NCBI GenBank assembly: GCA_045541375.1
Contig: JAZQJB010000108.1
Coordinates: 4,680-68,679 of the forward strand
From: Eubacteriales bacterium
Lineage (GTDB): Bacteria > Bacillota > Clostridia > Oscillospirales > CAG-272
Reading direction: 5' to 3'
Length of the DNA: 64,000 bases
The notes under the pieces: model-generated
The model's database searches: none
Seen by the model: only the letters and a program-made list of their open reading frames with translations
What the model was told of the DNA's origin: nothing
Shown here: piece by piece, positions 1-64,000 of the stretch
Position numbering within the stretch: the stretch's first letter is position 1
Layout of the letters: each line of letters opens with the position of its first letter
Position numbers and translations under genes: made by a program

Positions 1-74
1 GTGTAATTCCGATCATCGAGAATAGAATTAAAATAATTATATCATATTTTCTATGATAATTCAACCGATGCGGC

Positions 75-103
75 TTGATTTTATTGAGCTTTTATGATAT
101 AAT
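75..103 (+). promoter_or_regulatory. sigma-A type promoter for the first lipoprotein gene
   Basis: TTGATT at 75-80, 17-nt spacer, TGaTATAAT at 95-103. AGGAGG at 117-122 lies 7 nt before ATG 130. Confidence 0.55.
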
Positions 104-129
104 GTTCGCAAAATTTAGGAGGAAAATTG

Positions 130-1437
130 ATGAAGAAATTTATAATATCGTTATTTGTCATTTTTGCGACGCTGCTACACTCCTGCACCCCAGTAGATGC
201 TGGAGAAAAAAACATATCGACCAATACCGATGCGGTGACAGAGGAGGAAAAAAAGATGCTGACAGTTGTTGCTGACGGCAAGACCGAGTTTGAGATAATA
301 CGTCCCGATGAAATGGACGGCATTAGATCGCATCTGTTTACGTCTTTTTATAAGGAATTTAACGAAAGATACTCTTGCGATATCGAAAGCAAGTCGGATA
401 TCCTTGCATTGGTTTATAAGGTCGATCCAAATGCAAATGAAATTCTCCTTGGAGACACCAACAGGGATGCATCTGCTGTCCTTAAAGAAAAACTCACCAC
501 AGCCGGTGGAAACCGATTTGGCATTATGGCGACGGATTGCAAGATAGTCATCAACGGAACAGGTTGGTATCAATGCTACCTTGCTCTTGATTATTTTTTT
601 AATAATTTTGCATCCGTTGATGAAAGCGGACAAGTTACAGTTTCGGTCGAGTGCGGATTTGAGTATATTTCAGAGCAATGCGATGATGTAGAATATACCA
701 TCGAAGAGCTTATATCGAGCGGAAAAGAAATCGCCTTTGCCGCAACAGAAAAGGTTTTGAAGTTCCAGAATAAAAACGGTGCCGGTACCGTTCAAGGTGG
801 CTGCACCGACGGAAAATACGTTTACGCAGGTATGATGGGGAAGGGCGAGGACGGAGTAGAGTTTGGAGTTATCTCCAAATACGATCTGTCAACGGGCGAG
901 TTGATCAAATATTCCGAAAGGCTTCCCCTATTTCATACAAATGATCTGACGTATGACGCGAAGAATAACAGGATAGTCATAGCGACGCTTGACGCCGGCT
1001 GGACTCGTCTTTCCTTTGTTGATGCCGATACGCTTGAATATCAAGGGGACTTTATTGCGCCTGTAGGTATCCGAGGACTTGAGTATCTGCCCGAAACGAA
1101 TCAGTATGTCGCTGCGGGCTTCGATATTGAGATCATGCTTCTTGACGAGAATTTCAACAAGCTATCCTCGCATATCTGTAAGGATCAGACTCTTATGACG
1201 CAGGGGCTTTATTCGGACGGCAAGTATGTTTACGATCCGCGTTATCTTGAGGGCAGAGCGGTACACCTGATGGTTGTCGAGGATATGGACGGAAATCTTA
1301 TTTCAAGTGCAAGTATTTTCGGACTTTCGACAGCAGAACCCGAGCACATGTACCGCTTGAACGGTGATCTGTATATCGGCTGTAACCACTCCGGATGGCT
1401 GTTCAAGATTGAAGTGATACCGCAGAATTGGTGGTAA
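130..1437 (+). CDS. secreted lipoprotein, function unknown (N-terminal shared module plus beta-propeller-like C-terminal region)
   Basis: Long ORF with a strong RBS. Signal peptide with lipobox LLHSC. No catalytic motif recognised. The N-terminal module resembles those of the lipoproteins at 19822 and 31406. Confidence 0.6.
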   Translation: MKKFIISLFVIFATLLHSCTPVDAGEKNISTNTDAVTEEEKKMLTVVADGKTEFEIIRPDEMDGIRSHLFTSFYKEFNERYSCDIESKSDILALVYKVDPNANEILLGDTNRDASAVLKEKLTTAGGNRFGIMATDCKIVINGTGWYQCYLALDYFFNNFASVDESGQVTVSVECGFEYISEQCDDVEYTIEELISSGKEIAFAATEKVLKFQNKNGAGTVQGGCTDGKYVYAGMMGKGEDGVEFGVISKYDLSTGELIKYSERLPLFHTNDLTYDAKNNRIVIATLDAGWTRLSFVDADTLEYQGDFIAPVGIRGLEYLPETNQYVAAGFDIEIMLLDENFNKLSSHICKDQTLMTQGLYSDGKYVYDPRYLEGRAVHLMVVEDMDGNLISSASIFGLSTAEPEHMYRLNGDLYIGCNHSGWLFKIEVIPQNWW

Positions 1438-1444
1438 GAAGAAA

Positions 1445-1475
1445 CCCGACACATCAAAAGTGTGCCGGGTTTTTT
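1445..1475. terminator. bidirectional hairpin terminator between convergent genes
   Basis: CCCGACACA / TGTGCCGGG stem followed by a T-run on the + strand, sitting between stop codons at 1437 and 1477. Confidence 0.6.
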
Positions 1476-1476
1476 A

Positions 1477-3651
1477 TTATCTGCGTTTTTTGATTATGAT
1501 TGCTTCAAGTGCAAAGAGCCCGAACAATGCGATCGGTGATGTTATTGCACCGCATCCTCCGGAGTTTGCGGGTTCGGTCGCCTCGGGAGCCGTTGTCATC
1601 TCGGGTGCGGGAGTAACTGCGGGCTCGGTTGCTTCGGGGGTGTCGAGGGATGTTGTAACCTCTGCTTCTGTTGTCGTTTCGGCGGTTTCTGTCTGTGTGT
1701 AGCTTACGAGGAACTGTGCCGAGGATACCCACTCGCCCGTTACGAAGTTTCTGCCGAGAACCGCGATCTTATCCTTATAAATGCGGATATAGTAACCCTC
1801 GCTGCCCGTCTGATGCTCACCGGTAACGATGTCGTATGAGTGCCAGAGATATGCCACCGACGAGGTGTTGAAGATCTTCGCGTTCTTGCCCTCGTACATA
1901 CAGTTGTCGGAATCGAGGATCCAGTGTGTATGACCGTTGAAGAACATGACCTCGGGATATTTGTCGATAACTGTCTTGAGCTGTGCGTAATTGGTGATTC
2001 CGCTCCATCCCTCTGCCTGGCTGCTGCCCGATGTGGTATTCAGCATCGGCTGATGATGGAAGATGAATATCGGTCTGCCGTCGCGGTTTTCATTGATCTT
2101 TTCCTCGAGCCATTGGAGCTGTGTCTGTGTCAGACGCGAGGCGCCCGTGTTTTCGGAGGCGAGGAAGATATAATGGTAGCCGTTTACCCAAACGTCGTAG
2201 TAGGGCTTATCGAAGGTGTTTCCGTCGGGGAAGTTAAGGTTTTCGAGGAACTGCTTGAGTCCCGCGTCATAGTTCGTTCCTATATATTCGTGGTTGCCGA
2301 TACCAAGATAGATGGGAGGAGCATCTTTTACGGAATCGTAATGTTTTTTGAAATATGTCCAATAAGAAGGTTCATCTCCGCGGTCAACATTGTCACCAAC
2401 GGTAAAGATACCGACGGAATTCGGACTGTTCTTGACAACGTCATTCAGCATACCGATGAAGTGCTTGCTGTATTCGTTCGAGGAATCGCCCTTGATATGA
2501 ATGTCGCTGACGATCTGGAATTCGGAGATTACTTCGCCGAATCCCTTTGAAGCCGCACCTTCGGGGAGCTTGACTTCAACACATTTTTCCGAAAGACCGT
2601 TGCTGTCGTTATAAGTGTAAATGAGAAGTTTGGTCGCACCCTCCGGGATGATGGTGTTGGGGGTCATTTCGTGAACAACGGTGGTCCCCGTGACTTTGAA
2701 ACGTGCAAGGCGTGTGTAGCCCTCAAGCTTGCCCGCATCGTTTGCCCACCACATATAAATATCATCGGCGCAATGATCCTCGGGAAGGGTGATGGTCAGA
2801 GTGCCGTCAGCCATGCCGTCGGTTGCATTTTTGAGCTTGTAATCGGCAGAGAGGGGAGCTTTCGCGATCTTCGACGGGTCTTTCACAACCTTGATATCGA
2901 GCGAAGCGAGCGCGATACCGATGCCGTTTTTGCCCGTAAGATCATCCGGGATGATGTAAAGGGTGTATTCACCTTCGGGCAGACCGAAATAGTCGGACAT
3001 CGAAGAGCCGCTATGAGATGCGTGCTTGATGTTGAAGGTTTCGTTCTTAACGTCGGAAATATAATCCCAATAGATAGAAGGACCTACGTAACCCTTGGGG
3101 AAGATACCGATCCAGTCCTTGCCGCCCGAATTTTTGCTTCCTGCTATTACCCACACGGGCTCGCCGACGAAATATTCGGTCTTATCGGTGACGATGTAAG
3201 TATCCTTGTCGGGAGGAGTAAGCGTGGGAGTTTTTGTTTGATCAGAGATTACGGTTATATCGATCGATGCGAGCCTCTTGTCATAACCGGATTTGACACT
3301 GTGATCGTCGGGAATGATAAAAACGGTATATTCACCTGCAGGAAGTGAATACAGATTTTCACGGTTTTTGCCGAGTCTGGTTGCTGTACGGATATCGAAA
3401 TCCGCTCCGATCTCTGTAAGGTAGTTCCAACGGATCGAAGCACCCGTTGTATCTCCCTTGACGGTGATACCCACCCAGTCCTTGCCCGAAGCATTCGTGC
3501 TTTTTGCGTTGACGATGATGGGCTCACCTTCATAATAAGTCGTTTTGTCGGTCGTAAGCGTAGCCGCGCTGTCTGCCGATACCGGAAGAATGGCAGAAAG
3601 AGCCGTTAAAGCGATTGCTGTGAGCAGAGTGATTGCTGTGAACTTTTTCAT
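1477..3651 (-). CDS. secreted calcineurin-like metallophosphoesterase with two N-terminal ~115-aa repeat domains and a C-terminal hydrophobic anchor
   Basis: 724-aa ORF with a signal peptide. Metallophosphoesterase motifs GDNVDRGD, GNHE, HHQP and GHTH. T/E/P-rich linker, then SGGCGA, a hydrophobic helix and KKRR at the C-terminus. Confidence 0.8.
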   Translation of the reverse strand: MKKFTAITLLTAIALTALSAILPVSADSAATLTTDKTTYYEGEPIIVNAKSTNASGKDWVGITVKGDTTGASIRWNYLTEIGADFDIRTATRLGKNRENLYSLPAGEYTVFIIPDDHSVKSGYDKRLASIDITVISDQTKTPTLTPPDKDTYIVTDKTEYFVGEPVWVIAGSKNSGGKDWIGIFPKGYVGPSIYWDYISDVKNETFNIKHASHSGSSMSDYFGLPEGEYTLYIIPDDLTGKNGIGIALASLDIKVVKDPSKIAKAPLSADYKLKNATDGMADGTLTITLPEDHCADDIYMWWANDAGKLEGYTRLARFKVTGTTVVHEMTPNTIIPEGATKLLIYTYNDSNGLSEKCVEVKLPEGAASKGFGEVISEFQIVSDIHIKGDSSNEYSKHFIGMLNDVVKNSPNSVGIFTVGDNVDRGDEPSYWTYFKKHYDSVKDAPPIYLGIGNHEYIGTNYDAGLKQFLENLNFPDGNTFDKPYYDVWVNGYHYIFLASENTGASRLTQTQLQWLEEKINENRDGRPIFIFHHQPMLNTTSGSSQAEGWSGITNYAQLKTVIDKYPEVMFFNGHTHWILDSDNCMYEGKNAKIFNTSSVAYLWHSYDIVTGEHQTGSEGYYIRIYKDKIAVLGRNFVTGEWVSSAQFLVSYTQTETAETTTEAEVTTSLDTPEATEPAVTPAPEMTTAPEATEPANSGGCGAITSPIALFGLFALEAIIIKKRR

Positions 3652-3688
3652 GTCTTTTCTCCTTGCTGTGTTTATTTTGAATTGAATT

Positions 3689-4165
3689 TCAAGACTCTTT
3701 GATCCGTTTTCCCGTTATATGCTCGGGTACGAGCTCAAGGCAAAGGGTGTTTTTGCCGAAAGATGCTATCTCTTTTTCAATATATTCGCTGTCGTCGGTG
3801 AATTTGAAGCTTAATTTGCGGCAAATATCCATTGCTTTGTCGAAGTCCTCAACGATTTGAATCCTTCCGAAAACGATGATGCTTTTTATATTCAGAGCCC
3901 AATCTCCGTCGTTGCGATAACCGCTGTCATAAACGCAGAAGGAAGCCTTGTTGCACGCTCGGAGAGCATCGACCTTGTGCCCCGACTTGCCGCTGTGGAA
4001 GTATATGTGCCCGTCATCTTCGTTATAGTAATAATTGATCGGAACACCATAAGGGTATCCGTCGTCGCCGATCAAGGAAAGCACGCCGCGAGGCTCGTTT
4101 TTCAGTATTTCTTTACATTCATCAAGCGTGAGAGCTTGCTTTTTTCTTACTATTTCTCTGAACAT
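3689..4165 (-). CDS. pyridoxamine 5'-phosphate oxidase family FMN-binding protein (NimA-like)
   Basis: 158 aa. The N-terminal pattern (LTLDECKEIL...GVLSLIGDDGYPYGVPINYYY) and size are typical of the PNPOx-like split-barrel family. Confidence 0.65.
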   Translation of the reverse strand: MFREIVRKKQALTLDECKEILKNEPRGVLSLIGDDGYPYGVPINYYYNEDDGHIYFHSGKSGHKVDALRACNKASFCVYDSGYRNDGDWALNIKSIIVFGRIQIVEDFDKAMDICRKLSFKFTDDSEYIEKEIASFGKNTLCLELVPEHITGKRIKES

Positions 4166-4252
4166 CTGCTTGACCCTTTCGATTTGTTAAGTTAATTATA
4201 CCATATCAAAAGAAAAAAATCCACACAATCGAAAAATTTTTTTATTTCGCTA

Positions 4253-4281
4253 TTGAAATTTTTATTATGATAAGGTATAAT
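4253..4281 (+). promoter_or_regulatory. sigma-A type promoter for fucO-like gene
   Basis: TTGAAA at 4253-4258, 17-nt spacer, TATAAT at 4276-4281. GGAGG lies upstream of ATG 4344. Confidence 0.5.
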
Positions 4282-4343
4282 TAATTCAACGGGCAGAATT
4301 GATCCCGAATAAATTAGGTAAAATATTACCGGAGGTACTTAAA

Positions 4344-5486
4344 ATGGCAAATCGTTTCGTATCCAACGCAATATCATATCACGGCAAGGGCGCGATCCTC
4401 GAGATCCCCGCAATCGTTGCAGCCAAAGGCTTCAAAAAGGCTTTCGTAGCTTCCGACCCCGATCTTGTTAAGTTCGGTGTAACAAAGAAGGTCACCGATA
4501 TCCTTGATAAGGAAGGAATGGCTTACGAGATCTATTCCGACATCAAGCCCAATCCTACCATTGAAAATGTAAAGAACGGTGTTGAGGCATATAAGGCTTC
4601 GGGCGCTGACTACATGATCGCCATCGGCGGCGGGTCTTCGATGGACACCGCAAAGGCTATCGGTATCATTATCAACAACCCCGAGTTCGCTGATGTTCGT
4701 TCTCTCGAGGGCGTTGCACCCACCAAGAACCGCACCGTTTACACCATCGCAGTTCCCACCACAGCGGGTACCGCTGCAGAGGCTACCATTAACTACGTTA
4801 TCACCGACGTTGAGCGCAAGAGAAAGTTCGTTTGTGTTGACGTAAACGACATTCCCGACATCGCAGTTGTTGACCCCGATATGATGTCCACAATGCCCAA
4901 GGGACTCACCGCCGCAACGGGTATGGACGCTCTCACACACGCAATTGAAGGTTACACCACCAAGGCAGCATGGGATCTTCCCGATTGCCTCAACCTTGAA
5001 GCTATCCGCCTCATCGCAAAGAGCCTGCGCGGAGCAGTCAACAACGATCCCGAAGGACGTGAGGGAATGGCTCTCGGTCAGTTCGTAACAGGTATGGCAT
5101 TCTCGAACGTAGGTCTCGGAATCGCTCACTCGGTAGCGCACACTCTCGGCGCGGTTTACGACACTCCCCACGGCGTTGCATGTGCTATAATGCTTCCCAT
5201 CGTTATGGAGTATAACGCAGAATGCACCGGCGAGAAGCTTAAGGCAGTTGCCGAGGCTATGGGTGTTGACACCACCGGAATGAGCCAGGCTGAATACCGC
5301 AAGGCAGCCGTTGACGCAGTTCGTCAGCTCTCGGTTGACGTCGGAATCCCCACAAAGCTTGAAGCACTCAAGGAAGAGGACCTCGACTTCCTCGCAGAGT
5401 CCGCGTATGCAGACGCTTGCGCTCCCGGCAACCCCAAGGCTGCTTCGGTTGAGGATATCAAGGGACTTATCAGAAAGCTTATGTAA
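4344..5486 (+). CDS. fucO: iron-containing alcohol dehydrogenase, lactaldehyde reductase / 1,2-propanediol oxidoreductase type
   Basis: From MANRF, long stretches closely match my recollection of E. coli FucO (NNPEFADVRSLEG, PTTAGTAAE.TINYVITD, RKFVCVD, DALTHAIEGY, FSNVGLG, TPHGVA). I chose ATG 4344 (RBS GGAGG) over the track start at 4299. Confidence 0.85.
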   Translation: MANRFVSNAISYHGKGAILEIPAIVAAKGFKKAFVASDPDLVKFGVTKKVTDILDKEGMAYEIYSDIKPNPTIENVKNGVEAYKASGADYMIAIGGGSSMDTAKAIGIIINNPEFADVRSLEGVAPTKNRTVYTIAVPTTAGTAAEATINYVITDVERKRKFVCVDVNDIPDIAVVDPDMMSTMPKGLTAATGMDALTHAIEGYTTKAAWDLPDCLNLEAIRLIAKSLRGAVNNDPEGREGMALGQFVTGMAFSNVGLGIAHSVAHTLGAVYDTPHGVACAIMLPIVMEYNAECTGEKLKAVAEAMGVDTTGMSQAEYRKAAVDAVRQLSVDVGIPTKLEALKEEDLDFLAESAYADACAPGNPKAASVEDIKGLIRKLM

Positions 5487-5501
5487 TTATTACCGTGTAT
5501 C

Positions 5502-5531
5502 AAAAGCCTCGATCTTCGGATCGAGGCTTTT
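5502..5531. terminator. bidirectional rho-independent terminator
   Basis: GCCTCGATC-ttcg-GATCGAGGC stem flanked by an A-run and a T-run, between convergent stops at 5486 and 5536. Confidence 0.7.
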
Positions 5532-5535
5532 GCGT

Positions 5536-6375
5536 TCAAATGATATTTTTCAGTTTCTCCGCCGCGTCCGTGAAAGCGGTCTTGGCGTCGGGATATTTAT
5601 ATGGATTCTCGAAAGAACGTCCGACGAGGGCGTTTAGTCCCGAAAACAGCTCAAGGTGCGGTTCGAGCGACACGAAGAAGTCGCAGTCCGCGTCTTTTTT
5701 ATGTTCCGCGAGTATCTCCGCAATCTTTGCCTCGCCGCATCCGGGAGGTACGATAGCGCCCGCCGAGAGGGCGTCCTTGATATGGAAATATGCGATCCTG
5801 TCTTTGAGCAGTCTATATGCCTCGGGATATGGATCAACGCCTTCAAGGACGAAATTTCCCATATCATAAACGCAGGCAAGATCGGGGAAAGCATCAAGCA
5901 ATTCGCGGCAACGCGCGGGAATGTCGCCATAGATCTTCGCCTCGTTCTCGTGACAGAGAACAACTCCGTATTCTTTTGCAGCCTCAAGAAGTCTGCCGAG
6001 AGCAGAGAAGGCTTCGTCCTTCATTTCGACGATATTTCTGCCCGCGGGTGCGTAGAAGCTGAATACTCTGACAAACTTTGCGCCGAGGATATTTGCATAT
6101 TCAAAGATTCTTTTTGCCGTTTCAATATGACTGTCAATATCTCCGTCAAGCTTGATCTTGCCAAGTGGAGAACCAATCGCGGAGACTTTGATGCCGTATT
6201 TGTCAAGAAGCTCTTTGACTTCAAGAACTTCCGTCTTGGTCAGAACAGAAATATTCTTCTTGTTGACGTGGCGGATTTCAATATGAGATATTCCGAGCTT
6301 GCAAAGCCCCACGAGTTGTTCTTCGAAGGAATCCGCATATTCATCGGCGAATGCCGAAAGTATGATATTTGCCAT
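5536..6375 (-). CDS. sugar phosphate isomerase/epimerase (xylose isomerase-like TIM barrel)
   Basis: 279-aa ORF. Pattern typical of the AP_endonuc_2/TIM-barrel family (HIEIR..., CHENE, SLEPH). Tightly packed with the downstream oxidoreductases. Confidence 0.7.
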   Translation of the reverse strand: MANIILSAFADEYADSFEEQLVGLCKLGISHIEIRHVNKKNISVLTKTEVLEVKELLDKYGIKVSAIGSPLGKIKLDGDIDSHIETAKRIFEYANILGAKFVRVFSFYAPAGRNIVEMKDEAFSALGRLLEAAKEYGVVLCHENEAKIYGDIPARCRELLDAFPDLACVYDMGNFVLEGVDPYPEAYRLLKDRIAYFHIKDALSAGAIVPPGCGEAKIAEILAEHKKDADCDFFVSLEPHLELFSGLNALVGRSFENPYKYPDAKTAFTDAAEKLKNII

Positions 6376-6377
6376 AT

Positions 6378-7253
6378 TTACACCTTGATTTCGGGAAGTT
6401 CTTCCTCTTTTCCGCTTTCAAGCGAGCGCATAATAGCGTTCATAATGAAAACGGGAGAGATGAATTCCTCGTGCGTGCAGGTCTGCTCGCCGCCGTTCAG
6501 GATCTCGGCAAATTCCTTGAATTCGCGGTAATACCAATCGGTAGTCGTGGGAATCTCAAAGGATTTGGATGACTTTTCCGCCATTCTTGCGGCGTAATAA
6601 ACGTAAGAGCCGTCGCAGAAAAGCCCGACGCAATCGTAATTATCGTAATGGAAAAGCACGTTTATCGTCTTGCCGTTTTTCTTTGCCTCAACCGATTTCG
6701 GGAATCTGCCGAATATCTCGCAGACCATCTCGACAAGGTGCTGAGCGTAGAAATAGAATCCGCCGTAGGCATTTTCTGCCTGATATGGCGCGCGAACGAA
6801 ACCGCCGAGAGTTTTGCCGCCTGCCTCTGCAAGTGCATCTGCTTTCAGCTCGGAAACGTAAACATCTTGCTTGAGTGATGAACCGCCCGAGATCCTTGTG
6901 CCGCGTGCTTTGAGCTCACGCATAAACTCGACTGCCTCGTCCTCGCAGACCGTGATCGGTTTGTCGATGAACATCGGAATACCGCTTGCGATATAGGGCT
7001 TTGCGAATTTATAATGATCTCCGCCGTGGCGCGCGGTGATGATAAGACCGTCGATCTTGCCGACTGCGGAATCATAATTATCAAGAACCGGTACGCCGAA
7101 AGTGTCGCGAAGCTTCTCCGAAGCCGCCGAGTCAACGCTGTAAACGCCGATGCATTCGATGTCGGAGAATTCTTCCTTTTCCTTGATAAACTTCAAAAAC
7201 GCATTGGCGTGCGAATTTTCACAACCGAGAATAGCTATCTTTTTCATTTTCAT
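6378..7253 (-). CDS. Gfo/Idh/MocA family oxidoreductase
   Basis: N-terminal Rossmann motif KIAILGCENSHA. The start is ambiguous among three ATGs (7259, 7253, 7247). I chose 7253 from its spacing to AAGGAG. Confidence 0.7.
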   Translation of the reverse strand: MKMKKIAILGCENSHANAFLKFIKEKEEFSDIECIGVYSVDSAASEKLRDTFGVPVLDNYDSAVGKIDGLIITARHGGDHYKFAKPYIASGIPMFIDKPITVCEDEAVEFMRELKARGTRISGGSSLKQDVYVSELKADALAEAGGKTLGGFVRAPYQAENAYGGFYFYAQHLVEMVCEIFGRFPKSVEAKKNGKTINVLFHYDNYDCVGLFCDGSYVYYAARMAEKSSKSFEIPTTTDWYYREFKEFAEILNGGEQTCTHEEFISPVFIMNAIMRSLESGKEEELPEIKV

Positions 7254-7264
7254 TGTCATTCTCC

Positions 7265-8335
7265 TTAAAACTTGAGGGGAAGGGGATTGTCCGCGTGAAC
7301 TTTTTCGATAACTCCTACAACTGCCGCAGCCATTTCGGGAGTAACGGTCATCGGCTTGCCCTCGGTGATCTTGTAGTAGAGCTGTTCATAGAGAGTAGCG
7401 GTTCCGACGTCGAAAGCAGTGCCCGTGAACTTGCCCTCTTCGGTGTGCTTAACGAGCTTTTCCGAGCAGTAGATAGGTTCACCCGCATCGTTCTTAATGA
7501 AGGTCTCGGAAACGGTCTTTTCGGGATTCTCACCGTCAACGATATATGTCATTTCATAAGCCGCGGGAGTGCACTTGAAGCATCCGCGTGTGCCGAGGAT
7601 CTTGACGTTATAGTTTGAGAAAGCGTCGATAGATGTGACTTCGATATCAACGAGAGGCTTATTGGGTGTATCAATGATGATCTTCGCGAAGTCATCCGAG
7701 TCGCCGAAGGTCAGCGCGGTGCCGAGCTTGCTGTAAACAACGCGCGCGTTTTCGTCGAAATCAAGGAATCCGAGTGCAAGACCGATCGGGTGGGGTCCCG
7801 TGTTGTAAACACCGCCCGCGCACTTCTTCTGCAGAGTCTGCCAGTCCCAACGGCGGGCAAAATTGTTGTAACGGATGCTGATCTGCTTGATCTCGCCGAG
7901 CTTGCCCGACTTTGCAAGATCGTAGGCAAATGGATAGAAGGGAGCAAGGAAGGTCTGCTGGAATACCGCGAGGGTCAGCCCCTTGTCCTCCGCGATCTTG
8001 ATAAGCTCGTCGCATTCGTAGCGCGAGCGTGCAAAGGGCTTCTCAACAAGCACGTTGAAGCCGTGAAGCAGAAGATCCTTCGTGATAGGATAGTGCATTT
8101 CTGAATAGGTGGAATTGACAACAAGGTCGATGTCGTCGAGAGCAAAAAGCTCGCGGTAGTCCGCAAATGTCTTACAACCGGGATAGATCTCCTCGGCTAC
8201 CGAGCGGCGGAATTCGTCCGCGTCAACAACGTATTTTACGTCGTAATAAAGATTGCTTTCACTGCGGTAATACTTTCCATGAATGTTTTTACCGCTTCTG
8301 CCTTGACCGATAATTGCGAGATTGAGTTTTTTCAT
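7265..8335 (-). CDS. Gfo/Idh/MocA family oxidoreductase
   Basis: 356 aa. N-terminal LNLAIIGQGRSG Rossmann motif and EKP motif (VLVEKPFA). Confidence 0.75.
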   Translation of the reverse strand: MKKLNLAIIGQGRSGKNIHGKYYRSESNLYYDVKYVVDADEFRRSVAEEIYPGCKTFADYRELFALDDIDLVVNSTYSEMHYPITKDLLLHGFNVLVEKPFARSRYECDELIKIAEDKGLTLAVFQQTFLAPFYPFAYDLAKSGKLGEIKQISIRYNNFARRWDWQTLQKKCAGGVYNTGPHPIGLALGFLDFDENARVVYSKLGTALTFGDSDDFAKIIIDTPNKPLVDIEVTSIDAFSNYNVKILGTRGCFKCTPAAYEMTYIVDGENPEKTVSETFIKNDAGEPIYCSEKLVKHTEEGKFTGTAFDVGTATLYEQLYYKITEGKPMTVTPEMAAAVVGVIEKVHADNPLPLKF

Positions 8336-8348
8336 AACCTTTTTCTCC

Positions 8349-8945
8349 TTAAAGTTTTAATCCTCTGTTAAATTTATTAACGAAATCTATATCGCGCGCG
8401 GTAAGCTCCACCCAAGCGGGTGCAAAGCCGCATTTGATCGCGTTACGCGCGGATTTGAGATTGCACCACGCGGTGCAATAAAAGGGTACTTTGTCGAGTT
8501 TGAGCACTTCAAGCGCGAGCTTGCTTGTAAGCGCCGAGGCGATGCCCTGCCTGCGATATTCGGGCAAAACGTCGATGCCGATCTGATACATATCCTCGCA
8601 GTCCGCCGAACATCCCGCAAGGCCAATGAGTTTACCGTTATCGTAAGCCCCTACACCGAGAACGTCCAGCTCTTTTCGCTTCTCGCAAAGAGCGTTGCCC
8701 CATTCGGGAAGATATAGTTCTGCGAAATCCTTTTGATGTAAAACCCGCATCTCATAAGGGCAAGGAAGCTCACGGATCTTGTTCACATCAGGCAGATAAT
8801 AGACCGCCGTGAAGCAGACCTTGAGGTGATAGGGAAGAAGCATCTCGTCAAGCACGTGCACGTTCGGGGTTTCAAAGGAATGCGCGACGATGCTTTCGAT
8901 CAGACTTTTGCCGATCTTACCGCCCCAAACTATGATGATCTTCAT
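8349..8945 (-). CDS. GNAT family N-acetyltransferase
   Basis: Acetyl-CoA binding motif region IDVLPEYRRQGIASALT in a 198-aa ORF. Confidence 0.65.
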   Translation of the reverse strand: MKIIIVWGGKIGKSLIESIVAHSFETPNVHVLDEMLLPYHLKVCFTAVYYLPDVNKIRELPCPYEMRVLHQKDFAELYLPEWGNALCEKRKELDVLGVGAYDNGKLIGLAGCSADCEDMYQIGIDVLPEYRRQGIASALTSKLALEVLKLDKVPFYCTAWCNLKSARNAIKCGFAPAWVELTARDIDFVNKFNRGLKL

Positions 8946-8972
8946 TTTTTTCTTATTCCGCTTAGGGAACGA

Positions 8973-9839
8973 TCAAGCAAATCTTTCGAACCACAAAAGC
9001 AGTTCTTTTTTCATTGTATCAACGACCTTGTGTGCAACACCGTCGAGGATGTGAAGCTCGGCGTAGCATCCCGCGCGGCGGATCGAATCGTAATATTCAC
9101 GTGAAAGCACGGGATCGACCGTCTTGTCATTTGCTCCTTGCCATATCTTCACGGGGCAGGGCGGTATAACCGCGCGTTCACCGTCTGCATTCACAAATGA
9201 CCGTGTGCGGTACGGCTCGAACCCCGACATATTATCGACGCAGAAGTCTTCTGTGGGAAAACGGAAGCATTGAGCTATGGGCTTGCGGTATCGGTGACCG
9301 TCCGCCCATTCTCTGTCCCACGGATTTCTGCTGACGTGATCACCGATCTGTACGCCGTGAAAACTGAGCCCGGGGTTCATAACGCCAAGCGCGATCGTGA
9401 GAGAGGGGAAGGTGCTTGCAAAATTGATCGCAGTTCCGCCGCCCATCGAATGACCTGCCATGAACACTCTTTCGGAAAGATTATAATTCTTGATGGCAAA
9501 GCGATATGCCTTGTAGAGCGCAAAAACGTGTTCGGGACAGCCAAAGGTAAGGCCGTGCGGCGCGCTTCCGCTGATATCGAGTGCGGCAAAACCCGCGCGT
9601 ATGCATTCGGAGGCATATGATAATCCGCCCGTCTTGCCGTCGGCTTCACAAACTGTACTTCCCGCACCGTGGCAGGAAAGGATCAGAGGCGTCGGATCAC
9701 CGCTGCTTGAATAGGAATCGGGAAGGCAGAGAACGGCTTCGCATTCCGCCCATTCTTCGCGGTCGAGCACTTCATTTGCCGTTGACCCCGAGATCTCACG
9801 GAAATTGTTGAATTTAACTTTGAAAAATATCTTTTCCAT
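8973..9839 (-). CDS. alpha/beta hydrolase (esterase/peptidase S9-like)
   Basis: Nucleophile elbow GHSMGG. Start moved to ATG 9839, which overlaps the upstream stop as TAATG. Confidence 0.65.
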   Translation of the reverse strand: MEKIFFKVKFNNFREISGSTANEVLDREEWAECEAVLCLPDSYSSSGDPTPLILSCHGAGSTVCEADGKTGGLSYASECIRAGFAALDISGSAPHGLTFGCPEHVFALYKAYRFAIKNYNLSERVFMAGHSMGGGTAINFASTFPSLTIALGVMNPGLSFHGVQIGDHVSRNPWDREWADGHRYRKPIAQCFRFPTEDFCVDNMSGFEPYRTRSFVNADGERAVIPPCPVKIWQGANDKTVDPVLSREYYDSIRRAGCYAELHILDGVAHKVVDTMKKELLLWFERFA

Positions 9840-10792
9840 TATAATTCGTCGCAAAGTCGGATAGCACCCGATGTGAGAAATTCAATGTTTTCCTCTTTGA
9901 AAACAACATCCTTTGCTGTATGTATCTTGTCCATATAGAGCGTGCGGAGCTTCTTTGAGTAATTCAACGCCGCCACTCCGACGCCCGCCTTGAAGTTCGC
10001 CTGATCGGAGGGGTAGAATACTCCTTTCGAAGCAATATCAACGGTGAAGCTCTCGTTTGAAACAAAGCTCTTTTCAAGCGCGGGGATATATTTTTTCGCG
10101 GCATTTTTAACTGCAAAAAGAATAGTGTTGCCGTCCGAAACGCAATCGAAATTGAGAAGAAGCTTGTCCTTCATCTCTTTCTTATGCTTCGAAGCAAAGC
10201 CCGAAGAGCCGAAAAGCCCCATTTCTTCAAGGTCGAAGAAAATGAAAGCGATCTCGTTTTTCTTTTCCTCGGGAAGTGCCTGCATTATTTCCATAAGAGT
10301 GATGACACCCGAGGTGTTGTCGTTTGCCGTGTGCTTGTTCGCGGGACCGCTCATAAAGAGGAAAAAGGTGAGAAAATATCCAAGCAGCCAAGCATAATAG
10401 GATAGCAGGTCTGCAAGATCTTCTCCTATTGCGAGAGCATCGCAGATAAGATCGGCAACGTATGCAAGACCGAATGCCACCACGAAAAGCACGGCAAGCA
10501 GCACCACGGTTATAAGGAGCTGATACACGAGATAATAGAAGAAATTCTTCGGTGTAATAAAGTTCGGAAAAGGAAGACGCGGGCAGGTGTCATAGTGCGC
10601 GGTATAGACAGCTTTTGCACTTGCGGGATCGCCGATGACGATATTACGCGCGCCGAATGAGCCTTTCTCAACCTTTGCGGAATAACCGCTGTCCTTGGCG
10701 AATTGTAAGATATGATCTATAAATCCGTCCTTTTGCTTCTTTGTTTTTCTGATATGGAAATTATCAAACACGTATTTTGAAGCTTCGGTCAT
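9839..10792 (-). CDS. M28 family metallopeptidase, membrane-associated
   Basis: Motifs HYDT, NDNTSGV and FFDLEEMGLFGS are typical of M28 zinc aminopeptidases, with internal hydrophobic helices. Start at ATG 10792 has RBS AAGGAGG and overlaps the upstream stop (TAATG). Confidence 0.65.
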   Translation of the reverse strand: MTEASKYVFDNFHIRKTKKQKDGFIDHILQFAKDSGYSAKVEKGSFGARNIVIGDPASAKAVYTAHYDTCPRLPFPNFITPKNFFYYLVYQLLITVVLLAVLFVVAFGLAYVADLICDALAIGEDLADLLSYYAWLLGYFLTFFLFMSGPANKHTANDNTSGVITLMEIMQALPEEKKNEIAFIFFDLEEMGLFGSSGFASKHKKEMKDKLLLNFDCVSDGNTILFAVKNAAKKYIPALEKSFVSNESFTVDIASKGVFYPSDQANFKAGVGVAALNYSKKLRTLYMDKIHTAKDVVFKEENIEFLTSGAIRLCDEL

Positions 10793-11766
10793 TATTTGCT
10801 GCCTCCTTCGATGAAATCGAATATCTTGTTCCAAAGCTCTTCGTCCTGCTCGGTGATCTTTTCCCAATCCCAGGAGTTGCGGAAAGTGTCGACCGCTTCA
10901 GTCGTTTCGAAGGCCTTTTTCTTCATACCTTCGGTCATTGCCTTGCTCATTTTGTCAAGCTCCGCAACTGCGCTTGCCGAGTAATTTGGATTGTGCAGCT
11001 TGCCGTGAACAAGGCAGAATTCGATGTCAGCGCCCTCGGGAGGGGAGTTTTTCAAAGTGTCGAAATGATACGCTGTTTTAACTGTCGGATCGTTGTCCGA
11101 TGCTATGTAAAGAATTCGGCTCTTTGAATTTTTCAAGCTCTTGCGAGCGTCGATAAGCGAATACATCGGATTCGATTCGTGCTCAAGACGCATCACGGAC
11201 GGGCGGTAGAATCGGAGGATCCCAGAGAAAAATTGCTCGATCATTCGCTCGACACCGATAAATCCCGAAAGCGAGATGCAGGATTCGATCTCGGGATGGA
11301 GTGCGGAAATGTTCAGCGCGGCAAAACCGCCCCAACTGTGACCGATGACGGTGTATTTCGCATTGCCGTATTCCTTTGCGGAATGAAGCGCGTTTATTGC
11401 ATAATCAAGGTCGCAAAGCGACTGCGCAAAGCCGACGATGTTCTCACCCTCCGACTCACGGCATCCCGTGTGATCGTATGTGAAAACGGTGTATCCGCGG
11501 CGCGCGATAAGCTCGATCTCCTTCAGATAAGCAACGTGCCCGTTGCCCATTCCGTGATCGAAAATAATGAGTCTGTCCTTGCGCGGTGAGGAATAATAGT
11601 AGTAATATCCCTGCAATTTTTGTCCTGCGTTGCCCTCAAAATCAAAGGGTGTGCGCTGCAGCCCGGGAAAATCCGATGCGGAATAATAATGCAAAAGCGG
11701 ATTGCCGTCCTGACGGATATGAATATTGCTTTTGTATACGTTAAGTATTGCCTTTTCAAAAATCAT
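10792..11766 (-). CDS. alpha/beta hydrolase
   Basis: 324 aa, nucleophile elbow GHSWGG, HGMGNGH oxyanion region. Confidence 0.65.
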   Translation of the reverse strand: MIFEKAILNVYKSNIHIRQDGNPLLHYYSASDFPGLQRTPFDFEGNAGQKLQGYYYYYSSPRKDRLIIFDHGMGNGHVAYLKEIELIARRGYTVFTYDHTGCRESEGENIVGFAQSLCDLDYAINALHSAKEYGNAKYTVIGHSWGGFAALNISALHPEIESCISLSGFIGVERMIEQFFSGILRFYRPSVMRLEHESNPMYSLIDARKSLKNSKSRILYIASDNDPTVKTAYHFDTLKNSPPEGADIEFCLVHGKLHNPNYSASAVAELDKMSKAMTEGMKKKAFETTEAVDTFRNSWDWEKITEQDEELWNKIFDFIEGGSK

Positions 11767-11769
11767 TTT

Positions 11770-12519
11770 TTACTCCAATATAATACCAACGGGGCAATGG
11801 TCGCTGCCCATTACCGAGGTGAGGATGAAGCTGTCCCGAACACGCTCAAACAGGCGGTCAGATACAACAAAATAGTCGATTCGCCACCCTACGTTCTTTG
11901 CGCGGGCAGAGAACATATAACTCCACCAGGAATACTCGATCTTGTCGGGATAAAGCGAGCGGAAGGTGTCCTTGAAACCACTTTCAAGAAGCTCGGTGAA
12001 CTTGCCGCGCTCCTCGTCGGAAAAGCCTGCGCTTTGATGATTTGATTTAGGATTTTTAAGATCAATCTCATTGTGCGCGACGTTCAGATCACCGCAATAA
12101 ATGACCGGCTTCTTTTCGTCGAGCGATTTGATATATCCCCGCAAAGCGTCCTCCCAAGACATTCTGTAATCAAGCCGCGCAAGCTCGCGCTGTGCGTTGG
12201 GAGTGTAGACGCAGAGAAGGTAGAAATCATCGTATTCAAGCGTGATGGCGCGCCCCTCGGTATCGTGCTCCGGAATGCCAATGCCGTATGAAACCGAAAG
12301 CGGCTCGTGCTTCGTAAAGATAGCAGTTCCCGAGTAGCCTTTCTTTTCTGCGCTGTACCAATATTGATAATATCCTTCGGGTTCAAAAGCAGCTTGTCCC
12401 GGTTGCATTTTCGTTTCCTGAATGCAGACAAAATCAGCATCCTGCTCGGCAAAAAACTCGCCGAATCCCTTTTCGAGACAAGCGCGAAATCCGTTTACGT
12501 TCCATGATATGAATTTCAT
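11770..12519 (-). CDS. xth: exodeoxyribonuclease III (AP endonuclease)
   Basis: MKFISWNVNGFRA..., IQETK, GDLNVAH and SDHCPV are the classic ExoIII/EEP motifs over the full 249 aa. Confidence 0.9.
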   Translation of the reverse strand: MKFISWNVNGFRACLEKGFGEFFAEQDADFVCIQETKMQPGQAAFEPEGYYQYWYSAEKKGYSGTAIFTKHEPLSVSYGIGIPEHDTEGRAITLEYDDFYLLCVYTPNAQRELARLDYRMSWEDALRGYIKSLDEKKPVIYCGDLNVAHNEIDLKNPKSNHQSAGFSDEERGKFTELLESGFKDTFRSLYPDKIEYSWWSYMFSARAKNVGWRIDYFVVSDRLFERVRDSFILTSVMGSDHCPVGIILE

Positions 12520-12998
12520 TTCGTTACCTCAAAATATTCGCAGAGTGCGGTGTGTTCGCGGAGATAAGATCCGCGTGTTTCCTCGCGCCTGAATTCATCG
12601 TGGCGCGACCAAAGATCGCGGATGAATTCAATATTTACCCATTCGGGAACGAGTCCCGTTTTGATTTCCGCATTTGTGAGTTTTCGCTCGGATTTTCCGA
12701 CAGCTTCGCAGATGTAATAATGAGAAATAAATTTCCAATCATCATAATACTCGTTTACCGTGATAAGGTGATCTTTAACTTTTACGAGTATTCCGGTTTC
12801 CTCGCATATCTCGCGAATACAGCATTCTTCAAGGCTTTCGTCTTTTTCAAGTCCTCCGCCCGGAGAGAAAAATTGCTTGTCTTTGAGCTCGTGGCAAATC
12901 AATATTTTATCGTTTTCAACCACAAACCCGCGGCACGCAATGCGACTCCTTTTGACTTCGGGTAACCGGTTATTCCCGAATATATCAACCGTTTTCAT
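12516..12998 (-). CDS. NUDIX hydrolase
   Basis: Nudix box GGGLEKDESLEECCIREICEETG. 4-nt ATGA overlap with xth. Confidence 0.8.
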   Translation of the reverse strand: MKTVDIFGNNRLPEVKRSRIACRGFVVENDKILICHELKDKQFFSPGGGLEKDESLEECCIREICEETGILVKVKDHLITVNEYYDDWKFISHYYICEAVGKSERKLTNAEIKTGLVPEWVNIEFIRDLWSRHDEFRREETRGSYLREHTALCEYFEVTK

Positions 12999-13033
12999 TG
13001 TTTGACCTCATTTTGCATTCTGCATTCTGCATT

Positions 13034-13360
13034 TTATTGCTGCGGAACAACTGCGAAGAATACAAGATCCTTCTTGCCCTTGTTAATGAAGCAGTGCTCG
13101 TGACCCTTGGGGCAGTAGTGACACTCGCCCGCCTCGACCTTTTCTTCGTTTCCGTCAAGAACCGCGGTGCCGACGCCTTCAAGAACGTAAATGATCTCGC
13201 AGGAATCCTCGTGGCAATGCATTCCGATCGAACAGCCGGGCTCAAGGGTAATTCTCATAATTTTATTTTTGTCGTCAACAAACATCTGCGCGGCTGTGAT
13301 ACCGTCGCCGCCTTTGAAATTAGGCATAAGTGTTGCTTTGATATTTGAAAAATTGATCAT
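13034..13360 (-). CDS. cupin domain protein
   Basis: Cupin motifs (GMHCHEDSCEIIYVLEG ... CPKGHEH). Start placed at ATG 13360, 10 nt after GGAGG, not at the track start 13396. Confidence 0.65.
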   Translation of the reverse strand: MINFSNIKATLMPNFKGGDGITAAQMFVDDKNKIMRITLEPGCSIGMHCHEDSCEIIYVLEGVGTAVLDGNEEKVEAGECHYCPKGHEHCFINKGKKDLVFFAVVPQQ

Positions 13361-13473
13361 AAATATTTTGCCTCCAAATAAAATTTTACTTGACAAACGT
13401 TCAATATAATGATATTATATACTTAATAAAGCCAAAAGTCAAGACTTTTCGGCATACACAAAGGAGATAAATT

Positions 13474-14604
13474 ATGATCTACAAGGAATTTAAGGGCAAA
13501 AAGCTTTCCGCACTCGGTATGGGATGCATGAGACTTCCCACTTACGGAGAGGATAAGACCATCGACGAGGCGAAGGCCGCCGAGATGTTCGACTATGCGA
13601 TCAAGAACGGTATAAATTATTTTGATACGGCCTGGGGCTATCACGACGGCAAGAGTGAGCTTGTCGTTGGCAAGCTGCTCGAAAAGTATCCCCGCGAGAG
13701 CTTTTATCTCGCGTCGAAATTTCCGGGATACTCAAAGGAGACTTGGGGCAGAGCAAAGGAGATATTTGAAAAACAGCTTGAAAAGTGCCGCGTCGATCAT
13801 TTTGATTTCTATCTTATTCATAACGTCAGCGAAGGCAATATCGACGCATATCTTGACGAAAAATACGGCGACGTAATGTATTTCGTCAAAATGCGCGAGG
13901 AGGGCAAGATCGGTCATCTCGGTTTTTCCACTCACGCAAACCTCGAAAATATGCGCCGTTTCCTCGACAAATACGGTAAATATATGGAATTCTGCCAGAT
14001 ACAGCTCAACTGGCTCGACTGGCGTCTTCAGAAGGCAGAGGCAAAGGTTGCAATGATGAAGGAATACGGCGATATTCCCGTTTGGGTAATGGAGCCCGTT
14101 CGCGGCGGTAAGCTTGCAACCCTGGATGAGGCTTACGCAAAGCAGCTTCAGGCGCACAGAGAGGATGAAAGCATCCCCGCGTGGGCGTTCAGATTTATTC
14201 AAAGCATTCCCGAGGTCTGCGTGACTCTTTCGGGTATGTCCGATTTTGAGCAGGTAAAGGCAAATATCAAAACCTTCTCCGAGGAAAAGCCTCTGAGTGG
14301 GGACGAGTGGAATACTCTTATGTCGATCGCAGACAGTATGGTCGGCAGAAAGACTCTTAATTGTACCGCCTGCAGATATTGTACCACATATTGTCCCCAG
14401 GGACTTGACATTCCCCGCATCATCGAGCATTATAACGAGCACACCGTTTCGGGCAGAAGCGAGGTCTCGCCGAGAATGATCGCTTCCTATGCCGAAGATA
14501 AGCTTCCCACTGCTTGTATCGGTTGCCGCTCCTGCGAGGAGGTCTGCCCGCAGAATATCGAGATCTCCGAGATGATGTCTGATTTTGCGGCAAAGATCAA
14601 ATAA
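13474..14604 (+). CDS. aldo/keto reductase fused to a C-terminal 2x[4Fe-4S]-type cysteine cluster domain
   Basis: AKR N-terminal pattern (GMGCMRLP, FDTAWGYH). C-terminal CTACRYCTTYCP and CIGCRSCEEVCP ferredoxin-like motifs. Confidence 0.8.
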   Translation: MIYKEFKGKKLSALGMGCMRLPTYGEDKTIDEAKAAEMFDYAIKNGINYFDTAWGYHDGKSELVVGKLLEKYPRESFYLASKFPGYSKETWGRAKEIFEKQLEKCRVDHFDFYLIHNVSEGNIDAYLDEKYGDVMYFVKMREEGKIGHLGFSTHANLENMRRFLDKYGKYMEFCQIQLNWLDWRLQKAEAKVAMMKEYGDIPVWVMEPVRGGKLATLDEAYAKQLQAHREDESIPAWAFRFIQSIPEVCVTLSGMSDFEQVKANIKTFSEEKPLSGDEWNTLMSIADSMVGRKTLNCTACRYCTTYCPQGLDIPRIIEHYNEHTVSGRSEVSPRMIASYAEDKLPTACIGCRSCEEVCPQNIEISEMMSDFAAKIK

Positions 14605-14606
14605 AA

Positions 14607-16043
14607 ATGAAAAGATCAAGCGGAGTGCTTATGCACGTTTCTTCCCTTTGGGGAGAATATTCCGAGGGCTCTTTCGGCGAGGCGGCGCGCGAGTGGATCG
14701 ACCTGCTTGCCGATTGCGGCTTTACCTATTGGCAGACTTTGCCTTTCTGCCTTCCCGATGAGGCAAATTCGCCCTATAAATCATACAGCGCGTTCAGCGG
14801 CAACCCGTTTTTCATCGATCTGCCCCTGCTTTGCGAGGTAGGACTCATCACCCGTTCCGAGCTTGAAGCGGCAAGGCAGAAAACGCCGTATTATTGCGAA
14901 TTCGACAGATTGAACGAGGAGAGAATGGCTCTCCTTGCCCGCGCCTCGAAGCGTATGACGAATTACGCGCCCGTTGAGGAGTTTATGAAAACTCACCCCG
15001 GTGTCGAGCTCTTTTGCCGCTTTATGGCGCTCAAAAAGGCAAACGGCGGTAAGGAATGGATCGAATGGACGGTAGACGTTCCCGACGAAGATGAGCTCAG
15101 AACCTGGTATTTTGCGCAGTTTGCATTTTTCACTCAATGGGCGGAGATCAAGGCTTATGCGAACAAAAAAGGAATAAAGATCATCGGTGATATTCCGATA
15201 TACGTGGCGCACGACAGCGCTGATGTCTGGGGCGCACCCGAGCAGTTTCTGCTTGATGAGGACGGCTCACCCTCTGCGGTCGCGGGAGTCCCGCCCGATT
15301 ATTTTGCAGAAGACGGTCAGCTTTGGGGCAATCCCCTTTATAATTGGGGGCTTATGAAAAAAGACGGCTATTCCTGGTGGAGAAGCCGTATGGAATTTAT
15401 GCTCGAGATCTTCGACGGCGTCCGCATCGACCATTTCCGCGGCTTCGAGGCATTTTACAGCATTCCGGCAGGTGAGAAGACAGCCAAAAACGGCAAATGG
15501 GTCAAGGGTCCCGGCATCGAACTTATAAACGCCATCAAGCCTCTTTGCGAAGGAAGAATGATAATCGCAGAGGATCTTGGTGATATTACCCCCGAGGTCG
15601 AGAAGCTTGTTTCCGACAGTGGATTCCCGGGAATGCGAGTGCTCCAATTTGGCTTCCTTTCTGAGGATGACTGCCCTCACACTCCCCATAATTATCCCGC
15701 AAACTCGGTTGCCTATACGGGTACGCACGATAACAACACCCTTCTCGGCTTTGTTTGGGATATGGACGGAGGATCTCGCCGCCGTGTGTTTGATTATTGC
15801 GGCTACCGTGGCGACAACCTCGACGAAAGCTACGACTACCTCCTGCGTACGATGTTTGCAAGCCACGCCGATACACTCATCATACCCGTTCAGGATATGC
15901 TTCTTTTCGGTTCGGACACGCGCATCAATAAGCCCGGCATCGCCGAGGGCAACTGGTCGTATCGTGTGACAAAGGAACAATTTTGGCGCATCGATCGGGA
16001 AAAGTTCAAATATTATAACCGCCTCTACGGCAGAAAGAAATAA
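14607..16043 (+). CDS. malQ: 4-alpha-glucanotransferase (amylomaltase, GH77)
   Basis: RSSGVLMHVSSLWG start, IIGDIPIYV, RIDHFRGF, AEDLG and YTGTHDN are GH77 signature blocks. Confidence 0.9.
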   Translation: MKRSSGVLMHVSSLWGEYSEGSFGEAAREWIDLLADCGFTYWQTLPFCLPDEANSPYKSYSAFSGNPFFIDLPLLCEVGLITRSELEAARQKTPYYCEFDRLNEERMALLARASKRMTNYAPVEEFMKTHPGVELFCRFMALKKANGGKEWIEWTVDVPDEDELRTWYFAQFAFFTQWAEIKAYANKKGIKIIGDIPIYVAHDSADVWGAPEQFLLDEDGSPSAVAGVPPDYFAEDGQLWGNPLYNWGLMKKDGYSWWRSRMEFMLEIFDGVRIDHFRGFEAFYSIPAGEKTAKNGKWVKGPGIELINAIKPLCEGRMIIAEDLGDITPEVEKLVSDSGFPGMRVLQFGFLSEDDCPHTPHNYPANSVAYTGTHDNNTLLGFVWDMDGGSRRRVFDYCGYRGDNLDESYDYLLRTMFASHADTLIIPVQDMLLFGSDTRINKPGIAEGNWSYRVTKEQFWRIDREKFKYYNRLYGRKK

Positions 16044-16045
16044 TT

Positions 16046-19000
16046 ATGGATTATAAGCTTCAAAAGATCAGAAGATACTTCGATATAATCAAAGGCTGCA
16101 GATGGAAGAATACCCAAAAGGCAGAGAATATTCTTGTCTGCCCTTGCGATTACAAAACAGACAACACCCCGCCCGCACTTTCCGAATTCGTTCCCTTTGA
16201 AAACGGCGACGAATGGGGCACGGGCAACGACAGCCACGCTTGGTTCCGTCTCGAAGCACATTCGGACGAGGAAAACAGATATATTTTCGTCGAGACCAAC
16301 AAATCGGGTTGGGATGCTTCAAACCCGCAGTTCATCGTTTACGTAAACGGCGAGATGCGCCAGGGAGTTGACGTCAACCACCGCGAAGTCCTTCTCGGCG
16401 ATTGCGGTGACGCAGAGATCTATCTCTATGCCTACACGGGACCGAAGATCGACAAAGCACGTCTTTTCGTAACCTTCCGCACTCTTGACGCGGAGGTTGA
16501 CGGGCTTTATTACGATATGTTCTACCCCCTGTATATGCTCGATTACCTCGCGCCCGACAGCGCGGAGTACGGTCATATCCATCATTTCCTCTACCGTACA
16601 GTATCGATGCTCGAGCTTTACGAGATCGGTTCGGATGAATTCCTTGACTCGGTCAGAAAGGCAAGAGAATATCTGAAAACCGAGCTTTACGAGAATTATT
16701 GCCGCGAGCAAACGGCAAAATGCATCTGCATCGGTCACACGCATATTGACTGCGCGTGGAAGTGGACACTCAAACAGACCCGCGAGAAGGTTCAGCGTTC
16801 ATTTTCAACCGTTCTCGAGCTTATGAAGCGTTATCCCGAATATAAATTCATGTCATCGCAGGCATTCCTTTATAAAAATCTCAAAGAAGAAGCGCCCGAG
16901 GTCTATGCCGCGGTCGCGCAAAAGATCAAAGAGGGAAGATGGGAATGCGAAGGCGCGATGTGGGTCGAGGCGGATTGCAACTTGTCCTCGGGCGAAAGCC
17001 TTGTCCGTCAGGTGATGTACGGTAAGCGATTCTTTAAGGATGAATTCGGCGTTGATAACCGTGTTCTCTGGCTTCCCGACGTTTTCGGATATTCCGCAGC
17101 ACTCCCGCAGATACTCCGTAAGTGCGGCGTTGATTGGTTCGTCACCTCGAAGATCAGCTGGAATGACAAAAACAAGATGCCTTGCGACACCTTCGCGTGG
17201 AAGGGCATCGACGGTACTTCGATCAACAGCTATTTCCTAACAGCGACCAATACCCAGAATATGAAGCGCCCCGAGCAGCTCAAAAATCACGAGTACCATA
17301 CCACCACGTACAATGCCAACACCTACCCGACACAGATCGCGGGTACTTACGAGCGTTATCAGCAAAAGAATCTGAATGACGAAGCTCTCGTCACCTTCGG
17401 CTACGGCGACGGCGGCGGAGGACCTACCTCGGAGTATATCGAGCTCCTTCGCAGAAGCGAAAAGGGAATTCCCGGCTCTCCGCAGACAAGGATCGAATTT
17501 GCGGGCGATTTCCTCCGCAGACTCGAAAAGAAGATAGAGAGCAACCCCGAGCTTCCCACGTGGCAGGGCGAGCTTTATCTTGAATTCCACCGCGGCACTT
17601 ACACCACAATGGCGGATAACAAGAAGGGCAACCGTAAGGCGGAATTTCTTTACGAAAACGCCGAGCTTCTCGGTGTGACTGCAAAGACTCTCTTTGGTGA
17701 TACCTTCCCCGCAGAAAAGCTCCGCAGTGGCTGGGAGATGATCCTCACCAATCAGTTCCACGATATTATCCCCGGCTCCTCGATCAAGGAAGTTTACGAC
17801 CAAAGCAAGATCGACTACGGCGTGATCCACGGAATCGGAAACGAGATTGCAAACGGAATCCGCGAAAAGATCGCATCGTCGCTTGACAAAAAGCACGGCT
17901 ACGTTGTTTTCAACCCCAACGCGTTTGAAGGCGAAGGCTTCGTTGAAATTGACGGCAAGGCGGCTTATGTAAAGGGAATCGCACAGAAGGGCTATTCAGT
18001 TGCGAATGATTTCGTTACCGAAAACAGCGTTTCCATCAACGGAAACAAGGTTGAAACCGACCGCCGTTGCGTCACCTTCGATGACGCTTGGCAAATCGTT
18101 TCGGTATATGACAAGAAGGCGGAAAGAGAACTTATAAAGGCGGGCAATGTTGCCAACGAGCTCCGCATCCACGCGGATTATCCGCCCTACTACGATGCTT
18201 GGGAGTGGAGCCAGTATAACTCGACAGAGTACAGAACGATAACCGACGTTTCCGACGTTCGCGTGATAGACAACGGCGCAAAGCGCGGAATAAGGATCAC
18301 CCGTAAATACGGCTCATCCACCATCGTTCAGACGGTTTGGTTCAACGATTTCTCTGCACAGATCGACTTTGAAACTCAAGTCGATTGGCACGAAAGCCAC
18401 AAGATGCTCAAGGCTGTATTTCCCGTGGACATTCTTGCCGACAAGGCGACCTACGACATCCAATTCGGAAGCATCGAGCGTCCCACTCACAAGAATACAA
18501 GCTGGGATGAGGCAAAGTTCGAGGTCTGTGCGCATAAATACGCCGATCTTTCGGACGGCGGCTACGGTGTGTCGTTGATGAACGACTGCAAGTACGGATA
18601 CGACATCCACGATGGTGTTATGCAGATCTCGTTGCTGCGTTCTACAAAGGATCCCAACCCCGAGGCAGATATGGGCGAACACAGCTTCACCTATTCGCTC
18701 TATCCTCACGAAGGCGCTCTCCGCGACAGCGATACGGTAAAACGCGCGTATATGCTCAACGTTCCCCTGATCGCACTTCCCGCAAGCGGTGACGCGGATA
18801 TTATTCCCACCGAATTTTCCGCGATCTCCCTCGACTGCGAACACGCGGCTTGCGAGACCGTAAAACAAGCCGAGGATGGCGAGGGCACGGTTATTCGTAT
18901 ATACGAATACAAAAATATCCGCGGAAAGCTTAATATTGCCACCGCGATCCCGTTCAAAAAAGCATATCTTTGCGATATGCTCGAGAACGAGATCTGCGAG

Positions 19001-19072
19001 CTTCCCGACGAAAACGGCAAGATCATTTGCGGCATAAAGGGCTTTGAGATACTTACCGTTAAACTGAAATAA
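16046..19072 (+). CDS. GH38 family alpha-mannosidase
   Basis: 1008 aa. GHTHIDCAWKW metal-site motif, WLPDVFGY, and the NQFHDIIPGS block typical of bacterial GH38 enzymes. Confidence 0.85.
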   Translation: MDYKLQKIRRYFDIIKGCRWKNTQKAENILVCPCDYKTDNTPPALSEFVPFENGDEWGTGNDSHAWFRLEAHSDEENRYIFVETNKSGWDASNPQFIVYVNGEMRQGVDVNHREVLLGDCGDAEIYLYAYTGPKIDKARLFVTFRTLDAEVDGLYYDMFYPLYMLDYLAPDSAEYGHIHHFLYRTVSMLELYEIGSDEFLDSVRKAREYLKTELYENYCREQTAKCICIGHTHIDCAWKWTLKQTREKVQRSFSTVLELMKRYPEYKFMSSQAFLYKNLKEEAPEVYAAVAQKIKEGRWECEGAMWVEADCNLSSGESLVRQVMYGKRFFKDEFGVDNRVLWLPDVFGYSAALPQILRKCGVDWFVTSKISWNDKNKMPCDTFAWKGIDGTSINSYFLTATNTQNMKRPEQLKNHEYHTTTYNANTYPTQIAGTYERYQQKNLNDEALVTFGYGDGGGGPTSEYIELLRRSEKGIPGSPQTRIEFAGDFLRRLEKKIESNPELPTWQGELYLEFHRGTYTTMADNKKGNRKAEFLYENAELLGVTAKTLFGDTFPAEKLRSGWEMILTNQFHDIIPGSSIKEVYDQSKIDYGVIHGIGNEIANGIREKIASSLDKKHGYVVFNPNAFEGEGFVEIDGKAAYVKGIAQKGYSVANDFVTENSVSINGNKVETDRRCVTFDDAWQIVSVYDKKAERELIKAGNVANELRIHADYPPYYDAWEWSQYNSTEYRTITDVSDVRVIDNGAKRGIRITRKYGSSTIVQTVWFNDFSAQIDFETQVDWHESHKMLKAVFPVDILADKATYDIQFGSIERPTHKNTSWDEAKFEVCAHKYADLSDGGYGVSLMNDCKYGYDIHDGVMQISLLRSTKDPNPEADMGEHSFTYSLYPHEGALRDSDTVKRAYMLNVPLIALPASGDADIIPTEFSAISLDCEHAACETVKQAEDGEGTVIRIYEYKNIRGKLNIATAIPFKKAYLCDMLENEICELPDENGKIICGIKGFEILTVKLK

Positions 19073-19094
19073 TCCGCTAAAATTAAAAATTCAA

Positions 19095-19123
19095 GTATAA
19101 TTCTCCTTGATTGACAGATACTA
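19095..19123 (+). promoter_or_regulatory. candidate forespore sigma-G/F type promoter for spoVT
   Basis: GTATA at 19095-19099, 17-nt spacer, GATACTA at 19117-19123. This compares with the B. subtilis sigma-G consensus GnATA-N17/18-CATACTA. B. subtilis spoVT is sigma-G dependent. Confidence 0.4.
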
Positions 19124-19159
19124 TGCACGTACCCTGAAAATCAAGGAGAATTTATATAA

Positions 19160-19720
19160 ATGAAAGCCACAGGAATTGTTAGAAGAATCGATGACCTCGG
19201 ACGTGTTGTCATTCCCAAAGAAATAAGAAGAACCATGCGCATCCGCGAGGGCGATCCGCTTGAGATCTACACCGATCGCGAGGGAGAGGTCATCTTCAAA
19301 AAATATTCGCCCATTGGCGAGCTTAACTCTTTTGCAACGCAGTATGCCGAAACGCTCCATAAGACGGGCGAGATCAGCGTTCTTATCTGCGACCGTGATG
19401 CGGTCATTGCCGTTTCGGGCGCGCCGAAAAAGGAATACGTTGACAAGCATATCGCGCCCGAGCTCGAGGTCATCATCGAAAGCCGTCAGCTTTATCTTTA
19501 CCGCGACGGCGAAACGAAATTCGAGCCCATCAACGATAATTGCTCGCATTATATCCGTTGCGCCATGCCGATAATTTCGGAGGGCGACATTCTCGGCTGC
19601 GTTGTATCACTCGATTCGATCGAGTCCCCCGCACCCAGAATGCCCGAGCACGAAAAGAGCGTCGAGGTCAAACTCGTTCAGACTGCCGCCGCTTTCCTTG
19701 GAAAACAGCTTGAGTCTTAA
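19160..19720 (+). CDS. spoVT: stage V sporulation protein T (AbrB-family regulator)
   Basis: N-terminal SpoVT/AbrB swapped-hairpin domain MKATGIVRRIDDLGRVVIPKEIRRTMRIREGDPLEIY plus a GAF-like C-terminal half. 186 aa is the typical size. Confidence 0.9.
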   Translation: MKATGIVRRIDDLGRVVIPKEIRRTMRIREGDPLEIYTDREGEVIFKKYSPIGELNSFATQYAETLHKTGEISVLICDRDAVIAVSGAPKKEYVDKHIAPELEVIIESRQLYLYRDGETKFEPINDNCSHYIRCAMPIISEGDILGCVVSLDSIESPAPRMPEHEKSVEVKLVQTAAAFLGKQLES

Positions 19721-19725
19721 AACTA

Positions 19726-19755
19726 ATGCCGATCCCTGCGGGTATCGGCATTTTT
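19726..19755 (+). terminator. rho-independent terminator after spoVT
   Basis: ATGCCGATCCC-tgcg-GGTATCGGCAT hairpin followed by TTTTT. Confidence 0.7.
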
Positions 19756-19821
19756 ATATTGACTTTTTTCTGCAATTGTGATAAAATTAGTCTATCAATT
19801 ATTTTGGGAGGAAACACGAAA

Positions 19822-22152
19822 ATGCTTTCGATTCTTCGCAGATACACATCTTTGTTTTTAGCTTTGTGTATGCTTTTGACTCTTATCGCCTGCACGGCGG
19901 AGATTCCCGAGGAAACAACGGCTGAGCCTGTGATCACCGAACCCGAGGTGACCGAGCCGATCGAGGAGGTCGTTGAGACCTTCGATATCATCAAGGACGG
20001 CAAGTCGCTCTTTACCGTCATCCGCCCCGAAAAAGCCACGCAGGCGAATATCCGCGCGGCTATTACGATCAACAACCATATAAAGGATAACGGCGTTGAG
20101 TCGAAGATCTCCGACTGGGGCGACAAGACCGGAGAAGTCCCCGAGATACTTGTCGGCAATACCAAGTATTTCCCTGAGGATGCGCTCGAGGGTATTGATA
20201 TTATGGCTCTCGGTATGGATGGCTTCGTTATCAAGCATTACGGCAACAAGATCCTCATCGTTGGAAACAACGATACTGCCCTGATCGATGCCGCTGAATA
20301 CTTCATCACAAATTTTCTTGACATTAAAGGAGGCAAAACAGCTATGCCGAAGGATTATTGCCATATCGAAAGCCAAGGGCTTTTCCTTTCCGAACTTAAG
20401 CTCGGCGGAATCGATATTTCCGAATTTGCGCTCGCTTGCGATGCAGGATTTGAAGAGCCGGCTACTTACGTAAAAGAGCTTGTAAAAACAAAATGCGGTG
20501 TAGAGCTTTCGGACACCGGAGAGAAGAAGATACTCCTCACCGCTGACGGCGCAAAGCCACACGCTGTAACCGCGGATATGGAGAACGGAGATCTTGTTAT
20601 AAGAGCTGAAGATTTTGAAGCTATGAAGAAGGCTGTCGTATGCTTCTGGTATGAAAATATTGCGTATTCTCTCGGATCCTTCGATCTTCCCGCAGATACC
20701 GCATATTACCGTGATCTTGATCAAACGATCTTTTACAGTGACTATGGTGTAACCCAATCCGACAGCGTTTGCTGCCGCGAGCAGATCTATGATGTGCACG
20801 CCAAGGCTAATGAAAAAGGCTACAAGGTCTTTGCCGATTACGGCGCGAAGTACTATATCGCTTCGGTCGGAAGGTCTGTTATTATCGACACCGACGTCGA
20901 ATGGGGCAACGCACAGTTCACTATCGACGATTCGCAAGTCACGCCCGATAAGCGCGGAAACTGGATATTCACCCTCCTCGAGCGTACCGATTCATATAAG
21001 ATCGACAGCATCAAAACGCTTTCGCGCGATATGACTAATCTTGGTGTCACCTTCCCGCAAAGCTCCATCGTCACTTTCTACGATGACAAATCCACTCACT
21101 ATGTTCGTTATGGCGGAAATGCTGACAACGGTCAGACAAAGCGCGATAGCGTTGTCGTCGATAAGAACGGCAATATCGATATGGAAGCACCGCTTATGTG
21201 GGATTTTGACAATATCTCCTCAATAACCGTTCTGCCCATCGAGGAAGAAACGCGCTACATCAGCGGCGGCATCTTCACAACTATTGCAAATCAGGCACCC
21301 TCAGAGTATACGTATTACGCCCGCGGACTCAAGATAAACCGTTCAAATACCGTTCTCAACGGTATGAAGCACTATATCACGGGCGAAGGACCGACAGGCG
21401 CGCCTTATAATGGCTTCCTTTCGGTAAATAATTGCGCGTATGTCACAGTCAAAAACTGCGTGTTTACGGGTCACAAGACATATCAGAGTCCCACAACGGC
21501 AATGGGCTCGTATGACATCGGAATGGGCAATGCGATCTCGGTATTCTTTATCAACTGCACCCAGGCAAACGACATAAACGACAGCAAATATTGGGGCGTT
21601 TCGGGCACTAACTATTGTAAGAACTTTGTTTATGACGGTTGTATTCTTTCGAGATTTGATGCGCATAAGGGCGTTGCAAATGCCGCGATAAAGAACTCCG
21701 TCATCGGTCACGCGGGTGCAAGCATAATCGGATACGGCACGTTATTGATCGAGAATTCCACATTCTTTACCAACAAGATCATCAATCTCCGCAGCGACTA
21801 CGGAAGCTCTTGGGAGGGCGACATCATCATCAGAAACTGCACGATTTCTCCCGTAACGCAATCCGATATTACCGTTATTACCGGAAGCAACAAGGGTGAG
21901 CATGATTTCGGTTATCCTTGCTATGCGGGAATCAACGTGCTGATCGACGGCTTGACTATCGAAAACGCAAAGAAAGCTTATATTTTCGCAAATCTCAATT
22001 CAAATTGCAAGAGCGCGGATTATGTTCCGAAATATCCCTTCTATGCACCTCAAAAGGTCACTGTAAAGAATATTAATACAACGCTCAAAGAAGGACTCGG
22101 GGTTTCCGCGAACGAATATCTCTTTGCGAAGACAGAGTTCATATACGAATAA
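19822..22152 (+). CDS. secreted lipoprotein with shared N-terminal module and a C-terminal parallel beta-helix-like region, function unknown
   Basis: I chose ATG 19822 (RBS GGGAGG) over the track start, which reads through the spoVT terminator. Lipobox LIAC. The C-terminal half shows periodic N/G/V/I-rich repeats (e.g. VKNCVFTGH, NCTQAN, IRNCTIS) suggestive of a pectate-lyase-like fold. Confidence 0.6.
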   Translation: MLSILRRYTSLFLALCMLLTLIACTAEIPEETTAEPVITEPEVTEPIEEVVETFDIIKDGKSLFTVIRPEKATQANIRAAITINNHIKDNGVESKISDWGDKTGEVPEILVGNTKYFPEDALEGIDIMALGMDGFVIKHYGNKILIVGNNDTALIDAAEYFITNFLDIKGGKTAMPKDYCHIESQGLFLSELKLGGIDISEFALACDAGFEEPATYVKELVKTKCGVELSDTGEKKILLTADGAKPHAVTADMENGDLVIRAEDFEAMKKAVVCFWYENIAYSLGSFDLPADTAYYRDLDQTIFYSDYGVTQSDSVCCREQIYDVHAKANEKGYKVFADYGAKYYIASVGRSVIIDTDVEWGNAQFTIDDSQVTPDKRGNWIFTLLERTDSYKIDSIKTLSRDMTNLGVTFPQSSIVTFYDDKSTHYVRYGGNADNGQTKRDSVVVDKNGNIDMEAPLMWDFDNISSITVLPIEEETRYISGGIFTTIANQAPSEYTYYARGLKINRSNTVLNGMKHYITGEGPTGAPYNGFLSVNNCAYVTVKNCVFTGHKTYQSPTTAMGSYDIGMGNAISVFFINCTQANDINDSKYWGVSGTNYCKNFVYDGCILSRFDAHKGVANAAIKNSVIGHAGASIIGYGTLLIENSTFFTNKIINLRSDYGSSWEGDIIIRNCTISPVTQSDITVITGSNKGEHDFGYPCYAGINVLIDGLTIENAKKAYIFANLNSNCKSADYVPKYPFYAPQKVTVKNINTTLKEGLGVSANEYLFAKTEFIYE

Positions 22153-22159
22153 GATTTCT

Positions 22160-22187
22160 GCCGCCCCAGATTGGGGCGGCTTTTTTT
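22160..22187 (+). terminator. rho-independent terminator
   Basis: GCCGCCCCA-gat-TGGGGCGGC followed by TTTTTTT. Confidence 0.8.
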
Positions 22188-22280
22188 GATATATTTTTTG
22201 CTGTTTACAAAAAGGTCTTGATTTATTGTCGAAATTATATTATAATTATACCAAGTATAGTATAATGCGAGGAGTATGCC

Positions 22281-23174
22281 ATGCAGACAACCAAAGTTCG
22301 CAAAGCCGTTATTCCCGCGGCGGGGCTCGGCACGCGAATGCTTCCGATAGCTCGCGCCGTCCCAAAGGAAATATTGCCGATAGTTGACCGCCCCGCAATC
22401 TCGTATCTCGTTGAGGAAGCGGCAAGATCGGGCATCACCGATGTTCTGATCATAACCGGCAGAAACAAAGACGCGATAGAGGATTATTTTGATTATTCAC
22501 CCGAATATGAGGGCTATTTTACCTCCAAGGGCAGGGAAGAAGAGATCGAAAAGATCAGGGCGACCGCAGAGCCTCTCGGCGTGCGCGTTTATTTCCTACG
22601 TCAGAAGATCACTCGCGGTCTTGGTCACGCGATCGGATGCGCGCGCAATTTCGTCGGTGACGAGCCCTTTGCCATCCTTTACGGTGACGATATTATCTTT
22701 TCGGAAAAGCCCGTTGTGGCGCAGATGATCGAAACCTTCGAAAAATACGGCAGATCCGTCTGCGGAGTCAAGGAAGTTCCCACCGAGCTCGTCAAAAAAT
22801 ATTGCTCGCTCAAGACCCACCCCATTGAGGGAAGCGATCACGAATTTTTCGTTGACGATATGATCGAAAAGCCGAAGACCGATGCCGAGATCTTTTCGAA
22901 TTATTCGATCCTCGGCAGAGTTCTCGTCACCCCCGATATATTCGACATCATAGACGCGACTCCACCCGGCGCGGGCGGTGAGATACAGCTCACCGATGCG
23001 ATCGCGACAATTGCTCGCAGAGAGGGCGTGACCGCTCTTGATTTCGAGGGCAAACGCTTTGATCTCGGCTCAAAACTCGGATTCCTCGAGGCAAACGTCA
23101 CCGCCGCACTCGAGCACCCCGAGGTGGCAGACCGATTCAAAGAATTCTTAACCGATCTTGTAAATAAAATGTGA
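22281..23174 (+). CDS. galU: UTP--glucose-1-phosphate uridylyltransferase
   Basis: KAVIPAAGLGTRMLP, VDRP, GLGHA and GEIQLTDA blocks over the full 297 aa. Confidence 0.9.
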   Translation: MQTTKVRKAVIPAAGLGTRMLPIARAVPKEILPIVDRPAISYLVEEAARSGITDVLIITGRNKDAIEDYFDYSPEYEGYFTSKGREEEIEKIRATAEPLGVRVYFLRQKITRGLGHAIGCARNFVGDEPFAILYGDDIIFSEKPVVAQMIETFEKYGRSVCGVKEVPTELVKKYCSLKTHPIEGSDHEFFVDDMIEKPKTDAEIFSNYSILGRVLVTPDIFDIIDATPPGAGGEIQLTDAIATIARREGVTALDFEGKRFDLGSKLGFLEANVTAALEHPEVADRFKEFLTDLVNKM

Positions 23175-23184
23175 GGATATAAAA

Positions 23185-23676
23185 ATGTCAAGCAGAATTT
23201 CAAAAGAAAACTATTATCTTGATATCGCGCAGACCGTAAGCGAGCGCAGCACTTGCCTGCGCCGCCGCTTTGGCGCGATCATCGTCAAAAATGACAGTAT
23301 AATTGCAACAGGCTACAACGGCGCACCCCGCGGACGCAAGAATTGCGACGACCTCGGCTATTGCTTCCGCGAAAAGCTCGGCATCCCGAGAGGCGAAAGA
23401 TACGAGATGTGCCGCTCTGTCCACGCAGAGGCAAATGCCATCATTGCCGCACCCCGCGAGCAGATGCTCGGCTCGACTCTTTACATGGTCTGCACCTCGC
23501 CCGTTGACGGTTCTGTTATGGCGGGTACCACGAGCTGTATGATGTGCAAGAAGCTCGCCATCAATGCGGGCATCGAAAAGCTCGTCGTTCGCGATGACAA
23601 GGAGAATTTCCGCGTCATCAACGTCAGCGACTGGATCGATGACGACGATTCTCTCGCAGGTAAATTCGGTTATTGA
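23185..23676 (+). CDS. comEB: dCMP deaminase (ComEB-type cytidine/deoxycytidylate deaminase)
   Basis: Zinc motifs HAEANAI and CMMCKK. The N-terminal pattern NYYLDIAQTVSERSTC is typical of dCMP deaminases. Confidence 0.8.
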   Translation: MSSRISKENYYLDIAQTVSERSTCLRRRFGAIIVKNDSIIATGYNGAPRGRKNCDDLGYCFREKLGIPRGERYEMCRSVHAEANAIIAAPREQMLGSTLYMVCTSPVDGSVMAGTTSCMMCKKLAINAGIEKLVVRDDKENFRVINVSDWIDDDDSLAGKFGY

Positions 23677-23689
23677 TAGGGAGGATGAA

Positions 23690-24334
23690 ATGAAAACTTT
23701 TAAAAGGATTCTTTGTTTTTCTTTGGCTCTTATCTGCCTTGTTCTGTCGCTTACATCCTGCTCTAACAGAATGGTAATGACCGGCAGAGGGCTTACAAAC
23801 AAAAAGACGGGTATTGAGTATTCTTACGTTCTCAATCCCGCGTATCAACCCATTGAGTACTCCGACGAAGCTTATACAAAATGGAAGTACAACAAGATTA
23901 CGGTTGAGTATTTTTCCATCAAAGGGCTTAAGGAAGATGAATGGCTTTATTGTCCCACCCTCGGCGAGTTACTTTGTTCGACGGGCGAGGAGCTCCCCGA
24001 GCTTGGCGGATTTGAGTCGAACGGCGCTCTGATCTGTATCGAGGCTACCATCCCCTATTCGATCTACGAGATCAAGGATCAGGAGTTTATCGACAAGATA
24101 GTGGCAAGATACACAGATCCCGCAACCCCCTCATATTCCACTGTTATGGCAACCTCGAACTATTCGATCAAGTTCACGTCCGAAAAGTACCCCGAGTTTT
24201 ATTACAGCCTTGTGCTCGTTGCTGACGTTGACGGCACCTACATTCACGACAGAATGACGGGCAGATACATAGACATGGGCAATCTTTTCGATGAATACGA
24301 GCTTTACGATCTCGGGGAATACGACGAAGAATGA
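23690..24334 (+). CDS. small lipoprotein, function unknown
   Basis: ATG 23690 follows GGGAGG. Signal peptide with lipobox LTSC. No recognised motifs. The stop overlaps the rimI start. Confidence 0.55.
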   Translation: MKTFKRILCFSLALICLVLSLTSCSNRMVMTGRGLTNKKTGIEYSYVLNPAYQPIEYSDEAYTKWKYNKITVEYFSIKGLKEDEWLYCPTLGELLCSTGEELPELGGFESNGALICIEATIPYSIYEIKDQEFIDKIVARYTDPATPSYSTVMATSNYSIKFTSEKYPEFYYSLVLVADVDGTYIHDRMTGRYIDMGNLFDEYELYDLGEYDEE

Positions 24335-24777
24335 TCGGTCTTGATGTGAGAGAGCTTTCTCCCGAAATGCTCGGCGAGGCGGCAGAGATCGAAAGACTCT
24401 GCTTTTCCGAGCCCTGGAGCCCCGAAGCTCTGCTCTATATGTGCAAGTCACCGAACACCTATGCCGTTGCGGTTATGATCGACGGCAGACTTGCGGCATA
24501 CGGCGGGTGCGAATTCGTTCCGCCCGAAGCAAATATCGTGAATATCGCGACACACCCCGATTTTCGCCGACGCGGTTGCGCCTCGGCAGTCATTGACGCG
24601 CTTGAAGAATTTCTTTCTTCAAAGGGCGTGGACAGCATCTTTCTCGAGGTTCGCGTGTCAAATACACCCGCGCGCTCGCTTTATGAGAGCAAGGGCTTTC
24701 GCACGGTCGGCGTGCGGAAAAAATATTACCGCTTCCCAACCGAGGACGCGGCAGTTATGTTAAAAACTTTTGATTGA
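24331..24777 (+). CDS. rimI: ribosomal-protein-alanine N-acetyltransferase
   Basis: 148-aa GNAT with RRRGCASAV motif, positioned directly upstream of tsaD as in the conserved rimI-tsaD arrangement. Confidence 0.75.
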   Translation: MIGLDVRELSPEMLGEAAEIERLCFSEPWSPEALLYMCKSPNTYAVAVMIDGRLAAYGGCEFVPPEANIVNIATHPDFRRRGCASAVIDALEEFLSSKGVDSIFLEVRVSNTPARSLYESKGFRTVGVRKKYYRFPTEDAAVMLKTFD

Positions 24778-24786
24778 GGCAATTAA

Positions 24787-25812
24787 ATGTTGATTCTTGG
24801 AATTGAAACTTCCTGCGACGAAACAAGCGCCGCCGTTGTCGGCGACATCGGTGAAGGCGGCAAGCTTGTCGCACTTTCGAATATCGTTGCGTCGCAGATA
24901 GAAACCCACCGTCTCTACGGTGGCGTCGTTCCCGAAATTGCGGGTCGCGCGCATATCGAGGCGATCTCGGGCGTTGTTGAACGTGCGCTTTCCGAGGCAA
25001 ACGTGCAAATATCCGACCTTGACGGCGTGGCGGTCACCACCCACCCGGGGCTTATCGGCGCGCTCCTTGTCGGCGTAAACTTCGCAAAGGCTTTTGCTTT
25101 TGCAAATAAGCTCCCGCTTATCTCGGTCAACCATATCCACGCCCACACCGCGGCATCATATCTGACCGAAACACCCCCGAAGCCGCCCTATCTTTCGCTT
25201 GTCGTTTCGGGCGGGCACACTTCGTTTTATCTTGTAAAATCATATACTGAATACGTCGAGCTCGGCGGCACGCGCGATGACGCGGCAGGAGAGGCTTTTG
25301 ACAAGATCGGCAGAGTTATCGGTTTGCAGTATCCCGCAGGCGCAGCTATGGACAGGCTCGCGCACGAGGGTATAGCTTGCGGCAGAAAGCTCGATCTCAA
25401 GCTCCCCAGCCCCGCACTTACGGGCGATAATCTCGATTTTTCCTTCAGCGGACTCAAAACAGCCGCGCTGAATTATCTCAATAAGCTCGCACAGCAAAAG
25501 GTCGAGGTCGATCGCCCCGCATTTGCCGCGCTCTATACGGATACCGTTTGTTCCGCAGTGGCAAAGAAGATCCCGCAGGCGATCAAGATTTCGGGCGCAA
25601 AGCAGCTCGTTATGTCGGGCGGCGTTGCGGCAAATTCGCATCTCCGTGCCGCTGTCGGAAAGGCTTGCGAAAAAGCGGGCGCAGAGCTGATCCTTCCGCC
25701 CATCTCGCTTTGCGGAGATAACGGTGTAATGGTTGCCGCTCAGGGTTACTACGAGCTGAAGGCGGGCAGAGTTGCTGATACCTATCTCAACGCCTCGGCA
25801 TCCGACGATTGA
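24787..25812 (+). CDS. tsaD: tRNA N6-adenosine threonylcarbamoyltransferase
   Basis: ILGIETSCDETS start, HIEAH-type metal-site region (NHIHAH), and the SGGVAAN block are classic Kae1/TsaD. Confidence 0.9.
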   Translation: MLILGIETSCDETSAAVVGDIGEGGKLVALSNIVASQIETHRLYGGVVPEIAGRAHIEAISGVVERALSEANVQISDLDGVAVTTHPGLIGALLVGVNFAKAFAFANKLPLISVNHIHAHTAASYLTETPPKPPYLSLVVSGGHTSFYLVKSYTEYVELGGTRDDAAGEAFDKIGRVIGLQYPAGAAMDRLAHEGIACGRKLDLKLPSPALTGDNLDFSFSGLKTAALNYLNKLAQQKVEVDRPAFAALYTDTVCSAVAKKIPQAIKISGAKQLVMSGGVAANSHLRAAVGKACEKAGAELILPPISLCGDNGVMVAAQGYYELKAGRVADTYLNASASDD

Positions 25813-25824
25813 TGGAGAATACCA

Positions 25825-26847
25825 ATGAAAACAAAAGACAATAAAACTCTCCGCGTGAACTACGGACAAGGCGTCATAGTCCTGCCCGAGGCCGTAAATT
25901 CCGCACTTTCGTCCGCAAAGAAGACGGATATTATCGTTCTCATCACACTTCTTTCAGACACGTCCGCCGATGTTCCCGCGCTTGCGGAGAAATGCTCGGT
26001 CAGTGAAGATGCGGTTGAAAAGGCGATCGCTTTCTGGCGCGGCGCGGGAATTCTATCCTTTGAACAGGAAGAGACACCCGTAAAGGAAGAAAAAACTGCA
26101 GAAAAGCCCAAAAAGATCGGCAAGCGCGAGGATCTCGGAACGCTTCCGAACTATTCGAGCTCGGAAATCGCGGGAATGGTCGAAAACGACCGCGAGGTCG
26201 CTCTTATGATCGATGAATGCGAGCGCGCACTCGGAAAGATGCTCCGCGTAGGCGAGATCGCAAAGATCATTGCCCTGCGCGATTACCTCGGCTTTTCACC
26301 CGATTACATAACCACACTTTGTACCTATTGCGCGCAGATAGGCAAGAATTCCGTGCGCTATCTTGAAACCACCGCCATCTCGCTTTACGATGATGGCATT
26401 ACCGACAAGGAAACTCTCGAAGAGCATCTTCGCAAGGCACAACAAAAGCACGATCTCGAGGTTCAGATCCGTTCGCTCTTCGGTATGAATATGACCCGCG
26501 CGCTGACAACAAGAGAGAAGAAGTTCATCGAATCCTGGACACAGACGATGGGCTTTGGCATCGAGGTCATCAAGATCGCTTATGAGATCACGATCGACAA
26601 GATCAACGAGCCCTCGCTCAATTACGCAAACGCCATCCTTGAAAGCTGGAATGCAAGCGGTCTGAAGACTGAAGATGAAGTTCGCGCGCAGATGGCTGCC
26701 GAGGCAGAGGCGAAGGGTGAGCCCGCCGCGGGAAAGAGCTTTGACTCGACCGATTTCTTTGAAGCAGCGCTCCGCCGCAGCTATGAAGGCTCGGGCACGG
26801 CACCCGAGATCGCAAAACCCGCCCCCGCACAAAAGAAAAGAAAGTAA
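25825..26847 (+). CDS. DnaD-domain replication initiation/helicase-loading protein (DnaB(Bs)/DnaD-like)
   Basis: 340 aa with two DnaD-like repeat regions (YITTLCTYCA..., IEVIKIAYEITIDK...NYANAILESW). Immediately upstream of a DnaI/DnaC-like ATPase. Confidence 0.6.
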   Translation: MKTKDNKTLRVNYGQGVIVLPEAVNSALSSAKKTDIIVLITLLSDTSADVPALAEKCSVSEDAVEKAIAFWRGAGILSFEQEETPVKEEKTAEKPKKIGKREDLGTLPNYSSSEIAGMVENDREVALMIDECERALGKMLRVGEIAKIIALRDYLGFSPDYITTLCTYCAQIGKNSVRYLETTAISLYDDGITDKETLEEHLRKAQQKHDLEVQIRSLFGMNMTRALTTREKKFIESWTQTMGFGIEVIKIAYEITIDKINEPSLNYANAILESWNASGLKTEDEVRAQMAAEAEAKGEPAAGKSFDSTDFFEAALRRSYEGSGTAPEIAKPAPAQKKRK

Positions 26848-26858
26848 AGAGGCGCAAA

Positions 26859-27827
26859 ATGGGATACAATATAGATAATTTCCGCCGCATTCGCGAGGAA
26901 TATAAAGAAAAATACAAAAGGGCAGAGTCGGAGGCTGATGCGCGCCGCCGCGAGCTTTGGTCAAAGATCGACGGTCTCCGCGCACTCGACCGCGCTCTTT
27001 CGGACACGGGTCCCAGACTCCTCAATGCAGTTCTCGGCAAGGGCAACGAGTCCTTCGAGAAGGTGAAACACGATGTCGAAAGGCTCAATTACGAACGCAA
27101 TCTTCTTCTTGCGACTTACGGCTACCCCGCAGATTATTCGGATCCCCGATACGAATGCGACCTTTGCTGCGATTCGGGCTACGTTGACGGCGAGATGTGC
27201 GAGTGTATGAAGCTCCGCCTGCGTATGGCAGGTTACGAGAGCGCGGGTATCGCAAAGCTGATGGAAGAGCAGACCTTTGATAATTTCCGCCTTGATTACT
27301 ACAAAACCAATCCGCGTTCTTATGAGAATATGAGCTACGTTCTCAAAACAATGAAGGAATATGCCGCTAATTTCGACCCTTACAGTTCGCAGAATCTCCT
27401 GCTCCTCGGCGGTACGGGTCTCGGAAAGACTCATCTTTCGACCGCGCTGACAAGAGCCCTCGTTGACCGCGGCTTTGACGTTGTCTACACAGGCGCGATC
27501 GGTATGCTTGCCGATTTCGAGCGTAACCGCTTCGGCAATTCCGCGGGAAGTGAAAGCGGATACGATATCGACCGATATTACGCCTGCGATCTGCTCATAA
27601 TCGACGACCTCGGCGCCGAGGTCTCAAACCAGTTCACGGTAAGCACCATCTATAACGTGCTCAACAGCCGCATCTCGACGGGACTTCCCACCGTGATAAG
27701 CACAAACCTCAATCAGAATGAGCTCAATTCCCGCTATTGGGACAGAATCACAAGCCGCATCCTCGGCGAATTCCGCCCGCTCCTGTTCAGCGGAAGTGAT
27801 GTGAGAAAGCTGAAATTGACGGAATAA
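26859..27827 (+). CDS. DnaI/DnaC-like helicase loader ATPase
   Basis: Walker A GGTGLGKTHL, Walker B LLIIDDLG, N-terminal Cys cluster CDLCCDSGYVDGEMCEC (DnaI-type zinc domain). Confidence 0.75.
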   Translation: MGYNIDNFRRIREEYKEKYKRAESEADARRRELWSKIDGLRALDRALSDTGPRLLNAVLGKGNESFEKVKHDVERLNYERNLLLATYGYPADYSDPRYECDLCCDSGYVDGEMCECMKLRLRMAGYESAGIAKLMEEQTFDNFRLDYYKTNPRSYENMSYVLKTMKEYAANFDPYSSQNLLLLGGTGLGKTHLSTALTRALVDRGFDVVYTGAIGMLADFERNRFGNSAGSESGYDIDRYYACDLLIIDDLGAEVSNQFTVSTIYNVLNSRISTGLPTVISTNLNQNELNSRYWDRITSRILGEFRPLLFSGSDVRKLKLTE

Positions 27828-27860
27828 CCCCAAAAAAGTGTTTTTAGGAGGTTAGGCAAA

Positions 27861-28544
27861 TTGCGCTTTTTTAAGTATAAAAATGAAAATAAAAATTATA
27901 ATAATGCTTTGAAAGAGCAATACAAAAGTTTGACCGCAGATGAAAAACGTACAGTTCGTAAAGAAAAAAGATTGAGAAAATTCAGTACTATCATTACATT
28001 CCTTGTCTTTTTCTCTTGTATGTTTTTAGGAATCTATTTGATTTCTTTAATTCCTATCCCTGATTGGTGGCTGTGGGAGATCATTGTTATTATCGGAGAA
28101 ATTATTCTCGGTTTGCTCTTGCTCTATGTCAGCGGTATTATAACTTTTGGATTTACTTCGCCTTTATGGAAAAAGCTTGAGTCGTTTCACTTGCCATCTA
28201 TGAAAAAAGAAATTTTTTCAAAAGCATGCTCACATTTGCGCGATTATTATGAATTGCAAGAACCCTGTATTGTTACAAAGTGCTTTGAATCAACGGATAA
28301 AAGCTTTTCCAATCACGATGTGTGCATATTTGTCGTTCGTGATGAATTGCGAATTACGGTGGATCTGATGCGTGGCTTCCTTTACGGTTGGAAGGATTTG
28401 GGCTGTTATGCATTCAAGCAGAATGAGATAACCATATTAAAGCATCAAGATGGAAAGCACCTGAGGGCAGAGTTAAATGCGGGAGATGTTTCCTTCTTAT
28501 TTGGCTACAGAGCCAAAAGCTTTATAGAAAAGCACTTCCTTTAG
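27861..28544 (+). CDS. AT-rich orphan membrane protein (two predicted TM helices plus a soluble C-terminal domain), function unknown
   Basis: TTG start 9 nt after AGGAGG. 227-aa ORF ending at a strong terminator. Two long hydrophobic segments. Composition is visibly more AT-rich than the flanks. Confidence 0.55.
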   Translation: MRFFKYKNENKNYNNALKEQYKSLTADEKRTVRKEKRLRKFSTIITFLVFFSCMFLGIYLISLIPIPDWWLWEIIVIIGEIILGLLLLYVSGIITFGFTSPLWKKLESFHLPSMKKEIFSKACSHLRDYYELQEPCIVTKCFESTDKSFSNHDVCIFVVRDELRITVDLMRGFLYGWKDLGCYAFKQNEITILKHQDGKHLRAELNAGDVSFLFGYRAKSFIEKHFL

Positions 28545-28566
28545 TACTCTTGATATATCAATATAA

Positions 28567-28604
28567 GAATCCCGACAGACGTCAAAATCTGTCGGGATTC
28601 TTTT
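28567..28604 (+). terminator. rho-independent terminator
   Basis: 13-bp stem GAATCCCGACAGA / TCTGTCGGGATTC followed by TTTT. Confidence 0.8.
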
Positions 28605-28677
28605 GCATATTATTGCGACTTGCGGAAACAATAAAGATTGACAACATAGTCAAATCAAAAATCAAAGGAGCGCAAAA

Positions 28678-29130
28678 ATGCCTCAGATTAAAACCAAGAT
28701 CACAAGAGCGGTGCTTCTTGACGATCTTTATAAAAATCTCAAAATGGGAACCACTTCGACAACCGATATCCTCGGCAGAGTGAGAGACCCCGATCTCCGC
28801 GCCGAGATGACCAAGACCATTGATGGCTTTGAAGGCCTTGCTTCGCGCGTCTCGAAACTGATGATTGAGGCGGGCATCACACCCAAGGAAGAGAATATGC
28901 TTACCAAAGCGGGTGCGAAGATAGGTATGGTGATGAATACCGCCACCGATTCCACAAGCGAACATCTTGCAGAGATGATGATCCAGGGACTCACAATGGG
29001 AGTAACCGAGCTTTACCGCGACATTGGCGAAGCCGAGGAAGTAGGCATCTCCGGCGAAGCACTTTCGCTTGCCAAGGATGCCCTTGCATTTGAAGAAAAC
29101 GCTGTCGAAAAGTTCAAGACTTATCTGTAA
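28678..29130 (+). CDS. hypothetical helical protein (possibly a ferritin-like four-helix bundle)
   Basis: 150-aa ORF with RBS AAAGGAG. Composition predicts an all-helical protein. No motif recognised. Confidence 0.45.
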   Translation: MPQIKTKITRAVLLDDLYKNLKMGTTSTTDILGRVRDPDLRAEMTKTIDGFEGLASRVSKLMIEAGITPKEENMLTKAGAKIGMVMNTATDSTSEHLAEMMIQGLTMGVTELYRDIGEAEEVGISGEALSLAKDALAFEENAVEKFKTYL

Positions 29131-29134
29131 AACA

Positions 29135-29167
29135 ATATTCCTCGGACATTTCCTGTCCGAGGAATAT
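29135..29167. terminator. bidirectional hairpin terminator
   Basis: 14-bp stem ATATTCCTCGGACA / TGTCCGAGGAATAT between convergent stops at 29130 and 29172. Confidence 0.7.
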
Positions 29168-29171
29168 AATA

Positions 29172-29504
29172 TTATTTAGCATCCTTAGCAGCCTTATCTG
29201 CTTCCTTCTGCGCGTCCTTTTCTGCCTTTGCTTCTTTGATGTCGCGTTCAATTTCCTTTTCGGTCTTGCGGAGTTCCGCGATCCTCGAAAGAGAAGCCTC
29301 GATCTTTTCGGCATTGTCGCTGCCGCCGTTGAGCTTGGCATAAGTCAGCTTGCCGAGTGTGGCATATTCCTTCTCAAGTCTGTTTTTGATGTTTTCAAGC
29401 TTTATCTGCATCCCCGCGGCATCGGTCAGCCTTACAGCCTCGGAAGAAAGCTTATCGAAAAATCTTCCAGCACCGTCGCAAAATTCGTTCCAAGAGTTTG
29501 ACAT
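29172..29504 (-). CDS. hypothetical coiled-coil protein with a Lys/Glu/Ala-rich tail
   Basis: ATG 29504 lies 7 nt after GGGGGA. 110 aa with heptad-like charged sequence. No recognised domain. Confidence 0.45.
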   Translation of the reverse strand: MSNSWNEFCDGAGRFFDKLSSEAVRLTDAAGMQIKLENIKNRLEKEYATLGKLTYAKLNGGSDNAEKIEASLSRIAELRKTEKEIERDIKEAKAEKDAQKEADKAAKDAK

Positions 29505-29590
29505 ATCGTTATCCCCCAATCATACATTAATATAATTATAACCTATTTTTCGCTTCTTGTAAATACCTTTGATCAAAAAAGGAGTAAAAA

Positions 29591-30034
29591 ATGAATATCG
29601 GAAAGAAGGAATATTCAAAATTTGCCGATGCACACGCGCCGAAATCGCATCTTGCGGCGGATACAACACGCGCATTTTTGATCGGCGGGCTCATTTGCGC
29701 TGTAGCACAAGGACTCACAACACTTTGGAAAAGTCTCGGAATGGTCAAGGAAGACGCGGGACTTCTGACATCCGTAATCCTCGTCGCTGTGGCGGCGTTT
29801 CTGACTGCGATCGGTATTTTTGACAATATCGCAAAGGTTGCGGGTGCGGGCACGCTTGTGCCGATCACGGGTTTTGCAAATTCCGTGGTATCAGCCGCGA
29901 TAGATTCCAAAAACGAGGGCTTTGTTCTCGGGCTCGGATCGGGAATATTTACCGTTGCGGGTCCTGTGCTTCTATACGGCACCGCCGCGGGGACTATTTA
30001 CGGCGTTATTTATTGGATCTGCTCACTCTTTTGA
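29591..30034 (+). CDS. spoVAC: stage V sporulation protein AC
   Basis: 147 aa. KKEYSKFADAHAPKS...RAFLIGGLICAVAQGL and four hydrophobic helices match the SpoVAC pattern. Confidence 0.85.
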   Translation: MNIGKKEYSKFADAHAPKSHLAADTTRAFLIGGLICAVAQGLTTLWKSLGMVKEDAGLLTSVILVAVAAFLTAIGIFDNIAKVAGAGTLVPITGFANSVVSAAIDSKNEGFVLGLGSGIFTVAGPVLLYGTAAGTIYGVIYWICSLF

Positions 30035-30107
30035 AAAAATACTTGACAATCTCCCTAAAATGTTGTAATATTATTATATATTACAATATTAAAGGGGGAT
30101 CTCTTTT

Positions 30108-31400
30108 ATGGAAAATAAAATCAGAATAGGCGTTGTCGGAACGGGCAGAGGAAAGACCTTTATGAAGCCCGCATCTTGCACAGGACTAAAACTTGCTGCT
30201 GTTTGCGACCGCAGACCCGAGAAGCTTGAGGTCATCAAGTCTCAGTACGATACCGACGGCACTCTTATGACCTTTACGGATTACGACGAAATGCTCAAAT
30301 CGGATATCGACGCCGTCGTTCTTGCAAACTATTTCAACGAACACGCGGAGTTTGCCATCAAGGCTTTGCGCGCGGGTAAGCACGTTCTTTCCGAGTGCAC
30401 CGCTATGTCCACTCTCGCAGAGGGCGTTGCACTTTGCCGCGCGGTTGAAGAGACAGGCAAGATCTACATGATCGCGGAAAACTATCCCTTCACAAAGCAG
30501 CGTCTTGAGATCAAGCGCCTTTATGAATCGGGCGAGCTTGGTGAAATGCTTTACGGTGAGGCTGAATACTGCCACCCGATGTCGAACTCCACTACATATA
30601 AATATGCGCCCGGTGAATACCATTGGCGAAATCAGATCCCGTCGACCTATTACTGCACTCACGCCATCGCACAGATGATGTATATAACCGGCACTATGCC
30701 CGTTCGCGTCAACGGATTTGTTCCGCAGATCAAGGATCAGAGCTACCGCGAATATGAATTCCGTCAGCAGGATTCGGGCGGAGTTATCGTCTGCCAGATG
30801 GATAACGGAGCGGTCGTCCGCACACTTCAAGGTGCGTTCAGAACTCATTCGGGCATCGCACGTCTTTACGGTACGCACGGCGCAGCTGAGGTCGAAAGAT
30901 CGACGGGCAACGTTGTCGTTTACCACTCCGACGTAAGCCGAATGGATCAGCCCGCATACCGCTCATATGCCCCCGATTGGCCCGATTTCGGCGAGCTTGC
31001 ATCAGCTGCAGGTCACGGCGGCGGAGACTTCTGGGTACAGTATTACTTCGGCGAGGCTATCCGCAAGAACGAGCAGCCCTATCTCAACGTATACCGCGCT
31101 TGCGCAATGTCCTCGGTCGGAATCCTTGCTTGGAAGTCGGTTCTTTCGGGCGGTCAGCCCTTCGACGTTCCCAAGTGGGATGACGAGGAAGACCGCAAGA
31201 AGTATGAAAACGATACTTGGACTCCTTTCCTCAAGGAAGGCGATGACCCCGCAGACCATCCCCCTCGCGCAGTAGCTTGGAAGCCCCTTCCCGAAGCACT
31301 TGAAAAAGCAAGAGCGGCTTGGGAAGAGAATGATTACCTCGGTCTCGGCTGGTCGAAGAAGGATATTGATATGTCCTTTGATAAGGTAAAAATGAATTGA
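30108..31400 (+). CDS. Gfo/Idh/MocA family oxidoreductase (long form)
   Basis: N-terminal IRIGVVGTGRG Rossmann motif and a SECT motif region. 430 aa. Confidence 0.7.
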   Translation: MENKIRIGVVGTGRGKTFMKPASCTGLKLAAVCDRRPEKLEVIKSQYDTDGTLMTFTDYDEMLKSDIDAVVLANYFNEHAEFAIKALRAGKHVLSECTAMSTLAEGVALCRAVEETGKIYMIAENYPFTKQRLEIKRLYESGELGEMLYGEAEYCHPMSNSTTYKYAPGEYHWRNQIPSTYYCTHAIAQMMYITGTMPVRVNGFVPQIKDQSYREYEFRQQDSGGVIVCQMDNGAVVRTLQGAFRTHSGIARLYGTHGAAEVERSTGNVVVYHSDVSRMDQPAYRSYAPDWPDFGELASAAGHGGGDFWVQYYFGEAIRKNEQPYLNVYRACAMSSVGILAWKSVLSGGQPFDVPKWDDEEDRKKYENDTWTPFLKEGDDPADHPPRAVAWKPLPEALEKARAAWEENDYLGLGWSKKDIDMSFDKVKMN

Positions 31401-31405
31401 TCACG

Positions 31406-33178
31406 ATGAAAAAACGCGTATTATTACTTTTTATTGCTATATTTTGCGTTATTCTGTCATCCTGCAACGGCGGTGGTGCGGAAGAAACGACTGCACCGAT
31501 TCCCGACACTACAGCAGAACCTGTTGAAGAGGGAACAGTCCTTTTTGCTCCCGGGGTATGTGAATATCGCATAGTTTACCCCTCGGATGATACCGATGAC
31601 GAATTCAACGCCGCGCGTAAGCTGCAGGACTTTATCGAAGAGAAGTGCGGAGTCAAGCCCGAGATCGTGAGATCGAAGAACGCGGGCGGCGAAAATGCTG
31701 ATCCCGCACTCAAAGAGATCCTTCTCAGCTTTGTTGATTTTGATGAATTGGACGTTGCTATTTCCTCGATCCCTTACGGCGCGGGCGTGGCTTGCACTGT
31801 CGGCAACAAGATAGTCATCACGGGACACGAGCGCGAAGGCTTCAAGGATGCTTTTGCAAAATTTGCGGAATGGATTGAAGAAAAGACCGAAGAGGGCAAA
31901 CTTGTTCTTCCGGTTGATTTTCGGCTTACGAGCGAAAGCAGCAGCAAGAGTTATTACGAATTCAAAGACGTCCCCGGATATCCCGGCGGGATGATCGAGG
32001 ATTTTTCTTCCCTCGGCGACAAGTATTATCAAGTAACGATCTATGATACCAATGCGGAGATGTACGAGTCATACGAAAAAGTTCTTTCGGGTGATGGCTA
32101 TTCGCTTTACAGCGAAAACGAGATCGCGGGCAATTTCTATTCCACTTACACTAAGGAAGACGAAATGCTTTACTATTACTATTGCCCGAATTCGGGCGAG
32201 ACCCGCGTGATAATCGCCGGGGATGTTCTTCTTCCTTCACTTGATGAGATTGAGTACAAAAAGGTCTGTGAGCCCGCATTCATCGTGCTCTCGACTTATG
32301 ACGACTCGGGCAAGGTCTCGGGCGATGCGCAGGGCTGTATCATCCGCTTCGAGGACGGCACGTTTATGGTCTACGACGGCGGAAACAAGAACAGCCATCA
32401 GGCGATTCATATCTATGATACTCTCGTAAAATACGCTCCCGATCCGCAGAATATCACCATCCGCGCGTGGGTCTTCTCGCATTTCCACGGCGATCATACG
32501 GGCGCGTTTCAGAGCTACGTTGCAAGATACAAGAATTCGAAAACGGTAAAGATCGAATCCTTCATCTATAATTTCTGCAACACGACAAAGCAGACCCAGT
32601 GCATCAGCCCGGGTCAGATGACGAATACCGAAAACGCGATAAAGAACCTTGGTGGCAATATCCCGGTTTATAAATGCCTGACGGGGCAGATATACCGCTT
32701 CCCGGGTATGGATCTTGAGATCCTTGCATCAATGTCGGATTTCATTCCCCTCGTTATCGGCTTTGAGCGCTCCGATGCGGAAAAAGACGCGGGCGACGGA
32801 AACTCGATGAGCACGGTCGTAAGACTCATCACTCCCGAGGGCAACACCTGTATGCTTACGGGCGACTCGACTAACATTGTTCTCGATGATATGGTCGACC
32901 GCTACGGCGCGGATTATCTCGATTCGGACATCGTAACGACACCTCACCACGCCCACAACCGCGACAGCTATCGCGCGAGAAATGCGACGATAAAGTTCTA
33001 TGACGCCGTCAAGCCCGAGATCCTTGTCGTTACGTCCTCGAATATGAGTAAGTTTACCCCCACGAGTAAGTACCCTTATGAGGTCAACGTGCACGTCATC
33101 AATACCTATAATCCAGAAATATATCTGATGAACGCCGTGCGGCTTATCAGCTTGTCCACATTAAAAGAAATCAAATAA
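31406..33178 (+). CDS. lipoprotein with shared N-terminal module and a C-terminal metallo-beta-lactamase fold domain
   Basis: ATG 31406, lipobox LSSC. MBL motif HFHGDHTG and downstream TPHHAH. Confidence 0.65.
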   Translation: MKKRVLLLFIAIFCVILSSCNGGGAEETTAPIPDTTAEPVEEGTVLFAPGVCEYRIVYPSDDTDDEFNAARKLQDFIEEKCGVKPEIVRSKNAGGENADPALKEILLSFVDFDELDVAISSIPYGAGVACTVGNKIVITGHEREGFKDAFAKFAEWIEEKTEEGKLVLPVDFRLTSESSSKSYYEFKDVPGYPGGMIEDFSSLGDKYYQVTIYDTNAEMYESYEKVLSGDGYSLYSENEIAGNFYSTYTKEDEMLYYYYCPNSGETRVIIAGDVLLPSLDEIEYKKVCEPAFIVLSTYDDSGKVSGDAQGCIIRFEDGTFMVYDGGNKNSHQAIHIYDTLVKYAPDPQNITIRAWVFSHFHGDHTGAFQSYVARYKNSKTVKIESFIYNFCNTTKQTQCISPGQMTNTENAIKNLGGNIPVYKCLTGQIYRFPGMDLEILASMSDFIPLVIGFERSDAEKDAGDGNSMSTVVRLITPEGNTCMLTGDSTNIVLDDMVDRYGADYLDSDIVTTPHHAHNRDSYRARNATIKFYDAVKPEILVVTSSNMSKFTPTSKYPYEVNVHVINTYNPEIYLMNAVRLISLSTLKEIK

Positions 33179-33191
33179 GGAGTATTGAGAT

Positions 33192-35132
33192 ATGGTAAAT
33201 ATGTCCTATATCCCGATGATACTTAAATATACCTCTCCCGAGGCGGTGCCGCTTTCCTTTAAGCTTGGCAGACGCAAGATCTGCGGTATCCCCGAAGAGT
33301 TTTCGCCCAAGGTCAGCCGTGAATTTGTTGATTCTAACATTCTGAAGATCACGGTCGAGGGCAAAAACAGATCGGGGCTGACGATTCGCGCCGACTACAC
33401 CGAATACCGTGATTTCCCCGTGACCGAGTGGAGAGTTACTATCACCAACAACGGCAAAAAGGATACTCCCATAATCTCCGAGCTCCGCATCGGCGGCGAG
33501 ATCGCCTGCGGAAAGAGCACGCTCAAATACGGAAACGGCGACACCTGCAAGCGTGACGGTTACAGTTTCTTTGAAAAGGAGATCGACGAAAAGATCTCGC
33601 TTACTCCTTGTTCGGGCACGTCCTGTCAGGGCGCATTCCCCTATATGACGGTGCGCGGCGAGGGCGTCGAGCTTCGCGCCGCTATAGGATTCCCGTCCAA
33701 GTGGATAGCCGAGATAGCACCCACGGAGAGGGGCATATCCTTCCTCTGTGGCCAGGACAGATGCCACACAAGACTTTCTTCGGGTGAATCCTTCACCTCG
33801 CCGAGACTGACCCTGATGACTTACGGCGCGGGCAGTGAGTACAGAGGAATCAATATCTGGAGAAGATTCTATTTTGCTCATATCCTTCCCAAAGATAACG
33901 GCGCGCCGATGCCGCCCAAGCTCTGTCTGCACAATTTCCGTGCAGAGGGTAAACCCGAATTTACGGGCGCGACCGAGGAGAATCAGATCGGTGCGATCAA
34001 CGAATATCTCCGAAAAGGTATGAAACCCGATGTTTGGTGGATCGACGCGGGCTGGTATCCCTGCGACTACAATTGGCCCCGCATCGGAACATGGAAGGTC
34101 GATGAAGCAAGATTCCCGCGCGGACTTGCCCCGATAGGCGAGGCTTGCAAGGAAAATGACATCGATTTCCTTCTTTGGTTCGAGCCCGAGCGTGTCCGCA
34201 AGGGTGAGGAGATCGACCGCGAGCATCCCGAGTGGCTTCTTTCGGTCGGCGAGAGTGATAACAAGCTCTTCGATCTCGGCAACCCCGAGGCAAGAGCGTG
34301 GATCACCGACCGCGTGGATTCGATAATCAAGGCATCGGGCGTGAAGATCTACCGCCAGGATTTCAATTTCGATCCGCTTTCGATATGGAAGGCAAACGAG
34401 GCACCCGACCGCGTCGGCTTCCTTGAAAACCGCCACTCGATGGGTTACCTCGCATATTGGGATGAACTCGTTATCCGCAATCCCGGCCTCATCATCGACT
34501 CCTGCGCTTCGGGCGGACGCCGCAACGATCTCGAAACAATGCGCCGCGCGATCACGCTTCACTATACCGACGTCGGCTACGGCGACCACCCCATCAAGCA
34601 AAAGCAACACCGCGAGATGTTTGAGTGGATCCCATATTTCCGCGCACACAATATGAACTGGTTCGACCCCGAAACCGGCAAGTACGACGGCAAGGAGCGC
34701 GAGCCTGATAAGTTTGCTTATTACAACGCATTTGCGCCGTCTATGACGGATATGGTGCGCTATGACGTCGATGATGCGACTGCGCTCAAACTACGCGCTT
34801 TGCAGGAGCTTTGGCGTAAGGTCGCAGAGGTTGAGCTTGAAGGCGATTATTATCCGATCACCGAATGCAACGGTTCAACCGAAGATTGGTACGCAATGCA
34901 GTTTGATGACACCGAAAAACGCCACGGATTCGTACAGATAGTGCGAAATGTGGATGCAGAAGAGGATACGTTCCTCTTGAAGCTACCGTATATCGCCGAT
35001 AACTGTCCTACTTATCACGTTTACGACAGCGATAACGGTACAATGACTGATTATTGCCCCGATGACCTTAAAAAGGGTATAGAGATCAAACTTGATAAGC
35101 ACGAATCTAAGATACTTTTATATATGTATTAA
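33192..35132 (+). CDS. GH36-like alpha-galactosidase family glycoside hydrolase
   Basis: 646 aa. WWIDAGWY, LWFEPERV, YRQDFN and CASGGRRNDLE blocks resemble the clan GH-D/GH36 catalytic barrel. Confidence 0.6.
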   Translation: MVNMSYIPMILKYTSPEAVPLSFKLGRRKICGIPEEFSPKVSREFVDSNILKITVEGKNRSGLTIRADYTEYRDFPVTEWRVTITNNGKKDTPIISELRIGGEIACGKSTLKYGNGDTCKRDGYSFFEKEIDEKISLTPCSGTSCQGAFPYMTVRGEGVELRAAIGFPSKWIAEIAPTERGISFLCGQDRCHTRLSSGESFTSPRLTLMTYGAGSEYRGINIWRRFYFAHILPKDNGAPMPPKLCLHNFRAEGKPEFTGATEENQIGAINEYLRKGMKPDVWWIDAGWYPCDYNWPRIGTWKVDEARFPRGLAPIGEACKENDIDFLLWFEPERVRKGEEIDREHPEWLLSVGESDNKLFDLGNPEARAWITDRVDSIIKASGVKIYRQDFNFDPLSIWKANEAPDRVGFLENRHSMGYLAYWDELVIRNPGLIIDSCASGGRRNDLETMRRAITLHYTDVGYGDHPIKQKQHREMFEWIPYFRAHNMNWFDPETGKYDGKEREPDKFAYYNAFAPSMTDMVRYDVDDATALKLRALQELWRKVAEVELEGDYYPITECNGSTEDWYAMQFDDTEKRHGFVQIVRNVDAEEDTFLLKLPYIADNCPTYHVYDSDNGTMTDYCPDDLKKGIEIKLDKHESKILLYMY

Positions 35133-35136
35133 TCAC

Positions 35137-35164
35137 AAAGCCGACCGCAATGCGGTCGGCTTTG
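35137..35164. terminator. bidirectional rho-independent terminator
   Basis: AAAGCCGACCGCA-a-TGCGGTCGGCTTT between convergent genes. Confidence 0.75.
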
Positions 35165-35168
35165 ATCG

Positions 35169-35828
35169 TTACATACAATATCCAATTATGCTGATATACT
35201 GCAACACACTTCCGATCAGCACGAACACGTGGAACACCGAGTGCATATATCTGCATTTCTTTCCGAGTCCGTAAATAACCGCACCGATGGTGTAGGCGAT
35301 TCCGCCCGCGAGCATGAATCCGAATCCCGCCCCGCCCATTCCCGCAATAGCGGCGGAGAAGTCGATCGCGATGCACCAGCCCATTCCGATGTAGAATACC
35401 ATTGATACCTTGCTGAATTTTTCCATATCCACGGCGGTCAGGATCACAGCGGGGACGAGAAGTGTCCACACAAGCACGAACACGACCCAAGCCATGTTCT
35501 GATCGGCGTTGTAAACTCCAATCAATGCGGCGGGGGTATATGTTCCTGCAATGAGAAGGTATATCGTGCAATGGTCAAGAATCTGCATCACGCGCTTTCC
35601 GACACAAGGCGCGAGCGCGTGATAGACGCAAGAGACGGAGTAGAGAAGTATCAGCGCCGCGCCGTATATCGCGCAAGAGAAGATCTCGCGTGCGCCCTCC
35701 GCCTTCATAAGCGTTGTGATCAGTACGAATATTCCAAACAAAGCTCCGAGCCCGTGGGTGATCGAATTACAAAGCTCTTCGCCGAGTGTGTATTTGGGGA
35801 GTAATTTTTTTGCTTCTGCGTTGCTCAT
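35169..35828 (-). CDS. hemolysin III / PAQR family membrane protein
   Basis: 219 aa, seven hydrophobic helices. Conserved N..THG near the N-terminus, HALA..., and a C-terminal HVFVLIGS motif typical of YplQ/HlyIII. Confidence 0.8.
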   Translation of the reverse strand: MSNAEAKKLLPKYTLGEELCNSITHGLGALFGIFVLITTLMKAEGAREIFSCAIYGAALILLYSVSCVYHALAPCVGKRVMQILDHCTIYLLIAGTYTPAALIGVYNADQNMAWVVFVLVWTLLVPAVILTAVDMEKFSKVSMVFYIGMGWCIAIDFSAAIAGMGGAGFGFMLAGGIAYTIGAVIYGLGKKCRYMHSVFHVFVLIGSVLQYISIIGYCM

Positions 35829-35913
35829 GGTTTACCTCTTGGTTTGTGCTGCCATTATTATATTCCAAAAGTACGGTAGAAGCAACCTACCCCTCAAAAA
35901 ACAAGGTAGAATC

Positions 35914-35949
35914 AAAAAATACCCCACTCTACTGCCAGTAGAGTGGGGT
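35914..35949 (-). terminator. rho-independent terminator (minus strand)
   Basis: ACCCCACTCTAC-tgcc-AGTAGAGTGGGGT stem, followed on the minus strand by a T-run. Confidence 0.7.
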
Positions 35950-36009
35950 AAACTCGGGGTTTATCTTTGAACTAAACGGCAAAAAAGTATGATTAAAGCC
36001 GTTATTTCG

Positions 36010-36174
36010 TTAATTTGCAGTGTTGCGCTCGAAAACTACGATTATTCTGTCCTTGTCCCAGGTCATATCTGTGTTTGCTGTCACAGACACCACTCGCCAA
36101 CCTTCCTTGGCAAGCTTGTTCATCTCGTTTTCGGCATCTCTGAACTTGATGTTCTCAACTTTGTATTCGTACAT
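36010..36174 (-). CDS. small DUF4177-like protein (54 aa), absent from the ORF track
   Basis: Manual translation of the minus strand gives MYEYKVENIKFRDAENEMNKLAKEGWRVVSVTANTDMTWDKDRIIVVFERNTAN. It starts 3 nt after the pepP-like stop and is followed by a terminator. The pattern (YEYK...GW.VVSV) recalls DUF4177. Confidence 0.5.
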   Translation of the reverse strand: MYEYKVENIKFRDAENEMNKLAKEGWRVVSVTANTDMTWDKDRIIVVFERNTAN

Positions 36175-36176
36175 TA

Positions 36177-37259
36177 TTAGCAGATCTCAATGAGTTCCTT
36201 GGGCGAATGTGTGAAATTGAGAATTCCGTCCTCAAGAACGGCAACCATGTCCTCGATTCTGCATCCGTACTTGCCCTCGATGTAGATTCCGGGCTCGAAA
36301 GTGACGATGTGACCGGGCGTGAGCTTGCGGTCAGCGGGCATAACTCTCTGCGAAAGTCCGGGAGCCTCGTGGATATACATTCCGACTCCGTGACCGAGCG
36401 AGTGACCGAACGTGCCGGCATAACCCGCGTTGTCAATAATGTCGCGCGCGATCTTGTCCATCTCGCGGCAGAGCGCACCGGGCTTAGCTGCTGCAAGCGC
36501 CGCAAGCTGTGCCTCAAGAACGGTGTTGTAAAGGCGCTTCATCTCGTCATCAGCCTTGCCGATGACGATGGTACGGGTCATATCCGAGCAGTAGCCATCG
36601 ATCTTTGCTCCGTAGTCCATGGTGAGGAAGCCCTTCTCGAGCTGAACGTTTCTCGGCTCGCCGTGGGGCAGAGAGGAAGCCTTGCCCGATACCGCAATGG
36701 TATCAAAAGCGGTGGATTCGGCACCGTGCGCACGCATAAAGAATTCGAGCTCAAGAGCAACGTCGATCTCGGTCATATCGGGACGGATGAATTCCACGAT
36801 GTGAGCGAATGCCGCGTCTGCGATGTCCTGTGCCTTTGCGGTGGAAGCGATCTCCTCGGCATCCTTGAACTCGCGAAGACCGTCGATGATGGCGGAAGCT
36901 CCGCCTTTTACCTCACAGCCCTCAAGAGCCGTCTTAAATGCTTCGTAACCCGAAAGGGAGATCTTTGCCTCTTCAACAGCAACGACCTTGCCGCCGCAAT
37001 CCTTGACGATCTCCGCAACAACTGCGGACTGACGCTTGTCGGGTGTCATGATCTCAAATATACCTGCCGCCTTCGAAGCCTTTGCCGCCTCGATGTAGCG
37101 GAAGTCGGTGATAAGAACGGCGCGGCTCGCGGTCACGAGAACAAGACCGTCCTGAAAATTGAAGCCCGTGATGTATCTCTGGTTTACCTCGGACGTGATG
37201 ATAACGGCGTCAAAGCCTTTTTCCGCCATAGCGGCGCGAAGTTTCTGAAGTTTAGACAT
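36177..37259 (-). CDS. M24 family Xaa-Pro aminopeptidase
   Basis: Creatinase/prolidase N-domain plus the M24 metal-ligand blocks DYGAKIDGYCSDMTRT, HSLGHGVG and EPG..IE. Confidence 0.85.
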   Translation of the reverse strand: MSKLQKLRAAMAEKGFDAVIITSEVNQRYITGFNFQDGLVLVTASRAVLITDFRYIEAAKASKAAGIFEIMTPDKRQSAVVAEIVKDCGGKVVAVEEAKISLSGYEAFKTALEGCEVKGGASAIIDGLREFKDAEEIASTAKAQDIADAAFAHIVEFIRPDMTEIDVALELEFFMRAHGAESTAFDTIAVSGKASSLPHGEPRNVQLEKGFLTMDYGAKIDGYCSDMTRTIVIGKADDEMKRLYNTVLEAQLAALAAAKPGALCREMDKIARDIIDNAGYAGTFGHSLGHGVGMYIHEAPGLSQRVMPADRKLTPGHIVTFEPGIYIEGKYGCRIEDMVAVLEDGILNFTHSPKELIEIC

Positions 37260-37283
37260 TTTCTTTTTCCTTCCGTATATAAG

Positions 37284-38132
37284 TTAAATTAAATTTTTCA
37301 ACGTGTTCTTCATCGCAAGAGCATCCTCCGCCTGCGTTCCCGCAGATTCGCAGATGATTCGGGGCGAAAGCCCATCTTTTGCAATGACCTCTGCAAGCGG
37401 AGCGAAATCGGGGCCGTAAACGCTGTCCTCGAATGTCAGATGACGCTTCTCGCCGGCAGACGTGTATTCGATCTTCGAAAAATGGCAATGCAGATCCTTT
37501 GCGTAGGAATCGCCAAGCGCTTCGCCGATCGAGTGAAATACCCGGCGGTAAGCATCGGTATCGGGGAAAAGACCGCCGACATTACGGGCGTTGAGATGTC
37601 CCCAGTCAACGACGGGGCAGAATATCGGATCGATCTTGCAAAGCGCAATGACTTCCTCAAGCGTGCCGAGCTGATTGATCTTGCCCATAGTTTCAAGACC
37701 GAGCTTTATCGGCTGATCGCCAATTTCTTCGAGAGTCTTGTAAAGTGTATCCGCGGCAAGCCCGAGTGCTTCCTCGCGCGAGATCTTCGCCGCACTTCCC
37801 GTGTGGATGACGATTATATCCGCGCCCAAAAGTGAAGCGGCGTGGAGCGAGTCCTTGATATAGGTAATGCTTTTGAGCCTTTTTTCGGGGTCAATGCCCG
37901 AAAGAGAGATGAAATATGGCGTGTGGAGCGACATCGCGATGCCGTGTTCTTTGGCTTGGTTGCCGATGGCGGTCAGCGTCGCATCCGAAACGCGCAGACC
38001 GTTGCCTGCTTGGAATTCATAGGCATCAAGACCTATTTCTTTAAGCCACGCGGGAGCTTCGACGGTTGCCTTCCTGCCCGAGGCGTAAAAGGTATCGCAG
38101 TTGCCCGCGGGTCCGAATTTTGCAGTTATCAT
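37284..38132 (-). CDS. nfo: endonuclease IV family AP endonuclease (TIM barrel)
   Basis: HTPYFISL, LETMG, VDWGHLNA, HCHFSKIE and ICES correspond to the Nfo metal-binding blocks. Confidence 0.65.
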   Translation of the reverse strand: MITAKFGPAGNCDTFYASGRKATVEAPAWLKEIGLDAYEFQAGNGLRVSDATLTAIGNQAKEHGIAMSLHTPYFISLSGIDPEKRLKSITYIKDSLHAASLLGADIIVIHTGSAAKISREEALGLAADTLYKTLEEIGDQPIKLGLETMGKINQLGTLEEVIALCKIDPIFCPVVDWGHLNARNVGGLFPDTDAYRRVFHSIGEALGDSYAKDLHCHFSKIEYTSAGEKRHLTFEDSVYGPDFAPLAEVIAKDGLSPRIICESAGTQAEDALAMKNTLKNLI

Positions 38133-38656
38133 TTGTCGTCCTCCTTGTGGAGCTTGCGATAGCGTCGCAGTATCGGCTTTTCCATCAACCGTTTGAAGCG
38201 GAAAAAGAGCGTCAGCTTGTCCTTGATCGGCGGGACGAGCAGAGCGATCTTTATGCCGAGATTACGTGCGGAGAGCACGTCGGTGAAGATCTGATCGCCT
38301 AAAAATGCGCTGTCCTCTGCAGTAGCACCGACACTTTTCATGATCTCGCCAAGCCGTTTCTTGCCCGGCTTCTTGCAATCGGCATAAGCGGCAATCCCAA
38401 GCGTGCGGTTGAAAAGCTCAATGCGATCACCGTGGTTGTTGGACACAAGAACGACCGTGATCCCCGCCTCCTTCAACGAATCAAGCCACGAGCGGATGCG
38501 CTCATCGGGCTCAGGAACCTCGTATGGTGCCAAAGTATTGTCCACGTCGCTGAACAGAAATCGCACACCGAGTGACGAAAGATATTCGGGAGTTATGTCA
38601 TCAAATTTATCAAAAATTCTGTAAGGCAATAATTTTGAGAGCATTTTAGTCCTCAT
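38129..38656 (-). CDS. yqeG: YqeG family HAD-IIIA phosphatase
   Basis: 175 aa. DVDNTL catalytic motif, VSNN and GDQIFTD motifs. 4-nt overlap with the downstream gene. Confidence 0.8.
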   Translation of the reverse strand: MRTKMLSKLLPYRIFDKFDDITPEYLSSLGVRFLFSDVDNTLAPYEVPEPDERIRSWLDSLKEAGITVVLVSNNHGDRIELFNRTLGIAAYADCKKPGKKRLGEIMKSVGATAEDSAFLGDQIFTDVLSARNLGIKIALLVPPIKDKLTLFFRFKRLMEKPILRRYRKLHKEDDK

Positions 38657-38791
38657 TAAAGTAATATTTATTATATTTTATCATAAAAAAGTATTTTTAG
38701 CAAGAGAAATGGAGATTTTTTTGAAAATGTGATGACATTTTATCGTTAATATGATATAATTAAGTTAATAAGAGCTTGAAGGAGAACTGTG

Positions 38792-39703
38792 ATGCAATAT
38801 CTTAAATCATTTACTTTGCCTACCGATGCGGATGAACTTGATTATTTGTTCGGTACAAGTTCGATGGGCAAACTGACAAAACTCGATATGCAGTGCTATG
38901 CCTCGAATCAGTATCCTTTCGGCATCTTTCCCCATAAAAAGCTCTCGAAGATCGAGTTTGAACCGATAACGATCTTTTATGGCGGCAACGGCTCGGGCAA
39001 ATCGACTCTGCTCAACGTGATCGCGGAGAAGCTGAAACTTGAACGTACTGCGCCGTTTAATAATTCGCCGATAATTGACGATTATCTTAATTTTTGTGAT
39101 TACAGATTAAGCTATGGAACTCCGTATCTCCCCGACGGAAGTTCGATAATCACGAGCGACGGAGTTTTTGATTATCTTCTCGATATCCGCGCGATAAACG
39201 AGGGCATCGACCGCCGCCGTGAGAGCATTCTTGAGGAATACGAAAGCCTTCGCGGCGAACTCACCCACAGCGGCTGGCAGATGAAGAACCTTGAGGATTA
39301 TGAGGAGCTGCGCAAGAGAAACGAGATCAGAAAAGGCACAAAATCGCAGTATGCCGCCCGTCGCCTCGGAAATACCGAATATAGGATGCATTCAAACGGC
39401 GAAAGTGCTTTTGCATATTTCACAAATAAGATTGGCTCAAACGCACTCTATCTTCTCGACGAGCCGGAAAACAGTCTTTCGGCGAAATTACAAAGGGAGC
39501 TTGCTGTATTTCTCGAAGAAGCTGTGAGATTTTACGGCTGTCAGCTCGTTATTTCCACTCACTCGCCTTTTCTACTTTCTCTGCGCGGAGCAAGGATCTA
39601 CGACCTCGACGGCGCCCCCGCTTGCGTAAAGCATTGGAGCGAGCTTGAGAACATCCGCGCTTATTACGATCTTTTCGAGAGCAGAAGGCGCGAATTTGAG
39701 TAA
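38792..39703 (+). CDS. stand-alone ABC/SMC-like AAA ATPase
   Basis: Walker A GGNGSGKST, signature-like SNGES, Walker B LYLLDEPENSLS, H-loop STHSP. No partner gene on either side. Confidence 0.7.
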   Translation: MQYLKSFTLPTDADELDYLFGTSSMGKLTKLDMQCYASNQYPFGIFPHKKLSKIEFEPITIFYGGNGSGKSTLLNVIAEKLKLERTAPFNNSPIIDDYLNFCDYRLSYGTPYLPDGSSIITSDGVFDYLLDIRAINEGIDRRRESILEEYESLRGELTHSGWQMKNLEDYEELRKRNEIRKGTKSQYAARRLGNTEYRMHSNGESAFAYFTNKIGSNALYLLDEPENSLSAKLQRELAVFLEEAVRFYGCQLVISTHSPFLLSLRGARIYDLDGAPACVKHWSELENIRAYYDLFESRRREFE

Positions 39704-39749
39704 AAACAAAAATATTTTCAAAATTCTTCGGTTTTTTTCGATTTACCTA

Positions 39750-39778
39750 TTGACAAATGCTTCAATTTGTGGTATTAT
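39750..39778 (+). promoter_or_regulatory. sigma-A type promoter of the tRNA operon
   Basis: TTGACA at 39750-39755, 17-nt spacer, TATTAT at 39773-39778, about 30 nt before tRNA-Gly. Confidence 0.6.
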
Positions 39779-39809
39779 ATTAGGGCGGTTTTGAAAGAGA
39801 CCGAAATAT

Positions 39810-39883
<74 letters not shown>

Positions 39884-39933
39884 TAGGGACAGAATGAATG
39901 TCATCGGACATTCATTCGTACCCCTGATATGAT

Positions 39934-40010
39934 GCGCCTTTAGCTCAGCCGGATAGAGCAACTGCCTTCTAAGCAGTAGGCCGGGGGTTCGAGTCCCTCA
40001 AGGCGCGCCA
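39934..40010 (+). tRNA. tRNA-Arg (anticodon UCU), CCA encoded
   Basis: Acceptor GCGCCTT/AAGGCGC, D-arm GCTCAGCCGGATAGAGC, anticodon loop CTTCTAA, T-loop GGTTCGAGTCC. Confidence 0.9.
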
Positions 40011-40015
40011 TATAC

Positions 40016-40093
40016 GGTGGGTGTAGCTCAGTTGGTTAGAGCGTCAGGTTGTGGCCCTGAAGGCCGTGGGTTCGAATCCCATCATTCACCCCA
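40016..40093 (+). tRNA. tRNA-His (anticodon GUG) with encoded G-1 and CCA
   Basis: Extra 5' G, acceptor GTGGGTG/CATTCAC (two G-U pairs), anticodon loop TTGTGGC, T-loop GGTTCGAATCC. Confidence 0.85.
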
Positions 40094-40135
40094 TAAAGAA
40101 ACAGCACTTCGCATCGCGAAGTGCTGTTTCTTTAT
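40093..40135 (+). terminator. perfect 20-bp hairpin abutting the tRNA-His CCA (possible operon terminator or processing signal)
   Basis: ATAAAGAAACAGCACTTCGC-atc-GCGAAGTGCTGTTTCTTTAT. There is no clean downstream T-run, so terminator function is uncertain. Confidence 0.45.
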
Positions 40136-40434
40136 GGGGTGAACGCTGCGCTTACGATTCGAACCCACTACAAGTTGCCCCGCAACTTGTTCAGCGTGCG
40201 CGGAGTGCGCATATCAAGTTTCGTAGGCATTTACGCGCACGCATGGGTTCAGAATCCCATCATTCACCCTTCGCATCGCGAAGTGCTGTTTCTTTATGGG
40301 GTGAACGAATCGTTTCACGATTCGAACCCACTATGAGTTGCTCTGCAACTCATATAATTTGCGCGTAGCAGGCATAAAGAAGTTTGCACAAGTTATACGC
40401 GCAAATGTGGGTTCAGAATCCCATCATTCACCCC
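40108..40434. repeat. two tandem diverged ~162-bp units, each bounded by inverted tRNA-His 3'-end-like sequences
   Basis: Unit cores at 40136-40269 and 40298-40434. GGGGTGAACG..CGATTCGAACCCA at the left ends, TGGGTTCAGAATCCCATCATTCACCC(C) at the right ends. The 3' half of the hairpin is duplicated at 40270-40297. Confidence 0.8.
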
Positions 40435-40443
40435 TACCGGGGA

Positions 40444-40516
40444 GATGCCATACATTCTTCGAATGATTCCATACCGCGAAGGCGGATTCCATACGTCCTC
40501 ACGGGCGATTCCATAC
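40444..40516 (+). repeat. four direct GAT(T/G)CCATAC 10-mers at 20-22 bp spacing (iteron or arm-site-like)
   Basis: Copies at 40444-40453, 40465-40474, 40485-40494 and 40507-40516, about 130 bp upstream of the ECF sigma start. Confidence 0.75.
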
Positions 40517-40643
40517 ACAGCGGTGCTGTGATTTGATAGGTGAAAATTTGCCTTGCGAATTTTTTCAATTTTTATGCAACGGAATTATCCAAAATGCAAC
40601 TATATAAGTGAAGGGCTCTTACAAAGACGAAAGGAGGACTGAA

Positions 40644-41201
40644 ATGACGGATGAAAGATTGATTGAAATGTTCCTCTCGCGTGACGAGGGGGCGATCGCG
40701 GCGGCAGAGGAGAAGTACTTGCCGTTCTGCCATTCGGTGCTCTCGAACATTCTGCCGAGCAGGGAAGATCGCGAGGAGTGCATCAACGACGCTATGCTTG
40801 TGCTTTGGAACACCATCCCGCCCGAGAAGCCCGCGAGCTTTTCGGCGTATCTTGCAAAAATTCTCAGGACCATCGCGCTTGAACGCACACGCCGCGAAAA
40901 CGCTTGGAAACGCGGCGGACGAGTGCTCACGGTCGGCGAGGAATTTCTGCGCGATATAACCGACGGCAGAACTCTTGCGGATGACTACGAATCGAGCCAC
41001 GCGGGAAAGATCATCAACGAATTTCTCGAGGGACTGCCGAAGAATGACAGAAAGGTCTTCATTCTGCGCTATTGGTTCGACGAGGACATCTCGCGCATCG
41101 CGGTGCGTATGAATTATACCGAAAGCCGCACGAAATCTTTACTTAAACGCCTGCGCGACAGGCTCAGACTCAAACTCGAAAAGGAGGGAATAGTGGTATG
41201 A
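40644..41201 (+). CDS. ECF-type RNA polymerase sigma-70 family factor
   Basis: ATG 40644 lies 5 nt after AGGAGG. Region 2 (ERLIEMFLSRDEGAIAAAEEKY...) and region 4 HTH (ISRIAVRMNYTESRTKSLLKRLRDRL) are present. Confidence 0.75.
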   Translation: MTDERLIEMFLSRDEGAIAAAEEKYLPFCHSVLSNILPSREDREECINDAMLVLWNTIPPEKPASFSAYLAKILRTIALERTRRENAWKRGGRVLTVGEEFLRDITDGRTLADDYESSHAGKIINEFLEGLPKNDRKVFILRYWFDEDISRIAVRMNYTESRTKSLLKRLRDRLRLKLEKEGIVV

Positions 41202-42490
41202 CTGAAAAATATACCGAAGACAAAAGACTCCTCGGCGCACTTGACTACATTGACGACAAATTTATAGCGGAAGTTACTGATGATTATGAGATCTTTGATT
41301 ACGTCGGCAAACCAACCCGAAAAATGCGTTTACGCATTGCAAGGCAATATCTTGTTTATGCCGCGTGTCTTGTTCTTCTCGCCTGCGCAATGCCTATCGT
41401 AAGCTATATTGTACCGCAGATAGGAGAACTGTTCGGAGGCAACGCAGGGAATGTCGGAGACACTGAAACCCGGGACCTTGACGGTTTCGCAGATATGTCG
41501 GAGCGCGATCTTATTGAGCATATCGGTAAAGTTCCCAAAGAATTTAAAGATATAGTTCAAAATAATGCATTCAAAAGATGCTTTTATTCGGGAGATTACA
41601 TTTTTTCCTTTCCCGCTGACAGCAAAGACAGTGAGATCATAGTATTTGATAAACAATGCGAAGTTGTTGATATTATTAATTCAGAAAACGGAGTCGGCGT
41701 ATTTGGTTCTTACAGAATATATAGGTTATCTGACGGCAATTATGTTAAATTGGGGTCATATAGTTCGTATTATCGGTATATGGCTGACAGTAATACGAGT
41801 GAGCGCAAAGAAACTAAGGCATCCGTCGAAAAAATTACATCTGACGGGAAAACTGTTTTTAAAACGGAATTTGATATCCGAAACGATCTTGATTTTTTTT
41901 GCGAACTTGATGACGGATATGTAATTGCCGGTTGGGAACAAAGGTGGAGCGATACAGAAAACCAAAAGTTTTATATTTATAAACTTGATAAGTCGGGTAA
42001 TATAGTTCACCAGAAAGCGATGAGTGAAGGTATATGTAAAATGGAATGCATTGACGGTGAATTGGTCATTTATACTCGACATAGACAATTTGTCGAAAAA
42101 AAGTTTAAGGATGTATATCGTAAGCAGTATCTTGATGATTCGTTACTAATGAGATCTACCATTGATACTTTAGAACCCCCTGCTGAGTATTTGATCATAG
42201 AAGACTTTATCCCAAATTTCGATGCCGGATATGTTTCTTCGGTTATTTATTACGACGATTTTGTCCTAATTATTTCTGAACACAATACGAAGTGGTTTGA
42301 ATATGTACCGATGGTTTACAGCTCAATTCCGTCATACACCGAAACAGTCTACACAGCTTACACCTACGGCGCTGAAATAATCTGGCGCAGCGCGGTGGAT
42401 TCTACCGACTATGAAAGATTGGCAAAAGTCAAAAAAGAGTATGAAGAAGAACAGGAACGCTTCAAAAAATGGAAAAGTGAAAACGAATAA
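41198..42490 (+). CDS. anti-sigma-like single-pass membrane protein with a large extracytoplasmic domain, function unknown
   Basis: ATGA overlap with the sigma gene. Cytoplasmic N-terminal ~45 aa, TM helix (YLVYAACLVLLACAMPIVSYIV), ~350-aa AT-rich-encoded outer domain. Confidence 0.5.
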   Translation: MTEKYTEDKRLLGALDYIDDKFIAEVTDDYEIFDYVGKPTRKMRLRIARQYLVYAACLVLLACAMPIVSYIVPQIGELFGGNAGNVGDTETRDLDGFADMSERDLIEHIGKVPKEFKDIVQNNAFKRCFYSGDYIFSFPADSKDSEIIVFDKQCEVVDIINSENGVGVFGSYRIYRLSDGNYVKLGSYSSYYRYMADSNTSERKETKASVEKITSDGKTVFKTEFDIRNDLDFFCELDDGYVIAGWEQRWSDTENQKFYIYKLDKSGNIVHQKAMSEGICKMECIDGELVIYTRHRQFVEKKFKDVYRKQYLDDSLLMRSTIDTLEPPAEYLIIEDFIPNFDAGYVSSVIYYDDFVLIISEHNTKWFEYVPMVYSSIPSYTETVYTAYTYGAEIIWRSAVDSTDYERLAKVKKEYEEEQERFKKWKSENE

Positions 42491-42493
42491 AGA

Positions 42494-42523
42494 ATACAGC
42501 CCCTCGAGTACGAGGGGCTGTAT
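42494..42523. terminator. hairpin terminator between convergent genes
   Basis: ATACAGCCCCTCG-agta-CGAGGGGCTGTAT. The T-run is weak. Confidence 0.55.
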
Positions 42524-42541
42524 TGGTTATTTCTGATCAAA

Positions 42542-43765
42542 TTAAGGTTTCTTAACACAAATATTCAGCACAAGCGCGAAGCACGCGAGGCAGAGAAGAA
42601 GCACGAAGGGGGCGACGAATCCGCCGGAAGAGGTACGCAGGCTCGCACAGGCGGTCGCTATGAAGGAAGCGGCAAAAAGATTGAAGTTTACAATGCTGTA
42701 ATTCGTCGCAAAATATTTCTGTCCGTAAAACGCCGAGGCAAACGCCGAGCCGATGGTGGGGCAAGCGCCGTAGCCGAGTCCGACAAGACAAAGACCGACG
42801 ATGCAAACGGGAAGGGATTCGATAACTACCGAAAGAAGCGTAATTCCCGCCGCAACGATAGTCAGAAGGTTCGCCGCGATCATCGTAAATCTTCTACCCT
42901 TTGCGTCAAAGATCGCACCCGTCAGAATTCTTCCGAGTCCGTTGCAAGCTGAAAGCACACCGACAAGCGTTGTCGCAAGCCCCGCGCTCGCACCCGTCGA
43001 GAGTGCAAGATCGCGCGCAAAGCTGATAACCGAATTTCCGACGGCAACAAGGCAGACCATGCAAGTGAATGCAAGCCAGAAGGACACGCGCGAAAGCATC
43101 TGCAGAGGCGACATATCAACGATCTCGAAATTCTCGGCTTTCTTTGCCGCCTTCTTCTTTGCCTCGGGGAATTTGACGTCCGCCGCGGGCTTGCGGAGAA
43201 TAATGCCGGCGATGCAGATCATTGCCGCCATTATGATTCCGAAAAGAAGGAAGGTAGTGCGCCATCCGATAGCCTCGTTTGCGAAAAGCGAGTCGAGCAG
43301 CGAGCCGAAAACGAGCGAGGTCAAACCGAATCCCATCAGCATACAGCCCGAGCAGAAGCCGCGCTTGTCGGGAAACCAGGCATTGACCGAGGATATGATG
43401 ACATTGTAAGCAATTCCGATGCCGAGTCCCGCGAGAACAGCATAGGAAATGTAAAGCATAGCGATCGAGCCCTGCATAAAGGAAGCAATAACAAATCCGC
43501 CGCCCGCAAGCAGACCCGAGAATATAAGCGAAAGATTGGAGCCGAGGAGTTTAGTCAGTCTGCTTCCAAGGAAACCGCCGATGCAGAAGGTGCACATCGT
43601 CAGCGTGAAATTGAGAGCAAGTTCGGTGTTGCCCCAACCGAATTCATCGGCAAGCGGAACTTTGAGAATAGACCAAGCGTAAATGATGCCCGCAAAGGCA
43701 AGGCAGACCGTGCAAATGGCAATATAAAGCCAACGCAGAGAAATATTTGAAGTTTCTTTTTTCAT
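42542..43765 (-). CDS. MFS transporter, oxalate/formate antiporter (OFA)-like
   Basis: 407 aa, 12 hydrophobic segments, central loop with a KK-rich linker, pattern typical of the OFA subfamily. Confidence 0.7.
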   Translation of the reverse strand: MKKETSNISLRWLYIAICTVCLAFAGIIYAWSILKVPLADEFGWGNTELALNFTLTMCTFCIGGFLGSRLTKLLGSNLSLIFSGLLAGGGFVIASFMQGSIAMLYISYAVLAGLGIGIAYNVIISSVNAWFPDKRGFCSGCMLMGFGLTSLVFGSLLDSLFANEAIGWRTTFLLFGIIMAAMICIAGIILRKPAADVKFPEAKKKAAKKAENFEIVDMSPLQMLSRVSFWLAFTCMVCLVAVGNSVISFARDLALSTGASAGLATTLVGVLSACNGLGRILTGAIFDAKGRRFTMIAANLLTIVAAGITLLSVVIESLPVCIVGLCLVGLGYGACPTIGSAFASAFYGQKYFATNYSIVNFNLFAASFIATACASLRTSSGGFVAPFVLLLCLACFALVLNICVKKP

Positions 43766-43798
43766 CTTTAGATCTTCCTGTTGTCAATGTGATACTTT

Positions 43799-43827
43799 AT
43801 TATATCATAAGGCTGAAAAAATGTCAA
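43799..43827 (-). promoter_or_regulatory. sigma-A type promoter for the MFS gene
   Basis: On the minus strand, TTGACA-17 nt-TATAAT with a TGa extension. Confidence 0.5.
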
Positions 43828-43919
43828 TAAAGCTGTTAGCGTTTTGCGGACGATGTGTAAATTTTTTGTGCAAAAACGGTTTATTTTCTCCTATTTTTAT
43901 TATATTATATAATTTAGAC

Positions 43920-43948
43920 TTGACTATTAATTGAAATTATGATAAAAT
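43920..43948 (+). promoter_or_regulatory. candidate sigma-A promoter for the large lipoprotein pair
   Basis: TTGACT at 43920-43925, 17-nt spacer, TGaTAAAAT ending at 43948. Confidence 0.4.
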
Positions 43949-44041
43949 AGTGCGTATATATTTTGCGGAAAGTGAATGCTTTGATTAATTTCTTTTGATA
44001 AATAGATCTTTACCGCTCACAATCAAACCAAGGAGAACAAA

Positions 44042-46879
44042 ATGAAAAGAATCAAGATCCCCACAACACGGGCATTGTCCTTCCTTCTGGCAATGCTCAT
44101 GCTCATCGGACTTTGTCTTACCTCCTGCCAAGGACCCGGCGGTGAGGAAACAACGGCACCGGAATCGTCCGATTCGACCACAGCGGCCCCCGATTCGACG
44201 ACCTCGGCACCCGAGACCACCACTCCCGGCGGAGATGTGGCAAAGGCGCCCTATACGGTCGAGGTAGTCAGCGAGGGCGGACTTAAGCTTAAGGACGTTA
44301 CCGTGCTCATCTATTCGGATGCAAGCCTTACCGTTATGAACGGATATGCAAAGACCGACGAAAACGGTGTGGCATCCTTCAACCTTCCCACAGGCAATAC
44401 AAGCTATCACGCAGTTATAACCGAGATCCCCGAGGGTTACGATCTCGCCGAGAGCTATCCTCTTTCGGGCAGCGAAACAAAGATCACTCTTTCCTCCGAG
44501 CTTATCCCCGAGGGAAGCCTTTCGGGCAAAAAGCTAAAGCTCGGTGACGTTATGCACGATTTCACTGTCAAGACCACCGACGGCGAAAACTTCACCCTTT
44601 CCGAGGCTCTTAAGACCAAGAAAGCGGTACTTATCAACTTCTGGTACATCAACTGCTCCTGGTGTCAGGAGGAGTTCCCCTATATGAACAGCGTATATCA
44701 GCGCTATTCCGATGATATTGCCGTTATCGCCGTCAATCCTTATGCCAGCGATACAGAAAACGCCATCAAGACCTTCAAGGCATCCAACAGCCTTGCTTTC
44801 CCCATGGCGAAGGTAGATACTACACTTGCCGATGCGTTCGGCGTAGCAGCGTATCCCACCTCGGTCGTTATTGACCGCTACGGCACTATTTCCGTTATCG
44901 AGGAGGGCGCGATCATTTCCGAAGCTCCCTTCGTTGCCGCTTTCGAGCATTTTAAGTCTGAAAACTACACCCAGCGCCTTGAACAGTCGCTTCAGGCTTT
45001 CGTTGAGATTCCCAAGCCCGACACGGATATGCCCGATCCCGCAGACGTTGCTGCTGCCGTGAACGGAAAGAACGGCGCGGGCATCACATACCGCGCGGAG
45101 ACCGGCGAAGAATACAAGGATACCATCTGGGATTTCACTCTTACCGAAAAGAACGGACAGAAGTGCCTTGTAAACACCAACCAGGAAGCAGACGGAACAA
45201 GCGCTCTGCTTTACGTTGACGTTGAGCTCAAGGCAGGTCAGGCTCTCAAGTTCGATTATTTCGCATCCTGCGAGCGCGGCGCCGATATGCTCCACGTTAT
45301 TATCGACGACGTTCAGATCTATCAGATCTCGGGCGAGGGCACGGATTGGGAGACCTGCTTCCCCTACGTTGCTATTAAAGACGGTAAATACACAATCGCT
45401 ATCGCTTATATCAAGGATTCCACCGACAGCATTGGTGAGGACAGCGTGTATATCAGAAACTTTGAGATCTGCGATAAGAAAGATGTAAACGTAGCAACTT
45501 ATATCCCCCGCAACTGTGCAACCGAGCGCGTTGCCGACGGTTACGGATACGCAAACTATGTTGACGTGGTATTCAATGAGAAGGACGGCTACTACCACGT
45601 TGGCACAGCAGACGGTCCTCTTCTTCTTGCTAACCTTATGGGTTACAAGACCCCTTTCTCCGAGGCTTCCGTATTTGACCTTGCATATGCAGGTCAGGTA
45701 GTGATCGAGGGTAAGAACTATTACGACGATATAGTTCAGTATTTCAATTATGCTTCAAACGCAACGATCAACGGCGTATGCACGGTTGATAAAACACTTG
45801 CAGAGCTGCTCAAAAAGGTAGCTTTCGCCTGCGGTCTTGAGGTCGAAAACGAGAAGCAGTGGCTTCAGATGTGCTGTTACTATGATGTTTACGGCGGAGC
45901 AGATCAGCTCACTGACCCCATCCAGGGTCTTGCGGCTCATTCCGCGTTTATTGCGGAGATGGGTAAGGATAACGTTGTGACCTACGACCGTATCATTATG
46001 CCCCGAGGCCTTCTTTACAAGTTCGTTCCCGAGGTGTCCGGCGCATACCGCATCACTTCCAACAGCGAATACCTTGTTGAGGCTTGGATATTCAACCGCG
46101 ACAGATCGATCTATTACACGTATGAAACGGGCGAGCGTATGTATGCCGATCCCAATAACTGCTCTATGGTCGTTTATTTCGAGGCGGGCAGAGATTACTA
46201 CATCGATATTGCCTTCTATGATGTATATCAGGAGGGAAGCTTCACCTTCAACATTGAATATATCGCTGAAAAATACGATCATTTCACTCTCGCATCTCCC
46301 GGATATTTCACCTTTATTGAAAGCGACGGCGTGACCATTGGCGAGACCGTTGCGGGCGGTATCGACGTTATCCTCGGCGATGACGGCTACTACCACGAGC
46401 TCCGCAAGGACGGCACAGTCGGCTCCATCGTTTATGCTGACTTTACTCAGTATACCCCTGTATTCGGTTCCACCATCATTCAGATGGTCGCTATGAACGG
46501 CTTTAACTTCAAGTATACCGAAAACGATCTTTACATTATGTATTATCAGCTCGTTTACGGCGATCAAATGAAGGAACAGCTCAAGCTCGAATGGGGTGAG
46601 TTCTATGACGAATATTATCAGACTTATAAGGTTGACGATGTTCTTGCAGGCATCTATCACGGCGGCGGAGAGGATTATTCCGCGGCAATCAACGAATATG
46701 CAAAGCTTGCCGTAGATAATCCCGAGCATCCCGAGCGCAGCGGTTGCGTTCCCGTAGACGCAAAGCTCGCAGAGATCCTTCAGGCTCTTATGAACAAGTA
46801 TACTTTCGATGACGTCGATCATTCCTGGACAAAGGTATGCTACTATTATAAGTATATAGGAGCACCTACCAATCCCTAA
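44042..46879 (+). CDS. large surface lipoprotein with a TlpA/redoxin-like thioredoxin domain (CSWC) and duplicated C-terminal modules of unknown function
   Basis: RBS AAGGAG, lipobox LTSC, S/T/P-rich linker, Ig-like domain. Thioredoxin-fold block KAVLINFWYINCSWCQEEFPYM...AYPTSVVIDRYG. The remaining ~600 aa are unrecognised. Confidence 0.7.
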   Translation: MKRIKIPTTRALSFLLAMLMLIGLCLTSCQGPGGEETTAPESSDSTTAAPDSTTSAPETTTPGGDVAKAPYTVEVVSEGGLKLKDVTVLIYSDASLTVMNGYAKTDENGVASFNLPTGNTSYHAVITEIPEGYDLAESYPLSGSETKITLSSELIPEGSLSGKKLKLGDVMHDFTVKTTDGENFTLSEALKTKKAVLINFWYINCSWCQEEFPYMNSVYQRYSDDIAVIAVNPYASDTENAIKTFKASNSLAFPMAKVDTTLADAFGVAAYPTSVVIDRYGTISVIEEGAIISEAPFVAAFEHFKSENYTQRLEQSLQAFVEIPKPDTDMPDPADVAAAVNGKNGAGITYRAETGEEYKDTIWDFTLTEKNGQKCLVNTNQEADGTSALLYVDVELKAGQALKFDYFASCERGADMLHVIIDDVQIYQISGEGTDWETCFPYVAIKDGKYTIAIAYIKDSTDSIGEDSVYIRNFEICDKKDVNVATYIPRNCATERVADGYGYANYVDVVFNEKDGYYHVGTADGPLLLANLMGYKTPFSEASVFDLAYAGQVVIEGKNYYDDIVQYFNYASNATINGVCTVDKTLAELLKKVAFACGLEVENEKQWLQMCCYYDVYGGADQLTDPIQGLAAHSAFIAEMGKDNVVTYDRIIMPRGLLYKFVPEVSGAYRITSNSEYLVEAWIFNRDRSIYYTYETGERMYADPNNCSMVVYFEAGRDYYIDIAFYDVYQEGSFTFNIEYIAEKYDHFTLASPGYFTFIESDGVTIGETVAGGIDVILGDDGYYHELRKDGTVGSIVYADFTQYTPVFGSTIIQMVAMNGFNFKYTENDLYIMYYQLVYGDQMKEQLKLEWGEFYDEYYQTYKVDDVLAGIYHGGGEDYSAAINEYAKLAVDNPEHPERSGCVPVDAKLAEILQALMNKYTFDDVDHSWTKVCYYYKYIGAPTNP

Positions 46880-46891
46880 AAGGTGACTATT

Positions 46892-49036
46892 ATGAAAAAT
46901 ACCAAGTTATTAACGATACTTATCGTTTTGATGCTCTCATTGGCGCTCGTTTTCGTCTCTTGTGAAAAAACAGGCGACGAAACTACAGCTCCCGAGGTGA
47001 CGAATGCTCCCGCAACGGATGCACCCACCGAGCCCGCAGAAGAGACGACAGCAGCTCCCGAAACTACTGCCGAAGAAGCTACCAAGGCTCCCGAAACCAC
47101 AAAAGCAGAAGAAACAACTGAAGCTCCCCACACTCATTCCTTCGGCGCTTGGAATACAGTAAAGGCTGCAAGCTGCTCCGAGGAAGGTTCTGCTGAAAGA
47201 ACCTGCTCTTGCGGAGCAAAGGAAACACAGGCTATCGCCAAGACCGCTCACCGCGACGGAGAGTGGGTCATCGATAAAGAAGCTACCGCAACCGCAGATG
47301 GCTCAAAGCATCTTGAATGCGCCGTTTGTAAGGCCACTCTCAAAACCGAGGTGATCCCCGCAACGCCTCACACTCCCGGCGAATGGATCGTGGATAAAGA
47401 GGCGACCTGCACGGAGAAGGGCGCAAGACACAGAGTCTGCACCAAGTGCGGCGAAACCACCGACACCGAGGAGATCTCCGCAAAGGGTCACAAGGAAGTT
47501 GCAGATAAAGCAAAGGATGCGACCTGCACCGAAAGCGGACTCACCGCAGGTTCTCATTGCTCGGTATGCAATACTGTCCTAAAGGCACAGGAGAGCATTC
47601 CCGCAAAGGGTCACACCGAAGAGATTAATGCATCTTGTGCTCCCACTTGTACCGCTTCGGGACTTACCGAGGGCAAGACCTGTAAGGTTTGCCGCGAAGT
47701 CCTCGTTGCACAGCAGACTGTGCCTGCAACGGGACATAAGGCAGGCGAATGGATCGTCGATAAGGAAGCGACCACTTCTTCCGCAGGATCAAAGCATCTT
47801 GCTTGCTCGGTTTGCGGTGAAACGATCAAAACAGAGCAGATCCCCATGATCGAGATCGTGAAAAAGGAATTCACAGTAACGGTCGTTGACGGATTTGGCG
47901 CTCCCATGTCCGGTGTCGAAGTATTCTTTATGAGCGGAGATAAGGAAGCCGCCAAGGCAACCACCGATAAGAGCGGAAAAGCTTCCGCGATGCTTGTTTC
48001 GGGTGACTACAAGGTCGTTGTTGAGTCTTCGGACGGTTCTTCCGCTTCGTATGACGTAAACGATGCTTCTCCCTCGATCGAGGTTCAGCTCGTTGCGCTT
48101 GCTCAGAATCCCGAAATGGTATATCCCGGTGCAACGGAAACCGATAAGGTCCTTGCCGGAGTTTACACCGTGTCCCTCGGCTCTGTCCGTGTCCCTGTTG
48201 AAAAAGGAAAGATCAGATATCTCTTCTTCATTCCCACAGAGGGCGCTATATATCATATCTATACCGATTCCGATAAGGTTGAGGTCGGCTACTATGGCGG
48301 CAGCTTCTTTGTCAGCCCCACCAATACCGGATTTGTTGATGAAAACGGTGTGCTTATCCACGAGTTCCTGCATAGCTCGGTTGGCAGCAAGGTAGTTCTT
48401 GGATTGACTTCGACTTCCGCATCTGTTGACGAATGCACCTTGACTATCGTGAAGGCTGCGGATATTGAGATCCAGGACGTTGAACGTCCTTGGGAACAGT
48501 TTGTCCCCACCCAGGTGCCTAAGGATAGAGTTGAAACTCCTGCAGGAACCATGAAATACGTTCCGATAGAGATCAATTTCTCAACAATGCAAGGCACGCA
48601 GAAGATTGAGGTAGTATATAACGAAAAAGACGGATACTATCACCTTCATACTGCAGACGGACCTGTTCTTTATGTAAAAATAACACAGTCTACACAATAT
48701 CTTGATCCTTTGTCAACTATCGTTCAGCTTACTAACATTGGTAAGTATTTCTATGACGAAAACGGAAACCTTGTCAAGAAGGAATCCTATGTTGATGCGA
48801 TATTCATTGATCCTTATCTTTATCCGGATAATAAGAATCCTTATTATTCAGCGGTAGCGGATAAGAAGTACGGTGTAGTTCCGCTGAACGAGGAGCTTAT
48901 CTATATTCTCAAAAACGTGGGTGAGGATGATTGGTATAAGAAGAACTCTCCCGACTATATCTTTGATAACTCCACTATTCCCGCAGACGTTATTCCTCAG
49001 AACGCTTGGCTCTTTGCCTGCGTATATTTCGAATAA
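46892..49036 (+). CDS. large surface lipoprotein with six His/Cys repeats and a C-terminal module paralogous to the upstream gene
   Basis: ATG 46892 follows AAAGGTG. Lipobox FVSC, T/E/A/P linker, six ~40-aa repeats (aa 83-323), Ig-like domain. The DGYYH...VPLNEELIYILK...C.YF module is shared with 44042-46879. Confidence 0.7.
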   Translation: MKNTKLLTILIVLMLSLALVFVSCEKTGDETTAPEVTNAPATDAPTEPAEETTAAPETTAEEATKAPETTKAEETTEAPHTHSFGAWNTVKAASCSEEGSAERTCSCGAKETQAIAKTAHRDGEWVIDKEATATADGSKHLECAVCKATLKTEVIPATPHTPGEWIVDKEATCTEKGARHRVCTKCGETTDTEEISAKGHKEVADKAKDATCTESGLTAGSHCSVCNTVLKAQESIPAKGHTEEINASCAPTCTASGLTEGKTCKVCREVLVAQQTVPATGHKAGEWIVDKEATTSSAGSKHLACSVCGETIKTEQIPMIEIVKKEFTVTVVDGFGAPMSGVEVFFMSGDKEAAKATTDKSGKASAMLVSGDYKVVVESSDGSSASYDVNDASPSIEVQLVALAQNPEMVYPGATETDKVLAGVYTVSLGSVRVPVEKGKIRYLFFIPTEGAIYHIYTDSDKVEVGYYGGSFFVSPTNTGFVDENGVLIHEFLHSSVGSKVVLGLTSTSASVDECTLTIVKAADIEIQDVERPWEQFVPTQVPKDRVETPAGTMKYVPIEINFSTMQGTQKIEVVYNEKDGYYHLHTADGPVLYVKITQSTQYLDPLSTIVQLTNIGKYFYDENGNLVKKESYVDAIFIDPYLYPDNKNPYYSAVADKKYGVVPLNEELIYILKNVGEDDWYKKNSPDYIFDNSTIPADVIPQNAWLFACVYFE

Positions 49037-49044
49037 AACAAAAG

Positions 49045-49074
49045 AACTCCGATGCCTCGGCATCGGAGTTTTTC
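49045..49074. terminator. bidirectional rho-independent terminator
   Basis: AACTCCGATGCC-tc-GGCATCGGAGTT followed by TTTTT. Confidence 0.8.
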
Positions 49075-49079
49075 TTGAT

Positions 49080-50342
49080 TTATATGGTCGCAATAACTTC
49101 ACAATACATATAAAGCGATCCAAGACAGACAAGAGCAGAATCGTTGCTCTTAGCGTATGCCTTGGCATCATCAAGCGCATCCGAAACGGATGCATAGGAG
49201 CTTGCGGTAATGCCAACTCCTTCAAGGACTTTGGCGTACTCCTCTGCGGGAAGCGCGCGCGGATTCTGCGGAGTGATAGTGAACGCGCGGTCGGAGATCT
49301 CGGAGAATTTTTTTGCGATATAATTGTAATCCTTGTCCTTCATAACACCCGTGAGGATGCAGACCTTTCGGTTGCCGAAATATCGCTTGATGCTTTGGAC
49401 AGCAGTCTCAATACCCTCGGGATTGTGAGCACCGTCAAAGATTATCAGCGGATCGCGCGAGATGATCTCGAACCGCGCCGGCCAGCGCGCCGCAAGAAGC
49501 CCCGCACGGACGGCTTCCTCGGAAACGGTAAATCCATTGCTCTTTAGTATTTCAACGGCGCAGAGGACGTTTGCCGCATTCCAAGGCTGATAAAGACCGA
49601 GGAGAGGGAGCTGTATTTCTTTATAATTAAGATAATTGAACGTGCTTCCCGAAAGATCGGACGATATGATCTCAAGTTCCGATTTGTCGGCGAAGTGATA
49701 ATCGGCATTTTTCTCTGCCGCTTTTGCTTTGATGACTTCCTCGACGGATTTCGAATTGCCTCCAAAGAGCACAGAGCCGTTTTCCTTGATTATCCCTGCC
49801 TTTTCAGCCGCGATCTTTTCAACGGTATCGCCAAGAAAAGCCGTGTGGTCAAGCGAGATCCCCGTGATGACGGAGAGCAGGGAAGAAGTGATGATATTCG
49901 TCGAATCGAGCCTGCCGCCCATTCCCGCCTCGAGGATAACAACGTCGCATTTCTTACGCTTGAAGAATTCAAAGCCGATGGCGGTGATAAGCTCAAATTC
50001 GGTCGGTTTATCCTCCATCGAGTCGGCGAAGGGCTTGACGTATTCGGTTATCTCGGCAAGCTCGTTGTCGGCAATATTTTCACCGCAAAACTGCATTCTC
50101 TCGTTGAAGACTTTGATGTAGGGCGAGGTGAAAAGTCCCGTTTTATATCCCGCGTGGCGGAGCACGGAATCGAGCATCGAGCAGAACGAGCCCTTGCCGT
50201 TCGTTCCCGCAACGTGGACGAATTTCAGATCATTCTGCGGGTTTCCGAGCTTTTCGCAAAGCGCCGAGATGCGCTCAAGTCCGGGTTTTGTGAAGGTCCA
50301 GCAGATAGAATGGATGTATTCAAGTGCTTCGGTGTAATTCAT
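49080..50342 (-). CDS. folC: bifunctional folylpolyglutamate synthase / dihydrofolate synthase
   Basis: Mur ligase family blocks HVAGTNGKGS, VILEAGMGGRLD and DGAHNPEG. 420 aa. Confidence 0.9.
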   Translation of the reverse strand: MNYTEALEYIHSICWTFTKPGLERISALCEKLGNPQNDLKFVHVAGTNGKGSFCSMLDSVLRHAGYKTGLFTSPYIKVFNERMQFCGENIADNELAEITEYVKPFADSMEDKPTEFELITAIGFEFFKRKKCDVVILEAGMGGRLDSTNIITSSLLSVITGISLDHTAFLGDTVEKIAAEKAGIIKENGSVLFGGNSKSVEEVIKAKAAEKNADYHFADKSELEIISSDLSGSTFNYLNYKEIQLPLLGLYQPWNAANVLCAVEILKSNGFTVSEEAVRAGLLAARWPARFEIISRDPLIIFDGAHNPEGIETAVQSIKRYFGNRKVCILTGVMKDKDYNYIAKKFSEISDRAFTITPQNPRALPAEEYAKVLEGVGITASSYASVSDALDDAKAYAKSNDSALVCLGSLYMYCEVIATI

Positions 50343-50346
50343 TTTG

Positions 50347-50889
50347 TCACCTCGTATATTTCGTGAATGCCTTGTGCCTGAAAATGAGGCAAAGGAAGAA
50401 GCTTTCGATTGCGATTATCAGCGCGTAAGTCGGAAGCCTGTATAATAGCAACATACCGTAAGACATATTATAATAGGCATATATGCCGAAAGTCTTAACG
50501 ATCAACGAACCGACTGCGTGCGCGGCAAGAACAGACAGAATGATTCTGAATGTGCTTTTTTTCTTAATGACATAATTGGAAACGATACCGCTGACCGCTC
50601 CGACAAGTGCCGCGCCGAGGGTCACTATCGGCGAGATGGCAAAGCTTTGCGTCGAAAGGAAGTAGCTCACCATATCCGAAACGATTCCTGTTACAGCTCC
50701 GACTATGGGACCGAAGAGGATACCCGACATGATGATCGGAAAGTTTTCAAAGGTCACTCTGAAAAGCCCGTTCCCGAAGTTGAGAAAATTCTTGCAAAAG
50801 ATGCCGATGACAACGCTCAGCGCACCGAGCATTGCGGCGGTCGTCAGGACTTTGACGTTGCGAAGTCCGTTTTTTTGATTTTTTGACAT
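50347..50889 (-). CDS. folT: folate-family ECF transporter S component
   Basis: ATG 50889 follows AGGGAGG. About 180 aa with 5-6 TM helices. Preceded by a THF riboswitch and followed by folC. Confidence 0.7.
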   Translation of the reverse strand: MSKNQKNGLRNVKVLTTAAMLGALSVVIGIFCKNFLNFGNGLFRVTFENFPIIMSGILFGPIVGAVTGIVSDMVSYFLSTQSFAISPIVTLGAALVGAVSGIVSNYVIKKKSTFRIILSVLAAHAVGSLIVKTFGIYAYYNMSYGMLLLYRLPTYALIIAIESFFLCLIFRHKAFTKYTR

Positions 50890-50959
50890 AATAAAAACCT
50901 CCCTTCGCAAACAGTTTGACTGTGCGGCGGGAGGAAACAAAAATATTTCCCGTAGCAAC

Positions 50960-51060
50960 AGCGGGATGCGGATCACCCAAGCGAGCTTTTTTTGTATTAG
51001 CTCTTATCCCACACGGCAACTCCCCGTCCATGTGTATTTTAACGCAGGTTTTCCTACTCT
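50960..51060 (-). ncRNA. THF (tetrahydrofolate) riboswitch aptamer
   Basis: Minus strand reads AGAGUAGGAAAACCUGCGUUAAAAUACACAUGGACGGGGAGUUGCCGUGUGGGAUAAGAGC...GCUCGCUUGGGUGAUCCGCAUCCCGCU. As I recall it, the Eubacterium siraeum THF aptamer has the same blocks (AGAGUAG, GCGUUAA, the GGGA-containing hairpin loop, GCAUCCGCU) in the same stem order. A small hairpin plus U-run and an anti-SD-like CCUCCC follow. Confidence 0.75.
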
Positions 51061-51075
51061 GTTCACAATAGTAAT

Positions 51076-51104
51076 ATTATATACCTTTTTTTGCGAATTT
51101 GCAA
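51076..51104 (-). promoter_or_regulatory. sigma-A promoter driving the THF riboswitch-folT-folC transcript
   Basis: On the minus strand, TTGCAA-17 nt-TATAAT, ending about 15 nt before the aptamer 5' end. Confidence 0.6.
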
Positions 51105-51122
51105 TACCTTTCCCGAAAAAAC

Positions 51123-51151
51123 TTGACAAAAATCGCGGAATGTGCTATAAT
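51123..51151 (+). promoter_or_regulatory. consensus sigma-A promoter driving the preQ1 riboswitch-queT transcript
   Basis: TTGACA at 51123-51128, 17-nt spacer, TGcTATAAT ending at 51151. Confidence 0.7.
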
Positions 51152-51158
51152 ATGGCGC

Positions 51159-51200
51159 GGTGAGTTCGAAACCATCCTCACCTAAAACAAAACTACGGAG
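51159..51200 (+). ncRNA. preQ1-I riboswitch
   Basis: GGUGAG-UUCGAAACCAUC-CUCACC hairpin followed by the A-rich tail UAAAACAAAACUACGGAG, which includes the SD. This is the same layout as known preQ1-I aptamers (e.g. the Thermoanaerobacter CUGGGUCGCAGUAACCCCAGUUAACAAAACAAGG). It sits upstream of queT, the classic context. Confidence 0.7.
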
Positions 51201-51207
51201 AATAGCA

Positions 51208-51696
51208 ATGAAAAACAAAAACCACACCCGCCGTCTGTGCGAGACGGCACTCATCGCAGCCATTTACGTAATTCTGACCTTTGTCAGCGCTGCTTTCGGA
51301 CTCAGCAGCGGAGCGATCCAATTAAGGCTTTCCGAGGCACTTTGCGTTCTGGCTATCTTCACCCCCGCGGCAGTTCCCGGTGTAGCCCTCGGATGCTTCA
51401 CGGCAAATCTGCTCACAGGTTGTGCACTTTGGGACATCGTGTTCGGAACACTTGCAAGCCTCATCGGAATGCTCGGATGCAGAGCAATGAAGAAGTTCCC
51501 CTACCTTGCCCCCGCACCATACGCACTCGCCAATATGATAGTGATCCCCTTTGTGGTCAAGCTCGTTTACGGCGCACCCGACGCACTCTACTTCATCTTC
51601 CTGACCGTCGGCATCGGCGAGATCATTTCGGTCTTTGCGGTAGGAATCCCGCTTTACCTGGTGCTGAAAAAGCATAGTAATACAATCTTCAAATAA
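51208..51696 (+). CDS. queT: QueT family queuosine-precursor transporter (ECF S-component-like)
   Basis: ATG 51208 follows the riboswitch SD. About 160 aa, 5 TM helices. The N-terminal pattern TRRLCETALIAAIYVILTF is typical of QueT. Confidence 0.75.
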   Translation: MKNKNHTRRLCETALIAAIYVILTFVSAAFGLSSGAIQLRLSEALCVLAIFTPAAVPGVALGCFTANLLTGCALWDIVFGTLASLIGMLGCRAMKKFPYLAPAPYALANMIVIPFVVKLVYGAPDALYFIFLTVGIGEIISVFAVGIPLYLVLKKHSNTIFK

Positions 51697-51699
51697 TAG

Positions 51700-51734
51700 A
51701 AATGCAGATCCCTTGGTTTCGGGATCTGCATTTT
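51700..51734. terminator. bidirectional rho-independent terminator
   Basis: AAATGCAGATCCC-ttggtttc-GGGATCTGCATTT with a flanking T-run. Confidence 0.75.
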
Positions 51735-51738
51735 AATT

Positions 51739-52365
51739 TTATAATTCTCTCTTTCTGTAGAATACGATCGAAAGAAACCACGAGAGGGCGAATATTGCTA
51801 CGCAGAGAACACAAGTAGTCGGCACAGAACTCAAAAGGTCAACGTTGGATGGAATGTCATTGTTAAATGCTTTAGCTAACACGGTGCCTCCCATAGATAT
51901 GATTATAGCTACAAATATTAAGGATAATCTACCTTTTTCCGCGCCGGATTTGAACATAAATGGAAGGGTAAATGCCGGAGGAATCAGCGACATAGTCAGC
52001 AAGGACAACGTAAACGTGCTGAATTCAGCTATTTCAAATGCGCCGCCGGAAACCATCATTGCAGCTTGTGCACAGCTGATGAGAATAAATATTGCTCCTT
52101 GAATAATTAGCGTAATAATGTATTTTCCGTTTACGATTTGCGCACGTGTATAGGGGAGTGCTTCACTGTATTGGTACCAGCGACTGCGCTCATCGTAAGC
52201 CAAGAGACTATAAGGGATAAGTCCCGTAATCATAGGGCTATAAAAAGCAAAGAAGAGAAGATCTTGTGTTGTGAACGATAACACTGCGAGAATGATAGCG
52301 AGTATAATATTTCTTTTGCAGTCTTTGACCGTCATATAGAGGTCTTTGATAATAAGTCCCTTCAT
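51739..52365 (-). CDS. ABC-2 type transporter permease
   Basis: 208 aa, six hydrophobic helices. Its start abuts the stop of the ABC ATPase gene. Confidence 0.6.
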   Translation of the reverse strand: MKGLIIKDLYMTVKDCKRNIILAIILAVLSFTTQDLLFFAFYSPMITGLIPYSLLAYDERSRWYQYSEALPYTRAQIVNGKYIITLIIQGAIFILISCAQAAMMVSGGAFEIAEFSTFTLSLLTMSLIPPAFTLPFMFKSGAEKGRLSLIFVAIIISMGGTVLAKAFNNDIPSNVDLLSSVPTTCVLCVAIFALSWFLSIVFYRKREL

Positions 52366-53208
52366 TTATTTTGCCTCCTTTACCATAAACAGAAACAGTT
52401 CTTCGATCGTTATCGGGCTGATCTTGAAATCCTCGGGAATGCTCTCGCGAAGAACGATAGCCTCGATGCCGTAAGGTGTAACTTTAGTATGTTTAATTGA
52501 TGCTGCGTCAAGTGCCGAGATCAATTCGGGGGTACAATGAACGATTCCGTATTTTGAAAGAAGCACGTCCTTTTCCTCGCAGAGAAGCAGCTTGCCCTTA
52601 TGCAAAAACGCGATGTAATCGCAAAGCTTTTCAAGATCGCTGACGATGTGCGAGGAGATAAGGATCGAATGATTTTCGTCCCTTGTGAAGTCGTAAAACA
52701 TTTCAACTACCTCGTCGCGCGCAACGGGATCGAGTCCGCTCGTTGCTTCGTCGAGAAGAAGCAACTTTGCTCCGTGAGACATAGCGATGGCAATACCGAG
52801 CTTCATTCTCATTCCGCGCGAGAAATGCCTGTATTGCTTGTTTTCCGGCAGAGAAAACTTGGTCAGCAGTCGTTTGTATTCATCCTGATCCCAGTTTTTG
52901 AAGGTGTTTTTCATTATTTTGCCGATCTGCTTAGCGGTAAGCAATTCGGGGAGACCGACGTAGTCCATAACCACACCGACATCTTCCTTGAGAAGCATGA
53001 TATTCTTTTCATTGTCCTCACCGAGAATTTTTATACTTCCGCTGTCCTTGTGAAGCATATCGAGTATCAGCTTGATCGTTGTACTTTTGCCCGCGCCGTT
53101 TTCGCCGATAAGCCCCATAATACATCCGCTCGGAAGCGTCAGGCTCAAATTGTCAAGACGGAAATCCTTAAAGGATTTGGTCAGATTTCTTATTTCAAGT
53201 GCATTCAT
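52366..53208 (-). CDS. ABC transporter ATP-binding protein
   Basis: Walker A GENGAGKST, signature FSRGMRMKL, Walker B LLLLDEATSGLD, H-loop SSHIV. Confidence 0.9.
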   Translation of the reverse strand: MNALEIRNLTKSFKDFRLDNLSLTLPSGCIMGLIGENGAGKSTTIKLILDMLHKDSGSIKILGEDNEKNIMLLKEDVGVVMDYVGLPELLTAKQIGKIMKNTFKNWDQDEYKRLLTKFSLPENKQYRHFSRGMRMKLGIAIAMSHGAKLLLLDEATSGLDPVARDEVVEMFYDFTRDENHSILISSHIVSDLEKLCDYIAFLHKGKLLLCEEKDVLLSKYGIVHCTPELISALDAASIKHTKVTPYGIEAIVLRESIPEDFKISPITIEELFLFMVKEAK

Positions 53209-53582
53209 TCTTTTTCCTCCATAATGAATGTTATCATTTCGATGATATCGTTGCGGCTCAGGTTGCAGGATGAAGCAAGCGAGGCAATATCTTCGATATG
53301 CTTTTCAATTTTTTTGAGATTTTCTTCGCGAAGGATCTCGGTGTTCTTCGGGGCAACATAGCAACCCTTTCCGGGAAGAGTGTAGATGAAGCCTTCCTGT
53401 TCGAGTTCTTCGTAGGCGTGCTTGGTCGTGATAAAGCTGATGCGCAGGTCTTTGGCAAGCCCCCGTATCGATGGGAGCATATCGTTTTCCTTCAGCTCTC
53501 CGCTGATGATTTGGTTTTTTATCTGTGAATAGATCTGATTGTAGATCGGTTCACCGCTCTTTGTGTCTATAAGAATTGTCAC
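53205..53582 (-). CDS. GntR family (YtrA-like) transcriptional regulator
   Basis: PIYNQIYSQIKNQIISGELKENDMLPSIRGLAKDLRISFITTKHAYEELE is a GntR winged-HTH. I chose GTG start 53582 (RBS AGAGG) because the track ATG lies inside the predicted -10 box. Confidence 0.75.
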   Translation of the reverse strand: MTILIDTKSGEPIYNQIYSQIKNQIISGELKENDMLPSIRGLAKDLRISFITTKHAYEELEQEGFIYTLPGKGCYVAPKNTEILREENLKKIEKHIEDIASLASSCNLSRNDIIEMITFIMEEKE

Positions 53583-53600
53583 GTCATCACCTCTGTTACA

Positions 53601-53642
53601 ACTGTATATATACATTATACACAGTCATAACGCGTTTGTCAA
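53601..53642 (-). promoter_or_regulatory. sigma-A promoter plus palindromic candidate operator of the GntR-ABC operon
   Basis: On the minus strand, TTGACA (53637-53642)-17 nt-TATAAT (53614-53619). Inverted repeat ACTGTATATA (53601-53610) / TATACACAGT (53616-53625) overlaps the -10 box and the transcription start. Confidence 0.55.
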
Positions 53643-53652
53643 TAGGTTTTTG

Positions 53653-53692
53653 AAAAAAAGAAGACGGAAAACCGAAATTTTCCGTCTTTTTT
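53653..53692. terminator. bidirectional rho-independent terminator
   Basis: AGACGGAAA-accgaaat-TTTCCGTCT stem flanked by an A-run and a T-run. Confidence 0.75.
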
Positions 53693-53702
53693 GATATTTG
53701 AG

Positions 53703-54470
53703 TTAAAAAACGACCCTTTCCGCCTTCACGCACTTGTTTCCCGCAAGGGTAAACAGCGCGCCGTGGGCGGTGACTTTGCCGTCGGCGACTCTGTATCGCT
53801 GAGGCATAGCTGTTGTAAAGCCTTTGATTATGCAATCCGTCGCAACGCCGAGGATGCTTATGTCGGGGCCGGTCATACCGATGTCGGTTATGTACCCCGT
53901 GCCGCGGGGAAGTACCTGCTCGTCGGCGGTTGCAACGTGCGTATGCGTGCCGAATACGATCGACGCGCGTCCGTCAAGATAATATCCCATCGCAAGCTTT
54001 TCGCTTGTTGCTTCGGCGTGAAAATCGAGGACCGCGATGTCGTAGTTGCCCGCTTCGCGCTTGAGTATCGAATCTGCAACCTCAAAGGGAGACGCGAGCG
54101 ACACTTTCATTGAAACGTTGCCCTGAAGATTCATCACGAGAACTCTCGCGCCGCCCGCATTTACGATAACATGCCCGTGTCCCGGTGCGCTTCCGGGAAA
54201 ATTGGCGGGGCGGAGGATGTATTTTTCGTCATCGAGATAGGAATAGATGTCATATCTGCCAAAGGCGTGGTTGCCCGTCGTTATGACGTCCGCGCCCGCG
54301 TAAAAGATGTCTTCGGCATCATTCTGACCGATGCCGTGTATCTCCGCGGCGTTTTCACCGTTGACGATGACAAGATCGGCGCCGAGGTTGTTCTTTATTT
54401 TTCTGAGATTCGCGCGCAGATAGGCAACGCCTGTCTGCCCGACGATATCTCCGATTGCAAGTATCTTCAT
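53703..54470 (-). CDS. ymdB: YmdB-like (TIGR00282-type) metallophosphoesterase, 2',3'-cyclic-nucleotide phosphodiesterase family
   Basis: MKILAIGDIVG start, NGEN, GNH and GTHTHV blocks. Start ATG 54470 overlaps the upstream stop (TAATG). Confidence 0.85.
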   Translation of the reverse strand: MKILAIGDIVGQTGVAYLRANLRKIKNNLGADLVIVNGENAAEIHGIGQNDAEDIFYAGADVITTGNHAFGRYDIYSYLDDEKYILRPANFPGSAPGHGHVIVNAGGARVLVMNLQGNVSMKVSLASPFEVADSILKREAGNYDIAVLDFHAEATSEKLAMGYYLDGRASIVFGTHTHVATADEQVLPRGTGYITDIGMTGPDISILGVATDCIIKGFTTAMPQRYRVADGKVTAHGALFTLAGNKCVKAERVVF

Positions 54471-54976
54471 TATTCCACTGCTTTCTTGAGCCATTTGCCT
54501 GCCGCTTTGGAAACAATAATATAAATGATCGCTCCGAGCGCGCTTTGTGCTATGTTGAAGGGAAGTCCCGCCAGCGCGGCGATTCCGCTTTCGTATACAA
54601 AGATCGCCTCAAAAGCCCAATAACCGACTGCGCAAAGTATTATCGATGCTGCAAGCGCAATGATATTGTGCCACGACAGCATGGGCTTCTTTCGAGAGAA
54701 GAAAAGGACTGTCAGAATTCTGATAATGACGGTGATGGGTATGTAGATCGCATATCCTGCGCAAAGGTCAGCGAGTCCAACGCCTACCGCTGATGCAACC
54801 ATTGCATAGGGGAGGGGAAGAAGCGCGGACGCGAGAAATACGATCCCGTCGCCGATATGAACGTACCCGACGGGGAGCGGTACCTTTACAAGAAAGGTTG
54901 CGACAAAGACGAGCGCGGCAAACATTGCGCTGATGCAGATGAGTTTGATGTGTTTGTGCGATGCGGTGTGTTTCAT
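54470..54976 (-). CDS. small polytopic membrane protein, ECF S-component-like
   Basis: About 168 aa with 5-6 TM helices and composition like vitamin S-components. No specific motif recognised. ATGA overlap with the upstream gene. Confidence 0.4.
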   Translation of the reverse strand: MKHTASHKHIKLICISAMFAALVFVATFLVKVPLPVGYVHIGDGIVFLASALLPLPYAMVASAVGVGLADLCAGYAIYIPITVIIRILTVLFFSRKKPMLSWHNIIALAASIILCAVGYWAFEAIFVYESGIAALAGLPFNIAQSALGAIIYIIVSKAAGKWLKKAVE

Positions 54977-55971
54977 TTTTGGCAAATAAGTTCCTTTACT
55001 GAAAGAATGATTTCGTTTTCATAGCCCGAGCAAAGTGCGGCAAGCGCATCCCGGGTGCCGTTGTAGATAACGGTTGTGAGGGCGTCGCTTCCCTCAAAAG
55101 CCTTGTTGCCAATGGATGAAAGTGTCGAAGGAAGAGATATCTTGGCAAGCTTTTCGCAGGAAGCAATCGCTCTTGCGCCGATGATCTCAAACCCTTCGGG
55201 GAAAATTATCTCGCGAAGCTCGTTGCAGTTTCGGAATGAAGCCGAGCCGATCTCCTTGAGCTTTGCCGAAAGAGCGATGCTCTCAAGCGCCACGCAATCC
55301 TCGAAAGCCTTTTCGCCGATGAATTCGACGGAATCGGGAAGTGTGATAGATTTGAGCGAAGAGCAAGCAAAGAAGCCCTGCGCCTCGATGCGCTTGATCG
55401 AGGGTGGCAGAATGATGCTCTCGAAGGGAGCGTAGAAGAAGCCCTTGTCTGCAACAGCCATAACGAGCATATTGTCGAAAACGTCGGGAACGATGATCTC
55501 ACCTGCGCCCTTGTATTTCTTTTCAACGAAGCTTATGGCCCCGTTTTCATCGATCTTGAACCAGGGCATTGATGTGGACGTACCGATGATAACATCATCG
55601 CGTCCCGCAAGCTTTTGCGCATTCTTTGTGATGCAGGTCGATGCGATAGCGGCGGCATCCTTGTAGTCGCCAAGGCTCAGATATACCTCGTATGCGTCAA
55701 GATACTCCTCTGCGGCGTAAAGCTCGTTCGCGCTTTCGTATATGCGCGCGGGCTCCCATACGTTTCGTTCGAGAAGCACAAGGGCAACGATAGCGCCTGC
55801 AAGCAAAAGCACGGCAAGAGCGATCAAGGCGATCTTGACCATCCTTGCGCGCTTGCGCTTTTTGTATTCTTCAATACGCCTCTCGGTTGCCTTTTCCTGA
55901 TAGAGCTTTTGGCGTTCGGCACTTGTAAGGTGTCTTTTTTCTTCTTGATTTACGTTGTTTTGTTCGGACAT
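54973..55971 (-). CDS. membrane-anchored leucine-rich repeat (BspA-like) protein
   Basis: N-terminal charged region plus a TM helix. Repeated ~23-aa units (I.LP.S...I...AF..C..L..I), e.g. SITLPDSVEFIGEKAFEDCVALESIALS. Confidence 0.7.
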   Translation of the reverse strand: MSEQNNVNQEEKRHLTSAERQKLYQEKATERRIEEYKKRKRARMVKIALIALAVLLLAGAIVALVLLERNVWEPARIYESANELYAAEEYLDAYEVYLSLGDYKDAAAIASTCITKNAQKLAGRDDVIIGTSTSMPWFKIDENGAISFVEKKYKGAGEIIVPDVFDNMLVMAVADKGFFYAPFESIILPPSIKRIEAQGFFACSSLKSITLPDSVEFIGEKAFEDCVALESIALSAKLKEIGSASFRNCNELREIIFPEGFEIIGARAIASCEKLAKISLPSTLSSIGNKAFEGSDALTTVIYNGTRDALAALCSGYENEIILSVKELICQK

Positions 55972-55974
55972 ATT

Positions 55975-56844
55975 TTATTTGGTTTCTTCCTTGGGGATGT
56001 ATTGCGTGGTAGGTTTGGAGGGGAGAACGGGAAGTGCCTTGAGGTTGCAGTCGACGTAGATCGGGCAATGGTCGGAGACGTCAAGTGCATCCTGCTCGAG
56101 AACTACGCGGTATTCCTTGACGTCGAAGCCCTCGTGACCGAAGAGGAAGATATGGTCGATCGAGGTGAGCTGCGAGCCCTTGGGTGCGGGACCGCCCTCG
56201 TATTCGCCGCTCTCGGGATTGTAAACGGCATAGGGATGGTGTGTGCCTGTGAGATGCGAATATTCGGTTGCGCAGACACGTGTGTCAAGTCCGCCCCATT
56301 CGTATGCTCGGCGGTAGGGAAGCGAGCCGATGCGGCAGTTCCAGTCGCCCATCGCAACAACGGGGACGTTGTACTTGTACTTCATATAATTTACGTAGGT
56401 CATCATTTGGTCAACGTCGCCAACGCGTGCAAGATCGGATTCGGGACCGCCCTGCCACCAGAAATGGGTAGAAATAGCGCCAAACTGCATTCCGTCGCTC
56501 TTGCGGCGAAGAACTGCCCATGCAAGGCTCTTGGTCTTGTGGTTGTTAAGACCGGTGAAAAGATGCCAGCCGTGATCGATAACGTCAAACATACCCTTGC
56601 GGATGAGAAGGGGAGTGTTGTCGGTAAAGCCCTCGGCTTCCTTATGTGTGAGAAGCTCATATTCGGGCGCAAGAAGTTCAACGATGCGCGATTCATAGAG
56701 ATTCGGTGTCATCTCCTGAAGTCCGAGAACGTCGGGCAGATAGCGCATATAAATATCGCGCATATGAAGGTCGCGGTTGTAAACGGGACCGCACCAAATG
56801 TTATGGGACATAATTCTGAGTTCGGTTTTCTTTGAGTAATCCAT
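55975..56844 (-). CDS. endonuclease/exonuclease/phosphatase (EEP) family protein
   Basis: IMSHNIW, GLQEM, GDWN and SDHCP catalytic blocks. Confidence 0.75.
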   Translation of the reverse strand: MDYSKKTELRIMSHNIWCGPVYNRDLHMRDIYMRYLPDVLGLQEMTPNLYESRIVELLAPEYELLTHKEAEGFTDNTPLLIRKGMFDVIDHGWHLFTGLNNHKTKSLAWAVLRRKSDGMQFGAISTHFWWQGGPESDLARVGDVDQMMTYVNYMKYKYNVPVVAMGDWNCRIGSLPYRRAYEWGGLDTRVCATEYSHLTGTHHPYAVYNPESGEYEGGPAPKGSQLTSIDHIFLFGHEGFDVKEYRVVLEQDALDVSDHCPIYVDCNLKALPVLPSKPTTQYIPKEETK

Positions 56845-56920
56845 GTCGGAACCTCCGTAGATTTTATTATTATATAATTATACTATTTTTACGTGCTCTT
56901 GGCAAGAGCTTTTTGCAAAT

Positions 56921-57400
56921 TTATTCTTTACTTTTGTCGTGAATGACCGAAAGTTTCATACTTGTGTATTCAACGCGGACGCCGCAGACCTCGATCGAAT
57001 ACTCGATGGTCATCTTTCCCGATTTCAAAAGACGGTTTTCAAGAAGATCGGTTCGCGTTGTGAATTCAACTCTCTCGCCGTTCGCGGCTTTGCTGATACA
57101 TCTGTGCCTCTTGCCTTCTTCAAGAAACACAGTCACAGGCTCTTGAAATGTGGTTTCTCCGCGGCGGAAGGAGATGAGATCCGGCTCGGACTTTGAAAAC
57201 GAGATCTCGTTTTCTCTGTTATTCGTCGATCTGAATAGAAGTGTTATGCGTCCGTCCTTGCCTGATGAAAGCGTGCCCTCGGATATGACCTTGGTGCTTG
57301 AACCGAATATTGTTGAAAGCAACTTTTCTGCCACCGTGTCGTTCCCGGGCTTGAAAACGTCCTGCTTTATTTCTGCGTTAACAATAACGTCGTAATGCAT
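56921..57400 (-). CDS. DUF1934 (YwiB-like) beta-barrel protein
   Basis: 159 aa with the alternating beta-strand pattern and size of the YwiB family. Call rests on overall resemblance only. Confidence 0.45.
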   Translation of the reverse strand: MHYDVIVNAEIKQDVFKPGNDTVAEKLLSTIFGSSTKVISEGTLSSGKDGRITLLFRSTNNRENEISFSKSEPDLISFRRGETTFQEPVTVFLEEGKRHRCISKAANGERVEFTTRTDLLENRLLKSGKMTIEYSIEVCGVRVEYTSMKLSVIHDKSKE

Positions 57401-57450
57401 TTTTTACCTCATTGCTTCGTTTTTTGTTGGGGAATAATATTTTTGAGGTG

Positions 57451-57837
57451 ATGAAGATCAAAAAGATTTGTTTTATATTTGCTTGGGTTTCAGTCTTGTT
57501 TTTAATATGCCCCGTGTCGGCTGAAAGTGAAGAGGTGCTTCTTCTTGCATCTGCCGCAGAAGCTGTGGCGGGTGGGGAGAGCTACACCGTTATGGCGGCG
57601 TTTTCATCCGTTATGCTCAACCGTGTGCGGGATGAAGATTACCCCTCAAGCCTGGCCGCAGTAATTTCGGATGCAGGGGTCGATATATCCGCAGTCGAAG
57701 CGTCTGAGAGAGCGATACGCGCCGCAAGGGATGCGCTTGGCGGCTTTGACCCAACGGGAGGAGCTCTGCACTATTCCAGAGAAGAAAAAGAACTTCCGGA
57801 GATCCTGCTTGGAGTACCCGGCTGGAGCTTCTATTGA
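57451..57837 (+). CDS. SleB/CwlJ-type cell wall hydrolase domain protein
   Basis: ATG 57451 follows GAGGTG, with a signal peptide. Hydrolase_2-like blocks AFSSVMLNRVRDEDYPSSLAAVI and GGALHY. Confidence 0.65.
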   Translation: MKIKKICFIFAWVSVLFLICPVSAESEEVLLLASAAEAVAGGESYTVMAAFSSVMLNRVRDEDYPSSLAAVISDAGVDISAVEASERAIRAARDALGGFDPTGGALHYSREEKELPEILLGVPGWSFY

Positions 57838-57862
57838 AATTATACCGCATAATCGGGCAATA

Positions 57863-57897
57863 GTCAAGAAAATTTCGTGATATTTTCTTGACTTTTT
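57863..57897 (+). terminator. rho-independent terminator
   Basis: GTCAAGAAAAT-ttcgtgat-ATTTTCTTGAC followed by TTTTT. Confidence 0.7.
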
Positions 57898-57916
57898 GCT
57901 ATTTTCGGTATATAAT
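57888..57916 (+). promoter_or_regulatory. sigma-A type promoter overlapping the preceding terminator
   Basis: TTGACT at 57888-57893, 17-nt spacer, TATAAT at 57911-57916. Confidence 0.5.
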
Positions 57917-57951
57917 TATATAGATAATTATTTTTATTAAGAGGTAGAACA

Positions 57952-59238
57952 ATGGATCTTAAAAATCTTCTTAAATCACTTGAAAACTGCCCCTGCGGCA
58001 GAGAGCACACCTTTGACACCAAGGTCGTTGAGATATACAGCGGTCTGACCAAGGACACGGGCAAGATCCTGCTTGACGCGGGCTTCCCGACCAACATCCT
58101 TCTTGTTGCCGACGAGAACACTCTCGGCGTTGCAAATGCGGAGGGACTCTCTGATTCTCTCGCGGCTTCGGGCTTCAACGTAAAGAAGCTTATCTATAAG
58201 AATATGATGTACGCTCGCATCGAGCAGGTTCGTGAGGTCGAGGCTCTGCTTGATGACGTTGACGGCGTTATCTCCTGCGGCACAGGCTCGCTCAACGACA
58301 TCTGCCGTGTTGCGTCCTTCGAAAAGGACAAGAAGTTCTGTATCTTCGCAACCGCCCCCTCGATGGACGGCTTCGCATCCGATACCGCTCCCATTATCGA
58401 AAACAACTTCAAGGTTTCCTGGTTCGTTCGTCAGCCCATGGTCATCCTTGCAGACACCAAGATCCTTTCAAACGCTCCCACCGAGCTCAAGGCAGCGGGC
58501 TTTGGCGATATGGTAGCAAAGTACATAGGCATCGTTGACTGGAGAATTTCCCATATCCTCACCGGCGAGTATTACTGCCCCGCAATCGCAGACCTCACCA
58601 TGACCGCAGTCAAGAAGATGGTCGCCCTTGCAGATAAGGTTACCGGCAACGACGAAGAGGCTGCAGGCGCAATTATGGAAGCTCTCGTCCTTTCGGGACT
58701 TGCAATGAAGCTCGCTCTCTGCTCAAGACCCGCATCGGGCGCAGAGCACGTTGTTTCCCACTATTGGGAGTGCTACAAGCTCGCCCGCGGCATCTGGCCC
58801 GAGTTCCACGGCAAGAAGGTCGGCGTTGCTACCCTCATCATCAACAAGATCTACCGCAATATCGCAGACCGCGTCGAGGAGATCAACCCCACCAAGGATG
58901 AGCCCGATTGGAACGAGGTCTACAAGCACTTCTCGGCTGAGCAGATCCCCGAGGTTGAAAAGCTCAACAACCCCAGCATTATGGATAAGATCGACGCCGC
59001 TGACCTCAAGGCTAAATGGCCCGAGATCCGCGAGATCATCCGCGAGGTCCTTCCCGAGAACGACAAGCTCCTCGATCTTATGAAGATTGCAGGCTGTGCA
59101 ACCACTCCCGAGGAGATCAACGTCTCCCCCGAGCTCTTCGCCGAGGGTATCTACTACCACGGATATATGAGATACCGCATCCTTCTTACCAGAATGATGC
59201 CCATGATCGGTATCGATCCTATGCAGTATCTTGACTAA
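57952..59238 (+). CDS. iron-containing alcohol dehydrogenase superfamily protein, sn-glycerol-1-phosphate dehydrogenase (AraM/EgsA)-like
   Basis: 428 aa. GTGSLNDI nucleotide-binding block, DGFAS, GFGDM and GAEHVVSH metal-site blocks resemble G1PDH or 3-dehydroquinate-synthase-like enzymes. Confidence 0.55.
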   Translation: MDLKNLLKSLENCPCGREHTFDTKVVEIYSGLTKDTGKILLDAGFPTNILLVADENTLGVANAEGLSDSLAASGFNVKKLIYKNMMYARIEQVREVEALLDDVDGVISCGTGSLNDICRVASFEKDKKFCIFATAPSMDGFASDTAPIIENNFKVSWFVRQPMVILADTKILSNAPTELKAAGFGDMVAKYIGIVDWRISHILTGEYYCPAIADLTMTAVKKMVALADKVTGNDEEAAGAIMEALVLSGLAMKLALCSRPASGAEHVVSHYWECYKLARGIWPEFHGKKVGVATLIINKIYRNIADRVEEINPTKDEPDWNEVYKHFSAEQIPEVEKLNNPSIMDKIDAADLKAKWPEIREIIREVLPENDKLLDLMKIAGCATTPEEINVSPELFAEGIYYHGYMRYRILLTRMMPMIGIDPMQYLD

Positions 59239-59253
59239 TTGATTTTAGCGGAA

Positions 59254-59286
59254 AATTTGCCGCAGACATCTTGTCTGCGGCAAATT
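59254..59286 (+). terminator. hairpin terminator
   Basis: AATTTGCCGCAGACA-tctt-GTCTGCGGCAAATT. The T-run is weak. Confidence 0.55.
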
Positions 59287-59304
59287 CTATAAGGAGGTGA
59301 GTTC

Positions 59305-60048
59305 TTGAAAAACGAAAAGCTTATGTCGCTTGCTGCTGCATTCGGCTGGTTCGGTGCCTATCTATTTATCAGCATAATTGCCGTGCATCTGCCCGAGGGC
59401 GTTGACTGCGCGGTGACCATTCTCGCTCTTTGGGGACTCATCCTCGTTTGTGCAAGAAGCTTTGAAGATAAAAAGACCATCCCCGAAATGCTCGCTCACG
59501 GCGGCATACGGAAGGTTAAAGTATCTGTCTTGCTATTTGCTTTTTTTGCAGGCGCGGGACTGAATCTCGCATATAGCGGACTTCTTCCTTTGCTTCCGAT
59601 TCCGGAGGAAATAGTAGAATCATACATCGACGCCTCGGCAAAATACGAAGAACCTTCAAACGCCCTAATGTTCAAGGCAGTTTTCCTCGTTCCCGTGCTT
59701 GAAGAAACGGTATTCCGAGGACTCCTCGGCGACAGAATATCGCGTTTTGCACCAAAATGGATAGCCATTCCTGCTGCCTCGCTGATCTTCGCCGTAATGC
59801 ACGGTGATCTTCTGTGGTGCGCGTATGCATTCATTTCGGGTATCGTTCTGACTTGGATGTATTTCAGATGCAAGTCGATTTTGCCCTGTATCTCCTTCCA
59901 CCTTGCATTTAATGCCGCAAATTATCTATGGGCGAAGATACTTCACCTGCCCGACGAGGTGTGGGCGTATGCGGTGAGCCTGATCATCGGAATATTGCTG
60001 TGTCTTACCGGATTGATTTTGACGACAAAGAACTCCGACTCGAAATGA
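59305..60048 (+). CDS. CPBP family intramembrane glutamic endopeptidase (CAAX protease-like)
   Basis: TTG start 7 nt after AAGGAGG. Motifs EETVFRG, FAVMHG and HLAFN in a polytopic membrane protein. Confidence 0.75.
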   Translation: MKNEKLMSLAAAFGWFGAYLFISIIAVHLPEGVDCAVTILALWGLILVCARSFEDKKTIPEMLAHGGIRKVKVSVLLFAFFAGAGLNLAYSGLLPLLPIPEEIVESYIDASAKYEEPSNALMFKAVFLVPVLEETVFRGLLGDRISRFAPKWIAIPAASLIFAVMHGDLLWCAYAFISGIVLTWMYFRCKSILPCISFHLAFNAANYLWAKILHLPDEVWAYAVSLIIGILLCLTGLILTTKNSDSK

Positions 60049-60066
60049 GCCGGAGTTCTTTGTCGT

Positions 60067-60855
60067 TTATGCCAACTCAACAAACGCGCAAACGGGATTG
60101 TGGTCGGATATGTAAAGACCGTCGGCGGGGGTGTCGGTTACGACGTAAGACTTCGAAATGTCGCAGGGAAGATCGGTGAAGATATAGTCGATCTTCGGTG
60201 CTTTTTCGGGAGAATATCTGCCGAAGCCGTGGAATGTGCCGCCGAGAGAAGCGGTTGCGTCGATGACGGGCTTGCCGTTGATCGCGTAAGCGGTGAATGC
60301 CTCGATCTCGGGAGTGCCGGGATGAGCGTTCATATCGCCTGTAATAATGCAGGGGAGCTTACGCTCGGAAAGGTATCTGACAACGTCGAGCGCGCCGAGC
60401 TTTCTTGCCTCCGAGCCCTTGTGGTCGAGGTGTGTATTGAGGAAGATGAATATCTCATCGGAATCCTTGTGCTTAAGAGTAGCGGCGGTATACACACGAG
60501 GACATCCGCTCTGGTCAGCCGCGTAGCGAGAGCCGGGTACAAGAGGAGTAGCCGAGAGCCAGCGGGTCTCGAGTGCAATCAGCTCAAAATCATCGCGCTT
60601 GAATGCGATGCAGGTAGACTCGCCGCGGTAATCCGCGCTGCGTCCGCATCCGACTACGGTGTATCCGAGGGGTGAAAGCTCGTCGCCGAGCCATTTCTTC
60701 ATCACGGAAGCCGCCTCCTGGAAACCGATGAGGTCGGGAGCGTTTTCCTTGATAGTGTCAAGAATTCTGCCCTTGCGGTTGTGGAAAATGTTGTTGCCGT
60801 CAACCTCGGCAATAACGCGGAGATTAAAGGTGCAAACTTTAAGTGTGGTGCTCAT
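60067..60855 (-). CDS. endonuclease/exonuclease/phosphatase (EEP) family protein
   Basis: CTFNLR, GFQEA, NTHLDH, GDMN and SDHNP blocks. RBS AGGAGG. Confidence 0.75.
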   Translation of the reverse strand: MSTTLKVCTFNLRVIAEVDGNNIFHNRKGRILDTIKENAPDLIGFQEAASVMKKWLGDELSPLGYTVVGCGRSADYRGESTCIAFKRDDFELIALETRWLSATPLVPGSRYAADQSGCPRVYTAATLKHKDSDEIFIFLNTHLDHKGSEARKLGALDVVRYLSERKLPCIITGDMNAHPGTPEIEAFTAYAINGKPVIDATASLGGTFHGFGRYSPEKAPKIDYIFTDLPCDISKSYVVTDTPADGLYISDHNPVCAFVELA

Positions 60856-60877
60856 TTTTAAGCCTCCTGTATGTTTT

Positions 60878-61039
60878 TCATTTGTGTTTTTTGCAATTAC
60901 GGTAAATAAGTATTCCTACTGTGGCACCAATGATTATGCCGAGTGCGAGAGCGATCACCCATCCGCCTTCTTCCATCATAAAGAAGAATTCGTCAACGGG
61001 TGAGAAGACTACGTCGAGTGAGAAAAAAGGCAATTTCAT
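60878..61039 (-). CDS. 53-aa single-pass membrane protein (paralog set, member c)
   Basis: ATG 61039 lies 8 nt after AAGGAG and overlaps the upstream TGA (ATGA). MKLPFFSLDVVFSPVDEFFFMMEEGGWVIALALGIIIGATVGILIYRNCKKHK. Confidence 0.55.
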   Translation of the reverse strand: MKLPFFSLDVVFSPVDEFFFMMEEGGWVIALALGIIIGATVGILIYRNCKKHK

Positions 61040-61206
61040 TTTGAATTCTCCTTGTCTTTCTTTTTCTTGGTGAAAAATACAATTCCAATAATCGCGCTGA
61101 TCACCAGAAGCGCGGCAAGCGCAATCACCCATCCCAAGTGTACCAAATACACCATAAATATATCGAAGGGTGAAACTGCTGCATCAAGTACGAAAAAATT
61201 ATACAT
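61036..61206 (-). CDS. 56-aa single-pass membrane protein (paralog set, member b)
   Basis: ATG 61206 lies 8 nt after GGAGGG and overlaps the upstream TAA (TAATG). MYNFFVLDAAVSPFDIFMVYLVHLGWVIALAALLVISAIIGIVFFTKKKKDKENSK. Confidence 0.55.
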   Translation of the reverse strand: MYNFFVLDAAVSPFDIFMVYLVHLGWVIALAALLVISAIIGIVFFTKKKKDKENSK

Positions 61207-61451
61207 TAATAATCCCTCCAAGTCTCTCTTTTCTTATCTTCGAGTCTTTGGCGAGTCTCTTTTTCTTTGCGCCTTTTGATCGATTTAAGGAGAATAGATG
61301 TTGCTATTATGCCGCAAATAACGATTACGATAAATGCAGCGATCAGTATCCAGATCGTTGTGTCGGATAGCGGTGTGCTCGGTGGTTTGGGGGTTGGGTC
61401 GATCGGCTGAATCGAAAAAACAGGTTCTAATCTTGCAAACCAATAATTCAT
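61206..61451 (-). CDS. 81-aa single-pass membrane protein (paralog set, member a)
   Basis: ATG 61451 lies 7 nt after AGGAGG. N-terminal FARLEPVFSIQPID motif, Pro-rich spacer, TM helix, K/R/E-rich tail. Confidence 0.55.
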   Translation of the reverse strand: MNYWFARLEPVFSIQPIDPTPKPPSTPLSDTTIWILIAAFIVIVICGIIATSILLKSIKRRKEKETRQRLEDKKRETWRDY

Positions 61452-61461
61452 ATTTTGCCTC

Positions 61462-61809
61462 CTAAATCAGTGAGAGTATTGCAGAACCCAATATCAGAGA
61501 AGCTGCATTGATTACCGTTGAAATAAGAATCGACTTTTTTGGCGAGAGATCACAAAGAAAACCTATGAGAAGACCTTCCCCTAAAAATACGGCTATTTCT
61601 CCGAGAATAACAACTATTAAGTAGACCGCGTAGTTTGGTGTAAGTGTAAAAATAATCATCAAAGCCGCATTGAGCGCGGGATTGGTCAGAAGATTTATAA
61701 GTATCAGCGGGATGATCGAATTCTTCCTTCGTATGATCCACGCACCAAGCGGAACCTCAAGCACCAAAGTCAGCGCTAATGCTGAAAATAGAGTGTAAAT
61801 TGCTTTCAT
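61462..61809 (-). CDS. 115-aa polytopic membrane protein, function unknown
   Basis: 3-4 hydrophobic helices. ATGA overlap with the upstream gene. No motif recognised. Confidence 0.5.
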   Translation of the reverse strand: MKAIYTLFSALALTLVLEVPLGAWIIRRKNSIIPLILINLLTNPALNAALMIIFTLTPNYAVYLIVVILGEIAVFLGEGLLIGFLCDLSPKKSILISTVINAASLILGSAILSLI

Positions 61810-62867
61810 CTTCGGTCACGGATGTCGTCTGTGGTAAGAAATATACAAACTGCGGCAATAAGAGAGAGAAGAGGAATAAGTATTACCGAAAGATTCGTTT
61901 CAATGGGGAACAGAGTGTTGATAAAGTATCCGATAAAGAGTGAAACTGTCGTCAAACCGAACACAAAGCCCTCGTGTCCCGGTAGCTTTCGGGCTGCACC
62001 GACAAGTGTGATAGGCATTGCAATATTAAAGAAAAATGTTGCACCGAGGAAGAAAATCATCGATTCTGCACCTATAAAATAAAGCGGAACGCATAGCAAA
62101 AGCGAAGCAGAGCCGACTCTCCTTGCCCCGAAGAGATCGGACAAAATACCGCCGAGAAATTTTCCTGCAAATGCCGCCGCTGAAATTATGAGAGGGATCA
62201 ACGGGGCTTTTGATTCTGGGCGCGTGGCAGCAAATCCCGCATAGGAGCGGATGACAACTGCAAAAAGCAGAACCGAAAGCGCCGGAACGGAAGCGGAAAG
62301 AATGATCTTTGAGGCAGGTCGAAGCTGTTCTTCCTGCGTGATCTTCGGAAGAGGAATAAACTTCCTTTCGCCCTCGCAATAGATCATAACTGCACAGGCG
62401 GCAAATATCAAGCAAGCGGAATAATGGATGGGCGAGAGCAGAAGCTTCTCACCGAGTATACAGCCGAGCGCTATGCCGAGCGATCCCGACGAAACGAATA
62501 TTCCTGCTCGGGTAAATCCTCGGTCCGTGGTTAGTGCATCAATTCCGCCTCCTACGTGGAAACAAGCATTTCCAAGCCCAACAAGACAAACGGTCAACGC
62601 AGGCATCTCGCCGCCGATCATAACGCCAACGGCTGTAGAAACTATGCCGACGACCGCAAAGATCCTACCGTTTGACTTCACTATATCAGCAAAGGCGCCG
62701 AAAAGATGTTGTGTCGCAAAGGCTAACATATTATAAAGTACAAATAAGACAGCTACCTCTGCCGAGTCGATATCGCCCGAGGCATACATTGCATATAGCG
62801 CGTATCCGCAGGAAAGATCAACGAGGAAATGTGATATTGTATAGGTGATCAAAGAATTTTCTTTCAT
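61806..62867 (-). CDS. 353-aa polytopic membrane protein, compact MFS-like
   Basis: About 10-12 hydrophobic segments with two-fold pseudo-symmetry. The second half carries GGILSDLFGARRVG, which resembles MFS motif A. ATGA overlap with the anti-sigma gene. Confidence 0.5.
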   Translation of the reverse strand: MKENSLITYTISHFLVDLSCGYALYAMYASGDIDSAEVAVLFVLYNMLAFATQHLFGAFADIVKSNGRIFAVVGIVSTAVGVMIGGEMPALTVCLVGLGNACFHVGGGIDALTTDRGFTRAGIFVSSGSLGIALGCILGEKLLLSPIHYSACLIFAACAVMIYCEGERKFIPLPKITQEEQLRPASKIILSASVPALSVLLFAVVIRSYAGFAATRPESKAPLIPLIISAAAFAGKFLGGILSDLFGARRVGSASLLLCVPLYFIGAESMIFFLGATFFFNIAMPITLVGAARKLPGHEGFVFGLTTVSLFIGYFINTLFPIETNLSVILIPLLSLIAAVCIFLTTDDIRDRR

Positions 62868-63730
62868 TCTTTATCCCCGTTGCTTTTTTCCGCAGAAGAA
62901 GTTCTGACCGATGAAAGCGAGATCAGAAACGCCACAAACGATGCAACTGCGAGCAGTCCCGATACGATCAGGAGTGCGAGGGTGATCTCCTCTCCGCCGG
63001 GAACGGAAGACGCTTCGGGTGCCGCATCCTGATATGTGATTTGGGTTTCGGCTCCGTCTTTGGTCGCACTTTCGGTCACTTCTTCTGCCGGAGCTTGCAT
63101 TTCTGCCTCGGTTTCGGGTGTCATCGTTTCGGGAATCATCGTTTCGGGCTGTGCGGTTTCGGCAACCGACATTGATTCTTCAAAAGTGTTTTCGGGTATC
63201 GGTATTGTATCGATAGGAGCAACCTCCGGAGCAGGATCTTGAGCGGAAGCAGACGTCTGTTCCGCCTCAATATTTTCATCGGTAGACTGAGATAATGCGG
63301 AATCTGATTTGTTGCATTCCTCGACTATGGTATCCTCAAGTGAATATTGAGGATCATTTGGCAGTCCCTCACCACCCGTGCCCGAACGCCACATTGGGAT
63401 CAATGTGATTGCGAGCGTTGCGGAAAGGCAAAGCATAACGCAAGCAACGGAAATTGCCGCACCGCGGAAAAAAGCAGCCTTGCGCCTCGGCTTTTTCTTC
63501 GGCTCCGATTCGATCGATGCCATTATGCGCGAATGAAGTCCTTCGGGCATTTCTTCCTCTGCCGATCGGATCGCTTCCTTGAGCGCACGAAGCTCCTCAA
63601 ACTCTTTGCGGCAATCTTCGCACTCGGCAATATGCGCCTCAAACTCGCGCATTTCTGCCGCGGTCAGCTCGCCTTCTATATATTCATCCGCCATCAAGCG
63701 GAATTTTTTGCATGAAGGAGTTTTTTCCAT
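62864..63730 (-). CDS. zf-HC2 type anti-sigma factor with an acidic extracytoplasmic region and a second C-terminal TM helix
   Basis: ATG 63730 follows AAAGGA. CKKF...H(x3)C(x2)C zinc motif (AHIAECEDC), TM at AISVACVMLCLSATLAITLI, E/T/P/A-rich region, C-terminal helix LALLIVSGLLAVASFVAFLISL. Confidence 0.7.
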   Translation of the reverse strand: MEKTPSCKKFRLMADEYIEGELTAAEMREFEAHIAECEDCRKEFEELRALKEAIRSAEEEMPEGLHSRIMASIESEPKKKPRRKAAFFRGAAISVACVMLCLSATLAITLIPMWRSGTGGEGLPNDPQYSLEDTIVEECNKSDSALSQSTDENIEAEQTSASAQDPAPEVAPIDTIPIPENTFEESMSVAETAQPETMIPETMTPETEAEMQAPAEEVTESATKDGAETQITYQDAAPEASSVPGGEEITLALLIVSGLLAVASFVAFLISLSSVRTSSAEKSNGDKE

Positions 63731-63806
63731 AGCTTTTCCTTTCGTAAGATTTGTTTTCATATATAAAGACGTGGATTTTTATAAAAAGTTCCGTATTTTT
63801 CGAAAA

Positions 63807-64000
63807 TTAAAAAATATTTTTTGATAAGATTATTTTCCGCAATCGCTCCCGCGCGCGGAACAGCTTGGATTTCAGCGTTCCTTCCGTGAGTCCAAGCATC
63901 TCGGCGATCTCGGCGTATGAAAGACCTTCAATATCGCGCAGAACGATTATCTCTCTTGCCGCCGCCGGTAGTTCCTCGATAGATCGACGAACCACTTCTT
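63807..64000 (-). CDS. ECF sigma factor, C-terminal part only (gene runs off the window)
   Basis: Region 4 HTH IIVLRDIEGLSYAEIAEMLGLTEGTLKSKLFRARERL. The reading frame is open to the window edge. Confidence 0.75.
   Translation of the reverse strand, partial: EVVRRSIEELPAAAREIIVLRDIEGLSYAEIAEMLGLTEGTLKSKLFRARERLRKIILSKNIF

Follow-up and report, generated by a model that had tools for sequence, protein, structure and literature searches.

The window, the 64-kb stretch of DNA that was analyzed, was found to carry two tandem structured units directly behind tRNA-His, the last gene of a Gly-Arg-His tRNA operon, and each unit is enclosed by an antisense and a sense copy of the 3′ end of that tRNA. 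The family to which they belong is conserved and previously undescribed in gut Clostridia, and its building plan is itself already known from the RtT element of Escherichia coli. We give somewhat better than even chances to the explanation that the two units are alpha and beta paralogues of a conserved tRNA-operon trailer family, the Clostridia counterpart of RtT. The units would then be an RtT-like trailer element selected for structure, probably as RNA, and likely to have originated at the DNA level by inverted and tandem duplication.

Anatomy of the two units

Both units were built in the same order, which comprises an outer 5′ arm GGGGTGAACG, a variable insert of 10 to 11 nt, the antisense arm GATTCGAACCCAC, hairpin A, stem B and the sense copy TGGGTTCAGAATCCCATCATTCACCC (Table 1). 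In the window units, hairpin A has 9 bp and a 3-nt loop, and stem B has 9 to 11 bp around an interior of 28 to 31 nt. The unit size was approximately 163 bp, with a start-to-start spacing of 162 to 164 nt, in agreement with the two tandem units of approximately 162 bp reported in the preliminary description. The same description had each unit opening with an antisense copy of tRNA-His and closing with a copy of its 3′ end plus one A, and both arms were recovered as described. The antisense copy GATTCGAACCCAC is the perfect complement of tRNA-His 40066-40078 in both units. The sense copy TGGGTTCAGAATCCCATCATTCACCC, which is the tRNA-His 3′ end with one A added in the T-loop, occurred exactly twice (40244-40269 and 40408-40433), compared to no occurrence expected by chance for a 26-mer. 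The internal hairpins and long-range stems that had been described were likewise present in both units, and in each unit imperfect terminal inverted repeats of about 30 nt enclose a 75-nt core.

A block of 39 nt is fully identical between the units (40107-40145 and 40269-40307). Tandem Repeats Finder made no call on the units because their interiors are only about 75% alike. R1, a covariance model of the unit core, found no units in the 64-kb window beyond these two, and no cloverleaf was found over 40094-40440 on either strand with ARAGORN or the Rfam tRNA model RF00005. The earlier statement that no credible open reading frame explains the region stood only in part. ORFs of 71 and 105 codons cross the unit region, and in relatives one frame runs through the alpha-type units without a stop, whereas the beta-type unit interrupts it. 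A coding reading of the units was rejected on this interruption, and a tpr-like small protein from the units is unlikely.

The perfect 20-bp stem with a 3-nt loop that had been described at 40093-40135 was found to be the inner part of a longer perfect palindrome with arms of 28 bp. Its left arm consists of the last 9 nt of tRNA-His (CCA included), an A-tract and a GC-rich stem, and its right arm is the complement of the left arm and ends with TTTCTTTAT and then GGGGTGAA. The palindrome looks like a two-way intrinsic terminator running into the tRNA, and it could terminate in both directions because an A-tract and a T-tract are present. The palindrome was retained in relatives though its center differs, and it was perfect over 28 to 30 bp in most genomes. 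Later palindrome copies, such as the remnant that separates the two units in the window (Table 1), are present in relatives with left-arm remnants of varied lengths.

Table 1. Positions of the tRNA genes, the palindrome, the parts of the two units and the flanking signals in the window
Feature	Position	Strand	Basis
Promoter-like site of the tRNA operon, TTGACA / 17 nt / TATTAT, TG-extended	39750-39778	+	promoter scan, 11/12 matches
tRNA-Gly(tcc)	39810-39883	+	ARAGORN, Rfam
tRNA-Arg(tct)	39934-40010	+	ARAGORN, Rfam
tRNA-His(gtg), CCA gene-encoded	40017-40093	+	ARAGORN, Rfam
Perfect palindrome, 28-bp arms, 3-nt loop	40085-40143 (arms 40085-40112 / 40116-40143)		inverted-repeat analysis
Unit 1, alpha type	40136-40269	+	repeat analysis; R1 model, 117.5 bits at 40155-40258
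Unit 1, outer 5′ arm GGGGTGAACG	40136-40145	+	
Unit 1, variable insert	40146-40155	+	
Unit 1, closing-helix 5′ arm GATTCGAACCCAC	40156-40168	+	
Unit 1, hairpin A, 9 bp, loop CCC	40170-40190	+	
Unit 1, stem B, 31-nt interior	40194-40202 / 40234-40242	+	
Unit 1, 3′ arm, tRNA-His 3′ end copy plus extra A	40244-40269	+	
Remnant of a second terminator palindrome copy; left arm shortened to TTCGC, loop and entire right arm intact	40270-40297	+	direct-repeat analysis
Unit 2, beta type	40298-40434	+	repeat analysis; R1 model, 113.4 bits at 40318-40422
Unit 2, outer 5′ arm	40298-40307	+	
Unit 2, insert with its own small hairpin	40308-40318	+	
Unit 2, closing-helix 5′ arm GATTCGAACCCAC	40319-40331	+	
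Unit 2, hairpin A	40333-40353	+	
Unit 2, stem B	40357-40367 / 40396-40406	+	
Unit 2, 3′ arm, tRNA 3′ end copy	40408-40434	+	
Array of four GAT(T/G)CCATAC repeats, a different small hairpin after each; units upstream, next terminator downstream	40444-40540	+	repeat analysis
Intrinsic-terminator-like hairpin and long T run	40543-40575	+	read from sequence

Distribution and variation of the unit family

The architecture pattern antisense T-arm, 55 to 85 nt, sense T-arm was scanned over 185,579 species genomes (one genome per species), and further loci were obtained via the neighboring sigma-factor gene. The scan returned 61 loci, about half of which were rejected as false positives formed by same-strand tandem tRNAs with the self-complementary T-arm GGTGGTTCGAACCCACC. 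The remaining loci were found in Clostridia MAGs of yak, sheep, goat, cattle and other guts and carried the same units. The R1 model found 31 units across about 20 relatives, all of them ruminant or other gut Clostridia assemblies, and every one of these units lay directly 3′ of the last tRNA of the operon on the same strand, or at a contig end where the assembly breaks. The last tRNA was His in most genomes (Gly-Arg-His operons) and Ala(cgc) in loci L033 and L063.

A single unit locus per genome was found in the scan, and no dispersed copies were present elsewhere in the 64-kb window, in about 265 kb of related loci or in the scanned genomes. The synteny of AAA ATPase, Gly-Arg-His operon, units and sigma factor persisted to 70% sigma-factor identity (L074). 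The sigma-factor homologues P0020, P0025, P0039 and P0053 (54% to 68% identity) were set aside as paralogues that are not beside tRNAs.

Two types of unit were distinguished by stem B, which is GCGTGCGCG in the alpha type and ATTTGCGCG in the beta type. The order alpha then beta was found in the window, L018, L029 and L054; other genomes had one type only, or three units, and the unit number ranged from 1 to at least 3 between close strains. In Logan contigs, strains differed by one 164-bp unit, with 164-bp skips and back-joins, and variable inserts were exchanged between units in other strains.

In every His-type and Ala-type unit, TTCAGAAT takes the place of the TTCGAAT of the tRNAs. The extra T-loop A was fixed in every unit and lacking in all tRNAs, indicating that the copies are not exchanging with the tRNA. 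The outer arms matched the local tRNA, His or Ala, and in L033 they had diverged jointly from tRNA-Ala (CTCCA to CTACA, matched by TGTAG). The outer acceptor-derived arm was missing in L009, L029b, L054a and L091/94/95, and several units stop right after GAATCCC; the tRNA-like 3′ end is therefore not a conserved feature.

Neither the unit nor its 3′ arm was found in phage, plasmid or IMG/VR contigs when the core pattern was applied and phage and plasmid collections were searched with blastn. As an exact 25-mer, the 3′ arm matched no viral contig and one JGI metagenome contig, L007. A loose pattern (GGGGTGAA, gap, GATTCGAACCCAC) gave six chance matches in viral contigs, which were ordinary minus-strand tRNAs. 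No Rfam family was assigned to the units in the window or in 18 related loci, and with Rfam at E up to 10 only spurious microRNA-type matches on the palindrome were obtained. An analogous family, with a unit array behind tRNA-Lys, was present in Oscillospiraceae (L061). A similar layout of unrelated sequence was found behind other tRNAs and in other phyla, with look-alikes behind tRNA-Ser and tRNA-Lys in Alphaproteobacteria. At the equivalent spot in L069, L054 and L088, a true MITE-like insert was observed.

Conserved folding and covariation

Each unit folds alone into one three-way junction carrying two hairpins, and folding of the unit region gave z values against shuffles of −12.7 on the plus strand and −9.7 on the minus strand. 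In the closing helix, the antisense GATTCGAACCCA pairs with the sense TGGGTTC-A-GAATC and the extra A is bulged. Many units also have an outer helix formed by the acceptor-derived ends, GGGGTGAA with TTCACCCC.

Covariation was measured on a model-guided alignment of 29 distinct sequences and 30 pairs. Standard pairs made up 97.2% of the 814 pair cells, which are not independent events because several sequences are close relatives. None of 500 shuffles reached any of the measures, and when partners were slid by 1 to 3 columns the pairing fell to 12% to 48%. Double-sided changes were found at 13 of the 30 pairs, and they are not proof of selection because template switching during replication can alter both hairpin arms in one event (PMC8794818). 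Hairpin A was 100% paired, with eight of its nine pairs covarying, and stem B covaried with arms 28 to 33 nt apart. The loops and the stem-B interior drift freely while pairing stays at 97% to 100%. Wholly different stems occupied the same places in distant members, namely TAATTTGC/GCAAATTA in L074, CCATGCGC/GCGCATGG in L014 and CAAGTCCGCC/GGCGGCTTG in L033.

The closing helix had one-sided changes only and no double-sided changes, and its constancy was partly imposed by the search pattern. In the loci found by synteny, the 3′ arm GGGTTCAGAATCCC was still invariant, and C-to-T or A-to-G changes in the 5′ arm keep G-T pairs (L069 and L099). The 5′ arm of L074 has an extra G opposite the bulged A.

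Between units 1 and 2, both sides had changed at two pairs of the first hairpin and three pairs of the second stem, in line with the joint change of both arms in the preliminary description. The conclusion drawn there, that joint change of both arms is the signature of selection for secondary structure, was too strong as worded, given the alternative of template switching (PMC8794818).

Strand and transcription of the units

The promoter-like sequence of the tRNA operon was identical in L069, L073 and L074. The promoter scan gave one extra plus-strand promoter-like site only, upstream of tRNA-Arg, and one weak minus-strand site (40612-40584) upstream of the sigma gene. No promoter was recognized inside the units, by eye or by the promoter scan. 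The first hairpin, immediately 3′ of tRNA-His, has the look of a functional terminator, which would restrict read-through. Judged by its sequence, the second hairpin (40543-40575) would end the tRNA-plus-units stretch before the sigma-factor promoter-like motif at 40574-40617, and an equivalent of it of the GCGGATTTTTTT type was found in L009, L018, L029, L073, L090 and L091. Without exception, a strong plus-strand terminator followed the units and their hairpin array and preceded the conserved promoter-like motif of the sigma-factor gene, as would be expected if transcription continued past the first hairpin. In relatives, the equivalent position was occupied by arrays made of other repeat words, and the GAT(T/G)CCATAC array of the window may share one transcript with the units.

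The helix-internal non-Watson-Crick cells on the sound alignment were all G-T on the plus strand and represent about six separate events, in the closing helix of L099, L069 and L007 and in hairpin A of L057, L073 and L033. A-C cells were found only at helix-terminal pairs (junction and outer end). The G-T cells favor the plus strand. The mean folding energy was −43.9 on the plus strand compared to −43.0 on the minus strand, and the alignment fold was −34.5 compared to −33.2; the difference is negligible and too small for a choice of strand.

In three metatranscriptomes, assembled as unstranded contigs, the depth of the His-type units was equal to that of the flanking genes and of the promoter region, so it could be DNA carry-over. 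The Lys-type array of L061 reached roughly 10- to 200-fold depth in four RNA libraries (unstranded contigs), compared to 0- to 3.5-fold in most bins and up to 18-fold in isolated bins over the 2.4 kb downstream of the array. High RNA depth at L061 4273-4539 was attributed to a low-complexity, repeat-coding stretch, not an RNA gene. Goat and sheep gut DNA runs contained about half of the words sampled from the window, whose source is an uncultured gut bacterium. The sheep and cattle runs that were tried did not contain the source organism, and L018 was missing from bovine runs and X25. For the His-type units themselves, transcription, strand, processing and any function are what we infer.

Proposed origin and function, and alternative explanations

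The findings fit best with the structured noncoding RNA accompanying the tRNA operon that had been among the interpretations first offered, by virtue of the conserved structure, the single locus and the RtT layout; co-transcription is the part that we infer. In the proposed scheme, the 3′ end of tRNA-His would have been duplicated in inverted orientation across the terminator hairpin and in direct orientation further downstream, and unequal crossing-over between the direct copies would have made and unmade tandem units. RNA polymerase reading through the hairpin after tRNA-His would transcribe the units on the plus strand, and the transcript would terminate at 40543-40575. The modules may be cut from the primary transcript by tRNA-maturing nucleases, as reported for RtT, which would yield a small structured RNA or a processing or insulating stalk.

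The strongest rival holds that the units are a neutral DNA by-product of snap-back or template switching at the terminator hairpin and of unequal crossing-over, with no RNA or other function, and that the stems stay perfect because template switching re-copies one arm from the other. Its account of the origin is probably correct, and several features of the locus fit it: the first palindrome runs into the tRNA and is perfect in most genomes despite its differing center, the left arms of later palindromes are shortened variously, as expected of unstable long palindromes, close strains differ in unit number with 164-bp skips and back-joins, and variable inserts were swapped between units. The 3-nt loop of hairpin A is a geometry that favors template switching (PMC8794818), and other tRNAs and other phyla show the layout again in unrelated sequence. 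As an explanation of the whole it was nevertheless considered rather doubtful, since pairing is kept over 29 distinct sequences while the loops and the stem-B interior drift, both the alpha and the beta paralogue retain the fold in several species, the covarying arms of stem B are far apart, the homologous core is retained at two tRNAs, His and Ala, and RNA coverage of the Lys-type array was well above that of its downstream flank. An unlikely but distinct reading is that the unit core is a relocatable “tRNA-end cassette” or a T-arm switch RNA. A gene-less element moving between tRNA operon ends via T-arm recombination would fit the finding that a homologous core, consisting of the closing helix, hairpin A and stem B together with the fixed extra A, lies behind His or Ala(cgc), with outer arms adapted to the local tRNA. 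The invariant 3′ arm GGGTTCAGAATCCC is able to adopt a T-arm-like hairpin as an alternative to the closing helix, so the core could be an RNA with two states that T-arm-binding enzymes or tRNA-targeting toxins would recognize.

Direct copies of the tRNA 3′ end bound each unit in the classic attL/attR picture, and the units had also been suggested to be stacked att scars, that is, the leftover of an integrative element or a gene-less element at a tRNA 3′ end, made tandem via repeated integration. A related unit in L022 adjoins the displaced tRNA 3′ fragment at the end of a tyrosine-integrase island, indicating that such integrases act at these tRNAs, and the core lies behind tRNA-His or tRNA-Ala by genome with matching outer arms. 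The suggestion found little support, however, and is quite improbable: no integrase was found within about 6 kb downstream or 4 kb upstream of the units in the window, no phage, plasmid or IMG/VR contig carried them, the copies are not identical to the attB core of the tRNA owing to the extra A in all units, the L022 island is situated outside the unit, with which its arm repeats GTGTCAACA have no relation, and hairpin-like covariation is not expected of protein-binding att arms. We consider very unlikely a small RNA on the minus strand, transcribed towards the tRNA operon and stopped by the palindrome at 40085-40143. The helix-internal G-T cells would become A-C mismatches on that strand, the second palindrome copy is without its left arm and has no T run there, and the known analogue RtT is on the tRNA strand; these points weigh against a palindrome that can terminate both ways, a minus-strand fold nearly as good as that of the plus strand and the weak promoter-like site at 40612-40584. 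Least credible of all, with hardly any likelihood, is a MITE, a non-autonomous transposon with tRNA-derived terminal inverted repeats, as the preliminary description had also proposed. Imperfect inverted repeats of about 30 nt do surround the 75-nt core and a true MITE-like insert does occur at the same spot in three relatives, but the copy number does not fit (a single locus in each genome, and nothing dispersed in the window or the 265 kb of related loci), no target-site duplication was seen in the flanks examined, where the flanking direct repeats are the tRNA-end copies themselves, and the units always have the same place and orientation behind the tRNA.

Implications

The RtT building plan, in which antisense and sense copies of a tRNA 3′ end close a multi-hairpin fold that is repeated after the final tRNA of an operon, is also present in a distant phylum, where it is built from a different tRNA. 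Pairing was far more clearly preserved across the family than a single genome could have revealed. Such folds may arise again and again because a mutational route that creates them is common at the ends of tRNA operons, and it is also possible that the folds serve stable-RNA operons generally, in processing, insulation or as small RNAs. If the reading of the core as a cassette or switch were true, the units would form, together with the Lys-type arrays, RtT and the Alphaproteobacteria look-alikes, a widespread unrecognized class of trailer RNAs derived from tRNA 3′ ends. The new families provide comparative material on what RtT-type elements do. For annotation, they represent a recurrent unannotated feature that can be confused with att sites or tRNA pseudogenes.

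Comparison with known systems

CIME-type elements of streptococcal ICEs and displaced tRNA fragments of genomic islands are DNA bounded by direct repeats of a tRNA 3′ end, and a tandem arrangement is possible. In contrast, the units described here are about 160 bp with no recombinase partner identified, their copies depart from the tRNA sequence in one extra base that is fixed, and their interior covaries as hairpins. A second comparison is provided by the small RNA genes rrA, rrB and rrF, located between the dual terminators with which E. coli rRNA operons end, and these set a further precedent for RNAs made by read-through where a stable-RNA operon stops (PMC8144298). They share with the units the position of a short structured stretch between the first and second terminator of a stable-RNA operon, but they are single copies without tRNA-derived arms and of unrelated sequence, and read-through into the units here is presumed.

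The closest likeness was to RtT. In the E. coli tyrT-tyrV locus, four copies of the Rfam family RF00391 were found (133 to 138 bits), one between the tRNA-Tyr genes and three behind them. The copies start with GGGGAAGGAT, which is antisense to the 3′ region of tRNA-Tyr, and end with AATCCTTCCCCCACCACCA, and the fold of the RF00391 consensus is closed by exactly that GGGGAAGGAT/AATCCTTCCCCCACCACCA pairing. RtT in Rfam is a family built on enterobacterial sequences. The search that recovered the four E. coli copies gave no RF00391 match in the window at the gathering score (45 bits), over 39700-40700 with E values as high as 10, or in 18 related loci. For decades, RtT has been a known part of the E. 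coli tyrT operon (Bosl and Kersten 1991, as cited in PMC4986893); in the account that cites that work, it was discovered as an RNA that the transcript of the tRNA operon releases, and a link to the response to amino-acid limitation has been drawn (PMC4986893, citing Bosl and Kersten 1991; 10.1101/2024.07.17.603846).

The units differ from RtT in that they derive from tRNA-His or tRNA-Ala in Clostridia, compared to tRNA-Tyr in Gammaproteobacteria. Their antisense arm covers the 5′ strand and loop of the T-arm, whereas that of RtT covers the 3′ strand of the T-stem and the acceptor, and their sense copy has the extra A and is usually without the final A of CCA. Moreover, the first unit is fused to the tRNA via the 28-bp perfect palindrome, which E. 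coli lacks, no conserved tpr-like ORF is present in the units, and neither sequence nor model matches RF00391. On the other hand, both elements are tandem units of 160 to 180 bp (178 bp for the RtT repeats) that occupy, on the strand of the tRNAs, the spacer or trailer of a tRNA operon, and in both the copy number is variable. Each unit starts with an antisense copy and ends with a sense copy of the 3′ end of the upstream tRNA, and its ends form the closing helix of a multi-hairpin fold. By analogy, the units of gut Clostridia would work like an RtT, yet by sequence they stand outside the Rfam family RF00391 as a family of their own.

Surroundings of the repeat units in the window and in related loci

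The ATPase gene that adjoins the tRNA operon keeps this place in three of the related loci compared with the window (L069, L073 and L074). On the other side of the units, the spacers of the direct-repeat array in the window are small hairpins with a short loop, different in each spacer. At the same position the relatives carry a hairpin together with GTGATAT or GTGAAAT in one to five copies, and in every case the array ends in a GTGAAGGTAAAAA-like sequence and the strong terminator. The motif that follows it in the window was also found in L009, L018, L029, L069, L073 and L090-L095, and it is probably a promoter or operator of the sigma factor itself.

The MITE-like insert of L069 has terminal inverted repeats of approximately 50 bp, GGTGTCCCCTCATCACCCGC...GAGAAGCC and its complement, and is also present in L070, L054, L088 and L089. 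Because relatives carry this insert and the window does not, the interval that separates the unit from the sigma-factor gene is a hot spot for insertions.

Features of the window and of related loci (L-numbers)
Feature	Locus	Position	Strand	Remarks
AAA_21/AAA_15 ATPase gene	Window	38789-39703	+	304 aa; adjoins tRNA operon, upstream
GAT(T/G)CCATAC direct-repeat array	Window	40444-40540		4 copies; 20-22 nt spacing
Motif ATGCAACGGAAT..TGCAACTATATAAGTGAAGGG	Window	40574-40617		Conserved; upstream of sigma-factor gene
ECF-like sigma-factor gene	Window	40644-41201
430-aa protein gene	Window	41198-42490		No Pfam domains; next after sigma-factor gene
THF (tetrahydrofolate) riboswitch aptamer	Window	50957-51063	-	Rfam RF01831, 52.6 bits
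MITE-like insert, ~440 bp	L069	about 1080-1500		Between unit and sigma-factor gene
Integrated island	L022	587-3960		AbiEii toxin gene, tyrosine integrase
Tyrosine integrase gene of island	L022	2482-3750	-
Displaced tRNA 3' fragment of island	L022	about 3920-3960
Lys-type unit	L022	4008-4112		Terminator and unit immediately after displaced fragment
Lys-type family	L061	2605-3238
Lys-type family	L015, L032, L022

Related arrangements behind other tRNA genes

A second family lies 3' of tRNA-Lys in Gly-Arg-His-Gln-Lys operons of Oscillospiraceae and related MAGs. Its layout runs from GATTCGAACCCACGG through covarying hairpins with GAA loops to a tRNA-Lys 3' copy and a terminator, and the sense copy matches the T-arm, acceptor strand and CCA of tRNA-Lys perfectly. 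In L061 Lys-type units occur in alternation with units of another type, which GGGGATTCG/CGAATCCCC closes, and this array is covered by RNA libraries. The island in L022 contains arm-type repeats, GTGTCAACA.

Look-alikes were found in Methylobacterium, Rhodoblastus, Hyphomicrobiales, Elioraea and one Actinomycetota MAG, and no Rfam family covers the stretch behind their tRNA-Ser or tRNA-Lys. In these loci (L039, L051, L062, L067, L056, L065, L048 and L024; six of them gave a call for the tRNA gene itself, the exceptions being L056 and L065), a second copy of the tRNA 3' end lies approximately 100 nt downstream of the gene, with a TTCGAACCCAC piece between the two, as well as a GC-rich hairpin.

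Follow-up and report, generated by a model that had tools for sequence, protein, structure and literature searches.

Adjacent surface lipoproteins, one with a ResA/TlpA-type redoxin domain, as a candidate disulfide-reducing accessory of extracellular proteolysis in Clostridia

Two adjacent genes in the 64,000-nucleotide stretch of DNA analyzed here (the window), which comes from an uncultured ruminant-gut bacterium of the Clostridia (Eubacteriales), encode large lipoproteins, the first of which (P0001) carries a redoxin domain and two copies of an unclassified module, the second (P0002) being a non-catalytic paralogue featuring one such module on a His/Cys-rich stalk. With confidence that is about evenly balanced, we propose that the pair represents a surface disulfide-reducing accessory of an island for extracellular proteolysis and peptide uptake, its connection to proteolysis being deduced from gene neighbourhood and co-distribution. 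Extracytoplasmic thioredoxin-like proteins serve cytochrome c maturation, copper-chaperone reduction, spore cortex synthesis, and methionine-sulfoxide repair, and, to our knowledge, all of these known roles are supplied by CcdA/DsbD. The set described here differs from the known ones, as the genomes encoding the module appear to lack CcdA and the known clients. Moreover, its redoxin shares a polypeptide with large binding-type domains and the unnamed module, and the set is acquired or lost jointly with three further components: an Fe-S/thioredoxin membrane fusion, a giant surface protease, and a peptide importer.

Within the window, the pair is located between an MFS transporter gene and folC, away from the island on contig C23 of the same genome described below. 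The reading frame of P0001 has the extent and the length of 945 aa given in the first-pass annotation. The frame of P0002 is open from a GTG at position 46883 (717 aa); however, its start is likely the ATG at 46892, because the latter is preceded by the Shine-Dalgarno sequence AAGGTG and a public homologue with 98% identity is also 714 aa long. The spacing of 12 nt noted previously for the two genes applies to the gap between the P0001 stop and this ATG. No internal terminator was found between the two genes, and the hairpin following P0002 closes both the two-gene unit and the convergent folC gene. Based on the 12-nt gap with its Shine-Dalgarno sequence, the lack of an internal terminator, and the terminator after P0002, the genes are predicted to form one operon and to be co-transcribed (Table 1). 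Both were found to be under strong purifying selection, with dN/dS values between 0.05 and 0.11 compared to three orthologous loci. An ECF sigma factor and its 430-aa partner encoded upstream (40608-42490) were considered as regulators in common with the C23 island, but the sigma factor on C23 has a 407-aa neighbour that is not homologous to this partner, and the comparison thus shows no link.

Table 1. Features of the two-gene lipoprotein locus, with positions in the window.
Feature	Position	Strand	Basis
Promoter-like site TTGACT-17-TAAAAT with TG	43920..43948	+	AT-rich spacer 5' of P0001; predicted, consensus match only
P0001, 945-aa lipoprotein	44042..46879	+	Sequence, Pfam, NCBIfam, AF2 model, Foldseek
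Signal peptide with lipobox L-T-S-C (Cys29)	44042..44128	+	Sequence; C29 invariant in 41 homologues
Ig-like (SpaA/prealbumin-like) stalk domain, residues 67-152	44240..44497	+	Pfam SpaA E 3.9e-5; AF2 all-beta, pLDDT about 90
ResA/TlpA-like redoxin domain, residues 160-300	44519..44941	+	Pfam, NCBIfam, PDB sequences, Foldseek
CBM-like jelly-roll beta-sandwich, residues 325-482	45014..45487	+	Foldseek 2hyx, 5cyy
Module copy 1 (VVFNEKDGYYHVGTADGP ... WLQMCCYYDVYG), residues 483-620	45488..45901	+	BLASTP, AF2, profile comparison
Second beta-sandwich, residues 622-748	45905..46285	+	AF2 all-beta; sequence pattern
Module copy 2 (ILGDDGYYHELRKDG ... WTKVCYYYKYIG), residues 750-945	46289..46876	+	hhalign, AF2
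P0002, 714-aa lipoprotein (717 aa from GTG 46883)	46892..49036	+	Sequence, Pfam, homologues, AF2 model
Six ~40-aa His/Cys repeats, residues 83-322 (GTG numbering)	47129..47848	+	PDB 9qa6 match; AF2
Ig-like (Big_1 / CarboxypepD_reg-like) domain, residues 326-397	47858..48073	+	Pfam E 5e-8 and 2e-6, both under gathering scores
Beta-sandwich, residues 398-535	48074..48487	+	AF2 pLDDT above 90; weak Foldseek match
P0002 module (VVYNEKDGYYHLHTADGP ... GVVPLNEELIYILK ... WLFACVYFE), residues 536-717	48488..49033	+	BLASTP, AF2, profile A3
Intrinsic-terminator-like hairpin, bidirectional	49042..49073	.	14-bp stem, T-runs on both strands

P0001 is predicted to be exported and tethered to the membrane as a lipoprotein; in both proteins, a K/R-rich n-region and a hydrophobic core, recognized by pattern only, precede the lipobox. 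In P0001, the signal peptide is followed by a T/S/P/E linker, an Ig-like domain, the redoxin domain, a CBM-like jelly roll, module copy 1, a beta-sandwich, and module copy 2. P0002 features its lipobox (FVSC with C27, nearly invariant among homologues) and a linker, followed by the six His/Cys repeats, an Ig-like domain, a beta-sandwich, and the single module; no redoxin domain was detected in this protein. The first-pass annotation had both proteins begin with a lipobox, a linker, and an Ig-like domain, which is correct for the lipoboxes and for the order in P0001, whereas the Ig-like domain of P0002 comes after the array. The Ig-like domains (residues 66-152 of P0001 and 326-397 of P0002) are homologous (hhalign 97.5%, E 6e-12), and the beta-sandwiches located N-terminal to the modules show a weak likeness between the two proteins (hhalign probability of 33%).

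The redoxin domain of P0001 is a ResA/TlpA-type CxxC domain. Its active site CSWC had been placed at nt 44654-44665 from the beginning, and both the position and the Pfam matches (AhpC-TSA with E 4e-17 as the top family and Redoxin with E 5e-14) agree with the fold assigned there. The domain matched the PDB sequences of ResA and 4nmu with E values of 1e-12 to 1e-14, and the corresponding structures were recovered by Foldseek with TM values of 0.86-0.90 and an rmsd of 1.6-2.2 A. In public databases, homologues carry the names 'TlpA family protein disulfide reductase' or 'redoxin family protein'; C205, C208, E211, F212, P213, P272, and T273 are invariant across the 41 homologues aligned. The resulting C-x-x-C-x-x-E-F-P arrangement, with Glu211 after the CxxC motif, is also found in ResA, and we take Glu211 to be the position of ResA Glu80, the acidic residue following the CxxC; the conserved Pro272-Thr273 loop was assigned as the cis-Pro loop from sequence. 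P0001 thus has in common with the ResA/TlpA/CcmG/StoA type (PF08534, PF00578) an outward, membrane-tethered thioredoxin fold, the CxxC followed by Glu-Phe-Pro, and the Pro-Thr loop. However, at 945 aa it is far longer than the roughly 180 aa of this type, extra domains accounting for about 650 aa, and it differs from ResA in scoring 77 bits against the NCBIfam ResA subfamily NF002854 (cut-off 170) and in its genomic background. In its own genome, neither CcdA/DsbD (PF02683) nor MsrA and MsrB (PF01625, PF01641) nor cytochrome c assembly genes (PF01578) were found; as this genome is only 82% complete, the negative result for CcdA and Msr should be regarded as provisional.

P0001 was also considered as a peroxiredoxin (AhpC/TSA sensu stricto), the motif PxxxTxxC holding the peroxidatic Cys in these enzymes. 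This candidate was rejected, since the site FWYINCSWC lacks the motif and the best structural and NCBIfam matches are ResA/TlpA types. The pneumococcal surface thioredoxin lipoproteins Etrx1 and Etrx2, which work with CcdA1/2 and MsrAB2 (PMC3914529), are comparable to P0001 in being Gram-positive lipoproteins whose thioredoxin fold faces outward and whose gene adjoins that of a presumed partner, and Etrx2 was also retrieved by the structural search (4hqz and 2yp6, TM about 0.8). In view of this likeness, of AhpC-TSA as the leading Pfam family, and of the benefit to an anaerobic organism, a surface oxidative-stress defence of this kind, or direct reduction of peroxide by the AhpC/TSA-like domain, could be envisaged. 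We consider it unlikely, because MsrA, MsrB, and CcdA were not detected in the incomplete genome, the sequence of the active site corresponds to the CxxC-plus-Glu arrangement of ResA, and the large binding-type domains and the protease/Opp link would be left unexplained; the neighbour of P0001 is, furthermore, a module-bearing paralogue and not a methionine sulfoxide reductase.

The best Foldseek matches for the redoxin domain together with the jelly roll were 2hyx and 5cyy (E 4.6e-12, 337-367 aligned columns), the ectodomain of DipZ (Rv2874) from M. tuberculosis, in which both domains align. DipZ is described as a thioredoxin-like domain plus a carbohydrate-binding module in the account available through PMC7479077, where Goldstone 2016 is cited. 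In contrast to P0001, which is a lipoprotein without a match to DsbD_TM, the DipZ ectodomain is joined in one chain to a CcdA-like membrane domain; the domain orientation differs between the two (rmsd 18 A), and DipZ lacks the module. The jelly roll has no match in Pfam. The second P0001 sandwich was judged to be probably PPC/collagen-binding-like from its sequence pattern, and the P0002 sandwich weakly matches the ColG collagen-binding domain 5iku (Foldseek E 8e-4).

The module is an unclassified alpha/beta unit of ~140-200 aa, its second copy in P0001 holding a long helical insertion (helix 827-861 in the AF2 secondary structure). The first-pass annotation had recognized it twice in P0001 and once in P0002, and this was borne out: BLASTP of the two proteins against each other retrieved copy 1 with E 6e-8 and copy 2 with E 0.008, the module profile A3 matched copy 1 with E 3e-36 (partly circular, as copy-1 sequences are contained in A3), and an independent copy-2 alignment (A5) matched A3 with 98.2% probability (hhalign, E 3.5e-14). 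Profile A3 also recovered 1252 cluster representatives, mostly from Clostridia of herbivore guts, and the module accordingly appears to be a real, widespread domain. It has no match in Pfam even at E 10 (in a Pfam copy without PF26408, which is annotated on two P0002 homologues), none to a described family in NCBIfam, and nothing credible among PDB sequences, where the marginal match 2jpu (E 0.004) was judged spurious. Whole-model Foldseek searches of PDB and BFVD retrieved Ig, beta-sandwich, and thioredoxin matches only and none for the module, and a literature search on the module, or on the NapH-like/thioredoxin fusion introduced below, returned nothing relevant. Of the ~600 and ~350 aa initially reported as unrecognized, the module therefore retains this status with respect to Pfam, NCBIfam, and the PDB, whereas the sandwiches represent generic known folds (DipZ-like CBM and, weakly, ColG). 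The module also has no structural or sequence relative hinting at an activity.

A Cys in the last strand is present in 60 of 60 module sequences, as Cys-Cys in 23 of them, and in both P0001 copies it has a second Cys as its putative pairing partner. Asp, His, and Asp/Asn are conserved in the DGxYH motif and before the G-x-Y-P motif. These positions, along with the almost constant presence of a redoxin in the same chain as the module or encoded next to it, would agree with the invariant Cys being the redox client and the module a thiol-dependent binding or catalytic domain kept reduced or recycled by the redoxin in cis or next door. Parallels exist in TlpA acting on ScoI and Etrx acting on MsrAB. 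We rate this explanation as rather improbable, since modules on dockerin proteins occur without a redoxin in the same chain and partner-type modules lack the second Cys. The invariant Cys could also be simply buried and structural.

Among 49 atypical module architectures, the only non-stalk companions were Redoxin (19/49) and Dockerin (3/49), Redoxin being the sole enzyme companion; no CAZyme domain fused to the module was found in this survey. The type I dockerins, the DipZ-like arrangement of thioredoxin plus CBM, and the ruminant-gut source would be compatible with plant cell-wall or glycan binders whose sandwich and module attach to polysaccharide, the substrate of the redoxin being associated with the wall. 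There is little probability in this, however, given the lack of CAZyme fusions and the conserved neighbours of the pair, which encode a protease and a peptide importer instead of glycan-utilization functions.

The His/Cys array of P0002 contains 17 Cys (98-311), one more than the 16 counted in the first-pass annotation, and 11 His, and was modelled by AF2 as a beta-hairpin array (pLDDT 52-88). Its repeats matched PDB 9qa6, the T. ramosa IgA protease, in three stretches (phmmer E 5e-13). In the ZBD1 and ZBD2 domains (CTD2/CTD4) of this M64 protease, the His/Cys residues were predicted to form structural zinc sites of the H2C2 or C3H type within a rod-like spacer (PMC12237041, PMC12415215). The P0002 repeats resemble these 'metal-associated periscope' domains with up to about 50% identity per unit and have the His...His-x2-Cys-x2-Cys and Cys3His ligand patterns in common with them, the zinc sites being predicted in both; inter-hairpin H2C2 or C3H zinc clasps are hence predicted for P0002 as well, forming a stalk of variable length. 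Differences exist in that P0002 has six tandem units and a lipid anchor, whereas the IgA protease has two to three subdomains per ZBD, is sortase-anchored, and is without a redoxin partner in Thomasclavelia ramosa. As in periscope proteins with their length-variable stalks, the number of repeats varies between close orthologues, namely from 5 to 8 where the C-terminal part is at least 75% identical, and from 4 to 15 across 53 orthologues. An HExxH string (HEFLH, P0002 residues 494-498) was dismissed as a metalloprotease motif, as it is not conserved in the family.

The pairing itself is conserved. Of 80 species loci, 78 have a gene for a module-bearing partner immediately after the redoxin gene, and the pair occurs in several unrelated neighbourhoods; it thus co-occurs widely outside this genome. 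The array, in contrast, is present in only 22 of the 78 partner genes. Because repeat number varies so strongly and 56 of 78 partners keep the pairing without an array, the array is a variable stalk and not a conserved redox client. The functional coupling originally suggested for the two proteins is hence supported, while its proposed route through Cys-rich repeats or metal handling is not. Zinc-ligand thiols must stay reduced, and the adjacency and predicted co-transcription of the genes, together with the many extracellular Cys residues of P0002, had made it tempting to see the CSWC redoxin acting on its neighbour's array by redox maturation or by keeping ligands reduced, or the pair handling surface metal. 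This idea is now very unlikely, considering the array-less partners, the variation in repeat number, the predicted structural nature of the zinc sites in the IgA protease (PMC12237041), and the finding of the same repeat, without a paired redoxin, both in that protease and in further surface proteins encoded by this genome. The conspicuous array thereby becomes an instance of a stalk type recently described in an IgA protease.

Conserved neighbour families of the pair, checked by Pfam, revealed usually co-localized companions: a CxxC-tailed membrane protein, a NapH-like fusion (a 2x[4Fe-4S] membrane protein with an outward thioredoxin domain), a giant surface protease of S8/PA/Fn3/LRR architecture, and an Opp-type importer. 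In about 16 loci, the pair is immediately preceded by an Opp operon, and in 18 the S8 protease is its neighbour. In the genome studied, these four parts reside on contig C23, where a CxxC-tailed protein, the Fe-S/thioredoxin fusion, a small Ig lipoprotein, a 2390-aa S8 protease, an SBP_bac_5 protein, and OppBCDF are encoded within about 20 kb. Co-distribution was assessed in 201 genomes of the same family, which, being related, are not independent samples: the module occurs in 15, the full-length Fe-S/thioredoxin fusion in 16, including all 15 module genomes, and an orthologue of the giant S8 protease (identity of 59% or more) in 13, all within these 15. CcdA (PF02683) was detected in 33 genomes and in none encoding the module, an exclusion of marginal significance (0/15 vs 33/186, roughly P = 0.05). 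The genera g1, g3, g15, and g97 each contain genomes holding all parts and genomes holding none. The C23 island is similar to the lactococcal-type system (S8 PrtP/CEP plus Opp) in combining an S8+PA+Fn3 surface protease with an SBP_bac_5/OppBCDF importer. We know of no redox component in the latter system, whereas here the pair would add one, linked to it by genomic data only.

For the pair as an accessory of extracellular proteolysis, the following mechanism is conceivable. The P0001 redoxin would receive cytoplasmic electrons from the Fe-S/thioredoxin fusion, the likely source because the genome appears to lack CcdA/DsbD. The sandwich-plus-module units may bind a substrate or partner protein, whose disulfide bonds the redoxin would then reduce. 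Its targets could be extracellular proteins, rendered digestible by the protease before uptake by Opp, or else the module's own invariant, often vicinal, cysteine, and the His/Cys array would set only the reach of the P0002 module from the membrane. If true, this would represent a new domain family and a new path by which electrons reach the cell surface, and disulfide reduction would have a role in extracellular protein foraging by gut anaerobes. A bolder version is offered more tentatively: the module, with its invariant Cys, may be a new thiol-dependent extracellular domain and the end client of a CcdA-independent, Fe-S-driven transmembrane reducing route, possibly constituting, in combination with Opp and the giant S8 protease, a 'reductive proteolysis' machine by which some gut Clostridia feed on disulfide-rich proteins. 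As a side observation, homologues with dockerins and the CBM-like fold would also be compatible with a plant cell-wall target.

The 945-aa redoxin lipoprotein P0001 and its neighbouring paralogue P0002, which bears His/Cys repeats and no redoxin domain, are encoded by real and constrained genes, with dN/dS values of 0.05-0.11 for both in comparison with three orthologous loci. The likeliest start of P0002 is the ATG at 46892, located 12 nt past the P0001 stop and preceded by AAGGTG, resulting in a protein of 714 aa, likewise the length of a public homologue featuring 98% identity. No terminator was found upon inspection of the intergenic sequence between the two genes (feature coordinates are listed in the table). 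In both proteins, a K/R-rich n-region and then a hydrophobic core lead into a lipobox (LTSC in P0001 and FVSC in P0002), whose cysteine is invariant across 41 P0001 homologues and nearly invariant across 50 P0002 homologues.

Coordinates of the features discussed (window positions in nt, unless residues, contig C23 of the same genome or a scanned locus are named; P0002 residues are counted from GTG 46883).
Feature	Location	Remarks
Promoter-like site	43920-43948	upstream of P0001
P0001 ORF	44042-46879	+ strand; 945 aa
P0002 ORF, open frame	46883-49036	same strand as P0001
Bidirectional hairpin, 14-bp	49042-49073	closes the two-gene unit against convergent folC
P0001 T/S/P/E linker		after lipobox
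P0001 Ig-like SpaA-type domain		after linker; Pfam E 3.9e-5
P0001 redoxin domain	residues 160-300	Pfam AhpC-TSA 4e-17, Redoxin 5e-14
P0001 CBM-like jelly roll	residues 325-482	
P0001 module copy 1	residues 483-620	
P0001 second beta-sandwich	residues 622-748	
P0001 module copy 2	residues 750-945	long helical insertion
P0002 His/Cys array	residues 83-322	six ~40-aa units after linker; 17 Cys, 11 His
P0002 Ig-like domain		Big_1/CarboxypepD_reg type; directly after array
P0002 beta-sandwich, then single module		C-terminal to Ig-like domain
Island remainder	C23:12349-32720	loci L094, L096
CxxC-tailed polytopic protein	C23:12349-13113	254 aa; CTECIGLG end
Fe-S/thioredoxin fusion	C23:13126-14598	490 aa; NapH-like Fer4_5/2x[4Fe-4S]
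ECF sigma factor	C23 island	
Small Ig lipoprotein	C23 island	148 aa
S8/PA/Fn3_5/LRR_5 protease	C23:17361-24533	2390 aa
Function-unassigned protein	C23 island	452 aa
SBP_bac_5 protein with OppBCDF	C23 island	861 aa (SBP_bac_5 protein)
Beta-sandwich, module and type I dockerin protein	L053:12144-13226	~360 aa; similar ORFs in ~15 loci

The P0001 redoxin itself is already known, since its homologues are annotated in public databases, where they are named 'TlpA family protein disulfide reductase'. Its best named relatives are ResA, StoA, DsbE, and TlpA, all far under the NCBIfam cut-offs, and PDB sequence matches were obtained for ResA and 4nmu (1e-12 to 1e-14), with which the AF2 model of P0001 (mean pLDDT 84) superposes at TM 0.86-0.90 (Foldseek). 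The residues C205, C208, E211, F212, P213, P272, and T273 are invariant in 41 P0001 homologues, indicating a ResA-like C-x-x-C-x-x-E-F-P active-site layout with a conserved Pro-Thr loop. The top structural match was the DipZ (Rv2874) ectodomain (337 columns, E 4.6e-12), in which, according to PMC7479077 (citing Goldstone et al. 2016), a carbohydrate-binding module comes after a thioredoxin-like domain; this match accounts for P0001 residues 160-482. P0001 thus resembles DipZ in its redoxin and jelly-roll domains, but is devoid of the DipZ membrane domain. Its predicted mode of working is that of ResA/TlpA/Etrx-type surface reductases; however, P0001 departs from ResA and Etrx in electron donor, client, and family score. 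Overall, a surface disulfide reduction fed by an Fe-S protein and directed at protein substrates or the module cysteines is given about an even chance of being correct. An Etrx/Msr-like or peroxidase defence was considered improbable; in the own genome (82% complete), CcdA, MsrA, MsrB, and a cytochrome c assembly protein were not found. New are the unnamed module and its regular association with redoxins, as well as the conserved redoxin-partner pair and the genomic context of this pair.

The module, an alpha/beta domain of ~140-200 aa, is common to both proteins, as the P0002 copy matched copy 1 of P0001 with E 6e-8 and copy 2 with E 0.008 (BLASTP), and A3, a profile of 60 module sequences, matched an independent copy-2 alignment with 98.2% probability (hhalign, E 3.5e-14). 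In agreement with the first-pass annotation, which listed the module as one of unknown function, no match was found in Pfam, even at E 10, in NCBIfam, or in Foldseek searches using the whole P0001 and P0002 models, and no credible one among PDB sequences. Literature searches retrieved no published description of the module or the Fe-S/thioredoxin fusion. Searching 1.84 billion cluster representatives with A3 yielded 1252 proteins at E <= 1e-3, 236 of them at E <= 1e-30. The Ig-like domains of P0001 and P0002 are also homologous (hhalign 97.5%, E 6e-12), and the sandwiches preceding the modules showed only a weak likeness (hhalign).

Within A3, Asp-Gly-x-Tyr-His, Gly-Pro, two Tyr, one Leu, and Trp...Tyr are near-invariant. 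The final-strand cysteine (W-x-x-x-C-(C)-Y) is present in 60/60 module sequences, being Cys-Cys in 23 of them. In both P0001 copies, the Tyr of the G-x-Y-P motif is replaced by a second cysteine (C580 with C611, and C902 with C933), these sites being located on the predicted strands 579-581 and 611-617 (copy 1) and 902-904 and 933-939 (copy 2) of the AF2 secondary structure. That the module cysteine represents the true client, a proposal overlapping with the reading favoured here, is regarded as rather unlikely. In a Pfam scan of 49 module proteins of unusual length, the only companions were Ig-like stalk domains, Redoxin (19/49), and Dockerin (3/49), Redoxin being the sole enzyme domain alongside the module. 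The dockerin-bearing proteins imply that the module is displayed on cellulosome-type scaffolds, too. A plant-wall or glycan target nevertheless has only a small probability in our assessment, similar to that of the defence function.

A scan covering one genome per species yielded 80 loci, whose gene content was then counted with profile HMMs cut from our own alignments. Nearly all of the loci originated from herbivore-gut Clostridia MAGs labelled Oscillospiraceae, Faecousia, and Acutalibacteraceae, with a few Lachnospiraceae, the nearest one being a goat-caecum MAG. A redoxin-plus-module gene (~940-1000 aa) was located directly 5' of a module-only partner in 78 of the 80 species loci; the coupled unit proposed previously therefore co-occurs beyond this genome. 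A third redoxin-domain gene, encoding either the redoxin alone or its fusion to a further sandwich-plus-module unit, was identified in 49/80 loci, and a ~150-aa Ig lipoprotein was added in many. Within reach in 26/80 loci was a ~500-aa protein composed of a NapH-like Fer4_5 membrane domain, two ferredoxin-type clusters, an extra TM helix, and a redoxin domain at its C-terminus; the gene before it encodes a polytopic protein of ~260 aa with a CTECIGLG end. In ~16 loci, a complete SBP_bac_5/OppBCDF operon immediately precedes the pair in the same orientation, and a giant S8+PA+Fn3_5(+LRR_5) surface protease adjoins in 18.

In the own genome, the pair stands by itself, flanked by an MFS gene and folC, a placement kept in relatives at 67-96% identity, and the other parts are grouped on contig C23, where the Fe-S/thioredoxin fusion carries an outward WCGPC redoxin domain after its final TM helix (317-335). 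Elsewhere (C45:5228-7045; L095:2728-4545, minus strand), two adjacent redoxin-domain proteins (405 and 191 aa) are encoded beside a GDSL lipase.

Among 201 members of the organism's GTDB family, counted without regard to kinship, the module was detected in 15 genomes, spanning 11 of 97 genera. The full-length Fe-S/thioredoxin fusion was present in 16 genomes, including all 15 with the module, and its membrane Fe-S part occurred without the redoxin in 14 further ones. Orthologues of the giant protease (at least 59% identity) were found in 13 genomes, all within these 15. CcdA/DsbD_TM was detected in 33/201 genomes and in 0/15 of the module-bearing ones, a marginal difference (roughly P = 0.05). 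Four genera (g1, g3, g15, and g97) each mix genomes having all parts and genomes having none, the latter including two 98%-complete ones of the window's own genus, which indicates that the parts come and go together as a single accessory unit, even when physically split. The pair is quite likely to belong to this unit of Fe-S relay, protease, and Opp. The G+C content of the two genes was 0.50-0.51 vs 0.45-0.47 in the flanks (window 44001-48000); together with the absence of the pair from two same-genus genomes in the family genome search, this is compatible with its gain or relocation.

What the data show is an exported CxxC domain of the ResA/TlpA type within a two-gene unit that is conserved and that both co-distributes and co-locates with the protease, Opp, and the Fe-S/thioredoxin fusion. 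In the proposed scheme, the fusion and its CxxC-tailed partner would stand in for CcdA as electron source, and electrons would pass to the P0001 redoxin domain, while the CBM-like sandwich and the modules may hold a substrate or partner. The chemistry would be disulfide reduction, either of extracellular proteins before their digestion by the S8 protease and uptake through Opp, or of the conserved cysteine(s) of the module itself. P0002 would use its longer stalk to present one more module.

The His/Cys array of P0002 matched the T. ramosa IgA protease at residues 921-978 and 1089-1130 (PDB 9qa6 sequence, E 5e-13), regions designated ZBD1/ZBD2 or CTD2/CTD4 in two 2025 papers (PMC12237041, PMC12415215). 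According to these studies, the regions comprise hairpin units joined at predicted zinc sites (His2Cys2 or Cys3His) and possibly represent a new metal-binding fold; CTD2 is rod-like in SAXS, catalysis proceeds without these domains, and they were compared to 'periscope' spacer domains. In the P0002 repeats, the ligands follow the same pattern, with a His at the boundary, an internal position occupied by His or Cys, and CxxC. AF2 pLDDT values exceed 90 over P0002 residues 330-717. Repeat numbers vary from 4 to 15 across 53 P0002 orthologues, and a spread of 5 to 8 is already seen where the C-terminal parts share 75% identity or more. Among the 78 partner genes of other species, just 22 bear repeats, which also occur in other proteins of the own genome. 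For these reasons, the array behaves as a length-variable stalk and not as a redoxin client. The coupling of redoxin and repeats, as suggested earlier, was hence not borne out, and repeat maturation or metal handling as the role of the pair is very improbable.

Further observations concern the surroundings. The 'EETTAP'-style linker of the pair is common to many lipoproteins of the own genome, among them a 593-aa lipoprotein (window 31397-33178, +), whose HxHxDH-like string FSHFHGDHTG suggests a metallo-beta-lactamase fold. Upstream of the pair, with the minus-strand MFS gene in between, translational coupling links an ECF-type sigma factor gene to that of a single-pass membrane protein of 430 aa (window 40608-42490, +); comparison of the latter with the 407-aa protein next to the C23 sigma factor revealed no homology. 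Two P0002 homologues (P0124 and P0130) bear a precomputed match to PF26408.2, possibly a newly defined family that covers the His/Cys repeat. Finally, the BFVD entry A0A8S5QLF9, a 'Podoviridae sp.' fragment with an S-layer homology annotation, matched P0002 over 342 columns (23% identity, E 2.9e-16). This match probably falls on the array, in which case the repeat is perhaps common in SLH-anchored Firmicutes surface proteins.

Follow-up and report, generated by a model that had tools for sequence, protein, structure and literature searches.

The window, a stretch of 64,000 nucleotides from a Eubacteriales bacterium, contains near its end a string of genes that all lie on the minus strand. In order of reading, these genes encode: the carboxy-terminal part of an ECF sigma factor (63807-64000); a zf-HC2 anti-sigma factor of 298 residues (62864-63760); a protein of 353 residues, p353 (61806-62867); a protein of 115 residues, p115 (61462-61809); three very small proteins of 81, 56 and 53 residues, m81 (61206-61451), m56 (61036-61206) and m53 (60878-61039); and, as the last gene of the string, a cytoplasmic enzyme of the EEP fold (60067-60855; PF03372, E 7e-11). 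The sigma and anti-sigma genes are separated by 46 nt, ATGA overlaps join the anti-sigma gene to p353, p353 to p115 and m56 to m53, a TAATG overlap joins m81 to m56, and gaps of 10 nt and 22 nt precede m81 and the EEP gene, respectively. The start of each mini-gene is preceded, at a distance of 6-10 nt, by a GGAGG, GGAGGG or AGGAG box, that of m81 being an AGGAGG box 8 nt upstream. The strand, coordinates, overlaps, ribosome binding sites and common motif of the small proteins given in a first-pass annotation of this DNA were all borne out when the sequence was read again.

The sigma fragment within the window matches Sigma70_r4_2 (E 2.9e-20) and scores above the cut-off of the TIGR02937 sigma70-ECF model. 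The full-length protein (194 residues from a TTG start) reaches window-equivalent position 64391, which is 391 nt past the window end, and matches Sigma70_r2 (E 1.1e-15) and Sigma70_r4_2 (E 2.6e-19), with no match to region 3. Having regions 2 and 4, no region 3 and a cognate anti-sigma factor directly downstream, it is an ECF (group 4) sigma factor. The anti-sigma factor is recognized both by Pfam (zf-HC2, PF13490, residues 17-51, E 2.5e-10) and by NCBIfam (anti-sigma, E 5.8e-14). Its H-x3-C-x2-C motif reads HIAECEDC, and two hydrophobic helices (about residues 95-120 and 262-285) are separated by an acidic outer linker of about 140 residues that is rich in Pro, Thr and Glu. A zinc-binding amino-terminal domain followed by a transmembrane helix places it among the membrane anti-sigma factors of the zf-HC2 (ZAS) type. 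When the 160 nt that precede the sigma start codon were read by eye in this genome and in nine relatives, no ECF-type promoter could be recognized; a sigma-70-like promoter is found two genes further upstream of sigma.

Downstream of this pair lies p353, a divergent transporter-like protein. Its AF2 model (pLDDT 92.6) contains 12 helices in two six-helix halves, and on this model p353 has the canonical MFS fold: a Foldseek search of the PDB gave 323 matches at E<=1e-3, and each of the 50 listed is an MFS transporter (TM-scores 0.57-0.74). The protein itself has no PF07690 match at E<=0.1 and no NCBIfam match; 18 of its 42 aligned homologues match PF07690 (best E 1.9e-13). The earlier description of this protein as MFS-like is thus upheld by both the fold and the homologues. 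Precomputed PF07690 matches are also present on many relatives, and three distant homologues carry automatic JGI names of the Fsr (fosmidomycin-resistance) MFS family. At least 545 loci related to p353 occur in species-representative genomes.

The second component, p115, belongs to an unnamed family that comprises 5,381 representative clusters. It is modelled as four helices (AF2, pLDDT 89); sequence searches of Pfam, NCBIfam and the PDB gave no match, and Foldseek gave none below E 1; ten relatives searched together with it likewise gave no match in Pfam. By the same searches, p115 was rejected as a member of the signal peptidase II, S2P, rhomboid, CPBP or presenilin-type families. Across 64 sequences there is no variation at E18, N39, T42, N43, E71, E78 and N101, and, judging from helix positions, the invariant Glu/Asn/Thr/Ser cluster is embedded in the membrane, from its middle toward the cytoplasmic side. 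Such an acidic and polar intramembrane cluster looks catalytic or ion-binding. Natural fusions are also informative. In a sister subfamily, one chain combines a signal peptide and the sequence A-D-x-G-P-K-P-S with an ectodomain and a four-helix domain like that of p115, and a few p115 proteins are fused at the carboxy terminus to a PstS-like (solute-binding-type) domain, which at two other loci (L048 and L049) is a separate gene adjoining p115. The fused p115-like subfamily has no adjacent MFS gene, and the p115/motif pair may therefore be able to work without the transporter. Five species of the same genus have a distant MFS homologue and lack p115 in the whole genome.

The three mini-proteins share an amino-terminal motif (FFSLDVVFSPVD, FFVLDAAVSPFD and FARLEPVFSIQPID), and the GWVIALA helix start and Lys/Arg tails are also present. 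The motif as first described in the three proteins stands, but its general form is wider: the proteins begin with either a hydrophobic leader or a complete Sec signal peptide, continue with D-[VILA]-x3-P, extended as D-[VILA]-x3-P-x-[DE], and lead into a helix and then a Lys/Arg tail. The position is always amino-terminal, either straight after a Sec-type signal peptide, where small residues occupy -3 and -1 (…VYA before DV, …AFA before DV), or 4-10 residues from the initiator Met. The first motif residue is a conserved Asp (Glu in m81), and positions -3 to -1 are hydrophobic, as read in the sequences themselves, these positions being fixed by design in the frequency table. Motif carriers range from 45 to over 300 residues. 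Among 81 carriers, 62 are minimal proteins that lack any cargo; the motif also heads proteins of 100-390 residues, some of which (about 190-305 residues) have sizeable ectodomains and some of which are LPXTG proteins. The window proteins represent the leaderless minimal form: m53 (MKLPFFSL-DVVFSPVDEF, helix, RNCKKHK), m56 (MYNFFVL-DAAVSPFD, helix, KKKKDKENSK) and the divergent m81 (…FARL-EPVFSIQPID…, helix, Lys/Arg-rich tail), whose counterparts in sister species are longer (82-90 residues) and contain L-x-D-P-V-x3-P-E. The helix is a full 20-23 residues long, with small-x3-small packing patterns (G-IIIG-ATVG, S-AIIG) that are visible in the sequence itself. An N-out/C-in topology, as predicted in the first-pass annotation, agrees with the positive-inside rule and is the probable orientation of all three.

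None of the three mini-proteins has a Pfam match. Their only matches in NCBIfam are sub-threshold ones to LPXTG or QVPTGV anchor models, because of the helix and tail; they were rejected as carboxy-terminal signals of the sortase or exosortase type, since the conserved motif is amino-terminal and the locus has no sortase-like gene. Orthologues of the mini-ORFs with identical starts and ribosome binding sites are found in about 20 species of the genus, with dN/dS values of 0.16-0.23 (0.16 for m53; 0.21-0.23 for m56, whose orthologues are 70-88% identical), and the helix is as conserved as the amino terminus, dN/dS being about 0.2 along the entire length. An HMM built from the mini-proteins of other genera alone ranks m53 first (E 7e-4) and m81 fourth, with a weak E of 0.21, among the 23,798 six-frame ORFs of this genome. 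These conserved orthologues, starts and ribosome binding sites, together with the low dN/dS and the HMM ranking, set the mini-ORFs apart from chance ORFs, and by these sequence signatures the three tiny proteins are real genes. With the strict motif pattern, m56 and m53 are the only credible matches in the genome, and the partners are therefore encoded at this locus only.

The association of these components extends far beyond the genus. A p115 gene is present on the same strand and within 4 kb in 73 of the 80 loci retrieved by a pattern for the MFS protein only, and most of the seven misses are at contig ends. In 88 MFS/p115 pairs, 29 overlap or sit within 20 nt of each other, 16 of them overlapping by exactly 4 nt, the length of the ATGA junction in the window, and 53 are separated by 156-1367 nt, a space that holds mini-genes in the loci read. 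In a class-wide scan, every stand-alone p115 gene adjoins this MFS gene, except one at a contig end. Motif proteins number one to seven per locus, and their paralogue copy number varies from zero to seven among relatives. At the 88 loci, the strict motif pattern has 85 same-strand matches and one opposite-strand match; the relaxed pattern has 121 and 6, respectively, against a genome-background expectation of about 7. Taxonomically, the loci belong to Clostridia, Chloroflexota, Planctomycetota and methanogen MAGs; loci with motif proteins come from Clostridia, Erysipelotrichaceae, Gastranaerophilales and Chloroflexota, as well as from MAGs that bear the labels Methanobrevibacter, Pacearchaeota and 'archaeon'. 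MFS and p115 are the sole universal neighbors, and no other informative conserved neighbor and no riboswitch was found at these loci as a clue to the substrate. Thus, an MFS protein, a four-helix protein and one to seven single-pass proteins form a widespread, undescribed three-part membrane gene set, which numerous anaerobic bacteria and a number of archaeal genome bins carry. The first-pass annotation had tied the mini-proteins to the 353- and 115-residue proteins and recognized no described system in the combination, and both points are upheld, the trio occurring together in many families and phyla.

The sigma/anti-sigma pair, on the other hand, is not a general partner of the module. Sigma orthologues (44-96% identity) are found upstream of the module in a subclade of this genus only, where the arrangement is kept in about ten species; outside the genus, the mini-proteins co-occur with MFS and p115 but there is no sigma/anti-sigma pair. 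The EEP enzyme, which does not belong to the conserved module, shows 61-98% identity within the genus, is missing from module loci beyond it, and is adjacent also where p115 and the mini-proteins are missing (L039) and where dus is directly upstream (L040). The EEP, dusB and a 220-residue protein of the same string appear to reflect genus-level synteny only. One of the five congeneric species with an MFS homologue and no p115 (G019) keeps sigma, anti-sigma, MFS and EEP and lacks p115 and the mini-proteins.

Our tentatively favored reading, which we hold at somewhat less than even confidence, is that the MFS and four-helix proteins of the locus form a heteromeric complex, that this complex has single-pass partners dedicated to it, and that it acts here as effector of an envelope-stress sigma circuit. 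Translational coupling would match the amounts of p353 and p115, which would form the heteromeric core. The partners m53, m56 and m81, oriented N-out/C-in, would bind this core through their helix and the extracytoplasmic amino-terminal motif, and may serve as interchangeable accessory or tethering subunits, a role that recalls other lineages in which the motif is borne by proteins with sizeable ectodomains or p115 can be joined in one chain to a solute-binding-type domain. The ECF sigma and zf-HC2 anti-sigma genes precede the module in this genus, so that it is probably switched on as an envelope-stress effector. The gene structure, the families, the co-occurrence, the motif and purifying selection are seen directly; contact between the proteins, their topology, control of expression by sigma and a role in transport are inferences. 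The MFS/p115 adjacency, strand-biased motif proteins, fusions, helix packing patterns and the ATGA overlap between anti-sigma and MFS genes argue for this reading; the fused subfamily that does without the MFS, the congeneric species that do without p115, and the missing substrate clue and ECF-type promoter argue against it. An accessory-subunit role also leaves the strict amino-terminal place of the motif and the invariant intramembrane cluster of p115 unexplained.

In the main rival reading, the locus encodes a dedicated protein-processing or sorting pathway. p115 would then be a small intramembrane glutamate-based peptidase or transferase, comparable to signal peptidase II in size and logic, acting at the junction of hydrophobic leader and invariant Asp in locally encoded substrates, while the MFS protein would export the released peptide or supply a co-substrate. 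The position of the motif just after a signal peptide or close to the initiator Met, the conserved Asp behind hydrophobic -3 to -1 residues, the invariance of E18, E71, E78, N39, N43 and N101 within the membrane, and the wide size range of the carriers, LPXTG proteins included, as with substrates of sorting enzymes, all fit this reading. However, the invariant cluster lies from mid-membrane toward the cytoplasm and so away from the outer face, where cleavage is presumed to occur; most of the 'substrates' would be minimal proteins with no cargo; motif proteins occur nowhere else in the genome; p115 resembles no peptidase family; and the fusion of enzyme and substrate in one chain suits a docking motif better than a turnover enzyme. 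We regard this alternative as unlikely, although serious.

Of lower probability still is a cassette for peptide production, export and immunity, an improbable reading in which the mini-proteins are precursors of secreted hydrophobic peptides (pheromone- or bacteriocin-like), the MFS protein is the exporter and p115 serves in maturation or immunity. Streptococcal SHP pheromones mature amino-terminal to an Asp, and enterococcal pheromones are derived from signal peptides; the short hydrophobic leaders that end before Asp recall both, and the tandem paralogues of variable number, encoded with an MFS and a small polytopic protein in one operon, point the same way. A full-length helix with a Lys/Arg tail is, however, typical of resident membrane anchors, and selection acts on it as on the amino terminus. 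The motif also heads surface proteins with ectodomains, some with LPXTG signals, no cognate receptor or regulator is conserved near the module, and the module is found in contigs assigned to archaea and diderm bacteria. A slightly weaker case, which we consider quite improbable, is that the mini-proteins are modulators of the anti-sigma factor and that p353 and p115 are ordinary members of the regulon. In Bacillus subtilis, the small membrane proteins YxlD and YxlE, encoded in the sigY-yxlCDEFG operon, modulate SigY. That precedent, the operon shared with sigma and anti-sigma, and an anti-sigma factor that lacks a folded sensor domain and has a conserved second helix, through which it could interact with other membrane proteins, point in this direction; the mini-proteins, however, match neither the PLDc_N-type family of YxlD/E nor any other Pfam family, on which ground they were rejected as regulators of that kind, and outside the genus they accompany MFS and p115 in the absence of the pair. 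Finally, it is very improbable that seven genes share a strand by chance or mere synteny with no common function. Synteny describes the EEP, dus and 220-residue genes and only these; for the core trio it is contradicted by the co-occurrence across phyla, the strong strand-specific enrichment and the gene fusions between components.

Several known systems resemble parts of the module. In the TRAP (DctPQM) and TTT (TctABC) transporters, too, a secondary permease of 12 helices, a small membrane subunit of four helices and an extracytoplasmic partner are encoded together; a few p115 proteins are likewise fused to or adjoin a PstS-like domain, and the logic of the module loosely resembles theirs. 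However, the permease is an MFS protein and not of the DctM or TctA family, p115 has an invariant acidic and polar core and no DctQ or TctB sequence match, and most partners (45-70 residues) lack a binding domain. With no binding-protein gene in the window, p115 was rejected as a TRAP or TTT small subunit, the likeness being one of architecture only. ECF operons of the sigY-yxlCDEFG type in Bacillus subtilis carry small membrane proteins and a transporter, and the window has a similar autoregulated-looking sigma factor, anti-sigma factor, small membrane proteins, transporter and tight coupling. In those operons the transporter is of the ABC type and the small proteins belong to another family, whereas here small proteins and transporter are a unit that is widespread without any sigma factor.

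The sorting systems (sortase/LPXTG, exosortase/PEP-CTERM, CPBP MrtJ/JDVT-CTERM and signal peptidase II/lipobox) likewise have a short motif by a hydrophobic segment, carriers of very different size and, encoded nearby, a small polytopic membrane protein in which polar residues are invariant. In the module, by contrast, the motif is amino-terminal instead of carboxy-terminal and centers on Asp instead of Cys or Thr-Gly. No match links p115 to any of those enzyme families, the genome has no carriers away from the locus, and cleavage is hypothetical. Small single-pass modulators of transporters, such as AcrZ of AcrB, KdpF, MgtS of MgtA and the small subunits of ActP- or PanF-type symporters, are also very small N-out/C-in proteins encoded with, and presumably binding, a polytopic transporter. 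The module differs from these in its up to seven paralogues per locus, its conserved extracytoplasmic amino-terminal motif, its obligatory second, four-helix component and its partner versions with large ectodomains.

What seemed a local oddity thus opens on a large piece of unannotated membrane biology: a four-helix family of over 5,000 sequence clusters, with no name, model or structure, that is tightly paired with a distinct MFS clade and a previously unrecognized family of very small proteins. Some of these mini-proteins barely exceed common annotation length cut-offs, and the signature of amino-terminal Asp motif, helix and basic tail can be used to find and annotate their genes in gut and sediment anaerobes, and perhaps in methanogens. 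The natural fusions hint at which components touch each other, and the ECF sigma/anti-sigma pair in this genus provides a genetic handle to switch the module on. A bolder suggestion, which we rate as rather doubtful, is that the p115 family is a new membrane-embedded enzyme or receptor for an amino-terminal 'Asp box' (hydrophobic stretch, D-[VILA]-x3-P) on locally encoded proteins, in an ancient bacterial-archaeal pathway that, partnered by a dedicated MFS protein, matures or anchors N-out single-pass proteins. If p115 is indeed an enzyme or receptor for the motif, this would reveal a new principle by which membrane proteins mature or transporters assemble, and the Asp box pathway would have a standing comparable to that of the lipobox/signal peptidase II or sorting-signal/sortase pairs, acting at the amino terminus.

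The minus-strand gene list of the first-pass annotation, at 60067-64000, was recovered exactly on reading the sequence. It runs from the 3' part of an ECF sigma gene at the window end through a zf-HC2 anti-sigma gene (62864-63760), the gene for p353, a polytopic protein of 353 residues (61806-62867), that for p115, a membrane protein of 115 residues (61462-61809), and the mini-genes m81 (61206-61451), m56 (61036-61206) and m53 (60878-61039) to the gene for an EEP-fold enzyme (60067-60855). From the anti-sigma gene to the EEP gene the junctions are, in order, ATGA, ATGA, a 10-nt gap, TAATG, ATGA and a 22-nt gap, and a GGAGG-type box stands in front of every mini-gene. The G+C content is ~0.41 across p115 and the mini-genes (60750-61750), compared with 0.50-0.57 in the EEP and anti-sigma genes on either side.

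The window corresponds to C108:4680-68679 in an assembly of 2.86 Mb and 158 contigs, and the string can be followed beyond its end. The ECF sigma/zf-HC2 anti-sigma pair is an ordinary one, the full sigma factor having 194 residues with region 2 and region 4_2. It is preceded, 22 nt away, by dusB, which has a 4-nt overlap with the gene for a 220-residue protein (minus strand; L021 8107-8769, ~1.4-2.1 kb past the window end), the first gene in a long string. This protein begins MSKIKILFIGNSHTYYNDMP… and has an SGNH/GDSL-like look by eye, with no Pfam or other family match. A consensus promoter scan found nothing but a sigma-70-like promoter (TTGACT-17-TATTAT), together with a strong terminator, just upstream of the 220-residue protein gene. 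Since dusB, this gene and the promoter lie further upstream, the sigma-to-EEP block forms the distal portion of a long run of co-directional genes. By eye, the 160 nt before the sigma start codon hold no convincing conserved -35/-10 pair of the ECF type.

The p353 protein is a member of a divergent, new clade of the known MFS superfamily. It has no Pfam or NCBIfam match itself; MFS_1 is matched by 18 of 42 aligned homologues, and the structures listed as matches to its AF2 model (pLDDT 92.6) are all MFS transporters, including SfMCT, VMAT, G6PT and OxlT. Near-invariant positions in the clade are H13, D17, N46, Q53, D61, N100, H104, R207, K236 and D244. Distant homologues of p353, in Hungatella and several metagenomes, each adjoin a 114-124-residue relative of p115, which is directly 3' in three of four loci, and a reverse search from the p115 relatives placed each one directly behind such an MFS. 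Species-representative genomes were also scanned with a peptide pattern built on the MFS only, and the best 80 of at least 545 loci were checked for p115: it lies no more than 4 kb away on the same strand in 73, and the other seven are mostly truncated contigs. By record title, the bacterial loci belong to Oscillospiraceae, Lachnospiraceae, Peptococcaceae, Erysipelotrichaceae, the cultured Ruminiclostridium hungatei DSM 14427 (L094), Gastranaerophilales, Chloroflexota, Planctomycetota and an alphaproteobacterial MAG; those labelled archaeal come from Methanobrevibacter, Methanosarcinaceae and Pacearchaeota MAGs, an assignment that rests on the MAG labels and is subject to a binning caveat. The two genes overlap or are spaced by 20 nt or less in 29 of 88 pairs (the gap list shows a 4-nt overlap, just as long as the ATGA junction in the window, 16 times), and are 156-1367 nt apart in 53; p115 is upstream of the MFS in about five.

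Clustering of all ORFs of at least 90 residues at module loci L041-L159 revealed no universal neighbour besides the MFS and p115. The RNAs found by Rfam searches of 32 module loci were tRNAs and L10 leaders plus a single tmRNA and a single TwoAYGGAY RNA; none is positioned as a module leader, and neither riboswitch scans nor conserved neighbours gave a clue to the substrate.

The p115 family is large, with 1,028 clusters at 90% identity in one search and 5,381 representatives at 50% identity (E<=1e-3), and its members, where named, are called 'hypothetical protein'. The AF2 model of p115 (pLDDT 89) is a four-helix bundle. For p115 and the mini-proteins there was no usable match in Pfam, NCBIfam, PDB sequence profiles or Foldseek; one fused relative gave a weak hit (E 0.006) to the NCBIfam family CBO0543, which was not reproduced. 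Across 64 diverse sequences, E18, N39, T42, N43, E71, E78 and N101 are invariant and P44, S97 and S104 nearly so. An N-out/C-out topology is predicted from the charges of the loops, RRK in the first and KK in the third, and agrees with gene fusions that carry an exported domain at the N terminus in some relatives and a PstS-like domain at the C terminus in others. In such a topology, judging from helix positions, the invariant polar residues would line the bundle from mid-membrane to its cytoplasmic third. In a sister subfamily of 240-313 residues (L058-L079; for example, L060 982-1866), a signal peptide is followed by A-D-[MVIT]-G-P-K-P-S or N-S-A-E-P-P-S, an unassigned ectodomain of ~180 residues and a p115-like four-helix domain, all in a single chain. 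Their loci lack an MFS gene in the vicinity, and the proteins match nothing in Pfam, NCBIfam or the PDB; in them an N-terminal motif of the Asp type is linked in cis to the four-helix domain. A few p115 proteins (P0246, P0280) are instead fused at the C terminus to a divergent PstS-like (PBP_like_2) binding domain, which in two low-GC clostridial loci has a membrane-anchored gene of its own behind the module (L048 5209-5976, L049 5510-6277).

The third component is a set of motif proteins. The gaps and flanks of the MFS/p115 pairs hold one to seven small genes, and sometimes genes of 100-390 codons, of a single architecture: a Sec-type signal peptide ending in A/G, or a leader of 4-10 residues with a hydrophobic end, then the motif, an ectodomain of 0-300 residues, a helix and a Lys/Arg tail. 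In the motif, Asp is followed by [VILA] and usually [AVI]; a Pro comes 3-6 residues later, and positions +7/+8 are acidic. Examples are FFSL-DVVFSPVDEF in m53 of the window, CYA-DVVSINPIDEF in a clostridial metagenome contig (L049), MKILL-DLAPLPQE and MYLL-DVAVGPMY in Oscillospiraceae, CFA-DVVDIDPLE in a Methanobrevibacter MAG and AAA-DVIWTPDD in a Hungatella LPXTG protein. Search patterns, defined after examples had been seen, fixed positions -3 to +1 and the Pro and left position +2 and the acidic positions free; the opposite strand, the genome background and an out-of-genus HMM served as controls. Over 471 kb, the strict pattern matches 85 ORFs on the module strand and a single one on the opposite strand. 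With the relaxed pattern the counts are 121 versus six, where the genome-wide frequency (0.014 per kb and strand) predicts ~7, and 67 of 88 loci are covered. The 81 unique motif sequences comprise 62 leaderless ones and 19 with a signal peptide. This N-terminal motif is new, and the trio of MFS, p115 and motif proteins is strongly conserved and tightly coupled. A full-text literature search found no described counterpart of an MFS and a four-helix family combined with motif-bearing single-pass proteins.

Two Oscillospiraceae MAGs (L097 5038-5865, L098 3853-4934) have five to seven tandem motif mini-genes of 46-55 codons between MFS and p115, followed by a gene for a 92-106-residue protein whose highly basic tail ends in KYKKKNKKK. 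In another lineage (L042, L043; ~660-6400), p113, a 386-residue motif protein, the MFS and a 105-residue motif protein come directly after VanW, an AMP-binding adenylating enzyme and a carrier protein; this context resembles D-alanylation and might be a hint of acyl or aminoacyl transfer.

The mini-ORFs are genes. The order sigma, anti-sigma, p353, p115, minis, EEP is common to ~20 species of the genus, with zero to three or more mini-genes per species whose starts and ribosome binding sites are conserved. Against orthologues, dN/dS is 0.16 for m53 and 0.21-0.23 for m56, in the same range as p115 (0.20-0.37). An HMM trained on 59 minimal partner proteins, solely from other genera and phyla, ranked m53 top among the 23,798 six-frame ORFs of the window's genome (E 7e-4) and m81 fourth with a weak E of 0.21; m56 was outside the top 12 ORFs listed.

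The sigma/anti-sigma pair is not a constant companion of the module: homologues are found with it only in L080-L089, all of the window's genus. The EEP gene is beside the module only in L080-L090, again of this genus, and was rejected as a module part, as it also adjoins dus or MFS where p115 and minis are absent. In G019 (L039), sigma, anti-sigma, an MFS of 36% identity and EEP are retained and p115 and minis are missing; G033, G016, G009 and G031 have a distant MFS alone, with no p115 anywhere and no mini-genes (MFS identity in the five genomes, 27-36%). The order in G033 is MFS, a 219-residue protein, Dus, EEP, which makes EEP look like a long-standing neighbour of dus. Convergent with EEP in the window, with stop codons 18 nt apart, is a gene (59305-60048, plus strand) for a CPBP/Rce1-like intramembrane glutamic protease of 247 residues (PF02517, E 1e-18) with weak matches to MrtJ, MrtS and myxosortase models. 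It was found again in seven loci of the genus and not beside the module elsewhere, and was likewise rejected as a module part, its conservation being confined to the genus. Just upstream of it (57952-59238, plus strand) lies a gene for a 428-residue Fe-ADH_2 family protein (PF13685, a family of glycerol-1-phosphate dehydrogenase-like enzymes).

The reading we favour, tentatively, is a membrane complex of p353 and p115 with the motif proteins as partners. Two features sit poorly with this model: the motif lies strictly at the N terminus, and p115 has a core that looks catalytic. A dedicated processing pathway, with the motif proteins as substrates, would fit both better. We nevertheless consider such a pathway unlikely, given the predicted depth of the p115 polar cluster, minimal 'substrates' without cargo, the fusions, which would join enzyme to substrate, and a genome without other substrates. 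In the window's genome there is no credible strict motif match besides m56 and m53, so that only the locus encodes the partners; further motif proteins scattered in the genome, as a general sorting pathway would have, were looked for and none was credible. The three remaining readings have less in their favour or, for the core trio, are excluded: that the module is a peptide-export cassette is improbable, that its minis modulate the anti-sigma factor slightly more so, and that the genes share mere synteny very improbable.

Among known systems, the nearest analogies to the module are the TRAP and TTT tripartite transporters, small-protein modulators of transporters and motif/sorting-enzyme pairs; tests of membership placed the module outside each of them. 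In the complex that we favour, p353 and p115 would associate, and the partners, N-out/C-in by the positive-inside rule, may dock via motif and helix. Expression of the module in this genus would follow the ECF sigma factor.
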